The notes under the pieces are model-generated. The model had not been told where the DNA came from. It saw only the letters and a program-made list of their open reading frames with translations, and did not search any database. From Hydrolagus colliei (taxonomy: Eukaryota): a stretch of DNA of 64,000 nucleotides. The translations under genes were made by a program, and so were the position numbers. This document shows, piece by piece, positions 1-64,000 of the stretch; positions within the stretch are counted from its first letter, which is position 1; every line of letters begins with the position of its first letter. The stretch spans positions 142,476,001 through 142,540,000 of the forward strand of contig CM068742.1 of the NCBI GenBank assembly GCA_035084275.1, written 5' to 3'.

Positions 1-335
1 CCCAACGGTCCCCCCCAAGTCCCCCCTTTTCTCCACCCTCCCCATCCCCAACTCAGGTCTTAAACATTGACTGTCCAGTGGCTTGGGACATCCTCCTGAT
101 GTGAAAGGCGCTATACAAATGTAATTTTGTTGTTATTGTTGTTCTGGGTATACCAGAGCTATAATTCACAAACAGTTCGAGCGAATAAATCTATGAACAG
201 ATTGTAAAACAACATTGACTTCAGTAACAAAACCAGTACCATGAATTAGGCATGATCTTAAACAGCGGCCAAAGGATTGGGGCCAATATGATTTGATCAG
301 TATGATATTAATTAAGCTCTATTGCAGTCCTTTAC

Positions 336-416
336 CTTAATTGTATCAAGTGCCAGGTCCATAATGGCACACTGCTTTGGTGTAAGGCTTCTGGCTTCTT
401 CCCGGACCATATGATC
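336..416 (-). CDS. UNC13B: UNC13B exon [27 protein letters not shown]
   Basis: cag/gtaaa; 81 nt. Confidence 0.96.
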
Positions 417-1738
417 CTGGAAGATCAAAAGGTTTTTATAGAAATTACACAAAGGAAATTATTTTTATAATTATTTTGACAAAAGGACCCAAACAGCAAC
501 ATCTTGTTTTTTGTCCACTAATAAGCAATGTGTGGAAAGTTAGCATTGCCTTCCGGAATTGTAGCAAGTATTAAAATTGTTGAACCTCAATGCTTCAAGC
601 GACTCGATCACTTCTTTGCAAGCTGGAACACTTCCTGATGATAGATTGGATGGAAGCGAGAAGTGGTATCGATGTCCAATTGATCATCAGGAACTTCTTG
701 CCTTAAGTAGACAAATACTGCACAGTCTGTTGTACATTTCAGTAAGTAACCAACAGGTCCTGTATTGAGCATCATTACCCAAATACAACAAGTTTCATGT
801 TTTTCCTATAATATTTGATAACAGTAGAAATATAATAATTATGCCATAAGTTCAAACTTAATTGAAAGTGTGCCTCAGAGGACCCCACCTAGTTTTGGAA
901 TGTGTGCGCTCATCAAAGCGAGATATCAATGCTGTGGAATGAAATGGAATATTATCTTAACTGCCCCTCATCCCCAAAACAGTGCCTCCAGTTGTACAGT
1001 ACTGTGACTTTCTATTTCACACACTAGCCACTCTCTTGGTTAACCTCCCAATTAACTGCGAACTAACACCATATGTGGAATGTGTGTTGTATATTTAGGC
1101 AGATGAAGACTTGGTTGAATCATGACAAAAGTACCAGAGAAGCAATTTTAATCCCATCACACTGAATTAGATTAAAATCCATGCATGTCCTGAAAGGGTA
1201 AGCACAGCATGGTAGCTTAACGCATCACACAGGACCCTATCTTCAACACCTCTGCGAATTGCAAAGGGCATTCAATGCTCAAGCCACTTTCCAAGAATCA
1301 CCTGAGAAGTTCATTGGAGCATGTTCAGGATAATTATTCATATGATAGCTTTATATATAGAAGCACGGAGAAACAACCGAATAGGTCAATTTATTCTACT
1401 GGACCATTCTCTCGGTGACAGAAAACAAGAATTCACAATGCTTGGGTTTTCCCCCAAGCATAATCCCCCACTTCTTTGGGGATTATGATGAGGAGTTTGA
1501 CAACACAACAGATAACAGAACACATGCAACATCTGTTCACGAAACCAAAGACATAAACTTAATTCACATAGTTATTACAAACAAAGTATTCTTCAAATCA
1601 ATTTGTTTTTAATTATTTACTGTTAAAAATGGAAATAGGAAAAAAAAATTATTGCGTCTTTTTGGATAGGACATTGCATGCATTCAGCTGTATACATGAA
1701 CAACAGTCTACTGATCGTGCAACACAATATACTGATAC

Positions 1739-1795
1739 CTTCAGTTTAGACAACTGCCCCAGTTCTTTAGCAGCAGTAAAAATCAGCTGTGTACC
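1739..1795 (-). CDS. UNC13B: UNC13B exon GTQLIFTAAKELGQLSKLK (57 nt, probably alternative)
   Basis: cag/gtatc; phase 0-0. Confidence 0.95.
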
Positions 1796-4724
1796 CTGCG
1801 GTTGCATGTATTAAAAGTGAGAAAAATAAGTTGAAAGTCAACAAGGTTAGAAGAAATGCCACAATGGAACAAATCCAGTTGACAAATTAGGCATTACTAC
1901 TGTGTATAGATACACACATGCACACATACATACACAAAGACGGATTTACATTCCTGACACTTTAGATTTGAAGTCATCTAATAGTCACAATTAATTGTGC
2001 ATCATATTATAAATTAGATAATTATCTTTGTAATAAAGTATCCCATAGTGCCCTAAGATGATCTCACTCAGAATTAGCTTACTGCACAACACCCATGGCA
2101 TTATTTCATTTCCTTCAATGAGCCCAATGTGTATATTAGACTAAAATAAACTGCCTTGGGCGGTAAATCATTGTTTAATGGTACAAAAAAAATCAAAATC
2201 TGTTTGAATTCATTAAGAATAATGAAATACAGTATTAAGGGATTCAAGCCTGATAATGTTGCTAGTAATTCTATTTAAAATCCACTAGGGGGGGTAACCA
2301 CCACAACTATCCAGTCATTATTCTCCCTCCATCTGAGAGAAATCAGGTTCTCCTCTCATATGTAAAACTCGCACTTTGTTAGATATTGATAAGACGACAT
2401 TGAAGATATGAGGCCAGCTGGATGATAAAATCTTGTTTGCAATTCAGGTATGTTATGCATGAAAACAATCCAAATGAAAATATTCCCTTCTCACAAACTA
2501 GTTTCACCAGAATGTATTTTTGTGGCGAAGCAAACCAAATATTTTATGGATGGAGATCTGGAGAAAAAAATTTAATCTTTCAAAAATAAATCCCATTTGA
2601 TACACCTGTAACATTGAAATTTCTCATACACAGGTAATTGCTGCGAATCAGATTAACTGTATCTTCTGGCCAAAATTGGCACTTTGTCTCACAAATAGCC
2701 ATGAATTGGATCACCAATTTTATCTGGAGAATCATTGATCAGAACACGGGGAGAAACTCTCTTTTCTTTTTCAATAGTTTAATGGGAACTTCAATATCCA
2801 CATGGAAATGCAGACACAAGCTCAGTTTACCTTCTCTTCTGAATAGAGTATGATCGGGGACATCAGAGCATGACTCATAGAACAAAGCAATCCCCGGGCA
2901 TTACAGCGACATATCAGTCTAGACTAGAAGCTCAAAGTGCCAATGTAGGGGTCGAGCTTCAATTTTCTGACCAGAGGTGAGGGTTCTACCAACTGAGCCA
3001 TTGTGAAAGCAAAATAGTTTATCTTCCTTACAGATAGAGTGACAAACAATTGATAACGCAACTTTTTTCTCAAATGATCATCTCAGGGCCTGAGGATTGG
3101 GACGTTGGCCCACTGTGTAGCTAATCACATGTAAACTGTGTCCTTGCTCTTTGGGCACAGTGAGTTTGTGGCAACAATACAATATACAAATAAGCAATAT
3201 ACATAAATCATTAAATGAGAAGCAAATCCATAAAAGCACCAGCACAAAGAAAAAGGCAGAGAGTTCCTTCAGACCAGATCAGACCTTCATTTCTCCCTGT
3301 TCTTTTGGCTAGTTTTGAATAAATCTTCATTGATGATTGTAAATCCTTCAAAATCTCAACTTTTCGCATTCTGTATGGATGGAATAAGTCTGATGGACTG
3401 ACACGAGCCAGTGACCTTTTCATCACATCAACTCCAAAGATCGTGGTATCCTAAAATTCTAATCGCAACACTTATCCTGGTGGAGAAATCCCTTTACCAA
3501 AAAACAAGCTACAAATTACAAGAAAGAAGCTTGCGAATCATTATTTTACTGAAGAATAATGCAGATTTATTAAAGAGATTATACACAAAGACTGCAAATC
3601 TATCAGACTCTTTATATTTCAGTTTGCGAAGTTATTGATTTTTCTGTCATTTTAAAAATTATGGAAAGATATATCCACATTTCAGATTCAATTAAATCTT
3701 TACATGAACAATAGTTCTGTAGAACTCATTACAAGAGAGTTTAATCTTTTGATCCTAATCCATGGAGGCAATTATATGTCGCTGAATAAGTCCCTATAAT
3801 TAATAATGAGCTAAGTAGAAATTAAAGTTGCCAGTCAGTTCAAATAAAAGCTAATTGATACCAAGGATTTTCAGACCAGGTCCAAACTGAACCAGTATTT
3901 TCTCTGTCACGACCTTCGATAAGTTAATCTTAGTGTCAGTTTCAGTTTTCTACAAAGTACGTACCACTCTTTTCCCTCCTCCTCAATCTCCAACATTCAA
4001 CATCTATAGCCAATGACTGACAGATAGTTCTGGCTCTGAGTCTGATCATCCCAGATCAATTTAGTTCTAGGAATCTCATTCTCCCATTATGGCTGGGGAA
4101 GGTCTGAAACCCACCATGAAAGGAGCCAAGAAGCACTGCTGTTCTGAAATGTATCACTACATGCTGCACCACCACTTTACTCCTCAGAAATGAAACAATA
4201 ATAATAATCTTTGCACTTTGATATAGTGCATTATCACATCGTTGAGTCGTCTCAAAGAAATTCATAGAATATACTGTGAAGTGAATTGACTATTTGATAT
4301 TCTGTGAATTTATAAATTAATTTGTAATGTATTGCAATGACTATAAATTATAAATTGGAAAACATCTTTATATACCCCCACATTTCCTTAACTTTAAAAC
4401 CAGTGAGCCAGCCCGTGTGTTGAGGTTAAAATACAGCAGTCACAAACGAGAAGTTTCTGCATAACTGTGATGCATTGCACCAGAAATGGAGATTTGTTAT
4501 CCTATTCTTTGTTAAAATAATCACACACAAAAAAAGCATTGCAATCCTGAAATCAAGTAAAAACCATTTTGTTGCTTTTTTTTTGTCAGAAAATGAGGGT
4601 CATTCCTTGGCTAAATGATTCCAATAACAATACCCTGGGTGTAATTTGTGATTATAACTTGCTTGCAGTCATGCCTAACATTATGTTTTCTGGTCAAGTG
4701 AAGGCATGAAAAGTCCCATAAGCA

Positions 4725-5030
4725 ATGACAACGACAAAAAAGATTACACTTGTATAGCGCCTTTCACATCAGGAGGATGTCCCAGAGCGCTGGACAGTCA
4801 TTGTTTCAGTCCCGAACTGGGGTCAGGGAAGGGGAGAGTGGAGGGTAATGAGGGGATTTGGAGTGACTTCGTCAAAGAGGAGGGTCTTGCGGTGGGACTT
4901 GGAGATGAGGGAGAGGGAGAGTCGAAGTGACTGCGTGATTGAGTTCCAGAAGTTGCCTGGTGGGTGGGTCGGGGGAAATGGAGCAGGCCGCAGTCTGCTG
5001 AGCAGAGGGGGCGGTAGGTTGGTAAGCAAT
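4725..5030 (-). mobile_element. L2 3' fragment
   Basis: Tail TATAGCGCCTTTCACATCAGGAGGATGTCCCAG. Confidence 0.75.
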
Positions 5031-7280
5031 TGGAAAACAAAGCGTTAAATACAGAAGCTCCTTTGCTAGCTTTCATGCAATACAGCCCCTTTATAATGCT
5101 CTTTTTGGCATTAATTTGGTTATAGTGTGGTTGCTCTGTGAACTCGTTCACTGAATTGCACTCGATCACAGCTGGTTTGCTCACTAGCTGAATTCGAGCA
5201 CCCATGCTAAAATAATCCCCAAATCCTGGGTCCTCCAACAACATTCCTTCCTACTTTGTGCATGAATGATAAAAACAGAACAATGTCATTGGTGAAGCAA
5301 AGACTTTAAAGTTGCCAAATGTTTCTTTCAGTGGGAACCGGAGAGAATGCAGGGCACAAAGTTGCCAGCTGTGTGGATGCGCAGTGAAACTGATACTGTA
5401 ATTACATCTTGTTACTTAAAATTTTTAGATTTTATGGATCTCAAAGGCTGTTATAACAAGCTCCCACTGTATTTTTTTCATTATGTTTAGAAAATTTGGA
5501 TAGAATTTGTCAGCAAATCGTTACAGATGCACCATTGAAGTGGTAAAATTAGTGTAACATCCAGTTTGTGAATTCTGAATTTTGAACAAAAGTATAAATT
5601 TTTAATGCAGTAAGCGCTGATTACTAACATTTTTGACTAAGCACATTTTTGACAAACCAGCTATTATAACTTGCACTTTCACGTAAAATCAGTGCTCTAT
5701 CCATAAATGATCTTGTTCAGAATATCTAGTCATTAGTTTTCACTCAACATAAATACAGCATTAATCAGTTCATAATGTGGCATTATAGCATTGCAGAGTG
5801 TACAGAACAGATCAGATGAAGTAATGAAAGCACAAACGTTGCAGAAGTATTTTGATAGATGAAAAAAACGTACTTCTTCACTGGGAATATGAATTTACTT
5901 CAGTTCCCAGAGGGTTAAAAAAAAACATAACAGATCCTTGGACGAACGATTACAGTGAAGCAATCTGTTTTATTTGAAGCCTGTGTCATTCTTCCTGCCA
6001 AAATGGTATGAGTGCATGACAGCAATAGCAATAAACAGCTGGTCATGGTGCCATGCAGGGAAATTAATCTTTCAGCATGAACAAGTCTCATAATCTGGTC
6101 GAGACTCCTAGAGATTGAGCAGATCAAGATGATACCTGAAATTATGAAAACCTATGCAATATCTGTCGGTTTTGTTGCATTATATATAGGTCATACATAC
6201 TGTATTTATAATATATTGAAAAATGGTTACATTTAATCATGCCATTCTAATCAAATGAGGTGAATGAACAGCACAAAAAATTGGCATCGTTATTGTACGT
6301 GCCACAGTAGTTTGTCCAAATACAAATGCGGAAACACAAAGAATCAGAAAAATATTTTTTTCTTATGGGCATTAATCATGTTAACAGAAAATTCAGAATG
6401 TATTTCCACAGAGAGAGCAGGGCATTGAAGTGTAGCCTGAAGAATAAAACACTCAACAAGAGTGGTCGAACAGAGGGATCTTGGGGTACAAAGACACAAA
6501 TCACTAAAAGTAGGACAGTAGGAACAGAAAGATCTCAAGGCAACAAATTGGGCTTTGAAACTTATTAGACGAGTATTGAATACACAACTACAGATGTCAC
6601 GTGTACAGAATATGTATTGGTTGAGTTTCAGTTGGAATATTATGTTCGGTTTTGCGCTCTCCATTAGAGAAAGGATGTCAAAGGAATAGAAGGTGCAGAA
6701 TAGATTTAGAAGGAGGAAGCTAGATATGAGACATTATTATACAGTATGTAAAAAAAAAGGCAAATTGGGGTTTTTAACCTGGCACAAACGAGCCTGTGAT
6801 GGGACATGATAGATGGAAGGGAACATGTCAGTGTAAAAAATATTATTTATTGGGAAAGTGGTGACAAGGCAGCACTGTCCCAGAACTGTTTATAGAAAAA
6901 TTAGGGAAGAGACAGAAATATTCTCATATTTACCTACAAAAGGATTTTCACTAGTGAGTGAGGGATGTGGTAGGGCATTGCTTGGTGGCATGTGATTTTT
7001 TTTTTACCAGTGGGATCTCATTGGAGCTGAATGAGCTCCAAGGAGGCATGTTGGAATTGAGCTAGCCTTTTGTGGTGGTCTCGATAGTACGGTTCCTGAG
7101 CCAGGCGAGCTCACAGTATTCCAGGGCACAGCTGATGACAGCATAGCCAGGCTGGCTAATCAGCAAGAATCTGGAAGGGCAGAACAGTCACTGGGGGCAG
7201 GGAGTCATCCCTCTCAGCTACAGATAACCCTTAGCCCTGCAAGCCAAAGCCCTAATGCGTAGGGTGGTCCTAGATGGACA

Positions 7281-7440
7281 ATAATAATCCTTTATCTGAT
7301 ATAGCACCTTATCACATCTTAAAGCACTTCACAGAATATACTGTAAAGTGAATTGACTATATTTTGTGGGCAAAACGCGGCAGCCAATTGTGCACAGCAG
7401 TGTCCCATAACCAGTCGTCGAATGAAGTGACCAAGTGATT
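7281..7440 (-). mobile_element. 5'-truncated SINE, same family
   Basis: Core plus tail. Confidence 0.75.
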
Positions 7441-8269
7441 GAAGTAGCTGGACAAGCAACGGGAAAGCTTGATAGACAGCAATATAAATGGCAAGCTATG
7501 CTGTTTCAGTAGGTTAGACTCCAGCAGTATCCCCAACATATACTCAGGGGTCAGCGGGAAGTGTCCCTCACGAGAAAGGTGTGCATTCCATTCCAACAAT
7601 CGATCTCTGGAATTTCCATGTGTAGATGGGAGGCATGGAATTCCCAGTTTGGTTTGGGGAATCTGAAGCATGGTGATGGGTTTCCAAAAGTAGAAATCCA
7701 TTGTCATGCTTAATCACATATCAATACTAACTAACCACACATGAAAATTTTCCTGAATCTGGATCAGAACACTGGAAAGACAGTTTGGCAAGAGTAAGTG
7801 TTGGGATCTGCTGTAGATTAACCAGCTAAACTGGCAGAGCCTGCCATTGAGAGCACCATCTTCCCACTGCTTGCCCACCAGGACTAAGCACTCTGGAAAG
7901 CTTCCCTTGTGAAGGACACTATATAAAGATGAGTTGTTGTTGTTTTTGACAACCCTACCCTTTCAGGCTTTGCCCTTACCAAATTAACAGGAGCTGAGTG
8001 GTAGGAATCCTTGCTCCCAGTAATTGGTCTGCCCCTCCACATCCAGCCAAAAAGCCACGTTCACTGCTCTCTCATCCACAGTGCGTTTGCACTGTGCCGG
8101 ATGATGACTCTGGAAAACGTTTTTGGTAATTCTTGGAGAAGAGTTTGGGAAACTTCTTACAGAATAAACAAGGACCATTTTTCTGCAAGGCATTTGCTGC
8201 TCATTACCAGGAATCTGTAAAGTTGACCACCACCCAACTCACCTCTATTTCTGCCACCAATGGAAAAAA

Positions 8270-10465
8270 TCTCCTCCTCCACCCCCCACCACCCCGCACA
8301 CCCTCTCAGGTGCCTTAGAGTCATCTGAACTCATCCCCAATGACCTATCCCCCTTGATAAGTCTCCCCCACAACTCTCTCTCCACTATTCTCGATGCCCT
8401 TACTCCTCTCATTTCCAGAACCGCCTCCTAATGACGGTCGACACGCTGGTACACCAGCCACCTCTGCTCCCTCAAGGTACAAGTGAGTGCCACTGAACAC
8501 ACCTGGATTAAATCGAATTTAACAGTCCATCAGAGGATCTGGCTGGACCTTATCAAATCTTACTATTCTCTCCTCACCTCCACTAAATCGTCCTACTCTC
8601 TGACAATCTTGGAGGCTAGGGACAACCTCAGGCTTCTCCATCACCAATGGGTTTCTCCTCCCACTCTCTCATGCCTCACCCATTCTCTCCTCCAAAGCCA
8701 ACTGCAATGAGATATTGGACTTTCTCAAACCAAAGTCAAGGGGAACTGCTTAGCTGCTTCTGCCCTTCCATCAACTATCCCCTCGCTAGCTCCCCCTCAC
8801 ATCCGGCGCCTACCCATCCCTCCCTCCACACCTTCAAAACATGTTTCCCCCTCTCTCACCACCACTATAACCAGCATGAAACCTCAGTCCTGATGAAGTG
8901 TTGTAGACCCGAAACGTTGACTCCTTTTCCTTTCTCCGTGGATGCTGTTTGACTTGCTGAGTTTCCCTAGCAACTTTTATTTTTGTTTCAGATTCCCAGC
9001 ATCTAAAGTATTTTGTGTTTTGCTTAAATTACCTCTCCATTTCTAACTTCCCCTTCCTTTTCAAGGTCCTGGAAGGGATAATTGCTTTCCAGCTTCGCTC
9101 CTTCCTCTCATGCCACTCGCTTCACAAATCCCTCCCATCAGGTTTCCATTCCACCCTCAGCACAGAAACAGCTTTGGTCAAAGTGACAAATTATAATTTG
9201 TCCATCTGCGACCAGGGCTCCCTCTGACTCCTCGTTCACCTTAATCTTTCTGCTATCTTCAATACCATTGACCATTCTATCCTTCACCACTGCCTTTCCT
9301 CTCACACCGTTTCAGATCCTACCTCTCACAACATTTCCACTTCATCCCCACAAATGATTTTGCCCCCAGCCCCCACACTGTCTTGTGTGGTGTTCCTCAG
9401 GGCTCTCCTCTTCTTCAATATCTACATGTTCCTCTTGGTGACATCATACGCAGACATGGGGTTGAGTTCCACATCTTTGTAGATGACATGTATCTCTACC
9501 TTTCTGCTTCCACCCTCAACTCCAGGACCACTGCTATCCTTACAGAATGTCTCTGAGACATCAAGTACTGGATTAGAGCTAACTTTCTACAGTTGAACTT
9601 CAACAAGACCGATGCCCTTCTGGTTCCTGTCAGCATCTCCACACCTCAGGCACTGACAGCATCACCACCCAAGGATGCACATTCCACTTTACTGAGGCAG
9701 TCCAGAAACTTGGCATCTTATTTGACCCTCAACTGCCTTCATACTTCACATCAGTGCCACGATCTACTCCGTCTTTCCCCACCTCCTCAACATCGCTCAG
9801 CTCCGCCACTCTCTCACGCTGCCGAGTCCCTCATACGCTCATTGCTTTGAGACGTCTAGAAGACGTGAAAAGTGCTGCATCAAATGCAATGATTATTATT
9901 ATTATTATTAGTTATAACATTCAGGTTCAACTTTGCAAACGGTATGCCCGCCAGCCTCCCCAACTCCTCCCTCTACAGCCTACAGATCATCCAGAACTCT
10001 GCAGCCTGTGCCCTGCACCAGGCTCCGCAACCCCATCATCCCCATCCTTGCCTGACTCCACTAACTTCCCATCAAACAGAGGATAAAGTTCAAGATCCTG
10101 GTCACCTTCAAAGCCCTCCATGGCCTTGCTTCTCACTACCTCTGTGACCTTGTAACACCCTACCAACCTGCTTGCTCCCTCTGCTCAGTGGGCAAAGGCC
10201 TGCTTCATGTTCTCTGCCTCACCTATCACACTATTGGTGGTTGGGCCTTCAGCCACTTTGCCCCCACCCTCTGAAATTCCATCCCGCAGTCCCTTCGCCT
10301 CACCACCTTCCTTGCCTCCTTCAAGATCATGCCTTTGATCACACTGCTTCCCCTCACCCTCCATCTTCTCCGATCTCGACTCCCAGCTCCTGGCCGAAAC
10401 ACTGATTGTGCAGCACCATGGGATGTCCTCCCGATGTGAAAGGTGCTATACAAATGTAATTTTGT
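8270..10465 (+). mobile_element. Degraded L2-clade LINE (RT region to 3' tail) with nested insertions
   Basis: RT remnants STETALVKVT, GVPQGS, HIFVDD; L2 tail at ~10410-10465. Confidence 0.8.
8860..9022 (+). mobile_element. Penelope-like terminal fragment with degenerate hammerhead core, nested in the L2
   Basis: CTGATGA...GACCCGAAACGTTGAC then TTTCTCCGTGGATGCTG; related copy on minus at ~40765-40860. Confidence 0.55.
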
Positions 10466-10468
10466 GAG

Positions 10469-10570
10469 GAACATAGGAATTAGGAGCAGGAATAGGCCGT
10501 TTGGCCCCTCAAGCCTGCCCTGCCATTCAATAAGATCATGACATTGTTCCTTAATCCCTTTAGAAATCCA
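10469..10570 (-). mobile_element. CR1 3' tail
   Basis: Reverse complement of the 46750-46878 tail; another at ~26810-26890. Confidence 0.75.
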
Positions 10571-11635
10571 TGGTATGTTGTTGTAGGTGAACAGAGAGTG
10601 AGCGACAGAGAGAAAGGGAGGAAATGAGAAAGAGAGAGAGAGGGAGACACATACACACACACACATAGAGAAGCAGGAGGCACACATGCATGCAGAAAGA
10701 GGTAGAGAGGCAGAGACCTTAATGTCCAGAGAGGGAAAAGCACTGTGAAAATATATTCTGGTTAATAGTCCACTTTCAGGTAGTAGTAATTCTAAAACTA
10801 TTCTCCACAGGAGTAGAATAAAACATCGTCAAACTAGCAATTTCCATAGCATGAGACCATTGCAAAAGCAGCAGCTGTAGATAATAAGGTTCATAACCTG
10901 CAACGTCGGTAACTAATGTCCCACTTAAATACTGTATTTAACAATTTCATTATTTCCATATGTCTATGGGAAGGACACATCAGTCACCATGAAACCATAC
11001 AGATTAATGTTGCAGGGTTGATTCCTGCGCAGTGTTAGCTCCTCTCAGGCCTGGGCAGTCATTGGAACATGACAATTGTTCTCAGTATTAACGGGTCAAA
11101 CAGCCAGGATTCCTGCTGTGTAAATGGTGCACGATGGCAGGAAAAGCACCTTGGAAAATAAAATGTGTGAGCCTGTCTCTCTCTTTCTCTGTCGATGGAC
11201 TTACTTGACAATTAAGCATTGTTTTCAATACCATTATATTTTAAAAGTATGTTTCAGTGATTTATAAATTGCTGAAGTGAACAACTCCAAAATCTCCAAT
11301 GAAATCCTAGCAATTTAGCATTACTGGATGACCACATTGATGGTGGTAGGGCTTAATTTTCCTTACAGTACAGCTATATGAAAATTGAAGTTAAACTCAC
11401 TGACAAATGTCTGCCTTTTGCCTTTGATTAGACAAAAAGAATCAATAAATCATAATAAAATAATCCTTGAATTTGAATGTGGAGAGAGTGCAGGTGCTAT
11501 CCTGCACTCTCTCCACCTCGCCTGGCGATAGATGATATTTTATATTTGATATCATCTATTTAATCTAATATTTGATCTAATAGTAATATTAGATATATAG
11601 TGATTTTTTTTTCACACGGACAACCCGCTCCCGAG

Positions 11636-11800
11636 GCTAGAGATCTTCGGGCTGGAACGATCGCGGGGACAGAGCTTTCACGCTGTGCACCGCTCAGCCC
11701 ACCAGCTGGAGCCGGCTTCCATCGCTGCCGGTTCTTCCTCTATGGGCAGTCGGCCAACGAATACCATCTTTTTGGGACGACGGGGAGGATCACGGAGGGA
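11636..11800 (+). pseudogene. PEBP-family (PEBP4-like) coding fragment
   Basis: [36 protein letters not shown] resembles recalled PEBP4 [36 protein letters not shown] (GxHRY motif degraded). Confidence 0.75.
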
Positions 11801-11938
11801 ATGGCGGCCACTCGCTGTCGGCGCTTCCTCCGGCTGTGCGAAGAGTGGCCCCTCGACAGGACCTGGGTAGGCCGCGACCTCGGCACTTTCCTCAGGCAGC
11901 GGGTGGCGCACGTCTTCCGCGAGGGGGAGAGCGCCCAG
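11801..11938 (+). pseudogene. UQCC2: UQCC2 (MNF1) N-terminal 46-codon fragment
   Basis: [46 protein letters not shown] vs recalled human [46 protein letters not shown]; no other UQCC2 exons found. Confidence 0.9.
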
Positions 11939-11945
11939 GTGCTGC

Positions 11946-12058
11946 AAGCGACGGATCATCTCGCGGGAGATCCAGACGGCGATCGGGCTGCTGCTGCTGC
12001 TGCTGTGCGAGCTGGCCAGACACACCGTGTCCGAGGTGCCAGGGCCATCACAGAGTCC
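11946..12058 (+). pseudogene. Histone H2B C-terminal fragment, frameshifted, with (CTG)6 expansion
   Basis: [38 protein letters not shown] vs H2B [37 protein letters not shown]. Confidence 0.88.
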
Positions 12059-12869
12059 CCAGGTTCACCGACTGAGGAGCCGGTCGGTTTGGGGGCCTGA
12101 CACCACACTGGGCCCTTTTTTCCGCGCCCTTTTTTTCCCGCCATCTCAGGGATCGTCCGGGCGGGCGGCGAGGACAGGGAGTGGTTGCTGGACGATTGTT
12201 GGTTATTGTTTGTTGCTGTTTTTGTTGTTAATATTATTGCTTTTGTTGTTTATTATTGTTTATTATTGTTGTTTGATTCCCCCCACCCCTGCCCCCATTT
12301 TCTTCTTCCCTCACTCCCTTTCCCCACTTTCTCTCCTCCCTTTTCCCCTTCCCTCCCTCTTCCCTCTTCCTGATCTTGCCCCCTCCCATCTTTCCCTCCC
12401 TCTCTTCCTTGCCCCTCTTTCTCCCCCCTCTTCCTCCCTAACCCTAACCCACCCCACCTTTCCCTCCCTCTCCCCCCTTACCCTCTTTTCCCCCTTTCTC
12501 CCCTGGCCCCATTTTCGCGATTGTTTGTGGGGACACTGCTGTGCGCAATTTGGCTGCCGCGTTTCGCCCACAAATATACAGTCGACTTTCCTGCCATTTT
12601 TCCCCCTGCCTCGACCCCTCCCCTTTTGCTTCTTTAGCCCCTTTTGCCCCTAGTCCCACTTCCGTGACTGATTGTGGGACACTGCTGTGCGCAATTTGGC
12701 TGCCATGTTTCGCCCACTAATACAGTTACTTTTCCTACTATGCTTTATCCTGCCCTGATCCTTCCCACCCTGTTCTTGTCCTACCTGACTGTACAGCGCC
12801 TTGGGATGTCCTCTCGACGTGAAAGGCGCTATATAAATGTAAGTTTTGTTGTTGTTGTTGTTGTTGTTG

Positions 12870-13140
12870 ATATAGCACTTTTTAGATCTGCTAGACATCT
12901 CAAAGCGTTTCACAGAATATACTGTAAAGTAGATTGACCATATATTTGTGGGAAAAACGCGGCAGCCAATTGTCCACAGCAGTGTCCCAACAACAGTTAT
13001 GGATGGAAGTGACCAATTTTCTTATTTGTTTTTCTTGAGGAATTATTATCAGGCGTGTGGAATAAGAAGGTTTCTCCCTACTGGGAATCAAACCTAGGTC
13101 TTCCGCGTGCAAGGTGAGTGCTCTAACCACTGAGCTACAA
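12870..13140 (-). mobile_element. tRNA-derived L2-tailed SINE; its tail end is displaced to 11452-11476 by the insertion
   Basis: Head GTAGCTCAGTGGTTAGAGCAC, core GGGACACTGCTGTG..., same family as 45488-45792. Confidence 0.85.
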
Positions 13141-14167
13141 TAAAAGCTACTATATTAATATAGAATAAAAATTGGAACAGAATCATTCAAAACATTTTGC
13201 AGAATCATTTGGAATAGTTTATATGACCGAGTTTGTATTCTGATTGAATTATGTTCTTGATTAATCTATATTAAGAAATAATATTATCAAATTTATTATT
13301 GTACAAACATACTGTACAAACATTCCTAACATAATTTCTGCTGCATCAGCTTACTGATTTTGAGACTGCATATTCTTTTACAATAATTAAAGCAATGGTA
13401 TTAATACTTGTCTTCCTTATACTGTATATAGTCACATTTAAAAAAACTTTACCAAGTATTTTTGCTAATATTATCATCTGCAACAAGAGACACAAAAACA
13501 ATGAGGCACAAACACAATATAACCTGATGAGTACTCAATTATCCTACCTGTGGTATTAGTCTATAGAATATTCATTCTAAGGATATATTTTGCAGCAATT
13601 ACCACTCAGTGTAGTTTGCCTACCGATTTACTGTATTTTTCTCAAATTAATATTCATAGAAGGTACCTCTCAGAATCAGGTTATTTGGCTCATCCAATCC
13701 CACCAGTGTTTATACTCCACACAAATGCACGAGAAGTGCCAAGAGAAATTATAAAGATAATTCATTGATGGAGCAGCTGCATCTATCAGGCAGCAATGAT
13801 CGTTTTCCTTATCAGACAAATAATAACTTTGTACCCAAGACTTCTGAAACCATAGAAGATCTCAAACTGAAAAAAGAGAGAATATAACTGAATAAAAATC
13901 CCTTTCTTTTGTTCCGTGCAGTTGGACATCTACTGCGACTGGGACTAATAAGCTGTGGAGACTTCTGTGAAAGAACCACAAACCACAGGACAGAACATCT
14001 AAACTACTGGCTGACAATACAAGCACCACCTCAGCCACCAGAACTGCAGATGCAGACAGATTAGGTAATAGAGCTAGCTGCACTTCTAATCTGCACCATT
14101 AACTAAGACACCGGACAGCTCCACCAGACAAATCTAAACACAGAGACATAAACAGTATCATACTTAC

Positions 14168-14173
14168 AATCGT
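14168..14173 (-). CDS. UNC13B: 6-nt microexon (Thr-Ile)
   Basis: tgctctgcttgctggtttttacag|ACGATT|gtaagt; position matches the LTDQT-MI dipeptide recalled from Munc13-1; frame-preserving. Confidence 0.8.
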
Positions 14174-16320
14174 CTGTAAAAACCAGCAAGCAGAGCAATT
14201 AAAAAAAACAGCCATCAGTGAATGTAAAACTAGCATTTTCTGGTTGTGCGCTATGACAGTCCAGGGAAACACAAGTTACTATAACAACAAATGCTTCAGA
14301 AAAATATTGAAATGCTAAAAAAAACTAAAACAAATGAAATATATAATCACTTCTTGAAAAATAAAGTTACAGCCTTATTCATGGAACAAACCAGCATGAA
14401 ATTAAAATCACAGATTGTTAATCATGGGAATAAAACACTCAATTCACTCACTATTCAGTGAGCAGTGAACACAACAGTATTTCTGAGGAGATAAAGTAAG
14501 CTCAGGTTGCTGGCTCTACTTTAGTGCCTGTATCGGCGGTTATAATAAACCATTCGTAGCACACCATCTATACTGTACTACATGCACTGCCATTAAGCTA
14601 TAGCAAACAGCAGAAATGTGCACACAACCAAAAACTCCCTATTCACAAATTGGGAAATTGCAATTTCCAGACCCCCAAACTGTTCAGATGAGCTGTTTGA
14701 ATATAGATCACCTCAACTGCTTCCCATAAAGAACGATCCCACAATATCATAGCCACAGATTTTCATCAGCAAAATATTGTTCATCTTGTCGCAACCCAAA
14801 TGAAACAGAAACATAACTTTTTTTCTGTTACACTATTTATAAACTTCCTTCTCTTTTCTCCTTCCAACTCCACCTTGAGCCAAGCGTCCTCTGAGCAAAG
14901 GAGGTGCTAACCGACACACTACTTGTACACAGTATTAGTGGCTGCCTGACTGGCATTCTGTTTCTCGTGACAAAGCAACAACAGCATTTTCTGAACTGTA
15001 CCTTTTATTCACAAAATACACTTCAAATGTTGTAGAATTCATACTTTTCACAAACATTTGAATCATGATATCTTATCAACTTGTTGCAGTTTTCATAGAC
15101 TGCTCTGAATACAGAAATCTATATTTAGCCACTTCAGCTGTCATTAAAATATGCATTATAGTCTTTAAACCCTTTGCTGTTAAATTTTTTTTGCCCCAAA
15201 TCACCCACTTATGGTATGATTATTTGTGGTGTTATTCAATCTGTCACAATCTGTCACACATTTTGTTACACCCAGGGGCTAAATTTCAAAACGTTACAAG
15301 ATAGTGTAACCCATAAACATTGGATTCCTGTCTAGTCTTTCTCTTAAATTGTTGTCTTGGGAACAAATACTCAATCAACCTCGTCCCGAGCTTATGCCAG
15401 TCATAATAAATCCATTCTGCTTCCAACTATATCATCTAAGAATGTTCATCAAAGCAGACGACTAGTTATACTATAATAATCATCTGCCTTCCAGGTGACT
15501 CAGTCCAATTTGGCCTCATGTGGGAAACAGAGCCAGAATTCTCTCTACTCTTGGAGTCACCAATGTCACTCAAATGTTGGGATTGTTGTTATTTTCAAGC
15601 AGTCGCTAAAATGTATTACACAGAAGCATGTTTCTAGATTTTTTTTAACTTTTACTTAATATAATGTTTAATATATGTTGTAAAGAGTACAAAGGTTATT
15701 TATGTGGTTAAAATATCTATTATTTAGAATTGTGTCTTACACTCCGTAGAACCAAACATTCAAATGTTGAATTTGAACACGAGTTTGAATAAACATTTTG
15801 CTTCCTCTTAAAACGCAGTTTGCGAGTCAATAGACCAATTTGAGAATGATTCTCTGGCTTGTTCGTAAATGTAATTGCCTTGGGTTCATAGACATAAACA
15901 TTCCTTCGAGACTGCAGGATATTGCTTTCTCTAAGCTTTTGCAAATTTCAATTCAATTTTTAAATACACATTAAGTAAAGAACTATTTTATCTCAAAAAT
16001 TCAAAGCAGCATAAAATCTACCAAAGTATTGATCTAAACTGCTCAACACCAATATATTTTTGGGTGTTTGATAACACACTCACTGGTAGTCTAACTGCTG
16101 ACACTATTTTAGGAGCTAGAGACCTACGCCACAGTGTATATGGCTTCTGCATTTCATTATTCCAGGTTGGCATTTACCGATGCACAGATTATTAGTACCA
16201 ACTGATCAGGTTTAGGAACAAGGATGATACTGGAAAACATTTAAACTCCGTGATAGCGAGGCACAGGTTTTTATTTGTATATATTAAAAACCCTTGTGAA
16301 AAACAAATGAAGCTACTCAC

Positions 16321-16444
16321 CGACTGGTCAGTTAGGGGAGGCAACACAATCGCCTTTTCTATTGTGTTAACTACAATCTTCCACAGTTCCTTGAGAACCC
16401 TCTTCAGCACAGTCTTTTCACAGACTTTAGCAAATAACGTCAGA
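16321..16444 (-). CDS. UNC13B: UNC13B exon [21 protein letters not shown]...LPPLTDQS
   Basis: cag/gtgag; 124 nt. Confidence 0.96.
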
Positions 16445-16614
16445 CTGCAAAGCAAAAAAGGTCAATTTCAGTAAATCAGTTCAAATTGATTTTCCATCAG
16501 CCGGCCAAAAACCAGACTGTAGTAAACAATATTTACAGAAAACCAATGTGATAAAAAAAAATATTTGTCTAATTTTATTCAGTTTCATCCTCTTCCCACC
16601 TGTAAAATGTTTAG

Positions 16615-16982
16615 CTTTGTGATCCCATCTCCCCTATCCTCGCTGAATTCCATTGGCTCCCCATCATCCGGAGGATCCAATTCAAGATCCTGGTCCTCAC
16701 ATTTAAAGCTCTCCGCAGCCTCTCCCCACTCTACATCCGTGACCTTCTAACCCCCTACCAACCCTACCTCTGGAACTCCATCCCGCAGTCTCTCTGTCTC
16801 GCTCCCCCCCTAGCCTCCTTCAAGTTCTGCCTCAAGACCTTCCTCTTCAATGGTCCCATCTGCTACTCCTAATCTCTGTCCCCAGCTCGGTTCTGAAACA
16901 ATGACTGTCCATCGCTTTGGGATGTCCCCCTAATGTGAAAGGTGCTATTCAAGTGTAATTTTGTTGTTGTTGTTGTTGTTGC
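16615..16982 (+). mobile_element. L2 3' fragment with (TGT)n tail
   Basis: HWLPIIRRIQFKILVLTFKAL-like sequence plus tail. Confidence 0.78.
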
Positions 16983-18604
16983 TTCAAGAGATATGTAAGA
17001 TCTGGGCCAGAACTAATCAATGACCTTGACTTCTGTTGGATGTTAGCCAATGGGACCCACAATTGTGCTGCAGTTTTGTACTCTTGTCTTCCTCTCTTCC
17101 AGAGGTGAAATAATTAATTCAGTACAGATTATGTGACTACATTGACCCAGTGCTTTAAAAGGAATTGCACACTAATGAACTGACATTCTGGTCAGCTTTA
17201 CCTGTGGTGCCTTTGGGATGCGCGATTATAATGAGGAAATTATATTCGTGTCGAATTCTGCAAAAAGCACTAGCAGCAACTTAGACCATAATTTTAGCTT
17301 AACCTTTGGTTAAAAACAGAATCAAAGGATATCAGGAAAACTAGATATAGCTGATAAAATACCATTTCCCCAGTCCTGTGGAATTTTAAATTAATTAAAG
17401 CTACATAACACTCCAGATTTTTCATTTCATGTCTTTGAAGGTCAGGGAGAAAGTTCAGTTTTATTCACTTGGAAGGTTTACCTGTGAAAATTCACTTACC
17501 TCAAGTAATTATATGAATGAAATAGAATCCACAGCAGTTAAATTGAATATTATCTGTTCTAAAGAGTTGGATCCAGACTGATATGTCACATGTGAAAACT
17601 AGTGGATTACATTAATATCTAAAATCTTTGCAAAGAAAGAATTAAAGGAAAGATAGAAATACTGAAATAGCAAAAACTTTATTTAAAAAGTTCTCAAAGA
17701 AGCATTAGCATTATTAAACTAACAATTTTTAAATAAAATTAAATTATTTAAGAATTCCTGTTGAAATATCATTGAATTACATCATATTCGACCTTTTAAA
17801 TTTTTGTTGACTGTTTGTTGAACATTGCTGCTGTGTGCAGCGATTGGTGGCCATGTTTCGCCCAAAAACATATACTTTACAATCAACTTTACAATATACT
17901 GTATCCTGTGAAGCGCTTTGAGACATCTCAACAATGATAAGGTGCTGCATCAATTACATATTTTGTTCATAATTCAATTTCTCTTCATATCCCTTACTTT
18001 CCCTCTATCTATCCAGTTCCCTTTTAATCACCCACCAAACAATTTGGCAACTTTTGGGGCAGTGTGTATATTCCATATTTTTCACAACTGTTTAAATGAA
18101 GGATTACCTTCTAATCTCATCTCAAATCACTTAATCTCAATTTTTAAGAATATGTCCCCTTGTCTTGGATCCCTCCACCAGAGTGAAGCACTCGCTATCT
18201 AGTTTGTCGATTCTCCTCATTATTTTAAAGACTTCAACCACAGTTAAAATGTTTCATGGTTGTTCTCTTCTCAGGAAGTGACAGCTCCTCTTTGATGGAT
18301 GCAATAAAGCAATTTTCATTAAAAATAAGTTCCAAAAATTGCCAATTTCAGCTATTACTCTGTTCAGAAATAATAATATGTGCATTTGTTGCAGCATTCC
18401 TTCACTTCAGGAGATTGTCTGAAAATACGTCACAGGATTTACTGTAAAGTGTATTTTTCTAAAGAGCAGAACACAATTTTTTTTAATGTAGTCACTGGTA
18501 GAAATTGTCTATTTAAGCGCTTTGAGACTCCGCCTGGCATGGTTAATGCAATAAATGCAAGTTGTTGTTGTCAGGTCCAACCTGCTTTACTCCTCACTAC
18601 TCAC

Positions 18605-18757
18605 TTGCCATCCAGGAAATCCATTAATGGTCCAAGTACATTGTCAGCATCCTGAGCCACACTGTTACGAGCTGTAGCCGGTACATTTCCAGTGCCTTTG
18701 ACCTGGCTTAGGATAGCTCCCATCTGTTTTACACATTCATCAAGACGAGGCTGGAAA
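18605..18757 (-). CDS. UNC13B: UNC13B exon [21 protein letters not shown]...LMDFLDG(N)
   Basis: tag/gtgag; 153 nt. Confidence 0.96.
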
Positions 18758-19566
18758 CTACAAAGTAACAAAATAAGCACTGTTCCGTAAAAGGATTTGA
18801 TTGGTCAAAATTGAATCAAAGGGTCCCTGAAAGCCACTATTCAGGAGCTTGGACAAACTATGACAGTCAAGAGATTATCAGAAAGAATGACAAATCTGTG
18901 TTTGTACATTTGTTCAAAGTATAGAAAGATTAGAGAAATAGATCATCAAAATTAATGCATTACATTAATCAACCCTATAATGATGCAAGCTCCTCCATGA
19001 AAACTAACATCAGAATTACAATTTCTTGCTCTGTCCTTGTGCTTTTATGTTGTTTCTCTTCAAATACTTATTCAATTCCATTATAAATTAACAACTGGGA
19101 CTCAGAAAAACCTTTGCTTAAATATATAGAAAACTATTAATTTCTTTAACTACTGCATTCTTCAAAACATTCATATAATCAATTACATTTTAGTAGAGGA
19201 AGCTGTTCAGACCATTGTGTCTGTGCCATGCTAGATTCTCATGAGAAATCTCTCTTAATTTTGCTCTGATCCCACATACGCACACTTTTCTCAGTCATTG
19301 AGAAACCAATCATATCACACATACAGGAAAAGCAGTGTGGCTGATTTTATATTCAATTTGTTTTGATTTACATGTGAAAGGTAATATTGATTCAATTTAT
19401 CCATTGCTGAAGTGATGAATAAAATCCATTTTAACTTTGAAGACAACCCAAGAAAAACAAACATGGAAATATAGTGCAATTTACATTTCATTAGGAGGAG
19501 ATCATCTAAAATGTGCTTCGAGATAAGCAGATAGGTACAAATAGGCTAGAGTTAAAGATTGCTTAC

Positions 19567-19655
19567 CTAACACCAAATACATCACTGAGTTCATCCAGAA
19601 CATTGTTTAATTTTACTTGCAGCTCTTTTAATGTGCCACTTGCCTCAGGATCCAG
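19567..19655 (-). CDS. UNC13B: UNC13B exon [29 protein letters not shown](S)
   Basis: cag/gtaag; 89 nt. Confidence 0.96.
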
Positions 19656-19961
19656 CTGTAATAAAAGATGCAGCTCCAGGTTAATATAACTGTAAAACAA
19701 TATGTTTCTAATGATACCAAAATGTAGACTCCTACTTTGAAGAACATTAAAGGTAAAGGTATTGAGAGTAAGCACTGGACTAGAGATGGCAAGAAGCGCT
19801 TCCATAATAGTTGAAAGAAATGTGCTTCCATCAAGTAACACAACACTTAGATTCATCAATGAACATAAGTAAGCTTGGAAGAAGAAAACAATTTGGTCCA
19901 TCAAATCCTTTTGAACTCCTCCTGCATTTGAAAATAATCCTTTGTCTCCCAAGTCTTGAAA

Positions 19962-20430
19962 CAATAACAACAAAATTACATATTTGGAGAGCCTTTCACA
20001 TCGGGAGGACGTCCCAAGGTGCTGAACAGTCAGGTCGGGACCCAAGCAAGTGGGAGGGGCAGGGAGGGGGAGGGAGTCAGTGAGGGGGGAGGGAGAGAGT
20101 TAGGACGGGAGGGAGAAGGTTAGGAGGGCAGCAGAGGAGGGTGTTGAGACCAGTCTTGAAGGCAACAATAACAACAACAACTTAGATTTATATAGCGCCC
20201 TCCACGCCGGACAGTGTCTCAGAGCACTTCATAATTGCGGATCCCGGGACTGAGCCAGGGGCAGAAAGGTGACCAAAAGCGCGGTCGAAGAGAAAGGTCT
20301 TCAGCAAGGGAGGAAGCGAGGCGCAGGGACTGTGGGGTGGAGTTCCAAGAGCGGGGGGGAGAGAGGCTGAAAGCCTCTCCAAGAGCGGGGGGGGAGAGGC
20401 TGAAAGCCCATCTCCCGATCTCCCGGTGTG
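19962..20430 (-). mobile_element. Two tandem L2 3' fragments with different tail variants
   Basis: Two (ACA)n-tailed ends at ~19965 and ~20165. Confidence 0.7.
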
Positions 20431-21987
20431 CTGACTAACAATCCCAAAGCAAACCTGTGGCATCGCAATGCACAAATTGGCTTCCACGTTCGCCTGCAAA
20501 TACACAGTCACTACACTTTACAGAAACATTCTGAGGTACTTGAGACATGATAATATCAAATCTAGGGTAATTATTATCATATGTTAACAAATCTGTAGAA
20601 AAAATTCTAACGAATCATCTAATCAAGACTACCTATTATAGAATGTGTAGGCTGTATTGTTCCAATTGCTTCTCCAGCTTCACCAAGGTGCACAAATTGC
20701 AGACATACAACCACAACCTTTGATCAGCAAACACAACACTCTAAAAGTAGGTCATCAGTTGCTATTGGGGATCAAGAGTGGTCAAAGTTTAATAATTTGC
20801 TGCAAGTCTTAGAATAAGGCTGACAAGCTTTATTTTGCTGTAAAAAGTTATTTAGCACAGCTCCAAGGGTACTAACGTCATTTGTATTTTACTGAAACAT
20901 TTCTCAGAATTTTATTATACGTTGTCTACGGTGCATATGTTGTCTATGAGCCTGAATACTAGCAGGCCAATGATTTTCATGTCAATGCTTAAAATTCATT
21001 GTTGCAATAAAAGGTATTCAAACATCAAGATTGCCTTATTCCTGTAATATAATAATAATAATTCTTGCATTTGATATCTTGCTTTTCATGCCTTCTAGAC
21101 ATCTCAAAGTGCTTCACAGAATATACTGTAAAGTGAATTGACTGTACATTTTGTATATTTTTACTTATTTGCTTTCTGTCCTTTTTATTATTTTTTTTTA
21201 CTAACCTACCTACATCTAAGTTTGCAGACATTAAAAAGTTAATTACATTCCTGAAATTTCACATCAGTAAAGTAAGTGACAGATCTCTACCATGGCACAA
21301 ATGATGTGCATACCCCATTGCTCTCGGATTTAAAAATATCCCAAATATTTTTTTAAATAATCCCACCTTCTCAATTGAGTGAAAACATAGTGAGGTTTCA
21401 TTTGTGCTACTTCTTTACAAATTGTTCGGGTAAAACATATTTAATCATTGAATTTAAAAAAAAGTATTGTGCCCTTCAATGAATGCATTCTTCAAAACAA
21501 GTTTTGAAGTTTTAATGTGAAGTTCTTAGCTGAACGTTTTATAGCATTACAAAGATTTGAATTCAACACGTCAGCCATAAAGTAACAAAAAAACATCTTT
21601 GGATGGTTGAAAAAAGACCTCAAATTCCAAACATGTAGAGAAGACGAGGCCCTAGTCTTCAGTCTCTCAGATCTCATCCGAAAGACAATGCAGTGACTCC
21701 CTGCATGAAAGGTACTATACAAATATAACTTACTGTTGCATGTAGAAATTGTTTTTAAATGTTCAGGCGTTCATGGTGAAAACGGACCTAACATGCTTCC
21801 ATCGTCAAAACTCACTACTAATCCGACTCATTTTGCTAATCTCGAGCATTGGTCATCAGCAATGCTAATTCTGCAAGAAAGGTGCTGTACTCTGAAGCTT
21901 GTGTTACAATGTGCTCTTATTTCCGAGGGTTTTAAACTCGTGGTGGAAATTGTAGTTGTCTGGGTCCATTGTGCCACCAAACAAGTT

Positions 21988-22480
21988 AATAATCCTTGCA
22001 TTTGATATGCCTATCATATTGTTGAGACATCTGAAAGCACTTCACAGAATATACTGTAAAGTGAACTGACTGTATATATTGTTAGCGAAATGCAATAGCA
22101 AATTGCACACAACAGTGCCCACAAAGTGTCATGGACTGAGTGACAAAAGTATTACATGTATTTTATTTTAACAAAATTGAGACATTATTAACCTAAAAAA
22201 AATGATCTGTCAATTGATTCATAACTGGGCTCCCACTTACCGCTAGGTAAATAGAAGCATGTAGAGTGAAGAAACGTGGCTAAGGTTTTGGCCTGCTGAG
22301 TCCTCTTGCTTGTGAGGTAAGTTCTCTAACCGCTATGCTCAAGGATTCCAGTTGTACAAAAGCATATTTCACCCACAAATATACAGTCAACTAACTTTAC
22401 AGTATATTCTGTGAAGTGCTTTGAGACGTCTAGAAGATGTGATCAGTGCTATATCATATGCAAAGATTATTATTATTATT
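21988..22480. mobile_element. Two oppositely oriented SINE fragments (minus ~21988-22145, plus ~22255-22480)
   Basis: Shared CACAGAATATACTGTAAAGT motif in inverted orientation. Confidence 0.75.
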
Positions 22481-22669
22481 AATAAAAGCATTCAAAAATG
22501 ACAAGCTAGAAGAGTTAAATTTCCAGTTGTCAGGTTCACACTGATGCCACTTCCCACATGTTGTGCGCTCCCAGAAATGTCAGACACTCGTTTAATAACG
22601 GAATATGCTTGTCAGCATCAGAAGCTGGATATACTAGGCTTGCAGTCTGCACAGATTCAAAGGAGATCA

Positions 22670-22885
<216 letters not shown>

Positions 22886-23317
22886 TCATTAACTAAAACA
22901 AATTCACCATTATTTTTAAGATCAAATCGACATTGTGTCATGCAGCAAAATATGAGGTAGTGCTTTAATGGCTCAAAGTGTACTTGGTTAATATTTATTC
23001 TCTTCATTACTGTACAGCAATAAAAATAACTTCAAAGCTTAACTGGATAATATGACACTTCAAAAATTGAACATCAATTTAATAACTTATTAATCTATTG
23101 TAACATCTAAATATTACCATAAATTGACACATGCATCATGACTGGCAAATGAAATTCTGAATAAATGGTAGACTTAGAAATCTTGTTTCTATTCTACATA
23201 ATAAAACGCTGACAAGATAATGTTAACCTCATTTACTACATGAGTTCTGAAATGAAATGCTATTGAAAAAAACTGAACTGCTGTGAAGAATGATTTAATT
23301 AAAGAAACAGTAGTTAC

Positions 23318-23395
23318 CAGCGTCTCCTTGGAGCAGTAGGACTGAAAATTCTTGGTAATAATATCAGCGTACTGCAGCAACACTTTGCCCATTGT
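23318..23395 (-). CDS. UNC13B: UNC13B exon TMGKVLLQYADIITKNFQSYCSKETL
   Basis: tag/gtaac; 78 nt. Confidence 0.95.
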
Positions 23396-25078
23396 CTACC
23401 AAAAGGAGAAAACGAGAAACCAATGAACTGTCTATCCATTCTACAATTGGTCGGTCGTGAGCAACATACAATTAAAAAACCGTACCATTTAGATAGTGCT
23501 TTACGCATAGCAAACACATCTCTAAACATTTCATCATGGGCTCAATTAGAAATGAATCGAGTGTTTTTTATAACTATTGTACATCAGGTGAGCAACCAAT
23601 TCATTTACATTACTGATGAATGTGGATGGAATATAAACTAGCAAAACGTTCTTTGAAATAATGGTGGAGAATGTCCCTTTACGGCTACTTGTCTCTTAGG
23701 TAGAGCTCTCTACATCAGAAAGACGTCTCAGTGCTGGACAGTCAGGGGTTTGGGACCTGAGCTGGGATTTAGGATCAGAAATGGTGGAGGGCAATAGGGT
23801 TGGGTGTGGGAGGGTGGCAAATGCACAGTTGAAGAGGAAGGTCTTTAGACAGGAATTGAGTGAGGCAAGAAACGGGGTGAGGTGGAGTAATTGCGGGAGT
23901 ACCAGTGTGTAATGGACAAGGCAGAGGGACATAAACTAACGTTCAAAGCAAAAAACATTATGATTTTGAATTTTGTTTCAATTGAACAAAAAATCTGATT
24001 TAATGGTGAATGTTATGCATAGAAATTATACAAAATTCACAGTGCGTCATAAAAATAAAATGCTTCTATTATTCTCATACCAATCTAAATAATGTTTTAA
24101 GAAGTCGGTTTTAGCCCACTGCAGTCACATGACTTTAAGGGAAATGATTGTGAATACAGTGTGATGTAAAACATGCCACTCTGGGCTTCAAATTGGGCTG
24201 AGAAAATGTAATTACTTTTCAAAATAGATTCCAATTATTCTGGGTCATGTGAGCTGATCAAATTAATGTACCTGATTAACTCTGGGTAGCCAACTTAAAC
24301 ACCACATAACGTTGAATGAAACATAATTTGTGTATTGAAAGGCTCACGACAACATTGAGGTAAGGAAAAACTGTTGAACCCAGGTCTTGAACTATGTTGA
24401 GTTACTAATTTCAATCCCACCACAGGAAGGCTGCTTATCCACAGGAGTAGAATATCAAATCAATGGTAACCTCAAGTACAACTCTGATAGGACTTGATAA
24501 CAAATGGATACAGGGATTGAAATTCCATTCGCTGTTAAGTGTAGTGACTAACAAAAGTGTTTATAATGATGTTTTTCCATTTTGACACTAATAAGCAAAC
24601 TTAACAGTTTCAAGTGCACACTGTCAAACTTGTTAAATAGTGGTAAGTGGAATCATGCCCATAGAAATGTATTATAGAGATCTGGAGAGGAATTCTGCAG
24701 CCAAACTTTCTCAGACTCAAAATCCAGTATGAGAGTATGACCAGTGTTTGAAACAAAACTGACAGAAAATACAATTTAAAACCTTCCCCAAAAGAATTTT
24801 TCAATGTATTTACTCAGATTTTTTCTGCCCTTGTTCAAGCTTTTATTAATGTGTGTGGTTCTTAATTTACACCCAGGATATCCACAAAAATGACCAAACA
24901 GTCAGGTGCCATCATTTTGTGACTATATGAACCATATGAGACCTTATGAGTTATGAGCTGAGTTAGCTGATTCCAATGTCCAATTACTTGACATTTTGTC
25001 TCAATTTGTATAAATTTCCACCTGCCCATGCTTACAAGAGTTGTAAAAACAACTGACAAAAGTTGATGATGAAAACTA

Positions 25079-25357
<279 letters not shown>

Positions 25358-26184
25358 TTACCAGAAGCATAAATTGATTACTCTAACAGAACACAGAAAT
25401 TATACAGGAAAGGAAACCATCATTGTTATTCACCTCCCAGTCCTAAAGAGATTTTTTTTTAAAAAAGTGTAATAGGAATTCTATTGTTTTACAATCACTT
25501 CAGTTCAGTTTTGTGGCTTAACATGAATTTAGATTCACTGTTCTGCTGACTTGTGATGTTCCTTCAGCATAGTTAAGGCAAAGGCACACCACCTTCTTGT
25601 GACTTACCTGGCTACTTAGTTTTCTAGAATTAGCCCCAATTCAATTAGTACATTATTTTCACGAGAAAACAAACTGAATTCCCTCTTTGTTTTTACAGTA
25701 TGTTTCATGGAACCACTTTTACTAAAGCTTTCACCACGCTTTCTCCTTCTTCCCTTTGGGACAATGCACTCTGTAGTCAGTACACTCAAGTGCTCTGAGA
25801 CACTACCCTTCGTGGAGGGTGCTATACGTGTAATTGTTGCTGTTGTTATACTGCATTAGTTCCCAGCATGAAAAAAAGAGGGATCTTTCATCAAGGCCAT
25901 TTATCAGCATGCCTTGAGGTGTGCAGCATTATAGAAAGGAAACAAAGGCACTTGCATTCCCAGACTAAGAACTATCATTTACATAACACAGGATTTAGCA
26001 TCCTATTCTTTGAGACTGCATAAAGCATTGAGGTTGCATGTTCAAGACACATCAAAGGTTTCTAACTAGACGTTCTTGAGGTCAGATTCACATCAGATTT
26101 TCGGTGCCAAATTCTTTTTTTGTTTAATGCAATTCTTCCCCAAATAAAGAAAAGTGAACAAGTGTAACCATTTTGAATACATAC

Positions 26185-26281
26185 CCCATCCTTCTTATCT
26201 CTTTCAAGAGCTCCATGTAAGAACTCCAATGAAACCTCCTCATTTTCATCCAGCCACTGCATTACAAACTGTTCAAACCAT
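26185..26281 (-). CDS. UNC13B: UNC13B exon [32 protein letters not shown]
   Basis: tag/gtatg; 97 nt. Confidence 0.96.
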
Positions 26282-27233
26282 CTATAATCAACCGAGATAC
26301 TGTCAGCATTAATACCCAAGGAGACAGCAGATCAGGTAATCAATCAAGTTGAATTGATGTTACTACTTGGCAACCAAATAAATTGAGCAAAAGCCTAATG
26401 AACACAAACGTTAAACAGTTGGTGTTTTAGTTGACATGGCTTTCTCTGCCCAGAATAATGATGAAAATAGTGTAGTGTACTTGCATGATATTGCAGGCAT
26501 ATCTTGTTACTAAAGCTCTTTAACAAATTATATATTTTCTGACCAAATCCTAATGTGCAAGCAATCATTGGAACTGCCTGATATTAAAACACATCAAATA
26601 ACCCATCCTTTAATTTGTCTTGTTTTGCTCTTCTTTCCTTCAAAGAAAACCTAAATTCATCTACAATTCATGCAGCATATAAATGGAACTAAATTGCATG
26701 ATTTAATAAAGAAATGATCTCAAAATAATTGGAAAAGAGGTAATTTAATAAACGGGTCACCATTTCAGGATTTTCTTTGACAATGTTTTCACCTATCATC
26801 AAACATTGCAGGAATATAGAAACAGGAGTAGGCCATTTAGCCCCTCAAGCCTGTTCCACCATTCTATTAGACCATGGCTGATCTGCACCTCATCTCCAAA
26901 TGTGGGCCAATCAGCTCTGCACTTTCTTTCCGGGGCTTATAATAATAATAATATTAATAATATTACAATACTTGCATTTGATATAGTGCTTTTCATGTCT
27001 TCTAGACGTCTTTTATATACAGTGTATGCTTTAACATACCACAGTCAAGCGGAAAATAATCAGAATTTTTTCCGTAATGAAGAGTATAATGGAACTTAAT
27101 CTTTTGTTGCTGGCAAACATAATCCACATTTTTTTTCTGCTCCACAGACAGCTCCTTCTATTACAGGGAGCTATTAAATTGACTTCTTAATGAGTTTCTT
27201 CTAGGTGTCATCATTAGTCTTAAGAACACTTAC

Positions 27234-27360
27234 GATGGATATTCAGGCACAGTGCCTTTGATAGCTGGAAGATCTTGGACATATTCATTATAAAGCCATT
27301 TCACTTTGAAGTGTAAATTCATGTAGTCCGCACTTTTACACAGTCTTTGCTTCTCATGCT
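27234..27360 (-). CDS. UNC13B: UNC13B exon [28 protein letters not shown]...PEYPS
   Basis: cag/gtaag; 127 nt. Confidence 0.96.
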
Positions 27361-27689
27361 CTGAGGACAAAGACAAGAAAAGGCCACATTTTAATCAGTA
27401 TATTATCCTCATATCTATTTTCTTTGTATCATATTATTCATTTCCAAAACTAGACAGAATAATTAAATGACAAATTGATTGCCTGAAGGATTAAAATCCA
27501 AGCAAGGCATAAATATAACATTTCATGAAAAGCAACCAAGATTTTATTAATTCTCCATAGAGCATTTATAGACTTGTAAATGAGTTAAAACAATCATCTG
27601 ATTATGAGAACATTTCAAAGATGGATTGTACATTTAATATCAACACTGTGCAATTGGTCAATCTATGTTTAAGTGGAAACAATACAATA

Positions 27690-28410
27690 GAATACAAAAT
27701 TTAATTTGTAAAACGCCGTTCTCTCTCCGCCCTGCTCAGTCCCTAATCCCTGGGATGTCAGGAGGACATCCCAGGGATTAGGGACTGAGCAGGGCGGAGA
27801 GGATTGGGACCTGGGAGGGTGGAGGGCAGAGAGGATAGGATGGTGGCCAAAGGCATAGTCGAAGAGGATGGTCTACAGGTATGCCCTGAAGGAGGTAAGG
27901 GAGGGACCGAGGTGAAGGGAATGTACGATGGAGTTCCAGAGAGTGGGGGCAGAGATGCTGAAGGCCTGATTGCTGATGGTGGGGCAGGTTGGGTGGGGCA
28001 GGTTGGGTGGGGGACATGGAGCAGGCCACAGCCTGCTGAGTGCAGAGAACTTACAGGTTGATAGCAAGTCAGAAAGGAAGAAGGGGGCAAGGCCATCAAG
28101 GGCCTTGAAGGTGAGGATGAGAATTTGGAACTCAAACCTCTGAGGAATCGGGAGCCAATAGAGCCAGATAAGGATGGGTATAATGGGGGTACCAGAACCT
28201 AGTTCAGGAGAGGGCACAAGTTCTGGATGATCTGCAGCTTGTGGAGGGAAGAGTTGGGAAGACCGACAAGCAGGGAGTGGTGGAGTCGGGCAATGTTGCA
28301 TAGGTGAGGGAAGGCAGAGCAGGTCATGGCATGGATGTGGACGGAAAGGACACTTGAGGGTTGAATGGGATGCCTAGGTTCCTGATTGGCTTGGTGAGGT
28401 GAATGTGCAT
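27690..28410 (-). mobile_element. L2 LINE 3' fragment with foldback in the tail
   Basis: WLPIPQRFEFQILILTFKAL motif. Confidence 0.82.
27723..27801. repeat. Perfect 37-bp inverted repeat, 5-nt loop
   Basis: CTCTCCGCCC...GGGATGTC aggag GACATCCC...GGGCGGAGAG. Confidence 0.95.
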
Positions 28411-28442
28411 CTGTGGATGCTGCTGCTGCCCCTGGAGCTCCT

Positions 28443-30467
28443 CCAGCTCCTGGAGACCTACTTACTTACTTACCCCAAAGAGAAGAATAAAAAATTGGCC
28501 ACTAATCCTGTGATCTTGTTATGAAGAGTGCTAAGTATATTTGCCTGCGTTCAAAAATATCAATATTTATAGAATAAATTAATCTTCTTGCTCATTTTAG
28601 TGCATTGCTGAATGTATATCACTCATTGGCTGCTGGATTCACAAATTTCTCTTGACTTGAGATGAAACCAGCAAATCCAAGCTTCCATTGTGTGATGAAT
28701 TATAGCACACACATAACCTTTTTTAAATGCAGAAACCCATAGATGGAGGATAACTATCTTGAGCAGGTAATACTATATCAAGATGAGCTAAATATATCAC
28801 CAGTGATTAAATGATTAACAAGTGTGAGCTGAACATCTGAGAATCTCAGTCTCAATTTAATATCTATGTAAGATGAGCCTGATTTCCTTTGTAAAGTGTC
28901 TGTGGTGCAGAGGCGCTTTCATGCGGGAACCTTCCTTAACAGAGTTAGAGATGGTCCTTATGCAAGACTGCATAATAGTTAATACTTTACATGGATAAAA
29001 TGAATTAATTTTAGGCAGCTCGTTACTATCACGATTATGTATGAGATAAATAATGGACCCAGTAAGTCAAAAGTCAGGATATAGCATACTGTATGAATTA
29101 AATAAATTTAAAGAGTGAAACTGTGACGCATTTCAGATCTACTGAAATATTTTTTAAGTCACGGTCAAGAATCTGCTGCTTGGCCCTTTATTTCCACAAT
29201 TAAACCATAATTGTAGTAGCATTACCCACAAGGTCTTTTCACTCAAATGTACTCATTATACCAATAATGGTACCCAGAACTAATTATATTATATTTGCAA
29301 TGCTGAATGGAAAGCCTTGGTTATTACGGCTAGAATATTTGTATCTTAAACACACATAAATATCCAGTGTTGTACAAATACATATTGAATTGGTTATTTC
29401 TTGTACTGCTACAGAAGAGAAAAGATAATTAGAATAAACTTTTTTGCACAAAAGTCAGCCATTTGGGCCATCATTATTAAACCACACGTTAGGATGGACC
29501 ATTTGAACTTCCGGAATGCAAAGCAGTGCTTGCAATAGGCTAAGTCCTATTTATGCACAACTGTTTAATACTCAGCAAAATAAATATATTTTACGTGAAA
29601 ATGTCTATAAGTTGTATATAGGTACACCTACCAATGTATTGCTTGCAAATTTAACCCCAGTTTTAAACTCAATTTAATATTTTACAAAAACATATCTTTG
29701 CAAAACAGCATGTTGTATCAGTCTCTACAGATTTCGCTGTAGTTTTATACCTCCCATATCAAAACCACTGAGGAGGTATAATTCTAACTTGCACACCCAC
29801 TCATACCCACAGAATTTCCACAACTCTAGAATTTTTCTCTTCAATTCTATCACATTTCCTCTTGTCCCTTAAAGGCTAGACCATCATGAAAGAGAACATA
29901 AATAATGTCTCCACTGCTACAAGTAAATCACAAGAGCAAAGGGTAGCCAGGAAAAGGGTGGATAACTTGGAAGGATGAAATGAGATGCGCCAAACAAATC
30001 TAATCTTGTGAACCAGTTCAGCTCCTGCAGACCTACTTACTTACTTCCCCCAAAGAAGACAATCACAAATTGGCCACTAATCTTGTGATCTTGTTATGAA
30101 GAGTGCTAAGTATATTTGCCTGCGTTCAAAAATATCAATATTTATGGAATAAATTTATCTTCTTGCTCATTTTAATGCGTTGCTGAATATATATCACTCA
30201 TTGGCTGCTGGATTCACAAATTTCTCTTGTCTTGAGATGAAGCCAGCAAATCCAAGCTTCCATTGTGCGATAAATTATAGCACACACATAACACATAATT
30301 TTTTTTATATGCAGAAACCTGTAGATGGAGGATAACTATCTTGAGCAGGCAATACTATATCTAGATGCCATAAATATATCACCAGTGATTAAATGATTAA
30401 CAAGTGTGAACTGAACATCTGAGAATCTCAGTCTCAATTTAATTTAATATCTATGCAAGATGAGCCC
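28443..30467 (+). repeat. Local direct duplication of ~440 bp (28443-28880 and 30018-30467)
   Basis: Long shared runs such as GTGATCTTGTTATGAAGAGTGCTAAGTATATTTGCCTGCGTTCAAAAATATCAATATTTAT. Confidence 0.9.
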
Positions 30468-32484
30468 GGTCTTTTGTAATTAGGCAATCACAGTGCGGAT
30501 GTTAAACAAGACATCACCTAGAAACTAGAATCATAAATCTGAGGCAAGTTTCATTGTCTAAACACATGATCCTTTTGTTTTAAATTATTAATCTTTCCTC
30601 AAAATGTCAATATGAAGCAACATTTAAGATGGCAAATAAGAAAACAAATCGGTGACTCTTTCTCAAACAGTCAACTCATCTAACCCAATCGGTATTGATA
30701 ATTATTCAGTGCATTGGCTTCTCAATAATTAAATCCATAGATGAATACTTCGATAAGCATAGCCAGAGTTTGGGGTTTCAACTGTTATCCAAAAAATACT
30801 CAATCAATATACTTCACAATAAATCCTTTGAAACGTTATCCTAATGAGAAAGGAGCAATATAAAATGTAAGGATGATAGTATCTTACACTGTTTACTTGC
30901 AATATACAGAACATCCTCTTGCGGTAAAGATAGGTTTAGAAATGGGGGTTGGTGGCTACTTAGGAAAGAAAACAATCTCAAAGCTCGTAGCTCAACACTG
31001 ATTCACACGAGTGGGGAAAGGGGATCAATTTACTGAGAAAAAGACAGTATAAACCAATGAAGCGCTCTGCTTTTAAACCAAGATTGTTTAGAATAGGAAG
31101 CTGATGTTTTTCCTCAGGTGGGTATCTGATACATGCAGAACCCAGCACCATGCTTAAGATAAATCAGACTGAGTTCCACTTATGTATGCCACCTATACAT
31201 GACAAGTTCCCTATGACACTAATGAAATGTATATTCTCTCCCTGAAGGGATGCACCATACTTAACAAAATCTGGAATGTATTAGATGCAGGATAGCAAGA
31301 GCTAAGACTCGTTGGCCCATGATTGTGTATTTGTGTAATGTTTGAATTTAACCAGCTGAAACCACTTAGCTTGCCATTAAGACACTGCATGGCATGTTTC
31401 CCACTGACCACCCAACCATTAGGGTTATTGCTTGCTGGGTAAACAGGAGCTGAGTGGGAAAAATCCTGCAATCAACAGCAACTTGTATTTATTTAGCTCA
31501 GCTCCTGAGGCCTCCCCTTCCTCACCTCAAAGAGGATAGGCACTTTGGGATAGATTATCAAGTCTTAAATCCCTCTCTGTCTGTACAATCAATATGACAT
31601 TGGACTGAATGAAAAACAATAGTGCACAGCAATAGAAATATTCCACAATGTTACCTTGCTCACCATGGCCACAGTTGAAAATAGATGGAAGCATTTACCT
31701 GGACTTCACATTTCAATAACTGAAGTAAACTGAATTGTTTTTTAATTACTTGAAGTGCATTAAAAGACAGTAAATTACAAGCAGAACACTTCTACTCTCT
31801 GCAGCAACATATTACTAATTGCTATGAAAGTGGAAGTCATCCAGTTAAGCAGGGAAGTCACAGATGATGTTTAGTTTCCTAACTAAAGGAGATTACTGTA
31901 TAACTATAGCATTCTGGGTTCCTAGTTTTCTTGTGCACTTTTGCAGCTAAATCAATTCTATAGATCTATTTCGAAAGGTAGGAGCTATGAAAGAAAAAAG
32001 ATAATGTGGAAGAAAGTATATATCTTACCACCGTAGAAGAGCACTTTGCGAATACGAAACACAGTTGGGGCTTAAAGAATGAACAGGCACAAATGCAGGG
32101 AACAAAAGATGAAACATGGTAAAATGTAAAGATAAATTAAATGAAGTGAGAAAGGCAAGCACAAGTAACGATAAATAGCAATGAATAGAAAATGTCAATA
32201 AAGCAGATAGGAATTGTAACTTGCCGTAGAATTATTTGTACTATACTGGGCTTAATCCTTTGCACTCAAGATGACTTTTTTCTCTAACAAAAGAGAGGAT
32301 TTCAAATACAAATGCTTGGAACAAAGGGTGATGACAAATCATTATTCTCCATTCTGGTTGTTAACATTTTCTAGACATTTCTTGGATATGGCTTCAGAAG
32401 ATTAAAGGTAATCTTTAAATTTCTCTCATCCTAAAGGGAAATAAATCATCTAGACTCTGATAATATATACAATACCATGATAAA

Positions 32485-33520
32485 CAACAACAAAAACAAA
32501 ATGTAACAAATTACATTTGTAAAGAGCCATTTTTCAGGAGCGCTGAACAGTCAGGGACCAGGACCAGAGCATGGGGTGGGTGAGGGGGGGGGCAGGGTTG
32601 AGATGAGAGCGGTATTAGGGCAGCTGAAGGAACAGTGAAAAAGGAGGATCTTGAGTTGTGCCTTGAAGGAGGCAAGAGAGGAAGCAAGTCAAAGGGATTG
32701 TGGGATAGAGTTCCAAAGGGTGGGGGCAGAGAGGCTGAAAGCCTAGCCGCCGATGATAGGGTCAGGTAGGAGACATGGAGCAGCCCGGAGCCTGCTGAAC
32801 GGAGGAAGCGGACAGATTGATAGCGGGTCAGAGAGTTAGGAGGGGGCCTTGTAAGTGAGGGCGAAGATTTTAAATTCTATCCTCTGAGGGATGGGGCCGG
32901 GCGGAACTAATGGGATTAAAGAGCCTGGTGTTGGAGAGGACATGAGCTGCAGAGTTCTGAATGATCTGCAGCTTGTGGAGGGAAGAGTTGGGGAGGCCAA
33001 CAAAGGGGGAGTTTCGGTAGTCAAATCTTGTGGTGATGAATGCAAATATGAGGGTTTTGGCGGCCTGAGGGATGAGTCAATGGCAGGGTAGGACAATGTT
33101 GCAGAGAGGAGGAAGGCAGAGCAAGTCATAGTATGGATATGGGGGAGAAAGGACAGTTGAGGGTAAAACAAAATGCCTCGGTTCCTGATTGGCTTGCTGA
33201 GGTGGAGTGTGCATCCATGGATGCTGATGCTGTCAGTGGTTGACGTGTGGAGGAGCCGGCACAAGCCAATCAGGAGGACCTTAGACTCGCTGACATTCAA
33301 CTGCAGAAAGTTGTCTCTCATCCAGGACTTGATGTCTGACAAACAGTCTGTCAGGATGTCAGTGGTCCTGGAATTGAGAGTGGAGGCAGTGAGATAGAGT
33401 TGGGTGTCATCTGCATATATATGGAAATTTACCAAATGTCTGTGGATGATGTTACCATGGGGAAGCCTGTAGAAGTTGAAGAGGAGGGACAGATGACAGA
33501 GCCCTGAGGAACAACACACG
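32485..33520 (-). mobile_element. L2 LINE 3' fragment with RT motif
   Basis: ORF 32836-33576 contains HIYADDTQLYL and DIKSWMRDNFLQLN; L2 tail near 32500. Confidence 0.88.
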
Positions 33521-33656
33521 CCACTTTGCTGGGACAAATTGGCGATGGTTTGTGTCATCAATGGAGTAATTTTCATTGATTGAAAAAAAATTGAAAAAAC
33601 CTTGGGAAAGTTTCCTTACTCCACATGCCTGAAAATAAACCTTCAAGAAAAACCCA

Positions 33657-33830
33657 ATGGTAAATTGGTCATTTCAATCCACGACTGTTCGTGGGACACT
33701 GCTGTGTGCAATTGGCTGCCGCGTTTCGTCCACAAATATACAGTCTATTAACTTTGCAGTACATTCTGTGAAGTACTTTGAGATGTCTAGAAGATGTGAA
33801 AAGCAATGTCCCAAATGCAAGGATTATTAT
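33657..33830 (+). mobile_element. 5'-truncated SINE, same family
   Basis: Core plus tail. Confidence 0.8.
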
Positions 33831-34017
33831 AGCAATGTCCTCAAACCCAGATTATTATAGCAATGTCCTCAAACCCAGATTATTATAGCAATGTCCTCAA
33901 ACCCAGATTATTATAGCAATGTCCTCAAACCCAGATTATTATAGCAATGTCCTCAAACCCAGATTATTATAGCAATGTCCTCAAACCCAGATTATTATAG
34001 CAATGTCCTCAAACCCA
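33822..34017 (+). repeat. Minisatellite, 7 perfect copies of 28-bp GATTATTATAGCAATGTCCTCAAACCCA
   Basis: Directly visible 28-bp period. Confidence 0.95.
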
Positions 34018-35683
34018 GAAGAAGCCAGATGAATCGACAATTTTGATTTAACTACTTCTTCCAGTGGATACATCAGTGAAAAGGATTGCCCAAGAGACAG
34101 CGGAGGCAGATTGTATTACCAATTACAAAAGGGAATAGATGTGTCCATACTGATGGCAGAGAATTTGTGGGGAGAAAGAAATAGCGAAGAACAACAACAA
34201 CAAAATTACATTTATAGAACGCCTTTCACATCGGTAGGATGTCCCAAATGGTAATGATGTTTTACAAACATGTACACTCCTGTGTTTTTAAGCTATGTCA
34301 TGTCTAGAAATGCTGTCCAAAGCAAATCGTCGGGTTTTATTCTTGCAGTTTTTAATACCTGTTACAAATACACAGTTGGTCCTACTTTACAATATATCCT
34401 GTGAAGGGCATTGAGATTTCTCATTGGTGTGATAAGGCACTATATAAAAGCAAGAATGATTAATATTCAGTGAGCAATATAATGCAATTTTTTATCCCAA
34501 AAATCAAACCACACTCAATGGCAAAGTGATCATTTTTCAAAATGGCTAAAGTGTTAATGTTAAATGGAACTGAATTCAGTTATGACAGACTACAATGAGA
34601 ACAGGTGGCTTTCGTACAGGATAATATCTTTTGACATTTACAGAATAACCGCCTATCAAATACAATTAAAATTCTTTACATCTGTCAGAATCATAATTGA
34701 AATCAACAAACCAAAAGATTTCTAAACTGAAACTCTCTCTCTGGAGGCGAGGCATTTAAGGGGCTTTGAAAATTATGAAAAGTTTAATAAGGTGGACATA
34801 CATATGCTGTTTCCACTTGTTGGTGTGTCTACAACAAGCGGGATTAAATCTAAAATAGCCAGTAGAAATCCTAAAAGAGATTAGGAGGAACTTTTTTTTT
34901 CACAAAGGATGGAAAGAATTGAGAACTCACTGAGAGAACTTGTGATTGAAGGAGAATGCATTCATCTATTTAAGAGGAAACTCAATGTATACACAAGGGA
35001 GAAGAGATTCCTCTGGAGTATAAACACAGGTTTAGCCTATGTTGGGCTAAATAGTCTGTTTTTTATGTTGTAGAGTCTCTGTAATTCCATTTAAGTCGCA
35101 GCCAAGATGTTACAAGCTGGAGAACTGCAAAAAAGAAAAACTAATGGGGCATAACCTAAAGGTAGCCTTTGGCTTCAAGGTCCAGAGACATTTGATAACT
35201 ACTATTCTCCTCTTCTATGCAACAGCTAACACCAGATATATATTTAATTAAATGAAACTCTGCTTTAGCAGATGTGTGGGGCGGAGGGGAGGTTAAGAAG
35301 ACTCGATTCATTTGCCATATTTGCCAACTAGAACTTGCAATTCATCATGAATTACAATTTCTGGTTTGCAAAACTTCGGGCTCACGAATCCCAAACTAAA
35401 ATCCATACAATGATGGAGAAGAAACAGTCAAGGGATTCACAATTTGTGCACCATGAATCTCACAAACTGGATTACATAACAAACTCAACATATTCAGTTT
35501 GTGAATAACACAAATTAGCCCCCACCCAGGATACTACAGATAGACAGAATTCAAGAATCTTTCAAAGTATCATTGTTATTTCACACTTCAGCCAGGTGTG
35601 CTCAGTGACTAGGTGCTGGACTGACAGAATCATTCACCTATTTTTTTTTAAAAGCAACATTTATTCCATGTTCAAATTGTTTA

Positions 35684-36650
<967 letters not shown>

Positions 36651-37359
36651 AGCGCCTGATGCATGATGCACAATAACTCTTACTGTCAAATCTTTTAACA
36701 GTTGTTTAAAGTAAAGAAACGCAAGACTGACAAAATCAATCTAGATTTCAGCCTTGTCGCCATCTCATCTTTGAATGGAAAAGTTGTGGATTTAAACCCA
36801 TATTTGGGGTTTCAGTTTAAGAGTCCAGTCTGACACTTCAGCACAGCACCAGGGGAAAGCATTGTCAGGGTTACCATCTTTTGGATGAAACATTAAGCAA
36901 AGGTCCTGTCTACCTCTTTAGGTGAATGTTACTGACAGTATTCAATACTGAGAATAGAATAATAACAATCTAGATAAATTGTCAATTCACTTCATGTCTG
37001 TTTGTGGCACCTTCCTGTGGCAATATTGCCGACAGAAACACAGTTCTATTATGGATAATGTATTTATCAACTGACCCAATAGTATCACATGTAATCCAAG
37101 CAAAGTTCTCCTCAGACATTTTTATGTGCTTTTGATAGATCCCGAAAATATGAAACGGCACTGCAATAGATTTATAGCTGGGATTTATTGATGTGGCTGT
37201 TGCTAAAATAAGACACATTTCTATTATACCAGCAAATATTTCACCGGTGGAGGTTGAAAATGTGGTTCCCTTGGTATCTGGTACCTTGATGCCCAGCATT
37301 AACCTATGTGTCTATGAAATCCCACCGCAAAGAAATAATGAAACTGAATTTCTACTCAC

Positions 37360-37493
37360 TGGTTAAGGACTGGAGTATAAGAATTCTTATCTTCTTCAAT
37401 AATGGAGACAATAAGTGTGATAAGTTTCGGCCAGAAATCCAAATTCTTGATGCTGGGGCCTTGCTCCTCTGGAGGCAGATCTTGCTTCTTGTT
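37360..37493 (-). CDS. UNC13B: UNC13B exon [25 protein letters not shown]...PVLNQ
   Basis: cag/gtgag; 134 nt. Confidence 0.96.
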
Positions 37494-38084
37494 CTGTGAA
37501 GCAAAAGATAAACACAAAATGATGCAAAAAAAGGCAATAAAAAAAACACAACTTAAGATAGAGAATAGAAGAAAAACATTTTCATCTAATGTTTTCAGTG
37601 CGGAATATATTCAAATACTCAAGGGAATATAAAGTAATATTATTATTAATAAAGTGAAGTGCTGGTGCACCATAAAACACACAGGCTGCTCTACTGAACT
37701 CCTTGCTAATGACAATCCTTTGCTTATCATTCATAGTCAGGGTAAAAGAATGAGGGTACTGAATCTAAATAATACAAATGAATGCCTTAGATAGGTGATA
37801 TCAGTTCTAAAACATTAACTTAACATTTTTAAACTGAAAATACAGCCAATGCAGAAATGTGAACTTAATTATTAACATGTGCAAATTGAAATGATTTACC
37901 CCGATCTGCTCACTCAGATTTTTTTCTATCATCAGTAAATTCAATTGTAATAAACAGATTTAAAAAAACACTTTACAATTTCTTGTACAATTTCAGCAAA
38001 AGAGGAATTTTATCGTTCAGCAAAATCAGATGCACAGAGACTACAGGAATTTCTACAAGTTTACTTTGAATACTAGACAATTCA

Positions 38085-38282
<198 letters not shown>

Positions 38283-38516
38283 CTAAACAGATATGAAACA
38301 CATGATGTGTACAAAGATTATTTTTCTTTGTTCCATACTGAGAATTAATATTTGCACAAGATTTAAGAAAGCACATAAAGAAGAGCAAATACAAGATACT
38401 GGTATTCCACATGATCAACTTAACATGCTTTTAAAAAAAAAACTAAAGTCTAGTCAATTGAATAGCAAACAGCAATAGCAAGGTTAGACCTGTAAGCCAT
38501 GTTCTTGAAGGTACTA

Positions 38517-39100
38517 CAGTAAAAGCTTGTTTATCCGTGACCCAATCAACCGTAACTTCCGTATAACCGGCACCTCAAAAAAAGGTCCCCATTCGATTAA
38601 CTGGATCTTATCCGGCACAATCGCTGTGACACATTTTTTCCCTCTCATATCAGTATTTCGGAATGCCGCTACAAGTACCTGAAGGTGGCGCTGGCATTTT
38701 TTTTCCCTTACATACAGTACGATTACTTCTGAATGCTGCCAGTAGTGCACTTCCAGGGTTTGAGAGAGAGGCAGGGAGAGCGAGAGGAGTGGGGGGGTGG
38801 GGGGAGGTGGGGGAGAGAAAGGGATAGAGGGGGGGAGAAAGAGAGAGGAGTGGAGGAGGAGAGAGAGGTGGGGAAGAGAGAGAGGGGGTGAGTTGATTAA
38901 TTCAGATGGAAAATGAGGAGTGGAGGGGGTTTGGAGCCATTGAGATGCCAGACTGACTGAGTGTGTGAAAGAGAGAGAGAAAGAAAGGAAAAAACTAGTT
39001 CCCCTTTGATTGCGTGCTGTGTTTATAGACTGTAAACAATATTTATTGCTTTATTGGTAAGTATCCATACAATATTCTGTTATTATTTAGTCTATTATTG
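38517..39100 (+). mobile_element. Second copy of the Tigger-like element, lacking its own right end
   Basis: Colinear with 55913-56510; starts TA|CAGTAAAAGCTTGTTTATCCG. Confidence 0.82.
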
Positions 39101-39457
39101 CTGTTGTGGTACGGCTTCAACATTAAAGGAACAATTGTCCTTTACCATTTCAAACAAAAATGTAGTTTTTCTCCTGGTTCATCCTCATTCAAATTCACCC
39201 CAAAAAACAAAACGTAAGGCTACTTATCTCATTCTTTGGAGGACAGTGATTGGGAAAATTAGCTGCCACATTTGCTTCTACAATAGTCAGTTAATTACAA
39301 ATCAATTAAAAAATTAGGGTTTGTTCTTCTTCTGTAAAGTGCTTCAAGAAATGTGTCTTTTGTGAAAGGCATTATACAAATGTAACTTGTTCCGAAACCG
39401 AAGATGCACTCAAAAACACCATCTGCGCTTTCCTCTATAGAGAAACATTGTGATTTG

Positions 39458-39490
<33 letters not shown>

Positions 39491-39498
39491 CACACACA

Positions 39499-39710
39499 CA
39501 ATAAAAGCCAGATTATCCGGCACCCTCGGGACCTGGCCAATGTCGGTTAAAGCGCCTGCCGGATATTCGGCCGAAAACGCAAAAAATATATATATTTTGC
39601 AATACATTTTTCCGGATAAATTCCGGTTAAGCGAATGCGGACCTTTTTTAGTGATGCCAGTTATACGGAAGTTACGGTTGACCGGGTGCCGGATAAACAG
39701 GCTTTTACTG
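39499..39710 (-). mobile_element. ~210-bp MITE of the same family, inverted, inserted in (TA)n/(CA)n
   Basis: Both termini of the 55913 element joined in reverse orientation; ends GCTTTTACTG|TA. Confidence 0.78.
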
Positions 39711-40313
39711 TATATATTTTATATGTATATATATATATATATATATTCATAGTATATATAAAGTGTTAGGCAGACACAGACCACGAGGTGGCTGGAAACC
39801 TCTCCAGGTATTTTCTTATTTTCTATCTCTCCGCACCTGGCATTTTTATAGATTTTTATTTTGTAAATTGTCCGCATTGCACTGGATTCTGTGTTCTTTT
39901 TTGTTTAATAATTATTTCCTAAAGTTGATCCTGCTAGTTCCTCATGTCCTCCCTTCCACCATCACTGGCCGTGCTTTCAACCACTGTGTCCCAAGACTCT
40001 GTCTCAATCCCCCCACCTTGCCTCATCCTTCCCCATCTTCAGGTTGTGCCTGAAGACCTTCCTCTTTGATTGTGATTATTGTCACCTCCATCTGGCTTGG
40101 CCTCATGCTCTGCCACTGTCAAGCACTCTGATATACTACCCTTCATGAGGGGCGCGATGTAAATGAAAGTTGTTGTTAGAGAGGAGAGTCAAAGTTCTTG
40201 TTCTCCACAGTAACTTGTACCAATCAAAAGGATAAGGTCTGAATCTGGTCTCTAAATGCTTTTGTGAACAGAATTAAAATATTATTCCAATATAAACATA
40301 AATAACAGCATTA

Positions 40314-40466
<153 letters not shown>

Positions 40467-41630
40467 TTAAGAAGAAGGTTCGACAGAATTGACAAGTTAT
40501 TCAATTTTCTATTAATGATGTTGGCTTTGAACTGCAAATTCTCAGCAGATGGAATGATAGGCTCGTAAACCTATGTGTCAGCTTGACAGAAGTTGACAGA
40601 AATGCATCAGAGAGAGAAACTGCAAAAAATAACCTACTAAAATCAGATTGTATTAAGGCGAATTAAACTTGGATTTGGGATAGGAAAACAAACTCAAAAG
40701 GCATGAAACAGTTTCAATAAATTTAACCTCCGTCATCCAATTAGCTTTTACTTGAACACAAACAGAAATCGCAAGGAACACTCATCATCACTCAGCATCT
40801 ATGGAGAAAGGAAAAGTGAGGCAACATTTTGGGTCCACGACCATTCGTCAGAACTCTGTGATCCAGTGAGAGTGAATAAGATTTAGGATGAGTACTAATA
40901 AAGAGATAGAGAGAAAAAGTGACTCGGTAAGAGGCAAGAGGAAAATTAGTATGAATGAACTCTCAACCAATTGCTCAGTCTCCCTAATTGGCGTCTTGCA
41001 ACAATGGTGATCTGACACATTACTCTGCATTAAGAACTCAAATATAAATGCAAGTTGTTGTTTTGATGGGAAAGAACAAGTGTGTATGAGGGGCCATGTT
41101 GAAATGACAAGGTCCAGAATCGCAGTGAAAAAATGACAGAGAGCAACTATCCTTATTAATAAATCCAACTGATTTGATAATTGAACTCTTGAACTTTGTA
41201 ATATGTTACTAAGTTCTATTTTTCTCCTGACAATCAATGCCCGTTTACAGCCTTCCCAGTAGTTGAGAAAAGCAGTTCAGGTAACCGTCTGCCAACTATT
41301 ATGTTAATGATTCTGGGAGTTTATGTGGAACAGAAGTTACATTTTAAATCAAATTATTTGCCTTCAAGTGTGTTCCATTCTCCTTTCAATTCGTCCTGAT
41401 GTTGTCAAATATTTATGTATAGAACTCCAGTGAGCACACCAAGTGACTGCTGTAAGGGTTCGGGATTTTTAATTTCACAATTATGGGCTGGAGGAATGAT
41501 AAACGCAATAGTTTAGTGATCAATGACAATGCAGAGACTGAAGATATGCATTGTGTCACATCCAATATCTTGACCTTCCACATACCAATTGTGAGGTTTG
41601 GCAGGCAGCACATCAGTGAGAAAATCATTA

Positions 41631-41795
<165 letters not shown>

Positions 41796-42782
41796 TCAGA
41801 ACCATACTGTGCAAGTGTAGAAATTTTAAATGTTTTCCATTACCCACAAAGCACGGTATGAAAAATACTTTTCTAGCCTGGACATGGCAATTTCTGCATG
41901 ATATATCTGGAATCTAATGACTCTCCATTGCCTTCCTTTTCTTGCTCATATATTTTCCTCAGTCGAGAATAATATTTATTTTCATGACTCACAGCAGTTG
42001 AAGGAAAGAAACACGGTTCCAAGTTAATGGTGTTGAAAAAAGTGCATTGACAAGAAAAACTTAGCATAAATGCCACAATCTCTGGTAGGAGTAGAGTTCT
42101 TGCAGACAATGGGATGTACAAAAGATGTGAGTTGCATGAGACATCAAAAGGTGCTTTTCTCCAGAAATCGTGCTACAGTATTTAACCTGCAGTTTTTCCA
42201 CGAGTATGTTTTTCAAACTCAATATCTTCACTATCTAATTTAATAATGATAATAATAATATTTCTTGTATTTGATATAACGCTTTATCACGTCTTCCAAG
42301 ACCGTTCAAAGCACCTCACAGATATTTACCATCTTCCTTGTTATATTATTTCTTCAGAATTTAATAGAAGGTGTGAGAAACGTTTTGGAAAACTTTTCTT
42401 ATCTAACATCTTATTCTGATGCTAAATAGTGTCTTTATCAAAGACTTCAGCATTTAGTAGCTGTGGGGGAAGTATGACAATTTAAAACAGCTCATATCAG
42501 TGAAAATCATCCACAGCAAATATAAAGCAGTCACTATTAAAAAAAAACTTGAGGAAAAACAGCACAAACACGTTTGGGAAAGGGAATAGTATAGGGGAAC
42601 ACATTAAAACACCCCATCTTGGCGCTGATGTCCTAATGAGCACCAGTACAGGGCTATATGGCTTCCTTTGGTGTTATAATTTCTATTATTCTGTGTGAAC
42701 AAAGGGAATTTCATTCAGGAGACAAGAAAGTGAATAAATTGGTGACAAAACATGACAAACGTTCAAGAAAACTGTAGGCTCA

Positions 42783-42962
<180 letters not shown>

Positions 42963-43124
42963 TTATTTAGAACGAAACACATACATATTTGCAACAGAAA
43001 TAGACAAAAAATTTAACGTATCGTTTTTTAACAATCACAACTAATAAAGTGTGAACCTGCAGCACTCCCCACTGCACTGAATTTAATCTTAATAGAGCAA
43101 CTATTCACATTTCTATACTATATT

Positions 43125-43960
43125 TTATGTTCCAAGTGCTTCACACAGCTGACTGGGAGCCCAAGCTGGATGGACAGTATTCAGGCAAGTTGTGAAGATG
43201 GAGAGGAAGGGATCTACATGGAGAGACTGTTGGGCAGAATGCTCACAAACTGATAGTGGGCAGATTGGGTGGGGGAATGAAGCAGGCTGATGTTTGCTGA
43301 GTGGAGGGAGCTGCCAAGGCGGGTTGCAGAGGTAAGGTCCAAGCTGTGGAGGAATTTGAAAGAGAAGACACAAATATTCACAATAATCTGCTGGAATTTG
43401 TGAGTGAGGATTGGGAAATGGACTAGTTCAGCGCCTTGGGACGTCCTCCCGACGTGAAAGGCGCTCTATAAATGTAATTTGTTGTTGTTGTTGTTGTTGT
43501 GGACGAGGGCACAACATGGATGGTCTGTAATTTGTGGGAGGAGTTGGAGAATCCGGTGAGCAAGGCTTTGGAATAGTAACCCTTGTATTAATAAATCAAA
43601 TAATCAATTATGGACATGATGAAAATGTGAATGAGGTACTCAGCGGCTGAGGGGAGAGGCAGTGATGGAGGCAGGCCTGGCGCGAAGATCAGGAAAACCT
43701 AGCAAGTGAGAGTCTCGATGAGTTTGAAGGATAGTTGGGGAAAAGGTACCAAGTCCTGCATAGCCACTAGAGGTACAGTGAGTATGACTGCAGGATGATG
43801 AGCTGGCGCCTGCTGTGAGAAGGCACTGATGGGAGTTGAGCAGAACAGCCTTTGTCCTGTTGATATTTTATTGGAGCAACTTGGAAAACATCCAGGATTT
43901 GATCTGATAGGGAGTCAGAACAGCATTGGTCCTGGAACTAAAGGTAGAGGTAGAATGATA
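43125..43960 (-). mobile_element. Old L2 fragment with a younger plus-strand L2 tail inserted at ~43430-43500
   Basis: Similar to 32485-33520; intact tail plus (TGT)n. Confidence 0.6.
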
Positions 43961-44204
43961 AGAGTTGGTATCATCCACACACAAGTCTATGGAAATGGAC
44001 TCCACATCTCCGGAAACAAGTGACATTTGCAGCGACTGCACCAGCAGCAGAAAAGCTTGCTAGACAGAGCAAGCTGTGCGGTTTTACCTGGTTAGACTTC
44101 AGCAGTAACCTCAACACACACTCTGTGGTCCCCAAGTCTTGGCTTTTGCCCAACCTGTGCCTAATACATTTCAGAATTAGGTGAGCAGGAAGAGAGTGAG
44201 TACT

Positions 44205-44303
44205 CCATCACCATGTTTCCAAACCATCCCATGCATACCATCTACATATGCGATTCCCATATGTAGATGGGATGCATGGGATGGTTTGGAAACATGGTGA
44301 TGG
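44205..44303. repeat. 46-bp inverted repeat (1 mismatch), 7-nt loop
   Basis: CCATCACCATG...CTACATATG cgattcc CATATGTAG...CATGGTGATGG. Confidence 0.93.
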
Positions 44304-44768
44304 TTTTCCTCATGTGTCAAGGCACCCAGCTGACCCCCCCCAAAAATCTTTATAGCTTTTAATTTAGCTGCCTCCAATTGGGGCAATTCCTTTTAACATA
44401 TTGTATGTTCTTTTGCAAATTAACAGTCGGCAACCTTGATAGCCGTCCTCTCTCAAAAGAAAATTATTTGGGTATATTAAAAAAAAGTTGATAGCATTGA
44501 ATTTGTGATATTTGCTGCTCTGCTCATTTCTAACATGGCAATCAATCTCAGTTCTCTAGAAGCTACTCTATCTGTCAAAACACAGCCTAAACATATAATG
44601 TACTAGCCCTCATTTCAGATATGGTATTACATTTTTTGCAAAACATTTTAAAAAAAATCAATTTCTGCTATTGCTGTGATTGATTAGAAAAATAAATGCT
44701 CAGGTTTTCTTTTTCCCCACAATTTATTACTTCTCTTCTTGATCATTATTTTTTCCTTTTAAACTCAC

Positions 44769-44932
44769 GTCATTGCCTGATAAATGGATTCAATGCCATA
44801 ACGCATGGCAAACTCATCCACTATTTCTTGTGCGGTCTCGTCAAAGTAAACCTTCCAAGCGTCGTCTCCCTTAGCTTCTGGTATTTTCACAACACCATTA
44901 CTCAGGAGGTCCGTGAGACAGTGGAAAAGGTT
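44769..44932 (-). CDS. UNC13B: UNC13B exon NLFHCLTD...ESIYQAMT
   Basis: cag/gtgag; 164 nt. Confidence 0.96.
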
Positions 44933-45334
44933 CTGCAAAATAACAGTCGTGGGTTTAGCATTCCAGAAAATATCTAACAGTATAATCATAACCAAAGTAA
45001 CAAGATGCCACCAAACTTTTATTTTAACAGATGGATGTTGCACAAGAAACTTCACACCTGGTACTTTGCCGAGATTCCCAGACCACAATAGTGAAATCTG
45101 CTAAATTTTCAGACGAAAGCCAATTTCAGAAGGCAGCTTGTACATACAGGTGTTTACAATAACACTTGGTGATAATGTTGGGATCTAAATTGTGAGAATG
45201 ATTGTATCATAACAAATTATGTACAGACATCTGTAGCACTGTTCATTAGATTACTGCAATGTAATGCACTGATAATCATCCAGTATTCTATTCTGGTCCA
45301 AAGTCATTCAGACACCCAGAGAGACAACACTTAC

Positions 45335-45450
45335 TTCATGCAGGCAGGTATACTGGATGTGATAAGGAGCGACTTTCTCTTCACCTTTGATTTCAACACT
45401 GATTTGCAGTCGAATAGCACCTGAAACTGCAGATTTATCTGTTCTTTTCT
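45335..45450 (-). CDS. UNC13B: UNC13B exon [39 protein letters not shown]
   Basis: cag/gtaag; 116 nt. Confidence 0.96.
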
Positions 45451-45487
45451 CTGAAAGAAAAAAAAATTCAATTTGCCTTGTTTTAAG

Positions 45488-45792
45488 AATAATAATCTTT
45501 TCGTTTGATATAGCGCTTTTCATGTCTTCTAAACATCTCAAACCACTTCACAGAATATACTGTAAAGTGAATTGACTGTATATTTGTGGGCGAAACACAG
45601 TAGCCAATTGCGCACAGCAGTGTCCCACAAACAGTCGTGGACTGAAATGACCAATTTATTATTGTTTTTAATCGAGGGAATTATTAGGCATTTGGGGTAA
45701 GGAAACTCGCCCAAGGTTTTGCCCTGCCTGGAATTAAACCCAAGTCTCTCGCTTGCAAGGTCAGTGCTCTAACCACTGAGCTATAGGACTCC
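45488..45792 (-). mobile_element. Full-length tRNA-derived SINE with conserved core and L2-type (ATT)n tail
   Basis: A/B-box-like head, core GGGACACTGCTGTGCGCAATTGGCT, tail GCGCTATATCAAA...ATTATT. Confidence 0.88.
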
Positions 45793-46280
45793 AAGTGTCT
45801 AACTAAGTGTCCTACTGACACTTTCAGCAATGTATAATTTATCACACAACACAGAACAAACAAAGCTCAAAACAAAGTTTTAACTTTTACATACACTTCA
45901 TTCCCAGTTAAACAACAAAAAAAATTGCAACATGCATCTAAATAGTCATTCATTTAAATGTATTATATATTCTATGCTATTCACAGTGTCCATTCTATAT
46001 CCATTGAGAAAATTAATTATTCTGTGAAAGACTTAATTCACACCAATACTCATATCCATTCCAGATGTTTTAATTCTGTCTTTTTTTTTAACATTGCATG
46101 ATTTTGGAGTAGCCATTTGCAAAACCTAATTACAACTATATTTAAAAACAGTATTTACAAATTGTTTATTTTCTAACATTAAAAAAGAGTTTGCCAAGAT
46201 GCAAAGAGTAAAGGTCTGAAACAGTAGTGGCTAACCTGTAGCCCGTGGACTGGAGGTGGAAAATAAATGTTATCTTTTTA

Positions 46281-46520
<240 letters not shown>

Positions 46521-46544
46521 TTACAAAACCTGAAAAGTTCCATC

Positions 46545-46878
46545 GATAAGTTCCCCTGGTAGGAGAATCTATATCCAGGGATCAAAATCTTAATATTAGG
46601 GTCAGCCTTTTAGAACAGAGTTGAGGAAACATTTCTTCACTCAGAGGGTAGTGAATTTATGGAATTCACTACCCCAGAAGGCTGTAGATGCTCAGTCGTT
46701 GAACATTTTCAAGGCTAAGACTGATAGATTTTTAAAAATATAGAGGGATTAGGGGATATGGGGATAGCGCACGTAATTAGAGTTGGGTCAGAAGATCAAC
46801 CATGATCTTATCAAATGGCTGGGCAGGCTTGAGGGGTCAAATGGCATACTCCTGCTCCTAATTCTTATGTTCTTATGA
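46545..46878 (+). mobile_element. CR1-clade LINE 3' end
   Basis: FFTQRVVNLWNSLPQKAV motif; tail CTCCTGCTCCTAATTCTTATGTTCTTATG. Confidence 0.85.
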
Positions 46879-46964
46879 TAGTTGATTGTGCTGAAGTTTG
46901 AAAGGACTTTCTGCAAAATTCCCTTTTGTTCTCTAACTTGGACCAAGAACAATTATAAAAACAA

Positions 46965-47176
46965 GCCTGGAGAGTTATTATGATCTGGAATGCCCTGCCT
47001 GAATGGGTGGCTGAAGCAGATTCGACAGCAGCTTCTAAATGTGAATTGGATAGGTACGTAAAAAGGAAAAATATACAAGACTATGGGGTAAGAGGGGGAG
47101 TGGGACTAGTTGAATAGCTCTTTCAACATGTCGGCACAGGCATGCTGGGCTGAATGGCCTCTTTCTATGGTTCTAC
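46965..47176 (+). mobile_element. CR1 3' end, second subfamily
   Basis: IWNALPEWVAEA; GGGCTGAATGGCCT tail; related tail at 48630-48765. Confidence 0.75.
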
Positions 47177-49166
47177 GTGGTGAGGAAGTGAGCAATGGCA
47201 TTCTCCTTCAGTCGGTTTTGCCTTTGGAAGAGAGTGCTTATTCTCAGAATGAGATACCATGATGACACCAAATGAATACTGACACAGTTCAAAATGACCT
47301 ACACTAATTAGATGGTTGAGATAAAGGATGACAGATAGATTTTATAGGCCATAAATGTAGTAATTTACATTGGAACAGAAAAGATGAAAAATCTCACTAC
47401 AAACTCCCATTACTGAAGCGGGTAAAGGTAGTGATCAGCAAACAATCACTTGTGCAATATGTTGTGAAGTGACCAATGAATGGCAGAGGGGAGAAATTAA
47501 AACAAAATGCTTCACAAATCAAGTAATGCCTGATGCAAGTGGACAGGTAATGAGGGGGAGAATTAGTGGCTGATATTTAAAGCAAAAACAAGCAAGACCT
47601 GTGCGTCATTTATACCGAGACTTAAAATGACAAATTTAAACAAAAATGGGAATCTTCACGCTGAACTCAAGATGTCAAAGTGATTTATTAGGCTCAAATA
47701 AGAATGGAGCGCATTACTCAGTCCAAAGGTGGTCGTGGTACAGGCTGAGAAAAACATCCGCTCTGCTTCTGTGTGGCAGGCTGAGCACATTTGTTCCAGA
47801 CAGGAAGAATAGCATTAAAATTAGATGCTATAAGACAGCAATGACTATCAACATTCTGTTGTATAATGTGACACTTATTACAAAGCAAAAATAGTTTAAC
47901 TCAATCATGCACGCTAACTCTATTCTGCTGGCCTATTTTCAAAATGCAAGATCACTAAAACAGGCGTTAAGCTTCCAGCATCAAACTAAACACAAGCTGA
48001 CACTGGTAATAGGTCATGCCCACATTCAGAAAGCACGGAGAATGAAAAGATAATGTTGTGCTTCATACAATCTGTAAAATCTCACTTCGAGAATTACATT
48101 AAAACCCAGAGAAAATGGGAATTGATCTCATGATTTGATGAACGTAGGATTTTTCTCCCTCTTTCCAACATCTTCCTATTCCCTGCTAAAGGTACTGAGG
48201 GATGGAAGTAGGTATCACATGGTTTAGAAAGAAATAATTAGCATTTATCATTGTGCATTATCATCCTGAAATACCTCAAATACATGGAATAATTGACTTT
48301 AGTCAGGTGCCCTTAGGGGAGAGGTGAAACCCTAAGTTAACCGGAGGATTGTTGGTCAGCATTTTGGTAGAAATATCTTTCTACATCTTGGGATCTATAA
48401 CTGAGCCCTTAAATCTCTCCCCCACCCCCACCCCCCTCCAAAGTTCTGCATGAGATTTGTCGGCCATTAATAGTATTAATATTCCTTGCATTTCATATTG
48501 CTCCTTATCGCATCAGTGAGAAGTCTCAAAGAGCTTCAAAGAATTGTGAATTGTCCTCAGGGTGGGGAAGGAAGTGAACCAACAAATTTGTGATTAGCAG
48601 GCAAGAGTGCAGACAAGTGAGTCTGCACTTTGGGAGGACACGTTTGCAGGACTATGGGAAGAGCATGGGAAGTGGGATTGATCTGGACAGCTCCTTTCAA
48701 AGAGCCAGCACAGACACAATGGGCTGAATGGCCTCCTTCTGTGCTGTATAATTCTATAATTCTATGAATGAGTCAAGCTAACTTCAGAAATTTCATCCAA
48801 GGGGGTCATTTGTCCTGGATGTTGATATTAGGAATTGGGAGGACCATTCAACACAATGGGGAACCACAGCCAAGCCCGAGACTGTTCTCATCTGATATGC
48901 AGAAATGTCCAGCAGGGATCATTACCCTGCCCTATACAGCACTGGGATGCTGAGGTCAATTGTAGCTGCAAAGCTGAGTGGCTCAGGAGAGACTGTTTTC
49001 TTATAAAGGAGAGTGTGACGTTTAATAGATAATTATATCACAATCATTTCTCATCATCAACCATGAAAGCCCAGCTAATCTAAACAGGTTACAATGAACA
49101 AACAACATTATGTTGAACCTGATTCTCCCCCAAGTATGAGAAAAAAAGAGTCAACAGGCAACTTAC

Positions 49167-49308
49167 AAATAAAATTTCTCCTCCCAGACAGGGTTCAGAT
49201 TCCCGTAGATAGTCTTTGTTCGCTTCTTGGTTTTGCCAACTTGAACAGTGACATACGGGTCACTGGAGCCAGTTTTATCCTTGGCTTGAAGTCCCTGTGC
49301 ACACACCA
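49167..49308 (-). CDS. UNC13B: UNC13B exon, C2B domain [26 protein letters not shown]...WEEKFYF
   Basis: C2 motif SDPYV; cag/gtaag; 142 nt. Confidence 0.96.
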
Positions 49309-50340
49309 CTGCAGACAAGATTGAACACCACACTTTAGTATCTAAAAGGTTTTACTGCACCAAAGTTCTCAGTATTGTCAGTTTCTTTTTCACCACGCTC
49401 ATTAATGTGGCAGTGACAATAAATATGTCTTAGTCTCTATAAATACTGGTCACATAAATGGTGCCAATGTAATGAAAACTAAAGTACCAAGATACTATTT
49501 GATAGATCTCACAGAGGAAAACAAGTCACTAAAATAGGAGGGAATTGAAAGCATAGTCAGAAAAACAGGTCTTTAGTTAGGCTTGGAAGGAATGAAGATA
49601 ATAATAATCATAATCCTTGCATTTGATATAGAGCTTTTCACGTCTACTAAATGTCATAAAGTGCTTCACAGAATATACTGTAAAGTGAATTGACTGTATA
49701 TTTGTGGTCGAAGATAGGGGTAAAAGTGGGAGAAATCTGGCAAGGAGATCCAGAGAGTGAGGCAGAAAGGCTGAAAGCTCACCCTCTGAAGGTGAAGCAG
49801 GCCAATGTTTGTTGAGCGGAAGGAGCAGTCTTGGCAGTAAGGTTGCAGATCGCAGAGATAGGGCGGGGATGAATAAATAAACTTTTAAAATCCTTCTCTA
49901 TAAGTTTCCCATTTGGTGTCAAGAGGGTATCTGAAAGCACGTCTCAGGATTTACTATAAAGTTTAGTGTCTAGTCTGCTCTAACAGAAACAGGGTCATGC
50001 AGCTGAGGGAGGCCACTGAATATGGATATTTAAGCGTAACATTTGTCAACATTCCTGAAATCTAACACCGAAGAATGTCAGACTGTGTTAGTGTTATGTA
50101 ATACGTTAAATTGAAAAACACGATCTTTCTGTGCCAGAGAGCATTTTGTGCCACGTGAGTCATGGACTGGAAGCATCCACCAGTTCCATGACATTTGTGA
50201 GGTTGTAGCATATATTTGTGTTTCTGTAGTAATTGATTTCTAAGTTCCAAGATTTTAATGATAATAGTGAAAACCCTGAGCAGGAGGCTTCACATAATGC
50301 AAACAGCCTGAATAAAATGAAACTGATGACAGATGAGTTG

Positions 50341-50675
50341 AATAATAATAATCCTTGCATTTGATATAGCGTTTTTCACCTCTTATCGACGTCTCAAAGC
50401 ACTTCACAGAATATACTGTAAAGTCAACTGACTGTATATTTGTGGGCGAAACGCAAAAGCCAATTGCGCACAGCAGTGTCCCACAAACAGTCGTGGATTG
50501 AAATGACAAATTTTATTATTGTGGTTTATTTTTGGAGGGATTATTATTAGGTGTGAGTAGTAAGTGTGTGGAGTAATTAAGTGTGTGGAGTAAGAAAACT
50601 TGCCCATGGTTTCTGCCTGGATTCCAACACAGGTCTCACACTTATACGCGAGTGCTCTAACCACTAAGCTTCAGC
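50341..50675 (-). mobile_element. Full-length SINE, same family
   Basis: Near-identical core and tail to 45488-45792. Confidence 0.85.
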
Positions 50676-51060
50676 ACTATATGAAACCACATAAATTTGT
50701 CCTTATAGTCACCCAGACTGAATAAATATTTGCAACAAACAAGAAAATATTATGCACTTAAAATGATGTTTGTGTATGGATAATGTCTCATCCACAAATA
50801 TAATTGTTCTGCACTTGTGGTGTAAATTGTAATGTTAAGGCATTGAGTGTGATACTTGTTTTATTTATATGGTGTACAGATTTTGTCCCTTGCAAGTGGC
50901 ATAACTATTCTAACTGGAGCATTAACGTAAAAGGAGAAAATGATGTGGATACAGTATTTTGAGACTTCATTTGAAATGACTGAAATCTTAGTGCATCGGT
51001 GATTAAGATCCCTAACATTTTCTAGTTTATTAAAAAAACAGATAATATGGACTTAATGAT

Positions 51061-51440
51061 AACAATAATAATCCTTGCATTTGATACAGCGCTTTTCACA
51101 TCTTATCAACGTCTCAAAGGGTTTCACGCAATATACTGTAAAGTGAATTGACTGTATATTTGTGGGCGAAATGCAGCAGCCAATTGCGCTAAGCAGTGTC
51201 CCACAAACTTTCGTGGATTAAAAATGACCAATTTTATTATTGTGTTTTTTGGGGATGCATTATTATTAGGCAGGTGGAGAAAGGAAACTTACCAAAGGTT
51301 TCGCCCTGACTGCCCAGATTCGAACACAGGTCTCATGCTTGTAAGGCGTAGTTTAGTACTGCATATAGCGCTTTATCACATCTTCGAGACATGTCAAAGC
51401 GCCTCACAGAATATAGTGTAAAGTGAATTGACTATATTTC
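51061..51440 (-). mobile_element. SINE copy plus adjacent SINE 3' fragment
   Basis: Same core and tail motifs. Confidence 0.8.
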
Positions 51441-51450
51441 GGTCTTGTAC

Positions 51451-51678
51451 CTGTTATAGTAATCTTTGCTGACCACTTGGAAGTTCCCTCAAGTACACTC
51501 TGTTTGATCGTCTTCATCTGTTGTGCATGTGGCACCTTGGTCACCCCAAAAACATCCCGGATCAGCTCAAAGATTTCTGGCTTGTTGCGTTCTCGGATTT
51601 TCATTCTGTCTTTCATCGCCATAATGATGTTCTGTGTCCGATCCTCTGCTCCATGTTTGGAGCTCTTCTCTGCGGCTC
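51451..51678 (-). CDS. UNC13B: UNC13B exon [15 protein letters not shown]...KWSAKITIT
   Basis: ORF track match; cag/gtacaa; 228 nt, phase 1-1. Confidence 0.96.
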
Positions 51679-52872
51679 CTGTTAAAAGGCAACATCGCAG
51701 ACACTTCAAATTAAAGTGAAAGAAACAAAAACCCCATTTCCCCCAAAATGATTTCAAGGTGTTACATTACCAACAACAACAACTTCAATTTACATAGCGC
51801 CTTCCACGCCAGACGGCGTCTCAGAGCGCTTACCATGATTGTGCATCTCAAGGATTTGCTGGCCAAAACATGTTGAATCATAATTAATTATATTAGTTTT
51901 GCTCCTTCCTTACCATTGGAACTTAACACAGCATTGTTAAGCAATTTGATTTTTTTTTAGATCTTTTTTAACATTTTACATTTTTTCTAACTTTCACCGA
52001 GCAGGAACATGCCAAATTGCTCTTCCCCTTGCGAGCCTGTGGTCCCACAAGCACTGGATGTCCTGCAGAACTCTACTCATCATGTGAGCCTCAGCAGTGA
52101 ATGTCAGCAGAACACTCCACTATAGGGGGAAATCAACATTGAGCCTGACCTCTCTCCCCACCCATATGTCACAATAGTGCATAACCATAGAAAGTGCTGA
52201 AAGGGGGCAAGGAACAGGAAAACTCTGTTTTTTCCCACCCTAACTTTGGGAAGGAGAGAGTCCCCAAGCAGCCCTGACTGAGATCAGCAGTATCAATAAC
52301 AACAACTTGGATTTATATAACACCCTCCACGCCAGATGGAGTCTTAGGGAGTGCTTAAATCAGCATGAACCAGAAATGTAAGCAACTCCTAGTCTGTAAC
52401 CTGGCATTCTGTCCACTGCACAATCAAAACTGACTCCAACAGTTCAATCCTTAATTCCTGAACATGTAGATTAAAAAAAAATTCCCCACATTACTACCTT
52501 CAGACATCTTTTATTATTTTCACTTTAGTCTTTCGAAGCATTCAGACAATTGCTTTTATTGGCTGTATTGGGACATCCTCCCAACTAGGCGCTCTACAAT
52601 TGTAATTTTGTTGTTATTATTGTATTGTGGGGGTTGACAGAATATAAAGTAAAATTGGCCCAGGCAGACAGACCCAATGGAACATTGATTGCTATGGATC
52701 TGGAAGTAGAGAACGGTAGGATTTACAACTCAGATGAACCTCTGTATCTGAGCATAAACCGCTGGAAGGGTGATCGATTCTCAGACAAGAAAGAGCAACT
52801 AGTTTCTGAAATGGAAAGAAGGTATGATGGGCATTGTAGGAGAATGAAATCAAATTGCCTGAAGGACCCTTA

Positions 52873-53238
<366 letters not shown>

Positions 53239-54558
53239 TTAATTATTCTCTATTAAACATTTGGCTTTCAGCTCTCAGTAGCTCAGCAAGTTATTTAGCA
53301 AGTTTGCTGAGGCATGCAGACTGGAAATATCCCAGGTTCAATTCTTGGTTTACACTGTGTTTGTTGTTCTCAGCTGGGCCAGCTTTTGGGGTATTACAAA
53401 TAGGCTTCAAAGCTTCAGGTTAGCCCAGGGAAATTAAATCCTACTTCCTGTTTGTGAATCTCATACTGCTAGAGATGCTTATGTTCAAACAAAAACAAAT
53501 GGTCACGTAACTGTACTTCAGCAATGTCAAAATTCAAAACACCTTCCGGGAGGGGAAGGAAGAAAACAGGGGGTGGAGAGTGGGGGAAGAAAAACTAGCA
53601 AAAGAAAATCTAAACATGGACCCTAAATTTGGACTTAGACATAAATACTTCAGACAAGAAACTGACTGCTAACTATAATCAGTTTTCCAGTGAGCCATTG
53701 ATGTATAATATTTCAAGTGCAACCCAAGCTAAGTCATTCCAAGCATCAAGAAACAGTATTAATCATAATTATGTTGCTGAATGAGCTGTAAATGAGGCCC
53801 ATGACCTTATAAGGCACAGCATTATAGTGCTGATAAACGAGCTGACTGCTATGATTAATGAATGATTGAATGTCCAAAACACATGGAATGAAAAAAATAC
53901 ATTTTAGGTGATTTTACATTGTGATCTTCCAGGGTTGGACTACGAAGGAGCAGACATACATATTTTACAAGCTTTGTTAGCAGCAGCAACTGAAATGCAC
54001 CGTTGCTATTTCTAACAACTGGAGGAAGGACTACTTATTATTAATAATAAACCTTGCATTTGGCATTGTGCTTTTCACATCAAGAGGATATTCCAAACCT
54101 TCACAGGATATATTGCTAAGTGGAGAGACTGTGCCTCAAGCAACATCTTCGAATGTATAGATTATACCAAATTATGAATAAATAAAGCAGTTCCTTGGCT
54201 GCAATAAAATCAAATAAGGAAATGCGTTTTAGAAGAAGCGCACCAACAGCTGTATGTTGATGCTGTATAAAACATCACTAAGGCCTGATCTGGAGTGCAG
54301 CTCTGATAAACATAGCATGCATGGGAAAGATATTTTGCAGTTGGAAAGGTGTGGTGTTGTGCAATCAAAGTGACTCCCAGCATCAAGTAAGGAAAGGGTG
54401 ATGAATAAATTCACCTTAGTCTCTTTCTAAAATAGATGGGAAGGTCACTGAGGAAAGTTTTCAAGAAGATGACAAGATTGACAGAGCTCATCTAAGCGAT
54501 CAGTATGGGGATAAAAACACATAAGAACAAACACTTTACGACATTCCACTGTTCTTAC

Positions 54559-54633
54559 CAACTCTTCATCTTTTAGGGAGGTACGAGTGGCCATTGCCGA
54601 GGTAATGCCAGCCTTCCTCGACTGTACAAGCGA
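54559..54633 (-). CDS. UNC13B: UNC13B exon [25 protein letters not shown]
   Basis: cag|...|gtaag, 75 nt, phase 0-0. Confidence 0.95.
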
Positions 54634-55688
54634 CTGTAATGCGAAGCCAAAAATGTTACGGAATTAGTTAAAAGAGACATAAAATTAACTGTGCTGTGAA
54701 TAAACATGCAAAAGGAACTTCTAAAACAGGTGAATCTTTGTAATACGAATTGAAATAATATCTTGTATAAATTAAAACGATCCAAACAAGGTTGTTTTTC
54801 CCTACAGGTCTGAAGCGTTGAACCTTATACACATCAGGGAGTTCAAAAGACATCAGAAAAGAATTCCCTCGGAAATATTTTGAATGTTTTGTCTGATAAG
54901 ATACGTAATATCTTATGAGAGGACGTCCTCTCGATGTGAAAGGCGCTAAATAAATGTAAGTTTTGATTTGATTGATTGAATGTAACATTTGGGGCAATTC
55001 GCAGCTGTACATTTTCGACTAGTCCACAAATAACATAAACAGCAAAAGGTATCACAGCTATTTGGAATCCAAATTCAATCAGGAATCAGTCCAAAGGTTT
55101 GCATTTCTCCTCCAGCATTCAACTTCCGGTGGGGGGTGGGGGGTGGGGGGGTGAGAGGGAGATTCCACCTTGATCAGGATTTAGCCTTGTTCTATAGCAT
55201 TTTAGAGCATCCAGAAATTGAGTCAATCTACTGAGATGGAATCTAGATTTTCTACCCACTGCTGTTATTGACACTGCCAAGATGATGCTTCTGTGATTCC
55301 TGTAACACTGTTGCAGGCTTTTTTGGAATTCTCTTGATTTTGTTAAATCACGACATGGGAAATTTGCGGCACTGGTTAGAAGAGATTTGAAAATGTGGCT
55401 TTGTTTCTACAGCACTATTGGAGATATCCCTATCCTCATGTCTAGTCTTAGCATATAAAACAACATTCTGCACTGTGTATAAGGTTCAGTCCTGTTTCAG
55501 AGCAATTTAGTATTGTTTAGTGCAAATTATGCTAACAACAAACAGGTAAAAATAGTGATGATACAGCAAAGGAAACTATCAGGAACATGCTGTAAATTAG
55601 AATTAAACAAAGAAGTGGTGGAATAAGGGGTGTCTAGACAAAAAAAAACTTTTTTTTTGTCTAGTTGGGATATTGTTGCACCACTTAC

Positions 55689-55694
55689 CATAGC
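55689..55694 (-). CDS. UNC13B: 6-nt microexon (Ala-Met)
   Basis: tatgtgcag|GCTATG|gtaagt between ...VSDL and SLVQ...; gives the VSDL-AM-SLVQS sequence recalled from Munc13-1. Confidence 0.88.
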
Positions 55695-55912
55695 CTGCAC
55701 ATAAGGAACGATTGCATACAAAAGAATTATAATATGTTATTGTTGAGATCAACTAGTCAGTTGGTAATAGAAGTTATATAATAATGTTATTTAACTAGTG
55801 GAAAGCACCTGGTCGATAAATTGTAATCTTGTAAAATATGAAAAGCTAGGTTTATCTCACTTTGCTACCTAGATCATGTCACAATTCATCAGCAAATCTG
55901 GATGTTATTGTA

Positions 55913-56662
55913 CAGTAAAAGCCTGTTTATCCGTGACCCGATCAACCATAATTTCCGTACAACCGGCACCTCAAAAAAAAGGTCCCCATTCGATTAACCA
56001 GATCTTAACCGGTACAATGTATCAGTATTTTTGAATTCTGCTACTAGTGCCTGAAGGTGGTGCTGCCGGGTTTTTTTCCCTCACAGAGTACAGTACGATT
56101 ACCTCTGAATGCTGCTGTAGTGCACTTGCGGGTTTGAGAGAGAGGCAGGGAGAGAGAAAGGGTGGGGAGTGGGGGGGAGAGGGAAAGAGGTGGGTGGGAG
56201 AAAGAGAGGGAAAGAGGGAGGGAGAAAGAGAGGGGAGTGGGAGGGGGAGAGAGAGGTGGGAGAGAGAGAGGTGGGGGAGAGAGAGGGGGTGAATTGATTA
56301 ATTTAGATGGAAAATGAGAGGAGTGTTGGTTTTGGAGCCATTGAGATGCCAGACTGACTGTGTGTGTGTGTATGTGTGTGTGGGAGAGAGAGAGAGAGAA
56401 AAAAAAATGAGTATCCCTGTGATTGTGTGCTGTGTTTATAGACTGTAATCGATATTTGTTGCTTTATTGGTCAGTATCCATACAATATTCTGTTACTATT
56501 TAGTCTATTATTAATATGGTATGTTTAAAAAAAGTAATATATTTATTTTTAATTTTAAAAAATTGTGCTGGGTTTTCGGCAGCTGGCTACCCAAATATCC
56601 GGCACTCGCTTTAACTGCCATTGGCCATGTCCTGAGCGTGCCGGATAAATGGGCTTTTACTG
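55913..56662 (+). mobile_element. Non-autonomous Tc1/mariner-pogo (Tigger-like) element
   Basis: TA|CAGTAAAAGCCTGTTTATCCG ... CGGATAAATGGGCTTTTACTG|TA terminal inverted repeats with TA duplication. Confidence 0.88.
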
Positions 56663-58260
56663 TATTTAGAATCCCATCTCAAATTCTCATTAAGTTAATC
56701 CACCATTTTTAAAGTTCGTGTCTATTTAGATGATTTTAAGCACATGAAAAGACACTTATTTTTATGGAATTCAAATATTTTTGGATAATTTCACTATTCT
56801 GATCAAGACAATGTGCATGCTTTGAAACTGGCGAATACTTCTTTTAAACGGTTAATTAAAAACAATTGGCAAACAATAATGCGTTAATGTAAAGCAATGT
56901 TAGTGTTAAATCAATAACAGATTGCTAAAGAATTATTTAGAATCCCTGTGTAACATATTCAGTACATTATAAAATTCCCTGAGTTTGTGTAACACATTGC
57001 AGCAAGCTAAAAGGAGACAATACATAACTAATTGACCACAGGAAACACTTCATCATTATAAAGAAAGGAATCCACGTAGAAAGGCAGATTGAGAAATACA
57101 CAGGTACATTAAGATAGAAAATAAATACATTTTTAAACTATAGATATTTTCAGCCTCAAGAATCTTAAAAAGAAATCAAGTGAATGCAGCTAGGTGCTGC
57201 TTTGACCTAAAAATTTGTTTTCTATATTGGTACTTAGTAAAAACAATATATTAAGGAGGTGAGGGTGTAACTGGTGGAAAAATGAAACAATGTGTGCTAG
57301 GAATCTATGGAGGAATAAACACTCTTGCTCAAGTGATTGTAAGGTGCAGGAAGATACTTTTAACACAATGGTCACTCTGCTTGAAGTGAGGTTCCCTGCT
57401 TGAGATGTCTGCAAGTGGAATAAAAAGTGCTCAAACCTGCAGACTTCAAAGGTCTATTCTTAATCTGTAAGACCATATGTCTTAACAGTTAAGATATCTT
57501 AGAATTGTATAAAATTCCTAGATTCAGTCTTAATTTGGAAGTTGTTTTTTTTCACATATTTTGCAAAGAACTGGCTTCCAAACCCAAGTCTCAATTTAAG
57601 CATTTATCACAACTCTGCTTGATTTGAAGACAAAATAGTTTTATAGGTTAAGACCCTACAGAATTTTGAGCTTGATACGCTAAGAAACAACTTGCATGTG
57701 CTCACTTGGCTATCAAGTGTGTTGAGTTACATTAAGTTTCCAACATTTTGATGGAGAACAAGGATGGATGTTGGAGATGAGGTGCCAGGATCGAAGATTT
57801 GGGAACTAGTTTTGATCAAACCCATCCTACATTTATATTACAACAATTCAGTATGCTTCACAGATCAGCTTCTGAAATGACCTTGCCAGGTAGGTTCTAA
57901 ATCCATTTCCTTTCACATAACCCAAACCTATACAGACTCCATTGTTCATTGCAAAACACACAATATGAACCAAGGCTTATTGTACTGTATTGTTTTTCCT
58001 CCCCAAAGTGGCCTGAAGCACAGAAGCTGGCCAAAACTATAAGGCAAAATCTTGGTTGAAATGCAAGTCACGTTCTCCCTGGAATCCCCCAAATAAAAGC
58101 ATCTGGATTTTCTCTAAGTCAACAGTTAACAAAATTAGAACTCAAAACAGGGGGGAGAGGCAGAATTACCAACAGCAGTTTTTAAAAAAATCTATTGTAA
58201 GTACATATAGGATCCCTTATAACATAAGTACATTTATTTGGGGAAAGAAGAAAAACTCAC

Positions 58261-58339
58261 CAAATCGCTAACAAGTGGAATGGGTTTTTTCTTCCGGAGG
58301 TCTGGCATGCTGTCAATACCAAACAGGCCACCTCCAGTC
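58261..58339 (-). CDS. UNC13B: UNC13B exon [26 protein letters not shown]
   Basis: cag|...|gtgag, 79 nt; conserved Munc13 motif IDSMPDLR. Confidence 0.95.
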
Positions 58340-59324
58340 CTGTAAAACACAAAAAGTATTCAGATTTGCGACATCACCATGCATATGCACAGGAAGCATT
58401 GCTGCAGTCACTGCTTTTGTGAAGTGACATCAGCAATGCTTTCTGCAGCTAGCATGTACACATCAAATGGGATGATATCAGCATTCATCCAGTGCATTGT
58501 GTGCACACGCAAATTGACATGTGTCAACCTGACAACCTGTAAATTGGTCATTTGTTAAGTATGGGGGTATGCTAGTCAGCACCAGAAGCAGATTGGACCG
58601 CACCTCCAGTAAGCACAGACCCATACTCTTATGCAAACCCAGACTCTACCAGGACATTCTAACAGTGTTGCTCTGGAATCATAAAAGACATGGACTCTTA
58701 AGCAAAAAAGTTGCACCGATAAATCCTTCTCTTTGTGCAATCCTTACTAATGGACTTAAACCTCAGAGGTCAGGCTTCTCCACACAGCAGGATAAGCTGA
58801 TATGGTACATTACCTCAACTTTCCCTAAGGGAGTATTTGAGAGATTGTGGTTGAGTGTGTGGTGATCCAAACACTCAACCTTCAAGCAACTTAGTGCACA
58901 TCAAAAAACCTTGAAAAGATTCCCTGAGTACACGTATGCATGTGGAGGTAGATTATGTTGGAGTGGAGTTCCCATGGTTTAGCACTTTGGTACCTGACGA
59001 AGCTCTCAATTAAGGAATCGCATGAAGAAATAACTCAACACTTTGAATCTGTAGCTGTCTGCCAGGAGTCGCAACCTCCACCATGCATCACAAAAGAGTT
59101 ATACAGTACAGACAATGGGTCTGTACTGTATAACAATTAACCTTTCAAATAGATTAGCTGAAAATAAACTACACTTTTGCAAATAACATATTCCAGAATA
59201 GTAATAAATACACAAAGCAGAGAATGAACAGAGCTAATGCATGCAGTGTTGCACTAACAGTTGCACATAAGAAATAGACCAAACAAGACAAGCAGCAGAT
59301 TTATGTAAAAAACCACAATAATAA

Positions 59325-59500
59325 AATTGGTCATTTCAATCCACAACTGTTTGTGGGAACACTGCTGTGCGCAATTGGCTGTCGTGTTTCGCCCACAAAT
59401 ATACAGTTAATTCACTTTACAATATATACTATGAAGCACTTTGAGACGTCGATAAAATGTGAAAAGCGCTATATTCAAATGCAAGGATTATTATTATAAT
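59325..59500 (+). mobile_element. 5'-truncated SINE, same family
   Basis: Core plus AAATGCAAGGATTATTATT tail. Confidence 0.8.
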
Positions 59501-59509
59501 AACCACATC

Positions 59510-59935
59510 ATATCAAGGCCCTCATTTTCAAGGCCCTCAATGGCCTTGCCCCTTCCTACCTCTGTGACCTGCTAACCCCATATCAACCTGTCTGCTCCCT
59601 CCAATCAGCAGGCTGTGGCCTGCTTCATATCACAGACCTCCAGACCGGAATGGCACGATACAAATGTAATCTACCGTCGGCCTCAAGAACTGCTACAGTC
59701 TAGCTCTGGTTCACTGTTTTCCCTAATTATTCTTCACAGTTGCCTGGATTTGAGAAAAACAGGCTTCAAGATATTGGTCTTGAAGCCTCCTTCAAGACCA
59801 ATATCTTTGACTGTGCCTCTGACTACCCTCCTACCCTCCCTGTCCCCCAACCTCTCTGATCCCAATCACCCCCCACAACTGCCCTGTGCCTTGGGACTTC
59901 CTCCAGACCTGAACGGCACTATACAAATGTAATCT
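59510..59935 (+). mobile_element. L2 3' fragment with internal duplication
   Basis: FKALNGLAPSYLCDLL-like sequence and tail. Confidence 0.7.
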
Positions 59936-60533
59936 ATCGTCGGCCTCAAGAACTGCTATAGTCTAGTTCTGGTTCACTGTTTTCCCTAATTATTCTTCAC
60001 AGTTGCCTGGATTTGAGAAAAACAAACTGCTCCTGTCACACACCATTCAATAGATAAGAAATGTGTTTTCCACGCTTATTGTTTCTTGTGTCATTCTAGA
60101 ATAAATTAAACGCATTTGATTTCTGATGCCTGTTGTTCATAACTATAACAGTGGTCAATCCATTCGAACATTGTGGTTAGGCCAATCCTGCCATTGATGA
60201 TAATAATAATAATCTTTGCATTTAACATTGTGCCTTATGTGCCTATTGAGACGACTCAAAGCACTTCACAGGATTTGAAAAGTGGAGTGACAGATTATTA
60301 GTTAAAATTGGGTGATAACAGTTTCTTGCTGGAAGCTGGAAGGATATTATACATAACTCAAAAAGGTGGCCATAATTGTTTATCCTTGCAAATCTCGAAT
60401 TTCATCCCATAGGATTCACTGCTCTGCAAGAATACAGACAGAAATAGTCCAACAAAACAAAATTGCTATTTAGTCAATAGATTTGATACACTTATTTGTG
60501 TGATTTGCTCTCATCAAAAAAGGAATGACTTAC

Positions 60534-60577
60534 CCTCCTTTAAACCAAGGCGGTTTTGATGGATCATCTCCCCCAGC
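60534..60577 (-). CDS. UNC13B: UNC13B exon AGGDDPSKPPWFKG(G), linker after the calmodulin-binding region
   Basis: tag|GCTGGG...GGAGG|gtaag, 44 nt, phase 0 to 2, matches the next exon; WFKG recalls Munc13 SLWFKG. Confidence 0.85.
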
Positions 60578-63335
60578 CTAGTGTTTCACAAAAATGAGCG
60601 AACGAAAAATAAATAAGTTATTTACAAATCAGAACAAAATGACACAATATTCAGGATGTCAATGCATTTATAATACAAAACAGGTCATGGTGTTACAATA
60701 TTCTGTTTCCATATGTATTTGATACACAAATTTCTCACAAATTGTGGCAAATAATCACAGAGACAATACAAAACAGGCAGAGGAATTAATTTTAAATAGA
60801 ATTTCATCCATATCACTGGAGATTAAAGGGTTATTCAGTCACTGGATCTTTCCATTGATAAATGGATATATTTCAGAAAGAAATAAAACATGTTAATGAC
60901 ACCTTAAATCTACATTATTTAACGTTACAGCAGAAAGAAATTCTAAAGAAAAACGTGCCCTTTTGCACGGCAATAGATGAAAAACGCAATTGAAGATATT
61001 ATTATGGGCAATGTTATTGTATTGATATTAGAAGAAGTATTCGTTATTTTAGGTATTACATCATTGCTGAAAGCAAAGCCCTGAATACCTGTAACCTGTG
61101 ATTTGCATTTCCCAACAACTGGCCATAATCTCTGCCTCATCATGAACTGCACAAGACCACTGGCAACAACTCTCAACAGCTATCAAAGTCTCATTGCTCC
61201 AGAAGGAACATTTCCCATTACAGAATCAAATTGTTTTTAAATAAGTCTAATGTGTTGACTGATACCACTCTCCCTGGTAACTCTAGCCACATTTTCATGA
61301 CTCTGTGTTAAGATATACTTCCTGATGCCTGTCCTAAATTTACCTTTAATAATCCTGTCTGGTGCTTTCTTGTCCAGCTGTGCAGTACATCTGTTCATGG
61401 TTTATTTTATATATCTCATTTATCATCTTATATAGCTCAATACGGTTCCCTCTGAAACATCTCTTTTCAAGGCTGAGAGCCCATCTTATCTTGTTATTCC
61501 TCAAAACATATTCCTCATACACTTGAGAGTTTTTGTGTTCTGAATCTCCCTTGGGTAACGTAAATGTTAAGCAATAAAAATCGGAGATCTGTACCTGACA
61601 AAAATATTTATGTGGCCAAGTCCTTCATCTCCCACAAACGTAAGCACTGCACATTAGTGATAATCTTTGTGCACTTAGCAACAATGCCAGGCTGCAGCTG
61701 GTGAAATGCTGAAGAAATAATTGTACAACGCCACCAGTGGGAATGGACTTCCTACCTTCTCTCTCCCTACTCTACCTGAGCCTTGTTGGGCAAATCCCTA
61801 CCAACAATACAGGCAGAGAAAATAGTAATTTTTTTTCAGCTTCTATATCAGCCTGATGAAGCAGCTTTAGCGTGAAATCTAAAATCAAATCACAGGTTAT
61901 ATGAAACAGCTTCAACTCGAGCACTTAGAAATCACCCACTTACATAAGTGTTCCGAAAAACAAGCACTTTCTGAGCACTTTCAATCAACGTACAACAAAC
62001 TCATTGATACATCTCAAACACTGGAAAAATCCTGGACTTTTGCACAATGTAATGAGTGATGTCAGTGAGCAATGCAGTGACAAAATGACATGCAAGACAA
62101 CGGCAATGTATAACATGTGTATGTTTAATGCAAATACACCAACAAGAAATAGTTTAACCTGTCCATCTGCTGTACACCCTTCTGAAAAGAGAGAGCAAGG
62201 GAAAAGATTATTAGTGCAGATAATATCTTTCTTGTATTACACATTATTATTGGAATATTCCAAGTATTCTGCAATATTTTAATTGCTTCCCTTTTTAAAA
62301 CCATTTTATTCTACTCCTTCCTCCCGGCAGGTGGATGGATGAATGTTCCAATCCAACCCATTTTCCAAGATTATTAATAAGTACTTCAATTATGTTGACT
62401 GCCACTTCCATTCTTCTGAACACTTAATTAGATTTGATATCCATGAGAAAAGTTAATCAGATTTTCCACACTGAAATCGGGTAGCCATGTTTCAGTTTCA
62501 AACATATTAACACACACTCATTTCTTTACGACACACCATGAATTAGTTTTGTTTTGCTTCAAATAAATAAAACAAATGTTGCAATGACATTTTAGCTCCA
62601 CGAAACAAAAGATGATATTTCAACAAACTTTATAAACTGGACATCTTTTCCAATTAATATGTAAATAAATGCCAAAAGAACACCCACACACTGCTTCACT
62701 GCTATAGAATTGCTCATCAAAATGAATTTCAAACCAAGCTATTAGTAGGTTTTAATCAGATAATACATGAAGGACTTTGAGGTCAATGTTGTCTCACATA
62801 GAAATGTACGGTAAGCACGAGGCAACTAAAAACCCAGAGGCCATTTCCCAGTTATTTGTAGGGACAGGGAGCAGTGCATCTATACCGAGCAAATATATTC
62901 TATGTTTTCATAAAGTGGCAAAAACAATAGCTGCAATACTCTGACTCTCATCTTATGTTTCAACTTGAAGATGAACACTACTTTTTTTAAAAAATCCTTA
63001 ATTACATTGTGCCTTACAATTTATTTTGATTTAATTTGTGACTAAGCAATGCTACAACACATCCCAGTGAAGTCTCATACAGATTGTACTCTTTCCGCCA
63101 ATTCTGTTTCAGCTCTATATTTGACCAGCAAGTTTACAAATACACTATAATGCACCAGTTATATACTGCGGAATTAGTGACAGCTGCATACAATTCATTA
63201 AAAGCAGAGATCACTATTCAAGTATCTATGTTTATTCTATGTTCTTATTTAATTATCAAGATTCTAGCAATTTACAAATTTAGGAATAGCACATTGTAGC
63301 TCCAAGAGTATGTCACGGAATGAAAGGTTAATCAT

Positions 63336-63630
63336 GGAGCTCAGTGGTTAATGCACTCGCCTTGCAAGCGAGAGACCTGGGTTTAATTCTTGGCAGGGCA
63401 AAACCTGCAAGTTTCCTCATTCCTCAAACCTGATAACAATCCCTCAAAAAAAAATTGGCCATTTCAGTGCATGACTGTTTGTGGGACACTGCTGTGTGCA
63501 ATCGGCTGCCACATTTTATCCACAAATATAGTCAATTCACTTTACAGTATATTCTACGAATTTCTTTGAGATATCTAGAAGACATGAAAAGCGCTATAGC
63601 AAATACAAGGATTATTCATTATTTATTTAT
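63336..63630 (+). mobile_element. Full-length SINE, same family
   Basis: GCTCAGTGGTTAATGCACTCGCCTTGCAAGCGAGAGACCTGGGTTTAATTC head, core and tail. Confidence 0.87.
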
Positions 63631-64000
63631 TTATTTAATGCCCAAGCCAATGGCTAATCATATTTGTGGTATCATGAGGAAGCAGAGTAGATTTCATATG
63701 GTTCCTAAGAAGCACACCTTGTAACGTAGAGCATCACTCAGACCTGGGAGAAGCATTGCCTTCACAGTTCTCAGCCCAGGTACATTAGGCAAAGATCAAA
63801 GAGGAAAAACCACTCAGTGCTTCATAAATAATCCAATGAACAACTTCACTTGGAATATTTACTTAATATCACAAAATATAACTTTCCTCTGGGAGGTTTA
63901 ACACATTACATGTTCTTCAATATTTTGAAGATATCTTGATCCAGATTGTGTAGTTTGATGTCAGCGCCTTGGGACGTCCTTCAGACGTGAAAGGCGCTCT

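Follow-up and report, generated by a model that had tools for sequence, protein, structure and literature searches.

A multi-copy, LINE-tailed composite retroposon family carrying pieces of four host genes, probably assembled by serial exon trapping

We describe a non-autonomous composite retroposon family in which pieces of four unrelated genes, PEBP4, UQCC2, a divergent histone H2B variant and RUNDC1, stand in front of SINE body units and a LINE-type 3′ tail. One copy, 1.39 kb long, lies in the window, i.e., the whole 64,000-nt stretch of DNA that was analysed (Table 1). The family was probably put together by serial exon trapping (splice capture), combined with A-to-I editing that became inherited. 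A composite family of this kind, with unrelated gene pieces, had been foreseen in the original prediction and was borne out. The number of genes had been put at three: PEBP4, UQCC2 and H2B were all recovered, and RUNDC1 had been missed, as had the precursor families, the GT/AG junctions, the VNTR and the A>G pattern.

Layout, gene pieces and copies of the element

The element sits in a tRNA-SINE that had been claimed to be split between 11476 and 12871, and the flanks are indeed in register with five unsplit copies of this SINE in the window. The host SINE is on the minus strand, so that the insert is antisense to it. Element sequence begins at 11479 rather than at the proposed 11477, and the window copy falls short of the 5′ end that is usual in the family by about 9 nt. 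The TTGA reported at both junctions is present, but is indistinguishable from overlap with the (TTG)n tail. Most copies are without a target-site duplication: at least 8 nt are common to both ends in 6/98 copies, versus 0.8 expected, and part of these few cases is again overlap with the (TTG)n tail. The two ends of the element are not inverted repeats of each other. The predicted 5′ hairpins are real; the full-length copy L007 folds with −79 kcal/mol (z = −10.95, 0/200 shuffles).

Table 1. Features of the element and its insertion site (positions in the window).
Feature	Position	Strand	Remarks
Host tRNA-SINE 3′ end, left of insertion	11450..11476	-	alignment to 5 unsplit SINE copies in the window
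5′ hairpin	11479..11521	+	stem 16 bp here, 21 bp in full-length copies; 6-nt loop 11495-11500
AT-rich hairpin block	11528..11600	+	hot spot of A>G clusters
Linker, source not found	11601..11635	+	abuts first base of PEBP4 exon 4
PEBP4 coding exon 4, complete	11636..11681	+	= L075:2263-2308, AG/GT bounded
PEBP4 coding exon 5 up to its donor, spliced to exon 4	11682..11794	+	= L075:7226-7342
UQCC2 exon 1, from 6 nt before ATG to exon-1 donor	11795..11938	+	host gene L031/L040, 4 exons
12-nt unit, VNTR in other copies, one unit here	11919..11930	+	
Divergent histone H2B variant, C-terminal part, decayed	11940..12073	+	one extra G in front, 11939
RUNDC1 N-terminal coding pieces	12074..12195	+	12074-12115 and 12151-12195, internal deletion
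TTG/TTA tract and polypyrimidine tract	12196..12520	+	inherited from oldest family
Two SINE body units, without tRNA head	12521..12727	+	12521-12583, 12668-12727
LINE (L2-type) 3′ end and (TTG)n tail	12750..12870	+	
Host tRNA-SINE remainder	12871..13144	-	tRNA head at 13073-13144

The identity of the gene pieces was established by comparison with host and Callorhinchus genes. Among named proteins, those of Callorhinchus milii come closest for UQCC2, RUNDC1 and PEBP4, which makes a holocephalan host probable. The UQCC2 piece matches its Pfam family (E = 1.7e-8) and Callorhinchus UQCC2 (85%); the host gene has four exons on contig C29. The PEBP4 piece, for which searches of Pfam, the PDB and by words gave no match, is 58% identical to Callorhinchus PEBP4 over 40 aa. 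The host PEBP4 gene consists of six coding exons on contig C44, and the 4.9-kb intron between its exons 4 and 5 has been cut out exactly at its GT and AG in the element, which demonstrates an RNA stage. The 220 kb surrounding PEBP4 contain no match to the linker (11601-11635). The H2B piece matches a host H2B variant, being closer to the divergent variant on contig C194 (80%) than to canonical cluster genes (74-76%; 20 histone loci). A degenerate H2B pattern gave 0 matches, because the genes use other codons. Two divergent H2B variant genes with open frames lie on C194, at 23.3-23.9 kb (L097) and 27.7-28.1 kb (L101), the former with an extended N-terminus rich in serine and glycine, and with a long 3′ UTR preceding the stem-loop.

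RUNDC1 was recognized from an old copy, the translation of which is 79% identical to Callorhinchus RUNDC1 (E = 5e-14); the window piece retains 10 of 15 residues. A search of the assembly for the intact host gene gave 33 matches, all of them to residues 1-115 and due to retroposed pieces, and the missing gene may reflect an assembly gap or gene loss. The context of the RUNDC1 junction was therefore taken from the old copies L155-L157.

The PEBP4 and H2B frames have decayed in the element. The first 46 codons of the UQCC2 frame, with residue changes, are open in 82/99 copies, so that chimeric peptides are possible, if the element is transcribed. In the window, the UQCC2 ATG opens a 99-codon frame (11801-12100). 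At the end of the UQCC2 piece, a 12-nt unit has become a VNTR: 62 of the 99 scored copies have one unit, 22 have two and 15 have 4 to 24, with a longest segment of 479 nt.

A search with 11477-12170 returned near full-length matches of 92-100% identity for 40/40 scored, confirming the suspected multi-copy family over a one-off. (The 40 were scored out of 944 first-look candidates, a figure that is not a copy number and probably includes older relatives.) With at most 2 mismatches allowed, a 25-nt piece of the 5′ hairpin was found 183 times in the genome, as against 0 times in the control. A UQCC2 profile yielded matches for 150/150 scored (283 candidates), the best one being the host gene; such UQCC2-like matches could mislead gene annotation. 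Thirty loci that were compared all reach the tail, and their flanks differ except in one duplicated pair. A total of 123 loci were examined, of which 15 were set aside for upstream sequence common with another locus and two had no 5′ arm. All five landmarks are present in 98/105 oriented copies. Measured in 100 copies over 663 columns (six of 106 were excluded as rearranged or unparsed), the median divergence from the majority sequence is 1.7%; the median divergence between nearest neighbours is 2.2%. The dispersed copies have a fixed 3′ end, a tail of variable length and, in some cases (e.g., L034), a 5′ truncation.

Three checks that might have overturned the original prediction turned out the other way: the element is multi-copy, its gene families were recovered, and a sequencing run of the same organism from another study, used as a check for a chimeric assembly, covers all 30 bins. 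(Run depth was not taken as copy number.) A contig from run X5 spans 11380-11508 with 0 differences, only 30-32 letters of it lying inside the insert, at the limit of what counts as bridging. From run X6 came a single contig (11615-11761, depth 2), which does not suffice to assign the element to that organism. The terminal hairpins and the general lack of target-site duplications might suggest capture at the DNA level, of the Pack type or by a Helitron, or else a one-off retrocopy or an assembly chimera. We consider these explanations refuted, with next to no probability left to them, by the intron loss, the variable tail, the 5′ truncations, the 183 copies and the second study. Pack-MULEs and Helitrons capture DNA, as a rule with its introns. 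The element resembles them in bringing multi-gene fragments together in a non-autonomous element, but here the intron is gone and the tail is that of a LINE. Of the two analogies that had been drawn, SVA was right and Pack-type was wrong, given the exact removal of the PEBP4 intron.

Several individual loci were unusual. L032 and L260 share at least 3.4 kb of upstream sequence at 96% and differ in their 3′ flanks, which may be due to duplication or to a long transduction. In L259 and L262 (G000:C36:2.89 and 3.44 Mb), an AT-rich unit has expanded after the hairpin and both flanks are common; this, together with four equal-scoring UQCC2 matches on the same contig, is consistent with segmental duplication. 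In L005, L026 and L242, insertion took place at almost identical positions of another repeat, which may point to a preferred target. L197 (G000:C1:117.74 Mb) contains an inverted copy of its own 5′ arm and flank inside the PEBP4 piece and is a template-switch product. Elsewhere in the window, a 28-nt tandem array (7.8 copies, 97%) lies at the tail of a SINE copy (33802-34019), and a 274-nt direct repeat of 94% identity occurs at 28444-28717 and 30019-30292, 1575 nt apart.

Order of capture and gene-to-gene junctions

Older families in the same genome show that the genes were captured in the order RUNDC1, H2B, UQCC2, PEBP4. A RUNDC1-only layer (L154-L157) carries RUNDC1 sequence, in three copies from the 5′ UTR, followed by the TTG and polypyrimidine tracts and, where intact, by one SINE unit and the tail. 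H2B stands in front of a shortened RUNDC1 in L128, L133 and a cluster on contig C28. Another 14 copies, which are dispersed, align to the window with 70-79% identity from 11940 onwards; these H2B-RUNDC1 copies have a longer H2B and the RUNDC1 deletion, and lack UQCC2 and PEBP4. In runs of two other organisms, depth was high only from 11961 onwards, nil over the hairpins, and that of a single gene at UQCC2 and, in one of them, part of PEBP4. The H2B-RUNDC1 layer is thus shared, while the front end appears lineage-specific, with the proviso that these runs are contigs and cannot prove absence.

The cluster on C28 (G000:C28:8.41-8.70 Mb; L102, L104-L107, L112-L132) comprises about 20 diverged H2B-RUNDC1 copies within 290 kb. 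Upstream flanks are common in the five copies compared, and the cluster is a local amplification of one old insertion. About 150 nt of extra common sequence upstream of the RUNDC1 start in L155:1300-1500 and L156:1300-1500 possibly represents another capture on a side branch.

At all three gene-to-gene junctions, a GT donor is joined to an AG, in one case with an extra G. At the H2B-RUNDC1 junction, the H2B gene continues with GTAAAT where the piece stops, and RUNDC1 resumes directly after an AG. At the UQCC2-H2B junction, the natural UQCC2 donor is joined to a CAG that comes with a brief stretch of pyrimidines in the older family, and the one extra G is found here in nearly all copies. At the PEBP4-UQCC2 junction, the natural PEBP4 donor is joined directly after an AG in the UQCC2 5′ UTR, which has no pyrimidine tract. 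In these pieces AG makes up 8-10% and GT 4-7% of the dinucleotides, and by our informal estimate, even with a few alignment registers allowed, three GT/AG junctions are unlikely to have arisen by chance; splicing is therefore the best reading. At the linker-exon 4 junction, 3 nt are the same as at the exon 3 end, which fits splicing and a template switch alike.

These observations can be accommodated in a scheme in which the retroposon would use an L2-type reverse transcriptase via its 3′ tail and would grow in the 5′ direction by repeated splice capture. In a first step, an RNA piece of the RUNDC1 first exon would have become joined, in a manner we can only suppose, to the TTG and polypyrimidine tracts, a SINE body and a LINE tail. 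A transcript of the H2B variant would then have been spliced from a cryptic GT to the AG in the RUNDC1 piece, and UQCC2 exon 1 subsequently to the AG in H2B. Finally, PEBP4 exons 4 and 5 would have been spliced to the AG in the UQCC2 5′ UTR, and the linker and hairpins put in front. Each chimeric RNA would still have ended in the tail, and could thus have been reverse-transcribed and given rise to a new family. By analogy with SVA_F1 and pt_SVA_D6, the captures presumably took place in cis, after a copy had landed inside or behind the donor gene.

The 5′ end of the element bears on how its copies are transcribed. The 5′ arm of the hairpin is kept in 90/106 rows, and the loop occurs in both orientations (65 vs. 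37 of 105 copies, with 3 other). At 23/27 nt this arm agrees with the UQCC2-H2B junction of the element itself, a match that 0/2000 shuffles reach, and the hairpin therefore probably arose by internal duplication and fold-back; a 21/24 match between the hairpin arm and a LINE remnant (E = 0.088) is a weak lead only. A search for a ribozyme or structured-RNA family at the 5′ end turned up just 12 weak Rfam matches, none of them anywhere near the gathering score. In five of ten chosen copy pairs (one locus, L199, gave no row), 6-66 nt are shared beyond the position of the hairpin while the 3′ flanks differ, which points to starts just upstream of the source copies. No match to a tRNA, 5S or 7SL-derived head was found inside the element. 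Pol III would terminate at the T runs close to the 5′ end. Transcription probably starts at or just upstream of the 5′ end, by Pol II.

A search for founder copies was negative in 20 kb of UQCC2, in 220 kb of PEBP4 and in the examined parts of the H2B variant contig, where the sole relative was L068, a 5′-truncated copy without RUNDC1. An assembly search for a UQCC2+H2B intermediate with a longer UTR gave a single match, the gene itself. Trans-splicing between separate RNAs, rather than exon trapping in cis, would account for these missing founders as well as for the GT/AG junctions. However, founders that disrupted a gene could have been lost or be polymorphic, and the 5′ transduction pairs show read-through into copies. 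Furthermore, trapping in cis is the route described for SVA in the available parts of PMC6139936 and PMC4859970. We therefore consider it unlikely that the family arose in trans.

An alternative to splicing is that the reverse transcriptase exchanged modules by template switching at short common sequences. The short sequences common at the junctions, the extra G and the inverted flank copy in L197 are all in keeping with such jumps, and template switching is likely the true cause of the hairpin and of the join between RUNDC1 and the tail. For the three gene-to-gene junctions it is improbable, since three pieces end before a GT, two of them at natural donors, and three begin after an AG, while a mature mRNA would give a jumping enzyme no reason to halt at exon ends. 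Splice capture in cis remains our preferred reading of these junctions.

A>G changes in the 5′ cassette

The changes between the host exons and the majority sequence of the element are predominantly A>G (21/30). This type affected 21/72 A versus 2/53 T for T>C (p = 3e-4), and it was rare after G (1/21, compared with 20/50 otherwise; p = 0.0035). The state in the gene is ancestral, because Callorhinchus PEBP4 keeps the host residues and other organisms read A at 11730 and 11865-11867. A similar bias separates the H2B gene from the older family (19/68 A vs. 4/49 T, p = 0.009). Among 100 copies, 68/117 A sites vary to G as opposed to 31/149 T sites to C (p = 5e-10), and after a G 16/47 A sites vary compared with 52/70 otherwise (p = 2e-5), with the caveat that changes common to several copies are not independent events.

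The changes are also clustered. Of the 29 differences in L210, 25 are A>G, spread across 11527-11884, and 0 are T>C. Such private bursts are rare, with one clear case in 100 copies. Thirteen copies have a common cluster of 10-14 A>G changes, from which it follows that an edited copy became a source. Little or no excess was seen in the controls, i.e., the 3′ part of the element (0.0016 vs. 0.0056), the host SINE (0.027 vs. 0.041) and LINE ends (0.036 vs. 0.030).

Clustering and depletion of an upstream G are marks of ADAR, according to the accessible parts of PMC2873906 and PMC5663115, and from the pattern in the copies we infer A-to-I editing of the 5′ cassette by this enzyme. The edited zone reaches beyond the firm hairpins, from which we would guess at an antisense partner RNA. 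At the RNA stage, ADAR would edit the cassette, the reverse transcriptase would read inosine as G, and edited copies would serve as new sources. Clusters of a single type of change fixed in genomic retroelement copies are likewise known from APOBEC-type DNA editing; that editing is G>A, whereas the element has sense-strand A>G with the upstream-G depletion reported for ADAR in RNA (PMC2873906, in the part available).

The A>G changes could instead stem from enzyme error, GC-biased conversion or transcription-linked mutation, with the capture scheme left intact. The cassette is CpG-rich, the common changes are not independent and the evidence consists of DNA sequences. None of these processes would readily explain a bias that is strand-specific, clustered as in L210 and depleted after G, in the face of controls without such an excess, and we regard them as a doubtful source of the pattern compared with ADAR editing.

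Comparison with known systems and meaning

The tail of the element matches that of a LINE remnant in the window, ending near 10462, at 85% over 62 nt; the remnant itself gave no Pfam match. We take the tail to be of L2 type on the strength of its motif, of this remnant and of PMC5499810, rather than of a library match. The element shares its 3′ end with a LINE and ends in a short repeat, the traits of a LINE-dependent retroposon. The element was rejected as a member of the SVAs, SINEs, Pack elements or retrogenes on the grounds of its tail, its lack of a small-RNA head, its intron loss and its multi-copy state.

The closest parallels are SVA_F1 (MAST2 exon 1) and chimpanzee pt_SVA_D6 (STK40 exon 1), in which an exon spliced to an internal acceptor likewise founded a subfamily. 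As described in the accessible part of PMC6139936, a GC-rich first exon was joined in these cases to an acceptor in a composite retroposon, giving 84 and 94 copies. Further 5′ transductions and a GC-rich VNTR of variable length are also common to SVA and the element, but the VNTR differs in its unit, here 12 nt born inside a captured exon. The tail is of the L2 type with (TTG)n, whereas SVA has poly(A) and uses L1, and the hexamer, Alu-like and SINE-R domains are lacking, every part having been traced to another source, as are, mostly, target-site duplications. Moreover, four genes are nested here, each capture founding a family, and the host is a holocephalan-like fish.

From the same group of fishes, CmiSINE and SacSINE1-CM (partner L2-2_CM) resemble the element in being non-autonomous, with a LINE-derived 3′ tail and SINE body units, to judge from the available text of PMC5499810. 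The element differs in its lack of a tRNA head, its length of 1.4 kb and its protein-gene pieces, the comparison being by description rather than by alignment of consensus sequences. In PIPSL, too, distinct genes were joined at the RNA level and then retroposed, but PIPSL is one protein-coding locus made by L1 from two genes, whereas the element is a mobile family of unlinked genes with decayed frames (PMC3747384, in part). The element is not mentioned in the parts seen of PMC5499810 and of one chimaera genome paper, the supplements of which may hold repeat libraries that include it. No published account of such an element, or of inherited A>G editing in a retroposon family, was found in the literature, Repbase and Dfam lying outside this search.

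Exon trapping that founds retroposon subfamilies has been described for hominoid SVA and L1. On balance, we lean towards the view that the present family is an independent SVA-like lineage on L2 machinery in chimaeras, with at least three serial trappings over a time longer than the species splits, and with A-to-I edits written into the germline genome. If so, edited RNAs would have founded new subfamilies round after round, raising the G content of the CpG-rich cassette. By a view given in the available part of PMC3747384, ordinary mRNAs are not copied by LINEs that depend on a specific 3′ tail. The family would show a way round this demand, in which the tail is kept and host exons are spliced onto the front. 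Because precursors remain in the genome, the steps of capture can be dated and tested. The source gene and a 3′ control, both unedited, also occur in one genome together with an edited sublineage, and the A>G pattern would therein provide a countable case of RNA editing turned into heritable DNA change.

Follow-up and report, generated by a model that had tools for sequence, protein, structure and literature searches.

What brought pieces of three protein-coding genes together along one open frame inside an UNC13 intron of Hydrolagus colliei? An earlier note on the stretch of DNA analyzed here (64,000 nucleotides, the window) had described PEBP4-like, UQCC2 and histone H2B coding pieces following one another on the plus strand and had proposed that a UQCC2-headed chimeric peptide could be translated from the ATG at 11801. 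Our analysis indicates that this peptide is probably not the point and that the noteworthy object is a composite element with an L2-type tail. The unit that the earlier note missed is the whole insertion at 11477-12870, which carries the gene pieces stacked at its front.

The setting was defined by sequence matches to UNC13, the host gene, which has minus-strand exons at 18750-18605, 16444-16321, ~1795-1739 and 416-336. The exon at 18750-18605 matches Munc13 chains in the PDB with an E value of 1.7e-20, and the matches do not single out paralogue B. The element lies on the plus strand in the 14.5-kb intron between 16321 and ~1795, so that UNC13 exons stand on both sides of it and the antisense placement claimed for the locus holds.

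The block at 11477-12870 is a single retro-insertion of 1.4 kb located in the tail of an older tRNA-SINE. The host SINE (12867-13144, minus strand) has a head at 13073-13144 that scores 33.4 bits against the Rfam tRNA model, above the gathering threshold, and its body domain differs from the consensus at 10 of 67 positions. Read from 13144 down to 12867, this SINE lacks its final 35 bases, and those bases are found at 11476-11440. In alignments to other SINE tails of the window, the minus-strand segment 11440-11476 (~35 nt, severed from the SINE body by the insertion) picks up the match to the tail ends where 12870-13144 breaks off. A 4-bp duplication, TTGA, flanks the block, with the left copy at 11473-11476 and the right copy at 12867-12870. 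With the host SINE split and TTGA present on both sides, all of the sequence between is one insertion. Note that TTGA overlaps the tail repeat, the alternative reading being microhomology at the 3' end. From 5' to 3', the insertion begins with hairpin filler and the three gene pieces, continues through low-complexity DNA and two SINE-body domains, and closes with a LINE stem-loop tail and a (TTG)8 microsatellite end; it carries at least five junctions. No second copy of 11470-12200 was found within the 64-kb window.

The 3' modules, all on the plus strand, link the element to the LINEs and SINEs around it. The first of them, at 12196-12472, is a degenerate (TTR)n that passes into a pyrimidine-rich tract; two telomere-like CCCTAA units lie within the tract at 12437-12450. 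An internal hairpin 5' of the (TTR)n, considered as an older tail, was unsupported (z -0.74). The next module is a 146-nt tandem duplication (12473-12766, the units 76% identical), each unit of which holds a tRNA-SINE body domain of ~67 nt (~12514-12583 and ~12661-12731). The first domain departs from the SINE consensus at only 3 of 67 positions and retains all CpGs, and the second departs at 7 of 65. The end of a LINE 3' UTR with an L2-type stem-loop tail follows (12749-12845), and the element closes with a perfect (TTG)8 terminus and the right TTGA copy (12846-12870).

The tail is of a type common to the LINE remnants of the window, where LINE bodies run on into it, and it differs at 5 of 57 positions from the consensus of 11 window tails. 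The consensus fold of nine copies has 14 pairs, four of which show compensatory changes, and the stem-loop is intact (z -2.94). Upstream, 9000-10465 is the decayed 3' half of a LINE ORF2 with the element's type of tail, interrupted near 9845-9910 by a SINE tail. This partner remnant matched RVT_1 weakly (E value 0.036, short of the cut-off); from ORF2 motifs we tentatively assign both the tail and the partner LINE to the L2 clade. The length of the TTGA duplication falls within the 3-5 bp range at which L2-clade target-site duplications peak according to the available part of PMC4245944, which also gives extra 5' nucleotides for about half of zebrafish ZfL2-2 copies. Since several LINEs require a cognate 3' end (PMC3747384, in the sections available), the mRNA pieces would ride on the LINE tail.

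The window is also rich in SINEs of ~300 nt with a tRNA(Ala-like) head and a LINE-type tail (7290-7460, 12867-13144, 22000-22160, 33560-33830, 45480-45800, 50340-50600, 51060-51300, 59290-59500 and 63320-63630). Their body domains differ from the consensus at 3-12 of 65-67 positions, mostly through CpG decay, and the family was not matched to any named one. A 28-nt tandem array at 33802-34019 (7.8 copies, 97% matches) derives from the end of a SINE tail. ARAGORN returned no tRNA gene. The Rfam tRNA match lies within the host SINE only and oligo-T runs occur inside the element, so the inserted sequence does not have the Pol III head of a strict SINE.

Of the three gene pieces, codons 1-46 of UQCC2 can be assigned firmly from protein similarity, whereas support for H2B is modest. 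The UQCC2 piece (11801-11938, plus strand) was recognized by Pfam (UQCC2_CBP6, E 1.7e-8, above the cut-off) and by homologue alignment; it shares 40 of 46 residues with Callorhinchus, its closest named UQCC2 proteins come from one chimaera and two rays, and the GC3 of its frame is 0.89. The similarity ends at CAG|GT (11938/11939) directly after codon 46, and the ATG and the break are both as the earlier note described them. Residue 47 is Ile in 17 of 20 named UQCC2 homologues. That the break may be the native end of exon 1 had been suggested in the earlier note, and it was borne out by gene models: in Mola model P0013, Q46 is followed directly by residue 72, while Sinocyclocheilus model P0008 loses its resemblance to the family behind Q46 (with Val) and regains it at residue 72. 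As human UQCC2 exon 3 starts at c.214, which is codon 72 (PMC3873243, in the part available), these models place the end of UQCC2 exon 1 after codon 46. A random break would fall at the exon-1 end with a chance of ~1.3% for the UQCC2 junction, or 4% for any of three junctions.

The H2B piece (11937-12075, plus strand) lies in the +1 frame; it has been lengthened by a CTG expansion and has lost 1 nt at ~12036. It matched 140 PDB sequences at E<=0.05, and the best 60 of these 140 all contain H2B; the best single-copy E values are about 0.005-0.015. Of 26 aligned residues, 18 are identical. The piece corresponds to the C-terminal helix, to which the CTG expansion adds two leucines, and its GC3 in the +1 frame is 0.94. 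Through a slip of one base at 12035-12037, G-A-R-A-I-T-E-S comes to be read in the main frame. We take this octapeptide to be the H2B C-terminus; the PDB alignments stop earlier, at V-S-E-G. The claim that H2B runs off the main frame until a 1-nt loss near 12035 is upheld in its location. The H2B parent may have been a divergent variant, which would inflate the apparent age of the piece.

H2B begins inside coding sequence, and its frame reaches back to 11934-11940 (HMMER, 8vlr row) with R-C-C-K-R read across the joint with UQCC2. Because the H2B frame extends back over the joint, the GT that follows codon 46 is not necessarily intron, and no intron sequence lies between UQCC2 exon 1 and the H2B piece. 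Two origins fit the joint: exon 1 may have been spliced to a cryptic acceptor within H2B coding sequence, or the template may have been switched at 4-6 nt of microhomology. The reading across the joint in the window is compatible with a candidate cryptic AG acceptor in H2B, and UQCC2 exon 1 was probably spliced onto such an acceptor.

Beyond the H2B piece is a GC- and CpG-rich stretch (12076-12195, plus strand) that is possibly H2B 3' UTR plus a further piece; it gave no significant Rfam match and no histone stem-loop match. Within it, 12105-12130, ~30 nt after a TGA, bears what we take to be a resemblance to the histone 3' stem-loop, but as a degenerate stem-loop it was rejected owing to the lack of an Rfam match and its weak fold. 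A fourth gene piece, SGF29, in a minus frame at 11959-12192 was likewise set aside as chance: its E value of 0.0099 (PDB) came from two overlapping stretches and was not reproduced.

The identity of the upstream piece (11613-11800, plus strand, core 11627-11752) as a PEBP-family mRNA fragment is weak. PEBP-family proteins (PEBP1, mL38 and Tm16) make up 7 of 19 PDB matches at E values of 0.2-1.4, and one unnamed protein is 52% identical to open-frame residues 18-59 (E 2e-4, HMMER table row). Pfam, a word search (three candidates, no matches) and the ESM Atlas (no usable match) returned nothing for it. Further PDB matches, on viral glycoproteins and an ImpA protein, had E>=0.09 and were disregarded as chance. 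By eye, the PEBP similarity slips to the +1 frame near 11760 and likely runs on to ~11800. Alignment of bovine PEBP1 across this suspected slip is ~13 residues longer and gains only 1 bit, so the frame shift is weak. The subfamily name PEBP4 and the PEBP4 exon boundaries are presumed; a literature search for PEBP4 gene structure found no paper. Hence, of the claim that a PEBP4-like segment runs stop-free into the UQCC2 ATG at 11801, the open frame stands, with the family weakly matched and the name "PEBP4" presumed. The description of the pieces as exon-sized likewise holds for UQCC2 exon 1 and fails for H2B, which starts within coding sequence; the PEBP piece probably spans the presumed exon junctions, with the weak frame shift at ~11760.

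Could the stop-free frame (11576-12100, 174 residues), in which the ATG at 11801 opens a 99-residue frame, encode a product? If so, the locus would be a new chimeric gene transcribed antisense to UNC13, with a selected UQCC2-headed peptide of 99 residues. The frame is open, the start context at 11801 is good, and the unmethylated-looking CpG island described below might serve as a promoter. However, the length of the open frame is expected by chance: when 11610-12100 was shuffled 3000 times by dinucleotides, 15.7% of the shuffles had a plus frame open over the full length and 23% had such a frame in any of the six. The parts of the frame that were not inherited from a parent gene were open in 75% and 32% of shuffles, and the block has further long frames, of 144 and 128 codons. 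We propose that the frame owes its length to descent from GC-rich coding sequence. Moreover, three UQCC2 residues that 20 of 20 named homologues share are radically changed (Y6C, K22W and T45A), and K23V accompanies them. The H2B piece is for the most part read in another frame, and an out-of-frame ATG at 11742, heading 42 codons, overlaps the 11801 start. No chimeric protein was present among 21 matches of 713 candidates, 22 matches of 85 candidates, or 90 HMMER matches (none with E<=1e-30). Eight UQCC2-type HMMER rows that extend past residue 129 (50-63% identity) score no higher than rows confined to exon 1 and were dismissed as chance extension. The block thus has neither an open frame above chance nor the conserved parental residues expected of a functional chimeric retrogene. 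A selected peptide seems unlikely on these grounds; they do not support the proposal of a peptide from 11801, and we regard a new gene as quite improbable.

The filler at the 5' junction of the element (11477-11612, plus strand) forms three stacked hairpins with perfect arms of 16, 11 and 10 bp, and its fold has a z of -8.87, which none of 200 shuffles reached. Perfect hairpins with arms of at least 12 bp number seven in the window and 0-1 in each of 20 shuffles. As such hairpins are common in the window they are not specific to the element, and we discarded the idea that they are element-specific ends. Apart from the hairpins themselves, no nearby template longer than 9 nt was found for the filler. 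Snap-back junctions have been described for R2 inserts (PMC11331408, in the part available), and together with the abundance of hairpins across the window this leads us to read the 5' hairpins as filler, probably made by fold-back synthesis at the 5' joining. The arm plus loop of the first hairpin (11481-11498) is alike at 15 of 18 bases to the UQCC2/H2B junction (11926-11943), probably by chance.

Perfect or near-perfect fold-back hairpins with arms of 12-47 bp are seen at 27723-27801, 44205-44303, 46646-46674, 59098-59134 and 59768-59807, some of them at the ends of LINE remnants. A direct repeat of 125 nt (59637-59761 and 59900-60024, 95% identical) surrounds a hairpin with an 18-bp arm and a LINE tail. 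The window hairpins suggest either frequent snap-back synthesis in this genome or a signature of assembly. Perfect fold-backs can be library artefacts, and with several in the window an assembly or library chimera at our locus had to be weighed. Such a chimera is hardly credible, as the two flanks fit together into a single SINE tail with a 4-bp duplication, and substitutions and indels are numerous in the gene pieces.

The strong hairpin at one end also recalls DNA-level capture by a Helitron or a Pack-type transposon, for which multi-gene fragments are typical in the partial accounts available, the LINE tail being merely adjacent. Against this explanation, the other end is a LINE tail plus microsatellite, and one duplication bounds the whole block. 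There are no terminal inverted repeats and by eye no CTRR end after the hairpin, UQCC2 exon 1 is not followed by intron sequence, and perfect hairpins are, as noted, common in the window. We consider DNA-level capture highly improbable. The LINE tail, the (TTG)8 and the 4-bp duplication instead favor RNA-based serial capture, as the earlier note had inferred.

The 586-nt head has a CpG observed/expected ratio of 0.88, against 0.35 over the window as a whole and values of 0.21-0.51 for four LINE remnants, and it is the only CpG-island-like stretch in the 64 kb. The copy looks young: the (TTG)8 is perfect, the 16-bp stem is perfect and the first SINE domain differs at 3 of 67 positions, versus 10 of 67 for the interrupted SINE. 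Older signs are the H2B piece, with 18 of 26 residues identical and indels, and the internal duplication, which has drifted to 76%. A young copy that contains a drifted H2B piece and a drifted duplication suggests that the sequence changed in its source lineage prior to insertion. The divergence of the UQCC2 piece (6 changes) is close to that of the 3' modules (3/67, 7/65 and 5/57), so that a large share of it could have accumulated after insertion, provided that the block remained unmethylated. Each of the six changes inferred for UQCC2 is from A (6 of 22 A sites versus 0 of 17 T sites, p 0.027), and four of them sit within two adjacent codons. With these A-only changes, the source lineage may have undergone RNA editing or a strand-biased mutation process, although this is only a lead.

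A rival explanation is a one-off chimeric retrocopy, in which an L2 reverse transcriptase would have started on a tailed RNA and jumped over H2B, UQCC2 and PEBP RNAs at microhomologies, the product then decaying in place and making no further moves. Only a single copy is present in the window, the UQCC2 piece and the 3' modules are similarly diverged, and the UQCC2/H2B junction could contain the 4-6 nt of microhomology required. Template jumps and multi-parent chimeras are known for LTR elements (PMC5131818, in the part available), as are "extra template" junctions (PMC11331408, in the available sections). But three or more simultaneous jumps would be needed, one of them exactly at the exon-1 end (a 1-4% chance), and this course leaves unexplained the drifted duplication, the more decayed H2B piece and the intact CpGs beside a perfect tail. 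A single event of this kind is conceivable but, in our judgment, unlikely.

The reading that we favor, with a probability of roughly 60%, is that 11477-12870 represents a composite non-autonomous retroposon in a copy truncated at the 5' end. The retroposon would have been mobilized by an L2 element via its tail, its head would have grown through successive captures at the 5' end, and its UQCC2 exon 1 would have been trapped by splicing. A matching L2-family reverse transcriptase would recognize the element RNA through the stem-loop tail and insert it using target-primed reverse transcription, with the hairpins at the 5' joint being filler made during joining. Less surely, the head may have been built stepwise in a source lineage transcribed by Pol II. 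The end of an H2B mRNA would have been joined first. A copy residing in UQCC2 intron 1 would then have trapped exon 1, the donor of which was spliced to a cryptic AG within the H2B piece, and a PEBP-family transcript would have been added last, either by splicing or by a template jump. More tentatively still, and on balance doubtfully, the copy may represent an active or recent family of L2-tailed composites that repeatedly trap exons at the 5' end, carry a CpG-island head free of methylation decay and seed islands into introns, which would make it an SVA-like vehicle for shuffling exons under the drive of a stringent-type LINE.

The closest known parallel is human SVA_F1 (MAST2-SVA), which has MAST2 exon 1 at its 5' end, a joint ascribed to splicing at a cryptic site within the element (PMC12593883, in the part available). 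The present element, as we read it, is likewise a composite non-autonomous retroposon, with a host first exon joined exactly at the donor. However, SVA is mobilized by L1 and has a poly(A) tail, whereas here the end is an L2-type stem-loop plus (TTG)n, and no SVA modules are present. Also unlike SVA_F1, it stacks pieces of three coding genes and belongs to a cartilaginous-fish genome, and one copy is known, from a 64-kb window. SINEU of crocodilians and Sadhu of Arabidopsis have non-Pol III heads, 5' growth by template switching and internal oligo-T that argues against Pol III (PMC4494074, in the part available). Our element resembles them in that its head is not a Pol III gene, but SINEU heads are U1/U2 snRNA and not protein-coding mRNA fragments. 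The tRNA-SINEs of chondrichthyans (CmiSINEs and SacSINE1) have L2-derived tails and exchange 3' modules between families (PMC5499810, in its available sections). The element shares an L2-type tail with them and holds two body-domain copies of the window tRNA-SINE, but it lacks a tRNA head, is 1.4 kb long, and has a tail from a LINE subfamily different from that of the window SINE. LTR-mediated chimeric retrocopies and PIPSL also fuse pieces of several parent genes via RNA, as far as the available parts of PMC5131818 and PMC3747384 describe them; the former have LTRs, which are absent here, and in contrast to PIPSL there is no sign of a selected protein. The element works like SVA_F1 but is no SVA, no SINEU member and no strict SINE. 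Within the literature listings searched, which covered mostly open-access papers, neither the present element nor any L2-tailed multi-gene composite from cartilaginous fish is described.

Stringent LINEs copy only RNAs that carry their own tail, so genomes rich in such LINEs are not expected to retro-copy mRNAs freely. Here an insertion carries coding pieces of three genes on a LINE-type tail, and one of its joints coincides with a native splice donor. Annotators of related sequences should beware of false UQCC2, H2B and PEBP fragments. If the element belongs to a family, it would be a parallel to SVA_F1 outside the primates and would give sharks, rays or chimaeras a means of shuffling exons and of gaining new CpG islands.

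What the first reader, a model, noticed from the sequence alone, without database searches (positions are those of the whole stretch)
11636..12058. Apparent A-to-G hypermutation in all three captured fragments (possible ADAR editing fossil)
Against recalled conserved residues, many changes need only one sense-strand A>G. PEBP: Y>C (TGT), HRY>HRC (TGC), Q>R (CGG). UQCC2: Y6>C (TGT), N44>S (AGC), T45>A (GCC). H2B: K>R (AGA), T>A (GCC), K>R (AGG), K>E (GAG). A few changes go the other way (A>T, V>I). Established: reverse transcription of inosine-containing RNA fixes A>G. Inference: the RNA intermediate was hyper-edited before insertion. Parent nucleotide sequences were not available to me.
Basis: inference. 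Interest (0 to 1): 0.72.

Follow-up and report, generated by a model that had tools for sequence, protein, structure and literature searches.

The report
RNA-edited exons in a retroposon family
A young jumping-gene family in a chimaera-like fish carries pieces of three host genes in which about a third of the adenines became guanines on one strand only, most likely because the RNA-editing enzyme ADAR changed the element's RNA and the edits were copied into DNA, inherited and multiplied.

Summary
Confirmed and extended. The stretch lies in a 1.39-kb non-coding retroposon (window 11479-12869; about 280-316 candidate copies; 145 aligned, 2.2% from consensus). It carries two spliced PEBP4 exons, UQCC2 exon 1 and the end of an H2B variant. 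I found the parent genes in the same genome. Over 381 parent-aligned sites the window copy has 25 A>G among 41 changes, against 2 T>C; family-fixed changes are 21 A>G of 33, against 2 T>C. Callorhinchus PEBP4 shows the parent's A is ancestral at nine coding sites. The share of A changed, by 5' neighbour, is U 5/8, A 10/20, C 11/33, G 2/27: the ADAR order. Four independent A>G bursts appear among the copies, one re-amplified to seven copies; no T>C burst appears. The LINE-type tail and other SINE ends show no excess. One reader example (N44>S) is wrong. Not shown: a long double-stranded partner, 3'-G enrichment, any RNA data. Best reading (about 0.8): ADAR-type editing fixed by reverse transcription, repeatedly, in a lineage that kept moving. 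This is known for retroviral proviruses; ten literature searches found no report for a non-LTR family.

The parts
11479..12869 (+). Whole non-autonomous non-LTR retroposon copy (about 1.39 kb), ending in (TTG)n
   Evidence: 29 other loci align over these bounds; many copies are 5'-truncated
11479..11521 (+). 5' terminal hairpin (21-bp stem in full-length copies; the window copy lacks about the first 9 nt); its 6-nt loop occurs in both orientations among copies
   Evidence: fold of L003, z = -10.6 for the 5' 191 nt; loop 47 versus 29 copies
11528..11612 (+). AU-rich short hairpins (two 11-bp stems); site of A>G bursts in other copies (7-copy subfamily, L027, L265); not hyper-edited in the window copy
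11613..11635 (+). Linker of unknown origin, ending in AG before the PEBP4 exon
   Evidence: no match in the fetched PEBP4 locus or by pattern
11636..11681 (+). PEBP4 exon A (46 nt); 3 A>G and no other change in this copy
   Evidence: parent L098
11682..11794 (+). PEBP4 exon B (117 nt in the parent), spliced to exon A without the 4.9-kb intron, ending at the parent's donor; 11 A>G of 16 counted changes in this copy
   Evidence: parent L093; polarity
11795..11938 (+). UQCC2 exon 1 part (144 nt), from an AG in the 5' UTR to the donor; ATG at 11801; 6 A>G of 12 changes
   Evidence: parent L031
11939..12075 (+). 3' end of an H2B variant, inherited from an older H2B-bearing retro-element; frameshifted; 5 A>G of 10 counted changes
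12076..12472 (+). Linker, TTG/TTA-rich and C/T-rich low-complexity tract
12473..12766 (+). Two related segments of about 150 nt (76% alike) shared with abundant SINE-type repeats; 'Deu-like' is a recalled label
12783..12869 (+). LINE-type 3' tail, shared with the decayed LINE ending at window 10465; no A>G fixed here

Best explanation
The element is a Pol II-type, LINE-mobilised composite retroposon that grew at its 5' end: an H2B retro-element first, then UQCC2 exon 1, then two PEBP4 exons, at least partly by splicing. While its RNA was double-stranded, an ADAR-type deaminase changed many adenosines to inosine. The LINE reverse transcriptase read inosine as G, so each edited RNA became a DNA copy with sense-strand A>G. 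Because the captured pieces need not code, edited copies stayed mobile and became founders, so edits accumulated as a ratchet: some in the H2B-only stage, more in the founder of the present family, and further bursts in single copies and one subfamily. Shown: RNA intermediate, strand-specific A>G, direction (PEBP4, H2B), neighbour order, clustering in single copies, re-amplification of an edited copy. Inferred: the enzyme, inosine, the duplex, Pol II, the LINE partner, the number of rounds.
For: Fixed changes versus parents: 21 A>G of 33, T>C 2, p = 5.6e-4; a further 7 of 11 variants at 10-90% are A>G. 28 of 88 parent A sites are affected (PEBP4 16/41, UQCC2 6/28, H2B 6/19). 5' neighbour U 0.62 > A 0.50 > C 0.33 > G 0.07; 5'-G depletion is the ADAR motif in PMC4365171 (passages) and PMC2873906 (passages); the full order is recalled. 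C. milii PEBP4 keeps H, Y, N, T, H, Y, Q, E, Q at the nine exon-B coding sites. Bursts: 9 of 145 copies have runs of 5 or more A>G, 0 have T>C runs, and other types reach runs of 3 at most; these are 3 events. Copy L265 has 24 A>G among 31 differences from consensus, 1 of 13 after G versus 21 of 36 unedited (p = 0.0025). L234 is a fourth outlier with 8 rare A>G. A>G counts per copy are overdispersed (mean 0.56, variance 1.69) while five other classes are Poisson-like. Rare A>G versus T>C is 31:12 and 31:13 in copies on the two chromosome strands, with both outliers removed. H2B series: 11 A>G of 20 changes on the branch to the intermediate family, 0 of 13 on the sister branch. Tail 0 of 30 A; generic SINE ends A>G 37/893 versus T>C 57/1042. 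A_deamin domains at 5 loci.
Against: No 3'-G enrichment (8/28), although PMC4365171 reports it. No long duplex found: 0 of 145 loci have an inverted piece of the 5' half beside them; predicted pairing is the same at changed and unchanged A sites (0.44 versus 0.42, p = 0.81); the 5' stems are only 11-21 bp. Strict singletons show A>G 19 versus T>C 3 but no 5'-G avoidance (9 of 19). Pooled 5'-G depletion in the three AU-rich bursts is borderline (p = 0.06). A>T is also skewed (36 versus 17 T>A among rare variants), which plain A-to-I editing does not require. The intermediate H2B stage alone is not significant (11:2, p = 0.09). UQCC2 direction has no outgroup. In cells, ADAR1 did not edit L1 RNA (PMC5224506, passages).
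Confidence: 0.8

Rival explanations
1. Biased reverse-transcriptase error: the partner LINE enzyme, or a dNTP imbalance, puts C opposite A, and errors pile up over many retrotransposition cycles.
For: Singleton A>G excess without 5'-G avoidance (19 versus 3); A>T skew; the excess follows the element strand.
Against: The same enzyme copies the tail (0 of 30 A) and probably the generic SINEs (no excess). Bursts of 10-13 A>G in about 125 nt with 1-3 other changes and the U>A>C>G order are not expected. It may still explain part of the low-level background.
Confidence: 0.08
2. Selection among master copies against adenine or for G+C: escape from silencing of A-rich intronless transcripts (HUSH), a CpG-rich internal promoter, or a more stable RNA fold.
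For: 24 of 33 fixed changes remove an A; 11 of 28 A>G follow C and create CpG; the observed set is slightly more stabilising than random A>G sets (5 of 60 as stable). PMC11295320 (passages) states that HUSH targets A-rich sense strands.
Against: It cannot produce bursts in single copies with no sampled sister (L265, L027, L234) or avoidance of 5' G. The stabilisation is not significant. The same paper found no direct link between A content and expression. Selection may have chosen among edited copies without causing the changes.
Confidence: 0.06
3. Transcription-associated DNA damage at adenines on the non-template strand of heavily transcribed master loci.
For: Both A>G > T>C and A>T > T>A match the direction of germline transcription asymmetry (recalled).
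Against: The known asymmetry is well under two-fold (recalled) and unclustered; here it is ten-fold with almost no accompanying C>T, and occurs in bursts.
Confidence: 0.04
4. GC-biased conversion in the element, or G>A drift (CpG decay) in the parent genes.
For: 11 of 28 sites are CA in the parent and CG in the element; copies are mosaics, so conversion or template switching occurs.
Against: T>C 2 and weak-to-strong transversions 1 among fixed changes; 17 of 28 sites are not CpG; the parent state matches C. milii protein at nine sites; parents otherwise barely differ from the element.
Confidence: 0.02

Closest known systems
ADAR-linked A-to-G hyper-editing in avian retroviruses RAV-1 (Felder 1994) and ALV (Hajjar and Linial 1995), as cited in review PMC8586724 (passage seen; originals not read)
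   Same: Clustered A>G ascribed to ADAR in an RNA that is then reverse-transcribed
   Different: Here a non-LTR, non-viral element in the germline; the edits are inherited, fixed in a family founder and multiplied to hundreds of copies, with repeated later events
APOBEC 'DNA editing' fossils in LTR retrotransposons (Knisbacher and Levanon, PMC4866542, passages; Zaranek et al., PMC2873906, passages)
   Same: Deaminase bursts preserved in genomic retroelement copies, detected by one-way strand-biased clusters against the subfamily consensus
   Different: Those are G>A on the plus strand from cDNA deamination, mainly in LTR elements; here A>G on the RNA strand with the ADAR neighbour order. That screen kept only G>A.
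Non-canonical SVA subfamilies SVA_F1 (MAST2) and chimpanzee STK40-SVA (Damert, PMC6139936, abstract)
   Same: Composite non-autonomous retroposon subfamilies formed by splicing host exons onto the element, with further 5' captures
   Different: Different lineage, LINE partner and modules (no Alu, VNTR or SINE-R); three serial captures on an H2B-derived core; the abstract mentions no editing
Holocephalan SINEs CmiSINE and SacSINE1-CM sharing the L2-2_CM tail (Luchetti et al., PMC5499810, first of six parts read)
   Same: Probably the same kind of LINE-derived 3' tail in a related genome (inferred; not aligned to Repbase)
   Different: This element has no small-RNA head; it has host exons, is 1.4 kb long and is young

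Membership tests
ADAR A-to-I hyper-editing fixed in DNA | A>G on the RNA strand far above T>C | tested here: met
   21:2 fixed, 25:2 window copy
ADAR A-to-I hyper-editing fixed in DNA | Clusters in single molecules | tested here: met
   9 of 145 copies (3 events) with runs of 5 or more, plus L234; 0 T>C runs
ADAR A-to-I hyper-editing fixed in DNA | G depleted 5' of edited A | tested here: met
   2/27 versus 26/61, p = 0.001; L265 p = 0.0025; not met in singletons; p = 0.06 in AU-rich bursts
ADAR A-to-I hyper-editing fixed in DNA | G enriched 3' of edited A | tested here: not met
   8/28 = 0.29, similar to other neighbours
ADAR A-to-I hyper-editing fixed in DNA | Long double-stranded substrate | tested here: inconclusive
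   Short 5' hairpins only; no partner for the gene fragments; source loci and antisense RNAs unknown
ADAR A-to-I hyper-editing fixed in DNA | RNA intermediate and reverse transcription | tested here: met
   Intron removed exactly; LINE-type tail and 5' truncations
ADAR A-to-I hyper-editing fixed in DNA | ADAR-family gene in the host | tested here: met
   PF02137 matches at 5 loci; not sorted into ADAR, ADAD or ADAT1
ADAR A-to-I hyper-editing fixed in DNA | Inosine in the RNA and dependence on the enzyme | not testable with these tools
   No RNA holder listed
APOBEC DNA editing | G>A clusters on the plus strand | tested here: not met
   1 fixed G>A; longest G>A run is 3
Classical SINE | tRNA, 5S or 7SL head | tested here: not met
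   No credible Rfam match (one chance hit, E 0.7); no tRNA; internal T runs would stop Pol III (sequence, inference)
SVA-like exon capture by splicing | Junctions at host splice donors joined to an AG | tested here: met
   PEBP4 A/B and PEBP4/UQCC2 junctions exact; UQCC2/H2B ends at the donor but has one extra G, so microhomology is possible
SVA-like exon capture by splicing | Source element lying downstream in the host gene | tested here: inconclusive
   None in 55 kb after PEBP4 exon B or 45 kb after UQCC2 exon 1; may lie further off or have been lost

The most novel reading that the evidence does not exclude
ADAR works as a recurrent germline mutator of non-LTR retroposons: each round of copying exposes the element's RNA to editing, edited copies remain mobile and found new subfamilies, and the lineage is driven one way from A to G. 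The genome then holds a layered record of germline ADAR activity. Such one-way drift may help the element escape duplex sensing or A-content silencing, and may be common but unsearched in vertebrate genomes.
Probability: 0.55. Interest if true: 0.85.

Novelty: new variant of a known kind. Interest (0 to 1): 0.72.

Why it matters
RNA edits are normally not inherited. This family suggests that A-to-I edits can enter the vertebrate germline through retrotransposition and be amplified hundreds of times. Because the unedited parent exons still exist in the same genome, every edit can be read and given a direction, which is rarely possible for repeats. It makes a standing question testable: whether ADAR mutates non-LTR elements, since cell work on L1 found no editing. 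It also points to a simple screen, the A>G mirror of the published G>A APOBEC screens, and warns that repeat ages and trees that assume strand-symmetric change will be off for such families.

Tried and rejected
No RNA holder listed: no evidence either way on expression. Contigs of run X1 laid on L265 at 99% likeness covered the insertion junction but not the hyper-edited part (L265:1192-1433); contigs drop rare variants in repeats, so this neither confirms nor refutes L265, which rests on the assembly alone. Outgroup for UQCC2: homolog search and PDB search found nothing, so its 12 changes are unpolarised and some non-A>G ones may be parent-side. A tree of copies was built and not used: haplotypes are mosaics, so I counted by site. 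The linker's source was not found. No source copies in the fetched parts of the host genes. No inverted partners (insertion sites, not source loci). Fold-based tests were negative. The script stopped at an error after four of its comparisons; the remaining per-copy tables for the older families were not rerun. The first exon mapping misplaced the A/B junction by one base and was corrected. L037 as the PEBP source exon: rejected, it is the exon upstream. Canonical H2B clusters as source: rejected. Literature: (open-access full text only); none listed a heritable ADAR-edited non-LTR family; most hits were seen as listings only; subscription papers and Repbase were not searchable, and no supplements were read.

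Full report
What the stretch is. Window 11600-12300 matches 1391 candidate places in the own genome; the 40 scored are 93-100% identical. Alignments give sharp bounds, 11479 to about 12869, ending in (TTG)n. Searches with the parent exons gave 277 and 316 candidates and the UQCC2 profile 283; these are lower bounds. I aligned 145 copies (112 loci merged to 85 after 18 parent or older-family loci were set aside, plus 60). They were chosen by best score, not at random, and two (L269, L271) share a flank. Mean distance from consensus is 2.2%. The 3' end matches that of a decayed LINE in the window (weak RVT_1 hit, E 0.036). There is no tRNA or Rfam head. The nearest named PEBP4 homolog is from Callorhinchus milii at 74-78%, so the host is probably another chimaera (inference). 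'L2' and 'Deu-like' are labels from recall and PMC5499810.

Parents. UQCC2 exon 1 is at C29:7.65 Mb. PEBP4 is on C44; the element holds a 46-nt and a 117-nt exon joined exactly, without the 4.9-kb intron, which shows an RNA step. Exon B ends at its donor and is followed by UQCC2 sequence that starts right after an AG; UQCC2 ends at its donor. The H2B part comes from an older series: an intact 147-aa H2B variant gene (L131), H2B retro-elements with the same tail (cluster on C28 and dispersed), and an intermediate dispersed family. The order of capture, H2B then UQCC2 then PEBP4, is inferred from this nesting.

The spectrum. On 381 unambiguous sites (88 A, 65 T), family-fixed changes are A>G 21, C>T 4, T>C 2, A>T 2, and one each of G>A, T>A, A>C and G>T (p = 5.6e-4 for A>G versus T>C). 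Seven of 11 variants at 10-90% are A>G. The window copy has 25 A>G among 41. In PEBP4, 12 of the 13 A>G in whole codons listed change the amino acid, and C. milii keeps the parent residue at nine exon-B sites including the junction codon, so the element changed, not the gene. For H2B, direction comes from agreement of the gene and the oldest retro-elements: 11 A>G of 20 changes lead to the intermediate family, 9 of 19 to the present consensus, while the sister branch has only C>T and G>A (13 of 13). UQCC2 has no outgroup.

The signature. The fraction of A changed by 5' neighbour is U 5/8, A 10/20, C 11/33, G 2/27 (p = 0.001). The 3' neighbour shows no G preference. Among copies, 9 of 145 carry runs of 5 or more A>G and none a T>C run. 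Seven share one burst in the AU-rich hairpins (12 A>G of 14 differences in L010, one of them a common polymorphism) at different loci, so an edited RNA was integrated and copied again. L027 (10 of 11) and L265 (13 of 16 in the 5' part, 24 of 31 overall, reaching into PEBP4 and UQCC2) are separate events, and L234 is a fourth. In L265, 13 of 49 A sites over 275 nt are changed, close to the fixed level in the captured exons, so one or two such events per capture could explain the fixed set; many small rounds could too. Rare A>G exceeds T>C equally on both chromosome orientations. The tail has 0 of 30 A changed and 73 generic SINE ends show no excess.

Against. No 3'-G preference; no duplex found; predicted pairing does not separate changed from unchanged A; singletons lack the 5'-G avoidance; A>T is skewed as well, which could be inosine misread by the reverse transcriptase (recalled, untested) or another process; there is no RNA evidence; and the single-copy bursts were not confirmed outside the assembly (see Tried and rejected).

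Mechanism. Most likely (0.8) ADAR-type deamination of the element's RNA while duplexed, perhaps with antisense RNA from other copies (inference), fixed by LINE reverse transcription, in a lineage whose captured exons are free to change while the tail is either constrained or unpaired. Rivals: reverse-transcriptase bias 0.08, selection against A 0.06, transcription-linked damage 0.04, conversion or parent drift 0.02. The first two may add to editing rather than replace it.

Comparison. It works like ADAR hyper-editing of avian retroviruses (review PMC8586724) and mirrors APOBEC fossils in LTR elements (PMC4866542, PMC2873906); its build resembles spliced SVA subfamilies (PMC6139936). It is not an APOBEC case and not a classical SINE. 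PMC5224506 found no editing of L1 RNA in cells. Ten searches of open literature listed no inherited, re-amplified ADAR-edited non-LTR family; that is limited to the library searched. Two unchecked AI notes of this scan describe similar A>G fossils in other genomes; they are leads, not support. Verdict: real; a new variant of a known kind; interest 0.72.

Noticed in passing
window 11495-11500 and copies: The 6-nt loop of the 5' terminal hairpin occurs in both orientations (47 versus 29 copies), a flip-flop that suggests fold-back or template switching at the 5' end.
   Followed up: partly
145 copies, consensus 125-700: Nearly every copy has its own mosaic of diagnostic variants, also at non-A>G sites: frequent template switching or gene conversion.
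   Followed up: partly
L233, L261, L267, L269, L271, L274 (about window 11821): Several copies are 5'-truncated at almost the same base in the UQCC2 part (5 at consensus 332, two of which share a flank); possibly a pause site, possibly an effect of how they were found.
   Followed up: no
G000:C28:8.41-8.70 Mb (L114-L130, L132-L134): About 20 tandem-like copies of a decayed H2B-variant retro-element with the same tail; a few keep reading frames of 93-106 aa.
   Followed up: partly
L131 (G000:C194:23.5 kb): Intact 147-aa H2B variant with a long Ser/Arg-rich N-terminal tail and divergent core; several related variants lie on the same contig.
   Followed up: partly
L093 and P0002: PEBP4 has HHY in place of the HRY seen in all 12 other aligned homologs, in both this genome and C. 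milii.
   Followed up: partly
L136, L138-L143, L213-L221: Intermediate H2B-bearing family with its own A>G cluster and three A>T changes that make a pyrimidine-rich stretch before a CAG near the later UQCC2 junction: edits may have helped create the capture site (speculative).
   Followed up: partly
window 8950-10465: Decayed LINE with reverse-transcriptase motifs whose 3' end matches the element's tail.
   Followed up: partly
window 12870-13140: The element sits against a reversed SINE-type repeat with a tRNA-like-looking head (recalled resemblance; ARAGORN finds none).
   Followed up: no
window 33802-34019: 28-nt tandem repeat, 7.8 copies, 97% matches, next to a SINE-type segment.
   Followed up: no
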